In this document: in pieces, positions 1-18,664 of the stretch
Layout of the letters: each line of letters opens with the position of its first letter
Position numbering within the stretch: the stretch's first letter is position 1
From: a virus
Taxonomy: Duplodnaviria; Heunggongvirae; Uroviricota; Caudoviricetes
Direction: 5' to 3' (one strand)
Virus record (IMG/VR): IMGVR_UViG_3300013099_000019
DNA length: 18,664 bases
The notes under the pieces: generated by a model
What the model saw: only the letters and a program-made list of their open reading frames with translations
Told to the model about the DNA's origin: nothing
The model's database searches: none
Position numbers and translations under genes: made by a program

Positions 1-2
1 AA

Positions 3-209
3 TTTAAGTACAAAAAGAAAGAAGGTGAGCTTAGTAAGACTTTATTAGAACCAGGTGATTTTTACGGTAATACCCTTACTTATGATGGTATTACAAAAAT
101 TAAAGGTATGATAAAAGAAGTTATTGCTTATGTTAGTAAGAAGAAAGTTAGAGATGATGCTATTGTTATTACTAGTACTGTTATACATCATAAAAATATC
201 TTCAATTAA
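3..209 (+). CDS. 3' end of a hypothetical protein, truncated by the window start
   Basis: Manually read open frame from position 3 (FKYKKKEGELSKTLLEPGDFYG...IHHKNIFN) to TAA 207-209, on the same strand as all neighbours. Confidence 0.6.
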   Translation, partial: FKYKKKEGELSKTLLEPGDFYGNTLTYDGITKIKGMIKEVIAYVSKKKVRDDAIVITSTVIHHKNIFN

Positions 210-263
210 TATGAAAAAATAGTAGTATAATATCAAGTAGTTAAATATTAATAAGGAGTAGTT

Positions 264-431
264 ATGCCAGCACTTGTACTTATTCAAATAAACTGTGATA
301 AATATAAAGATACTTGCTTTAGATGTGATTATAAGAGAGAAGGTGAGTGTCTTTTATTTGACACCTCTCTTATTTATTCCTCGGAATTTGGGGATTTTTA
401 CCGTTGTGAAGAGTGTGTTGATTCTGAATAA
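264..431 (+). CDS. Cys-rich microprotein, 55 aa (not in ORF track)
   Basis: AAGGAG at 253-258, ATG 264; MPALVLIQINCDKYKDTCFRCDYKREGECLLF...YRCEECVDSE with two CxxC motifs. Confidence 0.75.
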   Translation: MPALVLIQINCDKYKDTCFRCDYKREGECLLFDTSLIYSSEFGDFYRCEECVDSE

Positions 432-455
432 TAGTAATGATAAGGAGTAGTTATA

Positions 456-641
456 ATGGTAATTGAAGAAGCTAATGAAAATTCTATAGTTTGTAGAAAG
501 TGTAAATGGCCTGAATTTGCTCTTGAATATATGGAGCCTTCTGACTTGTGTGTTAAACATAAAGAAGAACAGGAACGTGTAGAAAAAGAGTGTGATGAAG
601 CCTCTCATTTCGCCGGGATTGTAAATCGTAGTAGAGGATAA
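456..641 (+). CDS. Cys-containing hypothetical protein, 61 aa
   Basis: ORF track; AAGGAG RBS at 442-447; CRKC...C...C. Confidence 0.75.
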   Translation: MVIEEANENSIVCRKCKWPEFALEYMEPSDLCVKHKEEQERVEKECDEASHFAGIVNRSRG

Positions 642-662
642 TAGTAATAATAAGGGGTAGTT

Positions 663-836
663 ATGAGTGAAAGAGTACTATATTGGAAAGAAGATTTGCC
701 TGCTACTTGCCCTCATTGCGGTAAAGTAGATGATTATGTGTTTTATTTAAATACTACTAGTTTAGTATGTGGTTTTTGTGGTGAGGAGTTTGATATTGAG
801 TTGTTAGTTAGTGATATTAAAGTTAGATCACTTTAA
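663..836 (+). CDS. Zinc-ribbon microprotein, 57 aa (not in ORF track)
   Basis: AAGGGG RBS, ATG 663; MSERVLYWKEDLPATCPHCGKVDD...LVCGFCGEEF...VRSL; CPHC/CGFC pair typical of Zn ribbons. Confidence 0.8.
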   Translation: MSERVLYWKEDLPATCPHCGKVDDYVFYLNTTSLVCGFCGEEFDIELLVSDIKVRSL

Positions 837-890
837 CAACATTTTATAGCCTGGAAATATAAATAGTTTAAATAATTTCAAGGAGTTATA

Positions 891-1040
891 ATGTTTAAAA
901 AGATAATATTTGTTATACGTTTTTTGTTAATTGGTTGGTGGTTTATACCTTTTGCTTGGATACTTGCCTTAATACTTACTGGTGAAATTAAAGATGGCAA
1001 CGAACTTGCTTATGATGTATTTTATGGTATAAGTATATAA
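891..1040 (+). CDS. Small membrane protein, 49 aa (not in ORF track)
   Basis: AAGGAG at 880-885, ATG 891; MFKKIIFVIRFLLIGWWFIPFAWILALILTGEIKDG...; one long hydrophobic segment. Confidence 0.7.
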   Translation: MFKKIIFVIRFLLIGWWFIPFAWILALILTGEIKDGNELAYDVFYGISI

Positions 1041-1064
1041 TTTTAATAGTAATAAAGAATAGTT

Positions 1065-1265
1065 ATGCGAATATTTAAAAAATTTAATGGTGCTAATGGG
1101 GTAACTTGTCCAGTTTGTGATACTGCCAAAGAAGTAGAAACTGTACTAGTGCCTATTCCTGGAACTGAAAATGGTAATAATGTTGAATGTAAACAAATAC
1201 ATAAAGCATGTTATGATGTAGTTAAAGCAATGTATGAAAAAGAGGATAATGAATCGGTTATCTAA
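1065..1265 (+). CDS. Putative Zn-binding hypothetical protein, 66 aa
   Basis: ORF track; CPVC...C-x3-H-x2-C; preceded by linker copy 4. Confidence 0.75.
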   Translation: MRIFKKFNGANGVTCPVCDTAKEVETVLVPIPGTENGNNVECKQIHKACYDVVKAMYEKEDNESVI

Positions 1266-1321
1266 CTGCTGTAGTGTGTACTACAACGGAAAAGAAGTTA
1301 TTTTGTAGTAGTGTACAGTAG
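1266..1321 (+). other. Imperfect inverted repeat (two-stem hairpin)
   Basis: CTGCTGTA (1266-1273) pairs with TACAGTAG (1314-1321, one G-T); TACTACAA (1279-1286) pairs perfectly with TTGTAGTA (1303-1310). No U-tract follows. Confidence 0.5.
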
Positions 1322-1370
1322 TAAAGTTAAGTAATAAATCTAATAAATTCAATATATTATAGGTGTTAAA

Positions 1371-1568
1371 ATGAGTAAGAAAGAAACTTTGGAAGCTTTA
1401 AAATATTGTTGTGCTTGTACAAATTGGATACCTGGTACATTAGGGTTGACTGGTAAATGTACTGTTATTGGTACTGGTAGTACTCATGGTACTTCTAGTT
1501 GTAGTTCTTTTAGTCTTATTAAAGATTGGGATAAACCAATTCTTAGCCCGGAAATTAAAAATGATTAA
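1371..1568 (+). CDS. Four-Cys phage microprotein, 65 aa
   Basis: ORF track; CCAC-x2-W...GKC...SCSSF; AGGTG RBS upstream. Confidence 0.75.
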   Translation: MSKKETLEALKYCCACTNWIPGTLGLTGKCTVIGTGSTHGTSSCSSFSLIKDWDKPILSPEIKND

Positions 1569-1788
1569 TTTACTTAACATACCGGAATGGCTTATACTTT
1601 TTCAAAAAATACTTATATTTATTCTTGTAGTATCAGTAGTATTAGGTGAAGTAGACAAGTATATACTTAATGATTGGTTAGAACATAATAAGTTTATTAA
1701 TTGTATGCTTGATTTTATTATTTACTTCTCTATTACTTCACTAGCTATATCTTTACTAGTAGATTTATACTATATATTATTCTTATAA
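1561..1788 (+). CDS. Membrane protein, 75 aa (start revised from 1468)
   Basis: ATG 1561 overlaps the end of the previous gene; two hydrophobic segments. The 1468 start would overlap the upstream gene by about 100 nt. Confidence 0.65.
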   Translation: MINLLNIPEWLILFQKILIFILVVSVVLGEVDKYILNDWLEHNKFINCMLDFIIYFSITSLAISLLVDLYYILFL

Positions 1789-1797
1789 GGAGTTGAT

Positions 1798-1998
1798 ATG
1801 ACTGATAAAAATTATTTAGATACACGTATTAATATTGGTAGGTTACGTAAAATAATAACTTTTTTAGAAAGCCCTTTAGGTAATGACATACTAAAAATAT
1901 TTAAAGAGCAAAACACTTTAAAAGACCTGATGAATTTATCTGGTGAGCAAAGAGAGATTTTTATGCTTTTACATAAACTTAAATATATGATTAAATAA
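1798..1998 (+). CDS. Hypothetical protein, 66 aa
   Basis: ORF track; AAGGAG RBS just upstream. Confidence 0.75.
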   Translation: MTDKNYLDTRINIGRLRKIITFLESPLGNDILKIFKEQNTLKDLMNLSGEQREIFMLLHKLKYMIK

Positions 1999-2028
1999 TA
2001 ACAATAATAAGTACTTAAGGAGTATATT

Positions 2029-2169
2029 ATGTTTAAAACTTGCAATCCTTACACATATAAACAATCTGAAACAAATAAGGACAAAAAAGTAGTAAAAAAG
2101 AAGCGAAAGATTTATAAAATAAAGGTACCCAGTTTCTTTGTTTATCATCCTTACGAGGCATCATGTTAA
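2029..2169 (+). CDS. Basic microprotein, 46 aa (not in ORF track)
   Basis: AAGGAG upstream; MFKTCNPYTYKQSETNKDKKVVKKKRKIYKIKVPSFFVYHPYEASC. Confidence 0.6.
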   Translation: MFKTCNPYTYKQSETNKDKKVVKKKRKIYKIKVPSFFVYHPYEASC

Positions 2170-2188
2170 CCTCTTTTTATACGTCTCT

Positions 2189-2251
2189 AAATAGCCCAAA
2201 ATAGCCTTGTAATTCAAAAATAGAATATAAGGCATAGTTGGGTATCTATTT
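2189..2251 (+). other. Multi-stem imperfect hairpin in a non-coding region
   Basis: Nested pairings: AAATAG/CTATTT (2189-2194/2246-2251), CCCAA/TTGGG (2195-2199/2238-2242), GCCTT/AAGGC (2204-2208/2229-2233), ATTC/GAAT (2212-2215/2223-2226). Confidence 0.5.
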
Positions 2252-2325
2252 TACTTAAAATTCAAATTAAAGCCTATTTAAATACTAGGAAATAGCAATT
2301 AATTAATAGTAGTAATACTATATAC

Positions 2326-2354
2326 TTGTAAAAATAGTAAAATAGTAGTAATAT
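2326..2354 (+). promoter_or_regulatory. Sigma70-like promoter candidate
   Basis: TTGTAA (2326-2331), 17 nt spacer, TAATAT (2349-2354), in the largest non-coding gap and 80 nt upstream of ATG 2435. The AT-rich background lowers confidence. Confidence 0.45.
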
Positions 2355-2434
2355 TTATAAGTATTACAAGCTGTTACATTAATTATTACGTCTAATTACG
2401 TGCAATTACAGTGCTATTTTAAAGGAGAATAGTA

Positions 2435-2743
2435 ATGGTAAAAATCCATTGTAGAACTAATCTTGATCTAAATGAAGAGTGGCCTACAAGTCTGCCTGAA
2501 AGACCTGTAGTAGGTGATAGAATCACTTCTATAATTAATCATAATTATGGTCATGGTAATATTAATATTACGTTAGAAGTTGTAGGTGTTACTTGGGTAT
2601 ATAATAAAATTATGGGTGCTGGACATGAAGTATTTGATTGGTATCTTATTGTTGAGTTACATGATCCTTTGAAAAGATCTATTAGGGAGTTTTATACTTG
2701 GTATGCTCCTTTAGTTGGAAAATCTGTTTCGGCATTTATTTAA
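2435..2743 (+). CDS. Hypothetical protein, 102 aa
   Basis: ORF track; AAGGAG RBS. Confidence 0.8.
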   Translation: MVKIHCRTNLDLNEEWPTSLPERPVVGDRITSIINHNYGHGNINITLEVVGVTWVYNKIMGAGHEVFDWYLIVELHDPLKRSIREFYTWYAPLVGKSVSAFI

Positions 2744-2770
2744 TAGCTTTTTTAGCCCGTGAGGACAATT

Positions 2771-2890
2771 ATGAAAGAAATAAAACGTTGGTTTTGGATG
2801 ATGGATTATTGTAAAAAACGCCACTTGCCACCAGCTCAAAGTTGGGCCTGGGCATTAGCTACAGAAGCTTTTGATAGAAGGAGAAAATAA
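2771..2890 (+). CDS. Trp-rich microprotein, 39 aa (not in ORF track)
   Basis: GAGG RBS at 2761; MKEIKRWFWMMDYCKKRHLPPAQSWAWALATEAFDRRRK; its TAA overlaps the next ATG (TAATG). Confidence 0.7.
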   Translation: MKEIKRWFWMMDYCKKRHLPPAQSWAWALATEAFDRRRK

Positions 2891-3153
2891 TGAGTATACA
2901 AACAACACAAACAATGACTGAAGAGGTAGCTATAGAAAGAATAACTAGAATAGTTTGTCTTGCACTTCAAAAGAATTATAAAGCTATTACAATTGAATCT
3001 TTTGATCCTAACTATAAAATAGAAGATTGTATAAAAGAAATAATAGAATTAGATATTTCTTGTATTCAAAATTGGACAACTGAAATGTTGGAAGACGTAA
3101 TAGACAGGCCTTTTTTCAGATTAAGTATGTTTGATAATTATTGTATAATTTAA
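2890..3153 (+). CDS. Hypothetical protein, 87 aa
   Basis: ORF track; AAGGAG RBS and TAATG coupling. Confidence 0.75.
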   Translation: MSIQTTQTMTEEVAIERITRIVCLALQKNYKAITIESFDPNYKIEDCIKEIIELDISCIQNWTTEMLEDVIDRPFFRLSMFDNYCII

Positions 3154-3171
3154 CTTATAGGAGAATTAAGT

Positions 3172-3372
3172 ATGCAAACACTACTTTTTATAAATAATAT
3201 ACTTTCTATACTTATAGGTATATGTTTAGGTGTAATATTTATTGATATAAAAGAAAAATTAAACTACTATTTATGGCCAGTATATGTAGTATGGTTATCA
3301 TGCTTATTTATTGATGTAATGATACTTGCTACTTTAAGTGCAGAACTTTCTTTTTCGGTATTAAAATTTTGA
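3172..3372 (+). CDS. Small two-TM membrane protein, 66 aa
   Basis: ORF track; AGGAG RBS; two hydrophobic stretches. Confidence 0.7.
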   Translation: MQTLLFINNILSILIGICLGVIFIDIKEKLNYYLWPVYVVWLSCLFIDVMILATLSAELSFSVLKF

Positions 3373-3381
3373 GGTGTTTAA

Positions 3382-3654
3382 ATGTTATCTGATATTGATA
3401 TGGACGAACAACACTTGGCAGATTTAGAACATGAAGCTTGTGTTCAATTTACTTATGGTGATGATGTCATACTTCTCAGTAATTTTAACAATAAAGATAA
3501 AAATAAAATTACTGAATTAATTTCAGAAATTAAAAGTATATTTATTGGTACAGCTTTTGTTTTAAATGGTATACCTTATGATGGTATGTTTGGTGTTTAT
3601 TCACATTCTATCGCCGGGGCAAAAGAATTTTGGAAAACTTATGATGAATTGTAG
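3382..3654 (+). CDS. Hypothetical protein, 90 aa
   Basis: ORF track; GAGGTG RBS. Confidence 0.75.
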   Translation: MLSDIDMDEQHLADLEHEACVQFTYGDDVILLSNFNNKDKNKITELISEIKSIFIGTAFVLNGIPYDGMFGVYSHSIAGAKEFWKTYDEL

Positions 3655-3663
3655 GAGTATCTA

Positions 3664-3996
3664 ATGTCTGTAATTTATTTACTACCATGTCCCTTTTGTG
3701 AAGGTGATGCTATTTTTGACACGGTAGAAGAAGAATCACGTTGTAATATAATGATAGAATATCCAATAGTAAAATGTTCTAATTGTTTAGTTAGAACTGA
3801 CGGATGTGCTACTAAAGAAGATGCCGCAGAAGAATGGAATACTAGAAACAGTAAAGAATTAAGAGACGTTTATTCTTGTAGTACTTGTCTTCATTTTTCT
3901 TCAGGTAATGCTAATTTTGATGCTGGAGGTATATGTTTAAAACATGATCAAACTTGTTATGCTGATGATGGTATTTGTATTAATTTTGTAAAATAA
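3664..3996 (+). CDS. Lar-family restriction-alleviation-like protein with an extra C-terminal four-Cys domain
   Basis: LLPCPFCEG...VKCSNC...KEDAAEEWNTR matches the Lar_restr_allev pattern (LxPCPFCG...CxxC...AxxxWNxR); followed by CSTCLHF...GICLKH...CINF. Confidence 0.7.
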   Translation: MSVIYLLPCPFCEGDAIFDTVEEESRCNIMIEYPIVKCSNCLVRTDGCATKEDAAEEWNTRNSKELRDVYSCSTCLHFSSGNANFDAGGICLKHDQTCYADDGICINFVK

Positions 3997-4007
3997 TTGA
4001 GGTAATC

Positions 4008-4211
4008 ATGTCTAATTGTTTAAGTAAAGAAGTAGCAACTCTTGAAGAAAAAGTAAAAAATCTTGAAAGAGCTGTTGCTCAAACAAAATATGTTGTAAGT
4101 TCTTTTACCAGTGTTTATGATTCGCCTGATTATAAAAATAAAATGCCAGTTAATCGTAGTGCACATACATTAGAATTAAAAAGATTATTGGCTTTTATTG
4201 AAGAGGCATAA
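4008..4211 (+). CDS. Hypothetical protein with an N-terminal coiled coil, 67 aa
   Basis: ORF track; GAGGT RBS. Confidence 0.7.
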   Translation: MSNCLSKEVATLEEKVKNLERAVAQTKYVVSSFTSVYDSPDYKNKMPVNRSAHTLELKRLLAFIEEA

Positions 4212-4218
4212 TTTTATT

Positions 4219-4344
4219 ATGGCTAAAATAACAAATGAATATAAAGCAAAAAAGGTGCTTAAAGTTGATTATGTACACAATATAAATGATACTGAAATTA
4301 TTCCTACAGCGCTTCATTCTTTGCCCGGCGTAAAAATTATGTAA
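4219..4344 (+). CDS. Possible microprotein, 41 aa (not in ORF track)
   Basis: MAKITNEYKAKKVLKVDYVHNINDTEIIPTALHSLPGVKIM fills the gap exactly; RBS is weak. Confidence 0.5.
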   Translation: MAKITNEYKAKKVLKVDYVHNINDTEIIPTALHSLPGVKIM

Positions 4345-4356
4345 AAGGATTCAAAC

Positions 4357-5259
4357 ATGTTTACTAAGTATAGACCATTTAGAATAGTATTTATTTTAGT
4401 AGTATTAACACTAATACTTTTTAGTGCTAATTTTACTCAAAGTATAGCTGAAGATACCCCTAAAATTATAACCAAAATTTCAGAAGAGGAACCTTCAATA
4501 ATAGTAGCTAAAACTTCTATAGTAGTAGTAAATGCTACTTTTATTAGAGAGCCTGATGCATCTCCTTCAGAAGTAATTGATTATGACGTTACACATTATC
4601 TTCGTAATGTAAATTATATACCTGGAGCAGTAACATGGGAATGGGGGCCTTTACCTACTTATAGTCCTTGGCCTCAAGGATCAACAGTTGCTACTGGAAG
4701 AATATGGGCTTGGCGTACTCCTGATAATGGTAAAATATATGAAGGATTAGCTTGGGATTATATTACTAATTCTACAACACACAAAGGTAGAGCCAATGAT
4801 GTACCTAATTGGATAGGTACAATGATTTCATCACTTTGTCATACTAATTCTACTTGTAATGCTACTGAACGTACAAGGATAGAATTTTTTCCAGGAAAAA
4901 CTATTGATTATAATAATTCTGAAGATACGGAGTTAATATCTTTAAAAATTACTCCAAGTGATGTTGGCATATTTTATGAGAATGAAACACAACAGTTCAA
5001 AGCTATGGGTATAACGCCTGACGGTACTATAGTTGATCTTACAAATCAAGTAGATTGGTTTATTGATCCTTCAGGTTTTCCTTATAAAAATTCTGACCAA
5101 GATATGTCTGAAGGAGCAGTAGTAACTATTAATAGTACTGGTTTAGCAACTGTCCATGATACTTGGGGAAGAGTTATGGTTAATGCTTGTTATCCTAAAG
5201 GATGTCATGGTAATTCTGCTACACTTGGTGCTATTCAATTATTACTTTTAAACCATTGA
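4357..5259 (+). CDS. Secreted protein with a C-terminal Big_2 (bacterial Ig-like) domain
   Basis: N-terminal signal peptide (basic n-region, hydrophobic h-region, SIA/ED cleavage-like site); LISLKITPS...TQQFKAMG...DGT..DLTNQVDW...INSTGLATV is a typical Big_2 pattern; ends GAIQLLLLNH. Confidence 0.75.
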   Translation: MFTKYRPFRIVFILVVLTLILFSANFTQSIAEDTPKIITKISEEEPSIIVAKTSIVVVNATFIREPDASPSEVIDYDVTHYLRNVNYIPGAVTWEWGPLPTYSPWPQGSTVATGRIWAWRTPDNGKIYEGLAWDYITNSTTHKGRANDVPNWIGTMISSLCHTNSTCNATERTRIEFFPGKTIDYNNSEDTELISLKITPSDVGIFYENETQQFKAMGITPDGTIVDLTNQVDWFIDPSGFPYKNSDQDMSEGAVVTINSTGLATVHDTWGRVMVNACYPKGCHGNSATLGAIQLLLLNH

Positions 5260-5271
5260 TAAGGAATTATA

Positions 5272-5571
5272 ATGACTGTCTTAAAAGATAAACTATCGAC
5301 TCTTAAAGCTACTTATGAGCAAGAAAAGAATAAGCTTGAAGAAGAATTAAAAAAACAGCGTCTACTTAAAATACCAAAAGAAGAGATTGAATTAGCTGAG
5401 CTTCTCCATAGTAAATTTTGCCATAAAAGCCATATAGATCTTTGTGGATGGTATTATGATGAAGGGGATTGGACAGATTCTAGCCGTAAAAGATACCTTA
5501 AAAAAGCTAACTCCTTATTAAAAATTGTTAATTATAAGGATGCTTTAAAAGTTGCAGACGCACTTACTTAA
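5272..5571 (+). CDS. Hypothetical protein, 99 aa (coiled coil plus H/C motif)
   Basis: ORF track; AAGGA RBS; LLHSKFCHKSHIDLCGWYYDEGDW. Confidence 0.8.
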   Translation: MTVLKDKLSTLKATYEQEKNKLEEELKKQRLLKIPKEEIELAELLHSKFCHKSHIDLCGWYYDEGDWTDSSRKRYLKKANSLLKIVNYKDALKVADALT

Positions 5572-5598
5572 ACAAAAAAATTAATTCAAGGTACTAAA

Positions 5599-6327
5599 AT
5601 GGAACAGTTAAAAAGTACTGGCAGTATAGCTCAAGATGCTTTACGCTTGGGTTTTCAAACTACATGTCATAAAGGTGTAGCCAAATTATTAAAAGTAGAT
5701 GATGCTACTACACAAGCCTGTCAATCTTTTAAAAATAAGCAGGAAATAAAAGTAAATAAAATCTTAAAAACTTTTGAAAAAGATTATGAGAAAATATTTG
5801 AAAATGAATTTATGTATAGTTTAACAAATGCATATTATTACCCTTCTAATATTTTAAAGCACATATGGTACAGATTAAGTATGAACAAAGTACCTAGAAA
5901 GTACTCAGTAAAAATAAAAACTGTTCGTCCTGCTAAATTAAATCTTAATGAAGGAAAATGGAAAACTGCTATTGAATATGAAAAAACTTCCTTTGCCTGG
6001 TCAGGATTATTTAAAGGAAAAAAATGTATATTTAAAAAAGAAATTGCTACAGAGTTAAAAAATATAAATACTTATGCTAAAGTATGTAAAGTAAAATATA
6101 TACCTTATTCAGATTATTACCAACGTTACATACCAGATGAAGCTGTTTATGCTGTAAAAGAAGCTATGAACATTAATATGACTAAGATATTAGTAGCACA
6201 ACCAAAATTTGTTGATTCAATTGAACCTATGCCAGATCCAATTATTGTTGGACATATAGGCGATCAAATGTTTATTATTGCTTGGTTTGGTTATAATAAG
6301 AAAGACCCTATGGCATGTAATATTTAA
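5599..6327 (+). CDS. Hypothetical phage protein, 242 aa
   Basis: ORF track; long ORF ending IPDEAV...VAQP...PDPIIVG...FIIAWFG; no function recognised. Confidence 0.8.
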   Translation: MEQLKSTGSIAQDALRLGFQTTCHKGVAKLLKVDDATTQACQSFKNKQEIKVNKILKTFEKDYEKIFENEFMYSLTNAYYYPSNILKHIWYRLSMNKVPRKYSVKIKTVRPAKLNLNEGKWKTAIEYEKTSFAWSGLFKGKKCIFKKEIATELKNINTYAKVCKVKYIPYSDYYQRYIPDEAVYAVKEAMNINMTKILVAQPKFVDSIEPMPDPIIVGHIGDQMFIIAWFGYNKKDPMACNI

Positions 6328-6345
6328 TATTTTTTGGAGAGCAAG

Positions 6346-6552
6346 ATGACTTTAATGTTTAAGTACCTTAATGATCTTGAAAAATTATGCAGTGTTTCAA
6401 CAAACAGCGTGGCACAAATTAACCATCATACTGTACTAGGTGAAAAAGTACAAAGTATAATTATAACGCATAAAGGTAAAATTTGTCACAGTAATGAAAG
6501 TGTATTGGTATTAGCAGGAAGATTCAATAAACTTTGTGAAAATAAGGGATAA
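6346..6552 (+). CDS. Hypothetical protein, 68 aa (start revised from TTG 6334)
   Basis: GGAG at 6335-6338 precedes ATG 6346. Confidence 0.65.
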   Translation: MTLMFKYLNDLEKLCSVSTNSVAQINHHTVLGEKVQSIIITHKGKICHSNESVLVLAGRFNKLCENKG

Positions 6553-6553
6553 T

Positions 6554-6763
6554 ATGATAAAAATACTTATATTTTTAACAATTACTTTGTTATTACTTAC
6601 AGGTTGTTCAGAAGAATTTCCACCACCTGAAAAAGCTTTTATTGCTTGTATAGAAAATGGAGGCATTCCAATATATGCAAGTAGTGCTACAGATGGTACA
6701 CAATATACTTGTAAACAAAAGAAAGAAGAGGATAGTGCTAATGACACCAAAGATACACTCTAG
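6554..6763 (+). CDS. Small lipoprotein, 69 aa (start revised from 6536)
   Basis: MIKILIFLTITLLLLTGC|SEE is a signal peptidase II lipobox (LLTGC); two further Cys in the mature part. Confidence 0.75.
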   Translation: MIKILIFLTITLLLLTGCSEEFPPPEKAFIACIENGGIPIYASSATDGTQYTCKQKKEEDSANDTKDTL

Positions 6764-7175
6764 ATGGGTAAAAAAAGGTTATAAATCATTTGTCGGTAAA
6801 TATAATGCTTATACAGTTCTTTATATAACCAATACTGAAAATAAACATTCAAATCATCCAGAACAAGTAGTTTATCAAGGAGATAATGGAAAAATTTGGT
6901 CTCTGTCTTTAACTTCTTGGCCCGGAAAATTAATTGAAGAGCCTGAAGGTATAGTTAATGCTCCTTTAATCACTGATGCTCAACGTATTGAAGCTATAAT
7001 TGCTTTAGCCAAGTCAGAAGAATCTGATTTTATTCTTGAAATTTCTTCTTTTGAAGATACAGGTGATGGTGAGGAAGAAAAGGAAGAAGTTTCTTCAATA
7101 GAAATGTTCACTTTTGATACTCAATGGGTTTCAGGAAATTCAGTAAGAGAGTTATTGAATATGTTGGTGAAATAA
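6741..7175 (+). CDS. Hypothetical protein with a DUF1653-like N-terminal domain and an acidic C-terminus (start revised from 6657)
   Basis: GAGGA upstream of ATG 6741; YTVLYITN...HPEQVVYQGDNGKIWSLSL resembles the DUF1653-like Y.V...PxxVVY...G.xW pattern. Family call is tentative. Confidence 0.6.
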   Translation: MTPKIHSRWVKKGYKSFVGKYNAYTVLYITNTENKHSNHPEQVVYQGDNGKIWSLSLTSWPGKLIEEPEGIVNAPLITDAQRIEAIIALAKSEESDFILEISSFEDTGDGEEEKEEVSSIEMFTFDTQWVSGNSVRELLNMLVK

Positions 7176-7415
7176 ATGAATTTAAAAAATGATGTTGTAA
7201 AAAACTATGAAGATTTAGCTATGCGTCTTTATCCACTTGGATTTAAACAAGTAAAAGGAATACCTGGATTTTTCTATCATGAAATAATAAGAAAAACTTT
7301 TGATTTTTCATCTAATAGCCCTGCAGGAGCAATGAAAGCTGTTTATGTTGAAGCATTTAATGTAGGAGCAGAAGCTGTAAAAAAAGATTTACGTAAACTT
7401 ATAGGAATGAGTTAA
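7176..7415 (+). CDS. Hypothetical protein, 79 aa
   Basis: ORF track; abuts the previous stop. Confidence 0.75.
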   Translation: MNLKNDVVKNYEDLAMRLYPLGFKQVKGIPGFFYHEIIRKTFDFSSNSPAGAMKAVYVEAFNVGAEAVKKDLRKLIGMS

Positions 7416-7417
7416 TT

Positions 7418-7840
7418 ATGCGTGTTAAATTACAATCTTCAGAAGAAGCTAAAAAAGAATTATTAATCATGTTTAATTCCAGTAATTGGAATGAAGGACC
7501 AATCAATACGGCTTTTGTAGGATTATCTATTATAGGTATAGACGGGCAACAATATGGTAGTTACAGCATAATAAGAAGAGAAGAGCTGCAAGGTAGACAT
7601 TATATTGTAGAAAGATGGGATAAACGACCACACATTGTTTTACTTGATACTATTTTTGATCACACAAAACCTTACGCATTTGCCTATCATAAACTTGATA
7701 TGCCTTCTCTTTTACGTCGCCGAAGATATAAAAGATATAAACTCGGAAAACTTTCTTATTTAGGTATATACGGTTGGGATAAAAACTTAAGAAAAGGTAA
7801 CAAAAATGGAAAAAAAAGAAGCTTTGGAATTAGTTCGTAA
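7418..7840 (+). CDS. Hypothetical basic protein, 140 aa
   Basis: ORF track; tightly packed. Confidence 0.7.
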   Translation: MRVKLQSSEEAKKELLIMFNSSNWNEGPINTAFVGLSIIGIDGQQYGSYSIIRREELQGRHYIVERWDKRPHIVLLDTIFDHTKPYAFAYHKLDMPSLLRRRRYKRYKLGKLSYLGIYGWDKNLRKGNKNGKKRSFGISS

Positions 7841-8147
7841 AACTATTAAATTAAAAAAAGCTAAGGGTGACTGGAAAGTTAATGATAAATCAGTAGTAGA
7901 AGCCCTTGAATTATTAATTCCTAAATTAAAACCACATAATAAAAATATTACAGAGGTAGCTGATATAAAAATAACTACAAGGTTTAGAGAGTCTACAGCA
8001 GAATGGCTAGGAGAATTTGTTATCGATAGTGAACTATATGATACTATTTCTCAAAATAAATACACAGCTAAAACAGAAAGAGAAGGTTTATTAACAGCTT
8101 TTTCTGCTTTAGCGGGAGAATTACTAAATATGACGCTTACAAAATGA
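7806..8147 (+). CDS. Hypothetical protein, 113 aa
   Basis: ORF track; AAGGT upstream; ATGA overlap with the next gene. Confidence 0.75.
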   Translation: MEKKEALELVRKTIKLKKAKGDWKVNDKSVVEALELLIPKLKPHNKNITEVADIKITTRFRESTAEWLGEFVIDSELYDTISQNKYTAKTEREGLLTAFSALAGELLNMTLTK

Positions 8148-8410
8148 AAATAAAATTTGAATTTCCGGGAAGTCGGAAAATAAGAAATCAATTTTTTTGG
8201 TTAACTGTTTATAAAAATGGTCAACCTCTTTGGTGGTCAGAACAAGATAATATTTGGCTTAGAAAACCAATATTTGATGCCAGTTCCACAAAAAGGTGTA
8301 GTTCTGTTAAGGCTTTTAAACGGCATATAAGAAAACATGCTGAACTTAAGGAATGTACTGCTATTTTAGTAAGTATGTTTGAAGGGCATGATGTTATCTG
8401 TAATGTTTAA
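8144..8410 (+). CDS. Hypothetical phage protein, 88 aa
   Basis: ORF track; CSSVKAFKRHIRKH motif. Confidence 0.75.
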   Translation: MKIKFEFPGSRKIRNQFFWLTVYKNGQPLWWSEQDNIWLRKPIFDASSTKRCSSVKAFKRHIRKHAELKECTAILVSMFEGHDVICNV

Positions 8411-8421
8411 AAAGGAAAATT

Positions 8422-10506
8422 ATGATTAATTTAAATAAAATAGGTAAAGCTAATACAATATTTGCAGAAATACTCGAAGAAGACACTATTATACAATTTA
8501 CAGATGCTTTAAGTCAGCCTACTACTATTCGTGGTGCTTTAATGCCAGACGCACATTTAGGATATACTCTACCTATAGGTGCAGTAATTGAAACAAATGG
8601 TATGATATTTCCTTCTTACGTAGGGTTTGATATTGGCTGTACAGACTGTGAGACTGAATTTCTCACAAAAAATGGATGGAAATGCATAGATGCCTATAAC
8701 AATGAAGAGGTCATGATCTACGATGATCTAACCAATTCTTGTCATTTTGATCATCCAAAAGCCTATATAATTAATGATTGTGAGAATTTTTGGCATTTGA
8801 AGAATAAATCTGTAGATCAAATGCTTACTGGTGATCATAGAGTCATACTTTTTCCACAAAGGAATCCTTTTAATAGTATGGGAAGTGTAGCCTATCTAGA
8901 AACTCTAATTGATAAAAATAAAGCTCTTGCTAAAGGAATAACACAAGGTTTTAAAACAATAATACCATTAAATGACTCTTCTTTAGGCTTAGCCCTTACG
9001 GATGACGAGATACGAATGATAGTGGCCATTTCAGCAGATGGATGTATTAGAGCTTATGGTAGTATTGAGTTTCATATGGTAAAAACCAGAAAAATTACTA
9101 GATTAAAAATGCTAGTTAAATCATTAGGACTTGTGCTCAAGGAGTATAACATCAAAGATGGGTCCTTTGCCTGTTCTATATCTTTCTACAAGGCTATTAA
9201 AAACCTCGATATTTTTTGGAAAGCTAGCGCAAGGCAACTTTGTATTCTTGCTGAAGAGGTAAGATATTGGGACGGGCATATAAAAAAAGATGAGCGTATA
9301 ACTTATTCAACAAGTATAGAAGGTAATGCTCAAGTAGTTCAATATGCTTTTTCCGTTACAGGTTTTAGGACAAACATACATAAGGTTACCTATAAAGATG
9401 ATAAAGATTGGGCACCTACCTATACAGTATATACAACTAAAAATATACTCACACAATTTCCTAATCCTGGATACATACAAGAAGTGCCCTCCAAAGATGG
9501 AAAATCTTACTGCTTCTATACTGCTACTGGTTATTGGGTTATGCGTAGAGGTGGTAAAATAGCTATTACAGGAAACTGTGGAGTTTGTGCTGCTCCAATA
9601 ATGGCTAATATAAAAGATATTCGAGAAAATGCTAATAAAATTCAAAAACAAATTCTACTTGAAATACCTGTTGGCTTTCAAAAACATAAAAAAGAAGTTG
9701 CAAACGCTTCTACTTTTTTAAAAGATAAAGCTATTAAAAACAAACTCACTCATGAAATGTATCATATTTACCGTAAAAAACAAGGTAATTTACAGTTGGG
9801 TACTCTCGGTCAGGGCAACCACTTTATTGAAGTAGGAGTAGATGAAACAGAACGTGTATGGGTAATTATACATTCTGGATCACGAGGTATTGGTCATGGT
9901 TGTGCTACTCATTATATGAAATTAGCTCATCCAAATAATAAGGCAGGAGAAGGTCACTATGGTTTTGATGTAAATTCTTTTGAAGGTAAAAATTATATTA
10001 AAGATCTTGATTTTTGTCTTGATTACGCTTTACTTAACCGTAAAATTATGATTAACCTTGTAGTGGATGCGATTGAAAAATGTGGTATAAAATGTTATTA
10101 TAACTCTCAATCTCTTATCAACCGTAATCATAATCATGCCGAAACTAAGGATGGCAAAAAATGGATACATCGTAAAGGTGCAACTCATGCAGAAAAAGAT
10201 ATGCTAGGAGTAATACCTGGTAATATGCGAGATGGTTCTTTTATTGTAAAAGGACTTGGTAATCCTGACTCTTTATGTTCTTCTTCTCACGGTGCAGGTA
10301 GAATATTAGGACGCAAAAAAGCAAAAGAAAGTCTTGATATGGAAGAATTTACACAAACTATGCAGGGTATAGTAGCAAATGTATCAAAAAGTACTTTGGA
10401 TGAATCTCCTATGGCCTATAAAAATATTTTTGAAGTAATGAAATTACAAAAAAATCTTGTCGAAGTAATAAATTATGTTAAACCTATATTAAATGTAAAA
10501 GGCTAG
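8422..10506 (+). CDS. rtcB: RtcB RNA 3'-phosphate/5'-OH ligase precursor with an intein (381-aa spliced product)
   Basis: Full RtcB motif set: MPDAH, GFDIG|C, GQGNHFIEV, IHSGSRG, HNHA, HRKGAT, IPGNM, SSSHGAGR (guanylated His), DESPMAYK, terminal KG. Confidence 0.95.
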   Translation: MINLNKIGKANTIFAEILEEDTIIQFTDALSQPTTIRGALMPDAHLGYTLPIGAVIETNGMIFPSYVGFDIGCTDCETEFLTKNGWKCIDAYNNEEVMIYDDLTNSCHFDHPKAYIINDCENFWHLKNKSVDQMLTGDHRVILFPQRNPFNSMGSVAYLETLIDKNKALAKGITQGFKTIIPLNDSSLGLALTDDEIRMIVAISADGCIRAYGSIEFHMVKTRKITRLKMLVKSLGLVLKEYNIKDGSFACSISFYKAIKNLDIFWKASARQLCILAEEVRYWDGHIKKDERITYSTSIEGNAQVVQYAFSVTGFRTNIHKVTYKDDKDWAPTYTVYTTKNILTQFPNPGYIQEVPSKDGKSYCFYTATGYWVMRRGGKIAITGNCGVCAAPIMANIKDIRENANKIQKQILLEIPVGFQKHKKEVANASTFLKDKAIKNKLTHEMYHIYRKKQGNLQLGTLGQGNHFIEVGVDETERVWVIIHSGSRGIGHGCATHYMKLAHPNNKAGEGHYGFDVNSFEGKNYIKDLDFCLDYALLNRKIMINLVVDAIEKCGIKCYYNSQSLINRNHNHAETKDGKKWIHRKGATHAEKDMLGVIPGNMRDGSFIVKGLGNPDSLCSSSHGAGRILGRKKAKESLDMEEFTQTMQGIVANVSKSTLDESPMAYKNIFEVMKLQKNLVEVINYVKPILNVKG
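8638..9576 (+). mobile_element. Intein, 313 aa (aa 73-385), with a LAGLIDADG-type endonuclease region
   Basis: Block A CTDCETEFLTKNGWK; block B MLTGDH; LAGLIDADG-like MIVAISADG and EVRYWDG; C-terminal blocks YCFYTATGYWVMRRGGKIAITGN followed by extein Cys. Removal restores GFDIG-CGVCA. Confidence 0.92.
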
Positions 10507-10604
10507 TCATATCAAAATTATCTATAGAATGCTTATTGAATAAAAAAACTACTCGTATTAAATAGTTTAAATCCAGGCAAGTAAAAAAATTAAGGAGAAT
10601 TACA

Positions 10605-11087
10605 ATGGATATTAAAAAATTGTATCTTGAAAAAATAGTATGGTATAAATGGGTAGAATGTTATATTGATGTTCTTTCTTCAGGTAATGTTTGGAAACAG
10701 GGTAGTGCTCAAATAAGAATTGTTCCTAAAAGTGGAGTAACAGAAAGAACAAATGATGAGCATAGTAAAGTAATTATTCAACATGACGGTAGATGGCTTT
10801 TTGTAAATAATGAACATCTTTCTTTTACAGCTCCTCCAAAAAAGATTGTCTGGCGCAAAACAAAATCAAACGTTATTGGCAATTATGATATTAATATGTA
10901 CAAAAAGTTAATAACTTTACTTGTAGAAGGTAAAACTCTTGTATTAAAATTTGATACTGTAGAAGAAATCAAAGTTAAAATGGATAGTAAAGAAAATATT
11001 ACACATGAACCTTTTATTGAAACAACAAAAGTACTTGATGCCATGGTTATAAAAAAAGACTATTTTGATTGGTACGAATTAACTTAA
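10605..11087 (+). CDS. Hypothetical protein, 160 aa
   Basis: ORF track; AAGGAG RBS. Confidence 0.8.
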   Translation: MDIKKLYLEKIVWYKWVECYIDVLSSGNVWKQGSAQIRIVPKSGVTERTNDEHSKVIIQHDGRWLFVNNEHLSFTAPPKKIVWRKTKSNVIGNYDINMYKKLITLLVEGKTLVLKFDTVEEIKVKMDSKENITHEPFIETTKVLDAMVIKKDYFDWYELT

Positions 11088-11098
11088 GGAGAATTAAT

Positions 11099-11278
11099 AT
11101 GCCAGTAGTAAAATTACTACCTATAAAAAGATGTGGTCAATGTCATTACCTTATTTATAGTCGTTTAGGTAACCATGGTTGTTCAATATCAAATGACAAG
11201 CCTGTAACTAATTTAAATTCAATACCAACTTGGTGTGAATTAACTACAACTACACAAATAGACAGGACAAAAAAATAA
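11099..11278 (+). CDS. Four-Cys microprotein, 59 aa (start revised from 11069)
   Basis: AAGGAG precedes ATG 11099; CGQC...GC...IPTWCEL. Confidence 0.7.
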   Translation: MPVVKLLPIKRCGQCHYLIYSRLGNHGCSISNDKPVTNLNSIPTWCELTTTTQIDRTKK

Positions 11279-11344
11279 TGAATTATATAATTGTATGTAT
11301 TTCTATAGTATTGTATATATTACTTTCAATTTAAAGGCGTAATT

Positions 11345-12091
11345 ATGAATCATTATAAATGGTTAGATAAAAACTTTAAAGTATTTTTAAATAATCTTGA
11401 ACAAGGAGACCTTTGGAAAAATAATAAAAGTATTATTTTAACTCATGGTGATAAATGTTACGGGTATGAAGATCGTTGGAAGAAAAAGGGAATACCTTTT
11501 GAACATGGAGTAGCTATATATTTACTCAGCTATATAAAACCTTGGACAGATTATGTAAGAGTAACAGTTGATGGTTGGGTAGATCCTTGTGAATGGGTAG
11601 AAAAAAACTATACAAATTTTGAAAATTTTCTGCCCGTGTCAATAATGGAAGAAAAAGAAATAGCTGATAAAATTGATATTTATAAAGGAGATTATGGTTG
11701 TAAAATAGCAGGTAATGAAGTTTCTTTTAAAGAATTAAGAGAAGATGTGTTAGCAGCAAAGAAAAGTGGTCTCTCTAATTCTTTAGCTTTTTGCCCAGAA
11801 ACTGTTGAAGCTCTTCTTACTTCTATTGAAAGTTTAATTTCAAATAAAGGTAAAATAATGCCAAGTAATCAAGTTCAATTCATGCCAAAAGAACAAAAGA
11901 TAAAGAAATTAAACGAATTATTAGATACTTGGGATACAAAAGTAATTTATACTGTAACAGTTATGGCTAGAAGAGATTTAGCAAAAGGATTTTTTAAATC
12001 TGCCATACTACGTTTAAGACAAGAATATGATAAAATGTATTCTTATAAACCTCTACAAAAATTTATAAATGATTGCTATGAAAGTATATAA
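11345..12091 (+). CDS. Hypothetical, possibly multi-domain, protein, 248 aa
   Basis: ORF track; no recognised function. Confidence 0.8.
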   Translation: MNHYKWLDKNFKVFLNNLEQGDLWKNNKSIILTHGDKCYGYEDRWKKKGIPFEHGVAIYLLSYIKPWTDYVRVTVDGWVDPCEWVEKNYTNFENFLPVSIMEEKEIADKIDIYKGDYGCKIAGNEVSFKELREDVLAAKKSGLSNSLAFCPETVEALLTSIESLISNKGKIMPSNQVQFMPKEQKIKKLNELLDTWDTKVIYTVTVMARRDLAKGFFKSAILRLRQEYDKMYSYKPLQKFINDCYESI

Positions 12092-12332
12092 TAAAAGAAT
12101 ACCTGTAGATAAATTTAAACTTTTTCATGAAGCTCTTTGTGCTAATAATGGTAGATACCTTGCTAGCCCAAGAAGAGAAGCTGTAGGAAAACATTTCAGT
12201 TGTGATTATGAAATTGAAAATTCTGACAAATTTAATTTGACTCTTAATAGAATTTTTAATAAATTTGTAGAAATAGACAGCTCTCAATGGTGGCGAAGAA
12301 TACTTCGTCGTTATTTTAAAATTAAGGTATAA
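12069..12332 (+). CDS. Hypothetical protein, about 84-87 aa (start 12069 or 12078)
   Basis: ORF track; basic amphipathic C-terminus SQWWRRILRRYF. Confidence 0.7.
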   Translation: MIAMKVYNKRIPVDKFKLFHEALCANNGRYLASPRREAVGKHFSCDYEIENSDKFNLTLNRIFNKFVEIDSSQWWRRILRRYFKIKV

Positions 12333-12338
12333 AGTCTT

Positions 12339-12638
12339 ATGTGTAAAGAAAGTAAAAAAGTTAGAGCATTATCCAATTTTTCTAAAAATCCAAGACTAAT
12401 TAAACATACAAAATGTGCTAATTGTATGCATTATTTTAATTCAGCTATGTGTGAAACTTGTAGTGAGTTTAAACATGTATCCTCTGGTAAATTCTTACCA
12501 TGTTTTCAAGATATTAATAACGTTTTATACCCAATTTTACCAGTACCTATAGTGGCTAAAGAAATATTTAAGTATTTAAAATCAAAAGATTTTACACATC
12601 GTCCTGATAGGCAAAAAATCTATATTGTAGAGGTATAA
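12339..12638 (+). CDS. Cys-rich hypothetical protein, 99 aa
   Basis: ORF track; CANC-x7-CETC...PCF. Confidence 0.7.
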   Translation: MCKESKKVRALSNFSKNPRLIKHTKCANCMHYFNSAMCETCSEFKHVSSGKFLPCFQDINNVLYPILPVPIVAKEIFKYLKSKDFTHRPDRQKIYIVEV

Positions 12639-12639
12639 A

Positions 12640-12945
12640 ATGTTTGTATCAAAAGCAAAATATAATAACATAAGAGCTGAATTAATAAAAGTACGTTATG
12701 AAGTTATTGAGTTAAGACTTGATAAAAGTAGCGTATATAATAAGTATAATGCTCTTATTGATAGAATAAATCTTCTTGGAGGAAAAGAATTTTTAGAAAA
12801 AGCAAAAATAGTAGATACAGAATCTATAGGTTTTACTGATAAAGAATTAAAAGACCTACTTATGTTGTGCCATCCAGATAAACATAATAATGCATCTTTA
12901 GCCCAAGCAGTAACTCAAAAAATTAACGCACTAAGAGGTAAATAA
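12640..12945 (+). CDS. Coiled-coil protein with a truncated J-domain (HPD)
   Basis: C-terminal ELKDLLMLCHPDKHNNASLAQAVTQKINALR has the helix II-HPD-helix III layout of DnaJ domains (HPD at 12871-12879). Confidence 0.65.
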   Translation: MFVSKAKYNNIRAELIKVRYEVIELRLDKSSVYNKYNALIDRINLLGGKEFLEKAKIVDTESIGFTDKELKDLLMLCHPDKHNNASLAQAVTQKINALRGK

Positions 12946-13205
12946 TGGCAATAAAAAGTAAAGATATTATAGATTTCTTTGATCCTTATAATGTTGAGCA
13001 TCTTGTAGCATATAAAGTGCTTGATTATACAGGAAATTGGCCAGAAAATTTTATTCCTGAAGATATTAGCTTTAGTGCTAATTGGCAAATTGTTATAGCC
13101 TTTAAAATGGCTTTAGTTTTAGTAAAACTTGGTATTGATGGACAAATTATAGGCATGCCACCACATGTACCACCGTCGCAGTTTGATTTAAGTAAACTTG
13201 TTTAA
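12945..13205 (+). CDS. Hypothetical protein, 86 aa
   Basis: ORF track; TAATG coupling. Confidence 0.75.
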   Translation: MAIKSKDIIDFFDPYNVEHLVAYKVLDYTGNWPENFIPEDISFSANWQIVIAFKMALVLVKLGIDGQIIGMPPHVPPSQFDLSKLV

Positions 13206-13236
13206 ATAATTATTTATTTTTTGAGAGGGAAATAAA

Positions 13237-13959
13237 ATGAACAAAAAAGAATGGGACAACAGGTCTATAGCTAAAGTAATTATTGCTAATGATAAAAATA
13301 TTACTAGTAAACAATTAGCTGTTTATTTTAAAGTAAGTACTAATGCCATATATAATGTGATAAGTAAGTATAGAACTGGTAAATTAAGTGAAGAAAACAC
13401 AAATTTAGTACAAAAGATAATAAGTTTTTTCCCATACGAAAGTGTTGAAACATTATGTAAGGATATACTTATGTGTGCTAATAAACCTGTCAAATATGGA
13501 ACTCGAAAACATCGAAAAATATGGACAAATGAAGAAAGAGCTCAAATAATTGCCGCTAGAGCTAATAATGTTACTTTTAAACAGATAGCTAATTATTTTA
13601 AAGTACACTACCATAGCGTACATGGCGTTAATCACATGTATAAAAATAGAAAATACAACCTTAATACTATAAACAGTATACGTAGTATTTTACGTTCTTT
13701 TACTTATGAAGATGATTTAAAACTGTGTACTGCTATGAATAAAAGTAAAAGTACTTCTACAAAAATACCTCAATTCAAAAAATCAAAAGATACTTATGTA
13801 GTAGGTCATGTAGATAGTAATAATAATATTATTACTATAAAATCAAACAAGTTGAACAAAGAAGAAGCTGTAAACACTTTAAATACGTCTGTTATTTGTA
13901 ATGCAAAGATTTTTAAACTTGTTGAAATGAAAGTAATAAGTCATTTAGAGGAAGCATAA
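13237..13959 (+). CDS. Tandem-HTH putative DNA-binding protein, 240 aa
   Basis: Two gapless 90-aa-period repeats: W6/W96, KQ(L/I)A.YFKV at 25-33/115-123, F.YE...LC ending at 74/164; HTH-like pattern. Confidence 0.7.
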   Translation: MNKKEWDNRSIAKVIIANDKNITSKQLAVYFKVSTNAIYNVISKYRTGKLSEENTNLVQKIISFFPYESVETLCKDILMCANKPVKYGTRKHRKIWTNEERAQIIAARANNVTFKQIANYFKVHYHSVHGVNHMYKNRKYNLNTINSIRSILRSFTYEDDLKLCTAMNKSKSTSTKIPQFKKSKDTYVVGHVDSNNNIITIKSNKLNKEEAVNTLNTSVICNAKIFKLVEMKVISHLEEA

Positions 13960-14927
13960 TGAGTGGAATAAATTATATTTCTCCTTGGATTTTCACTACG
14001 GACAAGTGTAATCTTGCTTGTCCGTATTGTTATGTTAAGCAAAAAGATTTTGATATGTCTGAGCTTACTTTATTTTACATATTAAATAAATTTTCTAAAT
14101 TACTTGATACAAAGCAAGTAGATAAAGTAGTACTACGAATAGCAGGTGGAGAACCAATGCTTGCTTTTAATACTTGGGCTGGTCCAATAGAATATTTTCT
14201 TCAAAGTTACCCTAAACAAGCATCTGCAGGTTTAATTAGTAATCTTACTATACTTAAACCTTGGCATATTAATTATCTTAATTTTAATAAATTTGGTTTT
14301 GGTATTTCTCTGGATGGTTGGTCTTTTTCTAAAGAATTTAAAAATGGCAAATCCTCAGCTGAATATGTAAGACATAATATCGACACTTTGGCTAAAGGTA
14401 CAAAAGGTGGGTACAATAAAATAGATATATCTACAGTAATAACTTCTAAAAGTATTAATGATATTGAAATACTCGCTGAATGGGTAGCTATTAGAAATAT
14501 GAATTGGGGAGTGTACCTTGATCATTATTATGATGATGAGTTTAATATTGAATTTCTTGCAAAAAAGTTGTTTCAAGTTATTGACATTTTATTTGATAAA
14601 GGTTATGACGTATTAAATAAGTTTAAATTTAATAATGTAAAATTATCTTCTACTTATGACGGTTGTACTGCTGGTCAAAATCTAATAGCCATAGATACTA
14701 AAGGTTATGTTTATGACTGTCAAACTGCTATATATGGTACACCTAATTGTCATATTAAAGAGTATGTTCCAAGGACTATACCTAAACATACTACACCTGA
14801 ACGTTGCAATGATTGCCCAATAAAGGAATATTGTCGGGGTGGTTGTAAGCTTAATAATAATTTCGGCGATACTTGTAGTTTAATGCTACTTGTAAATAGC
14901 CATATTCTTTCAAAAATGGAGATCTAA
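13959..14927 (+). CDS. Radical SAM enzyme with a SPASM domain (anSME/thioether-maturase-like), 322 aa
   Basis: CNLACPYC (C17/C21/C24), GGEP, ISLDG; SPASM Cys pattern C-x17-C (CTAG...GYVYDC) ... Cx2Cx5Cx3C (CNDCPIKEYCRGGC)-x9-C. Confidence 0.9.
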   Translation: MSGINYISPWIFTTDKCNLACPYCYVKQKDFDMSELTLFYILNKFSKLLDTKQVDKVVLRIAGGEPMLAFNTWAGPIEYFLQSYPKQASAGLISNLTILKPWHINYLNFNKFGFGISLDGWSFSKEFKNGKSSAEYVRHNIDTLAKGTKGGYNKIDISTVITSKSINDIEILAEWVAIRNMNWGVYLDHYYDDEFNIEFLAKKLFQVIDILFDKGYDVLNKFKFNNVKLSSTYDGCTAGQNLIAIDTKGYVYDCQTAIYGTPNCHIKEYVPRTIPKHTTPERCNDCPIKEYCRGGCKLNNNFGDTCSLMLLVNSHILSKMEI

Positions 14928-14929
14928 TC

Positions 14930-15166
14930 ATGCCTAGTTGTGATGGAAGTAATTGTGGAGCTTGTTCAAGTAATTGTAATTGTAGCATATCTAATAACAG
15001 TGCAGAAGCTAAGGCTGAATTAAAAAAAGTAAAGGCTAAACTTACACAAGCCTTAAAAGAAAATGCACAATTACGAGATATTATTATTGAAAAAGAACTT
15101 ACACCTAAAGAACTTAAACCTAAAAAAGTTATACGTAGAAAGGTTATACGTAAAACAAATAATTAA
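14930..15166 (+). CDS. Cys-rich peptide with a coiled-coil/basic tail, candidate rSAM substrate, 78 aa
   Basis: GGAG RBS inside the rSAM 3' end, ATG 2 nt after its stop; five Cys in the first 18 residues (C4, C9, C12, C16, C18). The substrate role is inferred. Confidence 0.7.
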   Translation: MPSCDGSNCGACSSNCNCSISNNSAEAKAELKKVKAKLTQALKENAQLRDIIIEKELTPKELKPKKVIRRKVIRKTNN

Positions 15167-15202
15167 TAAAAGATTAAGATAATTATATAATATAGGTATA
15201 TT

Positions 15203-15712
15203 ATGAAATTAAAACGTGCTATGTATCCAGGTTCTTTTAATCCTTGGACCAGAGGACACCAAGATATTTTAGAACGGGCATTAAAAATATTTAATACAGT
15301 GGATATTGTTGTAGCAAAAAATCCTAATAAAAATTTAAATATTACTAATATTGTTCGTTCTCTTACACCGCTTGAAGAACAATTTAAAAATAAAGCCTAT
15401 ATTTATCTTACTGAAAATCTTATTACCGATTTTTATCACCCTAATTGTCCAAAACAAGAACTTCCTATTATTAGAGGTGTTAGATCTGGTGATTGGGAAT
15501 ATGAACAAAACTTGGCGCAATGGAATAAAGAACTTGGCAAAGATACTATCTTTTTTAGCCCCAAGCTAGAAAATGCACATATTAGTAGTTCTGCCCTTCG
15601 TCTGTTAATAACAGAAAATAAAGACGTAACAAAGTATATAGGTAATAAAGAAGTATTTAAAGCCTGGTCTTATTTTAATGAACATGGAGAAATTTATACT
15701 AAAGGAGAGTAA
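15203..15712 (+). CDS. coaD: Phosphopantetheine adenylyltransferase (CoaD/PPAT-like), 169 aa
   Basis: RAMYPGSFNPWTRGHQDILERA (TxGH variant of HxGH), IIRGVRSGDWEYEQNLAQWNKEL, TIFF...HISSS. All CoaD hallmark blocks are present in order at the expected length. Confidence 0.85.
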   Translation: MKLKRAMYPGSFNPWTRGHQDILERALKIFNTVDIVVAKNPNKNLNITNIVRSLTPLEEQFKNKAYIYLTENLITDFYHPNCPKQELPIIRGVRSGDWEYEQNLAQWNKELGKDTIFFSPKLENAHISSSALRLLITENKDVTKYIGNKEVFKAWSYFNEHGEIYTKGE

Positions 15713-15713
15713 T

Positions 15714-16769
15714 ATGTATTTATTATTAATACTGTTAATACCCTTATCTTGGCCTTGGATATCAAAATATATCTGGCCACATAAGATTACCAATAAAGAA
15801 CTTGCTATCCATATAGCTATCGTTTTGGCCGTTACGTGTGCTACTTATTATATAGGTATGGTAGGTAATAGTTATGACATTGAAGTATGGAGTGGAGAAG
15901 TAACAGGAAAGAAGAAAGTAAGAGTTTCTTGTGAGCACTCTTATCAATGTAATTGTGTTACTACTACTGATTCGAAAGGTAATAGTTCTACTACTTGTCA
16001 AACTTGTTATGACCATAGTTATGATATTGATTGGGATGTGTATTCAAATGTAATGGACACTAGTTCAATTAATAGAATAGATGAACAAGGATTAAGAGAG
16101 CCTCCACGTTGGACACAAGTACAAATAGGAGAACCATACTCTGATACAAAACGTTTTAAAAATTATATTAAAGGGGCGCCAGATAGTTTATTTAACGATA
16201 AAGCAGTAGTTACTAAGTTTGAAAATAAATTACCTAAGTATCCTAATAGTATCTACGACTACTACAAAATTAATCGAGTATTAGCAGTTGGGGTAGAGGT
16301 ACCTGATATTCGAGACTGGAATAGAGATTTATCTGTAATACTAAAGAAACTAGGACCTGCAAAGAAGTCCAATGTAGTAATTGTAGTAGTTAATACTAAT
16401 GATATTCAGTACGCAAAAGCACTGAAAGAATACTGGTTAGGAGGAAAGAAAAACGACACAGTAGTAGTGATTGGCTCTACTAAATATCCTACAATAGACT
16501 TTGTAGATGTATTTTCCTGGTCTAAGAATGCAAGTTTAGAGATTGAAATAAGAAATGAGATACTTGCAGAAGGAAAACTTAACAGGGAGAAAACAATAGA
16601 AATAATCAAACAACAGATACAGAAGAATTTTAATAAAAGAAGTAATGAAGAATACGCCTACTTGGAAGAGGAAACCGTCCCACCAGTATGGCTATTACTA
16701 CTTACAGTATTTATGAGTTTTACTGCCTCAGGAGTAGTTTCTTATTTTACTTATAAAGAAGATTTTTAA
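15714..16769 (+). CDS. Membrane protein with a Cys-rich extracytoplasmic insert and a TPM-like domain, 351 aa (start revised from 15678)
   Basis: AAGGAG precedes ATG 15714; two N-terminal TMs, SCEHSYQCNC...TCQTCYDH, WLGGKKNDTVVVIG (TPM-like), one C-terminal TM. Confidence 0.7.
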   Translation: MYLLLILLIPLSWPWISKYIWPHKITNKELAIHIAIVLAVTCATYYIGMVGNSYDIEVWSGEVTGKKKVRVSCEHSYQCNCVTTTDSKGNSSTTCQTCYDHSYDIDWDVYSNVMDTSSINRIDEQGLREPPRWTQVQIGEPYSDTKRFKNYIKGAPDSLFNDKAVVTKFENKLPKYPNSIYDYYKINRVLAVGVEVPDIRDWNRDLSVILKKLGPAKKSNVVIVVVNTNDIQYAKALKEYWLGGKKNDTVVVIGSTKYPTIDFVDVFSWSKNASLEIEIRNEILAEGKLNREKTIEIIKQQIQKNFNKRSNEEYAYLEEETVPPVWLLLLTVFMSFTASGVVSYFTYKEDF

Positions 16770-16786
16770 TTTAAAGGAGAAAAACA

Positions 16787-17344
16787 ATGAGTAAAGGGTT
16801 AATCGTAGTATTAGGTGTAGTAGGTATGGGAATTTTTACAGTAGTAGCTCTTATTATGATTGTTGTAGGAATGAATAATACAGCAGTCCGTATGGAGAAA
16901 ACTATTACAGCTCAGTATGAACAGAATCAGAATTCACGGTCACAATATGTCAATTCTATTGCTGAGGCTGTACAAATTCCGGCTATGTATAAAGATGACT
17001 TTAAAGAAGTTATTCAGGCAGACATGGAAGGTCGTTATGGTAAAGAGGGTTCCAAAGCAACCTTTCAATGGATCAAAGAACGTAACCTTAATTTTAATTC
17101 AGAACTTTACACCAAGCTTCAAAATATGATTGAAGCAGGAAGAGCCCGTTTTGCTCATGAGCAAGAAATGCTTATTGACAAAAAACGGCTGTATGAAACT
17201 AAGTTGGAAACATTTCCAGGTTCTGTAGTTTACCCCATACTTGGTTTTCCTAAAATTGACTTAGATAATTTTAAAATTGTTAAGAGTCAAGATAATGCAA
17301 AAGTATTTTCTGACGGCGTAGAAGGACCTTTAAAGCTTAAATAG
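16787..17344 (+). CDS. LemA-like membrane-anchored helical protein, 185 aa
   Basis: N-terminal TM, then a helical domain ending LYTKLQNMIEAGR...YETKLETFPGSVVYPILGF, matching the LemA C-terminal LQ..(I/L)E...YN....FP......GF pattern. Confidence 0.7.
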   Translation: MSKGLIVVLGVVGMGIFTVVALIMIVVGMNNTAVRMEKTITAQYEQNQNSRSQYVNSIAEAVQIPAMYKDDFKEVIQADMEGRYGKEGSKATFQWIKERNLNFNSELYTKLQNMIEAGRARFAHEQEMLIDKKRLYETKLETFPGSVVYPILGFPKIDLDNFKIVKSQDNAKVFSDGVEGPLKLK

Positions 17345-17352
17345 GAATAATA

Positions 17353-17814
17353 ATGACTTACTTACTTTTATACTTACTTGTTAAATTAAACGATTTTAAA
17401 GAAGTTTTAGCAAATACTTATGGTTTTACAGTTACTATTGCTTTAATTTGTCTTGTTTACTTATTTATCTCCACAGGGAAAAGGAAAAAAGAAGATGGTA
17501 CTAGAAAAAATTATGATCCATTTTCTGCAGTTTTTGAACCTTATAATAATTATAAATTAAAACTATGTAGAAAAGTAATTTTAATTTCTTTTATTGTACA
17601 ACTTTTATGTAATATTACTGTAGCGTTATTGCCAAGTACAGGTCAAATTGCAGTAATATATTTAGGAGGTAAAGGGTTACAATCAGACACACTTAAAGAA
17701 GTTACTAGTATGGACCCAAAATTTGCTTCTTTTATAAAACGTGAATCAGATAAATGGTTATCAGAACAAATAAATGACGCTAAAAAAGTAATAATAAAAG
17801 AAGTAACAAACTAA
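17353..17814 (+). CDS. Membrane protein, 153 aa
   Basis: ORF track; AGGA RBS; 2-3 hydrophobic segments; LLPS...IAVIY motif. Confidence 0.75.
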   Translation: MTYLLLYLLVKLNDFKEVLANTYGFTVTIALICLVYLFISTGKRKKEDGTRKNYDPFSAVFEPYNNYKLKLCRKVILISFIVQLLCNITVALLPSTGQIAVIYLGGKGLQSDTLKEVTSMDPKFASFIKRESDKWLSEQINDAKKVIIKEVTN

Positions 17815-17898
17815 AAGTTTAAGAACGGATAATAATTTAAAATGACTGGAACAAAATAATTAATTAACTTAGTATTTATAAAAGAAGTAAAAATACTA

Positions 17899-18303
17899 AT
17901 GCTATTTGGGCAATGCGTCTTGGAGAAGCTGGTATTATTGAACCAATGTGATGATTGCGGCAAATATTATACGACTTCTAATAAAATTGATAAAATTATT
18001 GAAAAATGTATGGATAAAGACTTGGTTGTATCAGAAGCAATTATTAAATGTATTTGTGGTTTAAAACATGGAATTGGTGGGGAAAAAGATGTATTTTTCC
18101 CTGAATCAGATGATAAACCTGTCGGATGTATTATGATGTACGGTTTTGATCCTAAAAATAGAACAGAAGTAGTTCCAATATTACCAGCAGTAATGCTTAA
18201 AGAAACAACTAAAAAAGATACTAATTTTTCTACTTATGATAATGACAGGGTTATATACCTTAAGCCAATTAATAACGGAGTTAAACATGCAAAAACAATT
18301 TAA
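17899..18303 (+). CDS. Putative Zn-binding hypothetical protein, 134 aa
   Basis: ORF track; CDDC...CIC..H. Confidence 0.7.
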   Translation: MLFGQCVLEKLVLLNQCDDCGKYYTTSNKIDKIIEKCMDKDLVVSEAIIKCICGLKHGIGGEKDVFFPESDDKPVGCIMMYGFDPKNRTEVVPILPAVMLKETTKKDTNFSTYDNDRVIYLKPINNGVKHAKTI

Positions 18304-18373
18304 ATATGGTATCATGGTAGGTCTTGGTTTTGGTTATCTTATTGGATATATTATGTGTCTTTTACTAAATTAG
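18287..18373 (+). CDS. Possible single-TM micropeptide, 28 aa (not in ORF track)
   Basis: GGAG upstream of ATG 18287; MQKQFKYGIMVGLGFGYLIGYIMCLLLN. Confidence 0.45.
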   Translation: MQKQFKYGIMVGLGFGYLIGYIMCLLLN

Positions 18374-18382
18374 GAGAAAAAT

Positions 18383-18664
18383 ATGGCCTTTTTAGCAGTT
18401 ATTTTATCAATAATAGTACTAATTATACTTGCTTTTATGTTAGCATTTTACGATAATCATAAAGATAATACGGAATACATTGTAAAAGTATACGGTATAT
18501 TTTTAATACCTTTATTACTATTTATACTTGTAGATTTAACAAGTATCTACTATATAATAAATCCTATAGTAAAAGGAACATATATAAAAACAAGTATTTA
18601 TGAAAATGATGTGTTAGAAGTTGTTTCTTATAGTAAGTGTAAAAAAATAGCTTTAGGAACAAAT
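18383..18664 (+). CDS. Membrane protein, truncated by the window end
   Basis: AGGAG RBS, ATG 18383; MAFLAVILSIIVLIILAFMLAFYDNH...; the frame stays open to the end of the window. Confidence 0.7.
   Translation, partial: MAFLAVILSIIVLIILAFMLAFYDNHKDNTEYIVKVYGIFLIPLLLFILVDLTSIYYIINPIVKGTYIKTSIYENDVLEVVSYSKCKKIALGTN

Follow-up and report, generated by a model that had tools for sequence, protein, structure and literature searches.

Radical SAM enzymes with a SPASM domain that act on cysteine-rich peptides are well known, mostly from exported bacterial natural products whose precursors are bound by an RRE through an N-terminal leader. A Cys-Asp thioether motif belongs to PapB and an Asn-Cys thioether motif to NxxcB, and in the structure of CteB an auxiliary cluster is completed by a cysteine of the substrate. 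The reverse order, with an N-terminal core and a recognition sequence C-terminal to it, is found in bottromycin, a follower-peptide RiPP. We analyzed a two-gene locus in an 18,664-nucleotide stretch of DNA from a virus of the Caudoviricetes (the window), for which an earlier reading of the letters (the original prediction) had proposed that a phage-encoded enzyme of this kind crosslinks the small protein encoded next to it. The locus resembles PapB/PapA (freyrasin), CteB/CteA (SCIFF), and NxxcB in that a full-SPASM radical SAM enzyme adjoins a cysteine-rich, putative ribosomal substrate. It differs from ranthipeptide and sactipeptide systems in having no RRE and no leader, in placing the putative core at the extreme N terminus, and in a recognition step predicted to run through a C-terminal follower helix. 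Moreover, the substrate would be a helical protein of 51 to 173 amino acids, the length range of the family, instead of a short peptide, and the pair, whose chemistry is a candidate only, resides on phages and mobile elements without a protease or exporter.

The enzyme gene (P0001; positions 13959 to 14927; all features given here lie on the plus strand) encodes 322 amino acids, within a family that ranges from 312 to 358. The protein scored 31.2 bits against the Radical_SAM model PF04055 (gathering cutoff, 29.5) and 32.3 bits against the NCBIfam SPASM domain model TIGR04085 (cutoff, 27), placing it in the radical SAM superfamily and among the SPASM proteins. We found 62 homologues; in an alignment of 30 of them, the CX3CX2C cluster motif (C17, C21, and C24; codons at 14007 to 14030) is unchanged throughout. 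The SPASM auxiliary-cluster region (C236 to C306; 14664 to 14876) contains seven cysteines that are invariant in the same alignment (C236, C254, C283, C286, C292, C296, and C306), with a spacing that agrees with C-x13-G-x4-C ... C-x2-C-x5-C-x3-C ... C. An eighth, C264, occurs in 25 of the 30 enzymes, so that auxiliary cluster I may already have its full set of ligands, unlike that of CteB, a point that counts against the reading we favor below. In the AlphaFold2 model of the enzyme (pLDDT, 87), the strand formed by residues 6 to 12 runs directly into the core, and the CX3CX2C motif begins at residue 17, showing that this is not an RRE-dependent maturase and bearing out the earlier statement that an N-terminal RRE is missing.

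Among known families, the enzyme best matches NF047865, the NCBIfam model of the PapB ranthipeptide maturases (E value of 1.7e-19, near full length), but at 70.2 bits it stays far under the equivalog cutoff of 340, and it reaches the cutoff of no other curated family either. A search of the PDB returned ChlB, CteB, anSME, TigE, SkfB, and SuiB as the closest solved folds, all of them peptide- or protein-modifying SPASM/twitch enzymes, with CteB at TM scores of 0.74 to 0.76. The best PDB match in sequence and fold was ChlB of the ChlB/ChlA triceptide (three-residue cyclophane) synthase system (PDB 9gm3; E value of 1.9e-18; TM score, 0.72), likewise a compact radical SAM/SPASM enzyme, crystallized with the leader of its precursor; the recognition element of ChlA is, however, an N-terminal leader and not a follower. 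Cyclophane chemistry as in ChlB is implausible here, since it needs aromatic residues and only 2 of 54 heads contain W, Y, F, or H within the first 13 positions. A hit to prokaryotic viperin (PADLOC pVip; 46.8 bits, residues 12 to 167) covers the generic core only and was discarded, the enzyme having a SPASM domain.

The enzyme gene ends with a TAA stop codon at position 14927, and after two bases (tc) the small gene starts with an ATG at 14930 (P0002; 14930 to 15166; 78 amino acids), in the arrangement originally described. Its Shine-Dalgarno sequence, GGAG (14918 to 14921), lies within the 3' end of the enzyme gene, 8 nucleotides before the start codon, and a GGAG- or GGAGG-type site closely precedes the MPS start codon in 13 of the 14 homologous loci listed, the exception being L098. 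A scan for promoters and terminators returned nothing beyond the shuffled background. The encoded protein consists of a cysteine-rich head, a long helix, and a basic tail (KPKKVIRRKVIRK): residues 3 to 19, following Met-Pro, are drawn from C, S, N, G, D, and A alone, and AlphaFold2 predicts residues 1 to 19 of the isolated protein to be unstructured (pLDDT, 56 to 59) and residues 20 to 57 to form one confident helix (pLDDT, 85 to 98). The composition of the head, a coiled coil after it, and the basic tail had been noticed in the initial reading.

An exhaustive profile search gathered the small proteins into 49 clusters at 50% identity, each matched from residue 1. Conservation is concentrated in the N-terminal head, MPSCDGSNCGAC in the window (14930 to 14965), which is near invariant and which we propose as the core or modification site, while the remainder of the protein is variable, with low identity among homologues. 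Of the 54 distinct sequences, 53 start with MPS and 40 carry the 12-mer MPSCDG[SA]NC[GS]AC; by position, S3 is present in 54, P2 in 53, C4 in 52, D5 in 48 (N in 4), N8 in 46, C9 in 48, and C12 in 48. Three to five cysteines are clustered within the first 16 to 18 residues. Synonymous codons vary freely inside the head, including AGT/TCN serine switches, which locates the constraint at the protein level, also at the conserved noncysteine positions P2, S3, D5, G6, N8, and A11, and rules out an RNA or DNA element as the cause of the conservation. The recurrence of the 12-mer across so many distinct homologues with synonymous variation inside it likewise excludes a chance origin of the head. The expectation of conserved cysteines thus held for C4, C9, and C12 but failed for C16, which is found in only 29 of the 54 sequences. 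The proposed likeness to the SCIFF spacing C-G-x-C-x3-C depends on this residue and could not be upheld: none of 20 small proteins has a match among the NCBIfam peptide models at an E value of ≤0.01, the enzyme scores 31.4 bits against the SCIFF maturase model TIGR03974 (cutoff, 425), and the SCIFF peptide, with six cysteines in 45 residues, has a C-terminal core after a leader, whereas the putative core is N terminal here.

The coupling of the two genes suggested by the original prediction is borne out from both sides. Starting from the enzyme, a small gene of the MPS-Cys type adjoins every homologue (29 to 69% identity) with a readable flank, both among the closer relatives at 43 to 69% identity (the window, L001 to L003, L004, L006, L085/86, L087/88, L090 to L092, L093 to L097, and L173) and among distant ones at 29 to 34% identity (L098, where the small gene lies upstream, L100, and L101). 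At L004 a single unrelated open reading frame of 58 amino acids separates the two genes; it contains an internal MPSVD, and its identity as a decayed paralogue of the small protein was rejected at an hhalign probability of 1.4%. Starting from the small protein, all seven divergent homologues with readable upstream DNA (P0066, P0067, P0118, P0114, P0119, P0109, and P0116) are encoded directly 3' of a radical SAM gene. An all-against-all BLASTP comparison showed that the enzyme and the small protein are the only genes common to different lineages, the flanks of the pair being made up of unrelated phage or mobile-element genes. The upstream helix-turn-helix gene and the downstream CoaD-like gene, together with the upstream open reading frames of 68 to 72 amino acids in other loci, were considered as parts of the module and dropped, none being conserved across lineages. 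This distribution supports the notion that the enzyme and the small protein form a functionally coupled pair, whose two genes move together from one genomic context to another, unrelated one.

The pair is carried by phages and mobile elements whose hosts are anaerobes of the gut and rumen. Among 50,697 GenBank phage records searched by tblastn, the small protein had no match, and the enzyme matched only radical SAM proteins of 22 to 30% identity, mainly from Campylobacter phages, showing that no cultured phage in this set carries the pair. A precursor gene next to its modifying enzyme, the hallmark of a RiPP cluster, is found in all readable loci, but no protease, exporter, or immunity gene common across lineages travels with the pair, which is therefore not a classical RiPP gene cluster.

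A complex between the enzyme and the small protein was predicted with a score of 0.80 (0.80, 0.75, and 0.82 in separate runs), against 0.00 for the best of three controls, so that the check proposed for the original prediction came out in its favor. Of 80 solved complexes, 58 attain this level, as do 2 of 110 mismatched pairs, counts that are only a rough guide for this pair because its own alignments were used and cofactors were included. Part of the pass may also reflect memory of solved radical SAM-peptide complexes (CteB, SuiB, ChlB, and anSME). Between runs, at least 49% of the contacts are shared, and the pLDDT of the partner is only 54 to 57, which counts against the reading given below. 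In the model, residues 27 to 54 of the small protein (15008 to 15091), the predicted enzyme recognition element, pack on enzyme residues 229 to 231, 286 to 291, and 307 to 322. The lowest-error contacts involve residues 307, 310 and 311, 313 and 314, and 317 and 318 of the C-terminal helix of the enzyme (residues 302 to 319; 14862 to 14915), plus 320 and 322 just beyond it. Within the follower segment, L38 is shared by at least 90% of the 20 members that were aligned. Residues 3 to 6 of the head are placed against the catalytic domain; that residues 9 to 12 are absent from the confident contacts is a further point against the reading below. The model thus supports binding of the small protein to the enzyme, with the follower helix lying on the C-terminal helix that would serve as docking surface.

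Taking these observations together, we lean, with moderate confidence, toward a pair of enzyme and substrate in which the core lies at a leaderless N terminus and the helix serves as follower, the inverted layout that had been envisaged at the outset. In our best reading, the head of the small protein is the substrate, and, judging by the class of the enzyme and the composition of the head, the modification of its cysteines is probably a thioether. The helix would act as a C-terminal follower that docks on the C-terminal helix and SPASM domain of the enzyme, replacing the contact between RRE and leader, while the free leaderless head, starting with Pro-Ser-Cys-Asp-Gly after removal of the methionine, would enter the catalytic barrel. 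There, a 5'-deoxyadenosyl radical would start a covalent change centered on Cys4 and its neighbors, most likely one or more intramolecular cysteine thioether crosslinks of the sactipeptide or ranthipeptide type. Candidate acceptor-donor pairs with i, i+4 spacing are D/N5 with C9 and N/D8 with C12; this conserved Asp or Asn four residues from a cysteine resembles the motifs of PapB and NxxcB. Phages and mobile elements of anaerobic gut Firmicutes would thereby obtain a small protein that stays inside the cell (or is released by lysis) and that carries a crosslinked, rigid head on its helical stalk. The core-first layout with C-terminal recognition would be shared with bottromycin, whose enzymes (YcaO and class B radical SAM methyltransferases) are unrelated and whose product is a small exported antibiotic.

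The most serious competitor, which we nevertheless consider unlikely, is that the small protein is a metal-binding partner and not a substrate: the C-x4-C-x2-C head, which might be paired with a second one by dimerization of the coiled coil, would hold an Fe-S cluster or Zn, and the protein would supply the enzyme with electrons (a dedicated mini-ferredoxin) or with clusters, or would be one of its structural subunits, the real substrate of the enzyme (another protein, a nucleic acid, or a small molecule) lying elsewhere. Clustered cysteines, of which C4, C9, and C12 are each present in 48 or more of the 54 sequences, could equally form such a site, strict co-occurrence and predicted binding suit a subunit as well as a substrate, and the missing protease and exporter genes would also be expected of one. 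Some members even have weak ferredoxin-type matches (Fer2_3, E value of 0.034; TmcB, 0.044; FdxA, 0.0068), but all are far under their cutoffs. Against metal binding, the nonligand residues P2, S3, G6, N8, and A11 are conserved as strongly as the cysteines. Furthermore, D5 is replaced by N only (bar two register-shifted sequences), and in P0119 the residues at positions 5 and 8 are exchanged (N5 and D8), a substitution pattern that fits acceptor residues better than metal ligands. P0118 retains just C4 and C9 and is nonetheless encoded directly after a radical SAM gene, and P0106 lacks C9; such rare members without C9 or C12 also imply that no single crosslink pattern is universal. The head, finally, is always at the extreme N terminus, is predicted to be disordered when the protein is modeled alone, and is set by the complex model with residues 3 to 6 on the catalytic domain and not on the surface near a cluster. 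If the head were an Fe-S site instead, the phage would carry a mini-ferredoxin that serves one radical enzyme specifically, which would be new as well.

Somewhat less probable still is that the small protein is indeed the substrate but is not crosslinked, with Cys4 (or Ser3) being oxidized to formylglycine as by anSME, or undergoing epimerization or another single-residue change that yields a reactive or unusual N-terminal group. anSME (PDB 4k36 to 4k39) ranks among the top three solved folds (TM score, 0.70 to 0.71); it is comparable in size, has a SPASM domain but no RRE, and modifies a Cys or Ser of whole proteins. In addition, conservation within the head is highest at Cys4 together with S3, and of the head residues only 3 to 6 make confident contacts in the model. 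However, the enzyme scores 40.3 bits against the anSME model TIGR03942 (cutoff, 349), the sulfatase motif C/S-x-P/A-x-R is missing from the head, the partner is no sulfatase, and a change of one residue leaves the conserved D5, N8, C9, A11, and C12 unexplained. That the small protein regulates or inhibits the enzyme, or that the two genes share expression without direct chemistry, is very improbable: the 2-nucleotide gap and a Shine-Dalgarno sequence located within the enzyme gene couple translation tightly, as would befit a regulator made in stoichiometric amounts, but such a role needs no near-invariant cysteine-rich N-terminal 12-mer across enzymes diverged to 29 to 45% identity, nor does it fit with a pair that moves as a unit among unrelated genomic contexts.

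The family departs from known radical SAM/SPASM systems in its invariant putative core from residue 2, in the predicted docking of a follower helix on the SPASM C-terminal helix, and in its occurrence as a lone two-gene unit in phages and mobile elements. If the modification is real, it would provide a compact (about 320 amino acids), RRE-independent maturase with a 12-residue recognition-independent core, attractive for engineering, and, for phage biologists, a post-translationally crosslinked viral protein. A more far-reaching proposal, which we put forward tentatively and would not count on, is a new class of radical SAM protein maturation restricted to phages and mobile elements, in which an RRE-less SPASM enzyme reads a follower helix and crosslinks the leaderless N terminus of a small coiled-coil protein, and the knotted "head on a stalk" acts inside the infected cell, e.g., against a host defense or signaling component, and not as a secreted antibiotic. 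A literature search, including the literal string MPSCDG, found no description of this enzyme/small-protein family, and the radical SAM/SPASM peptide systems of Kaur et al. (2020), considered as a match, proved to be a different thing.

PHROGs, PADLOC, NCBIfam, and Pfam contain no family for the small protein, and all neighbors retrieved from the ESM Atlas by features and by structure were subthreshold and uninformative. A hit to Phage_Y01A (PF25693; 20 bits against a gathering threshold of 27; E value of 0.001) covers the helical part only and was judged to be coiled-coil noise. The basic tail had been taken to suggest a role of the product on nucleic acid or a host complex, but across the family the tail is strongly basic in 12 and acidic in 11 of the 54 sequences, so that it cannot define such a role. 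The copy in the window, with its basic tail, belongs to a large AT-rich phage.

The window encodes on its + strand, at 13959-14927, a 322-amino-acid radical SAM/SPASM protein (P0001) with a CX3CX2C motif at C17/C21/C24 and a full set of SPASM cysteines (C236-x13-G-x4-C254 ... C283-x2-C286-x5-C292-x3-C296 ... C306). It passed the thresholds of both the Pfam Radical_SAM model (31.2 bits versus 29.5) and the NCBIfam SPASM-domain model (32.3 bits versus 27), and an eighth cysteine, C264, is shared by 25 of 30 aligned members of its clade. The AlphaFold2 model (pLDDT of 87) comprises a partial TIM barrel, a SPASM domain, and, at the C terminus, a long helix (residues 302 to 319). The nearest solved structures are ChlB (a cyclophane synthase), CteB (the SCIFF thioether synthase), anSME, TigE, SkfB, and SuiB, all of which modify peptides or proteins, as proposed here for P0001. 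Among NCBIfam models, that for PapB ranthipeptide maturases scored highest (70 bits), and P0001 missed every NCBIfam equivalog cutoff (340 to 855 bits) by a wide margin. Enzymes of the clade are 312 to 358 amino acids long and carry the cluster motif within their first ∼25 residues; judged by this length and motif position, they have no RiPP recognition element (RRE). Within the enzyme gene, a perfect 12-bp inverted repeat (13997-14026) overlaps codons of the CX3CX2C region; it resembles a terminator hairpin lacking a strong T tract and may be due to chance.

The gene of the 78-amino-acid protein P0002 (+ strand, 14930-15166) starts with an ATG two bases past the P0001 stop codon and 8 nt past a GGAG. 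P0002 begins with MPSCDGSNCGACSSNCNCS and ends with KPKKVIRRKVIRKTNN. AlphaFold2 predicts one confident helix at residues 20 to 57, while residues 1 to 19, which include the conserved N-terminal head, are predicted to be disordered when modeled alone. When 1.84 billion representatives were searched exhaustively with an HMM, 49 clusters of small-protein homologs emerged, and in every one the alignment starts at the first residue of the profile and of the protein. Among 54 distinct sequences, S3 is invariant, 53 start with MPS, and 40 contain the complete motif MPSCDG[SA]NC[GS]AC. The individual head positions are similarly conserved (C4 in 52, D5 in 48 with N in 4 others, G6 in 48, N8 in 46, C9 in 48, A11 in 46, and C12 in 48), whereas cysteines at positions 14 and 16 each occur in only 29. 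Past approximately residue 20 the proteins are helical and weakly similar (mean column identity of 17 to 32%), with total lengths of 51 to 173 amino acids. A GGAG/GGAGG-type site shortly precedes the MPS start codon in 13 of 14 other loci, the exception being L098, indicating that the head is a true N terminus. Methionine aminopeptidase, by its established specificity, is expected to remove the initiator Met and leave a mature protein that starts with Pro-Ser-Cys. The codons of the head differ synonymously among homologs, including AGT/TCN serine switches, which shows that selection acts on the peptide and rules out conservation as an RNA or DNA element.

A search of 5.8 billion proteins gave 62 homologs of the enzyme. 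For the pairing of the two genes, we compared the loci retrieved from IMG/VR, GTDB genomes, JGI contigs, and metagenome assemblies. All enzymes of 43 to 69% identity with readable downstream DNA (the window, L001 to L003, L006, L085/86, L087/88, L090 to L092, L093 to L097, and L173) are followed immediately by a gene with the MPSCDG[SA]NC[GS]AC start, except in L004, where an unrelated 58-amino-acid ORF (4960-5136), not a detectable paralog of the peptide, intervenes. Three distant enzymes (29 to 34% identity) are also accompanied by a small gene whose protein starts with MPS and a Cys-rich head: an MPSHCDCDC gene upstream of the enzyme in L098, MPSCDACSACDC in L100, and MPSDCQCSNACDC in L101. 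Conversely, seven of the eight divergent small-protein members examined lie directly 3′ of a radical SAM gene. The eighth, P0106 (C9 replaced by M), sits on an 864-nt contig (L254 1-286), where it is preceded by the 3′ end of an apparent second peptide gene with similar C-terminal residues, so that some elements may carry tandem peptide genes.

All-against-all BLASTP of the flanks showed that the enzyme and the small gene are the sole genes common to the lineages. The flanks carry phage or mobile-element genes, such as those for a relaxase, Bro-N, and a GH25-LysM endolysin in L173, SbcCD-like proteins in L253, and SNase, GmrSD_N, and nucleoside deoxyribosyltransferase elsewhere. Judged by this genomic comparison, the two genes therefore move like a self-contained module. 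More distant phage radical SAM/SPASM genes (20 to 26% identity; L013, L025, L026, L037, L041, L045, L046, L048, L055, and L056 from IMG/VR) lie near varied Cys-repeat ORFs, with CNCNY-type repeats, C-x3-C repeats, or CxxC-rich ORFs of at least 100 amino acids, and phage-borne pairs of a radical SAM enzyme and a Cys-rich substrate seem to be a broad theme. A large set of ∼310-amino-acid radical SAM/SPASM proteins from Chloroflexota, Actinomycetota, and Patescibacteria in GTDB (L175 to L211 and others; 21 to 27% identity over residues 7 to 298) has no MPS-Cys gene alongside and probably forms a separate, uncharacterized RRE-less clade.

We folded the two proteins together from alignments of 30 enzyme and 20 small-protein rows, including three 4Fe-4S clusters and SAM. 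The complex scored 0.80 (runs of 0.80, 0.75, and 0.82), compared with 0.00 for the best of three controls. Of 80 solved complexes, 58 attain this mark, as do 2 of 110 mismatched pairs; both counts hold only roughly here since our own alignments and ligands were used, and part of the pass may reflect memorization by the predictor, given that solved radical SAM-peptide complexes exist. Contacts agreed by at least 49% between runs, with a partner pLDDT of at least 54, and, as a prediction, the model supports binding of P0002 by P0001. In it, peptide residues 27 to 54, with L38 at their center (a leucine kept in at least 90% of members), lie against enzyme residues 229 to 231, 286 to 291, and 307 to 322, and, of the head, only residues 3 to 6 contact the enzyme with confidence. 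The interface also includes enzyme residues 8, 60, 197 to 198, 226, 234, and 242, of which R60 and N226 are invariant and D234 adjoins the auxiliary-cluster ligand C236. Such a predicted geometry would be expected if the enzyme recognized its partner through a follower-type helix, with the free N terminus entering the active site.

An enzyme-substrate pair is the most economical reading of these data, and we hold it to be somewhat more probable than not. The helix would serve as the follower, the free N terminus would enter the active site, and Cys-based thioether formation on the head is the chemistry we favor, because the head holds C, S, N, G, D, A, and P alone, the aromatic residues that cyclophanes or Lys-Trp links require are missing from all but 2 of 54 heads, and D/N5 and N/D8 each precede a conserved cysteine by four residues. 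P0119 swaps these two positions (N5, D8) and keeps C9 and C12. The main rival, in which the head would be a metal or Fe-S site and the small protein a dedicated redox or structural partner, strikes us as unlikely: nonligand head residues are equally conserved, D5 is N in four members, C9 or C12 is missing in some (at least one of which, P0118, retains the enzyme), and the head is predicted to be disordered alone. Oxidation of Cys4 in the manner of anSME, itself one of the structural neighbors of P0001, appears somewhat less likely still.

The original prediction described the two ORFs correctly in every detail, and the proposed coupling is borne out by adjacency from both the enzyme and the peptide side, as are the inverted layout with the core first and the missing RRE. 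The resemblance to SCIFF rested on the cysteine at position 16, which is not conserved, and failed the family tests. The crosslinking that was proposed is still an inference. A nucleic acid-related role deduced from the basic tail finds no support across the family, where such a tail is lineage specific (of the 54 proteins, 12 end in a strongly basic stretch of 15 residues and 11 in an acidic one).

The pair matches no curated family, PHROG, or PADLOC model, and we found no paper describing it. Likened to known radical SAM/SPASM maturases with ribosomal substrates, it would be unusual in its proposed leaderless N-terminal core, in predicted recognition by a follower helix, and in the proposal that the whole small protein is the product; carriage by phages and mobile elements further sets it apart.

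The window itself is AT rich (27 to 34% G+C), carries every long ORF on the + strand and many small ORFs without matches, has no close relative among GenBank phages, and resembles a large-phage accessory region. Directly 3′ of the pair lies a CoaD-like (pantetheine-phosphate adenylyltransferase) gene (15203-15712), slightly below the TIGR01510 cutoff (95 bits versus 103), an adjacency not kept in any other locus compared. Two membrane proteins follow (15678-17344), matching phrog_2087 (E value of 2e-116) and phrog_1383 (3e-58; annotated as a LemA-like "virion structural protein"), with no link to the pair in other lineages by flank BLASTP; relatives of the first occur in 486 GenBank phage records, spanning many large phages. 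The RtcB RNA ligase gene (8422-10506) contains an intein: its Pfam match is split into two stretches, a LAGLIDADG_3 domain occupies residues 284 to 343, and intein-bearing PHROG families also match. A 110-amino-acid Lar-like restriction alleviation protein (3664-3996; phrog_599, E value of 4.8e-9) hints at host-takeover or antidefense genes in the region.
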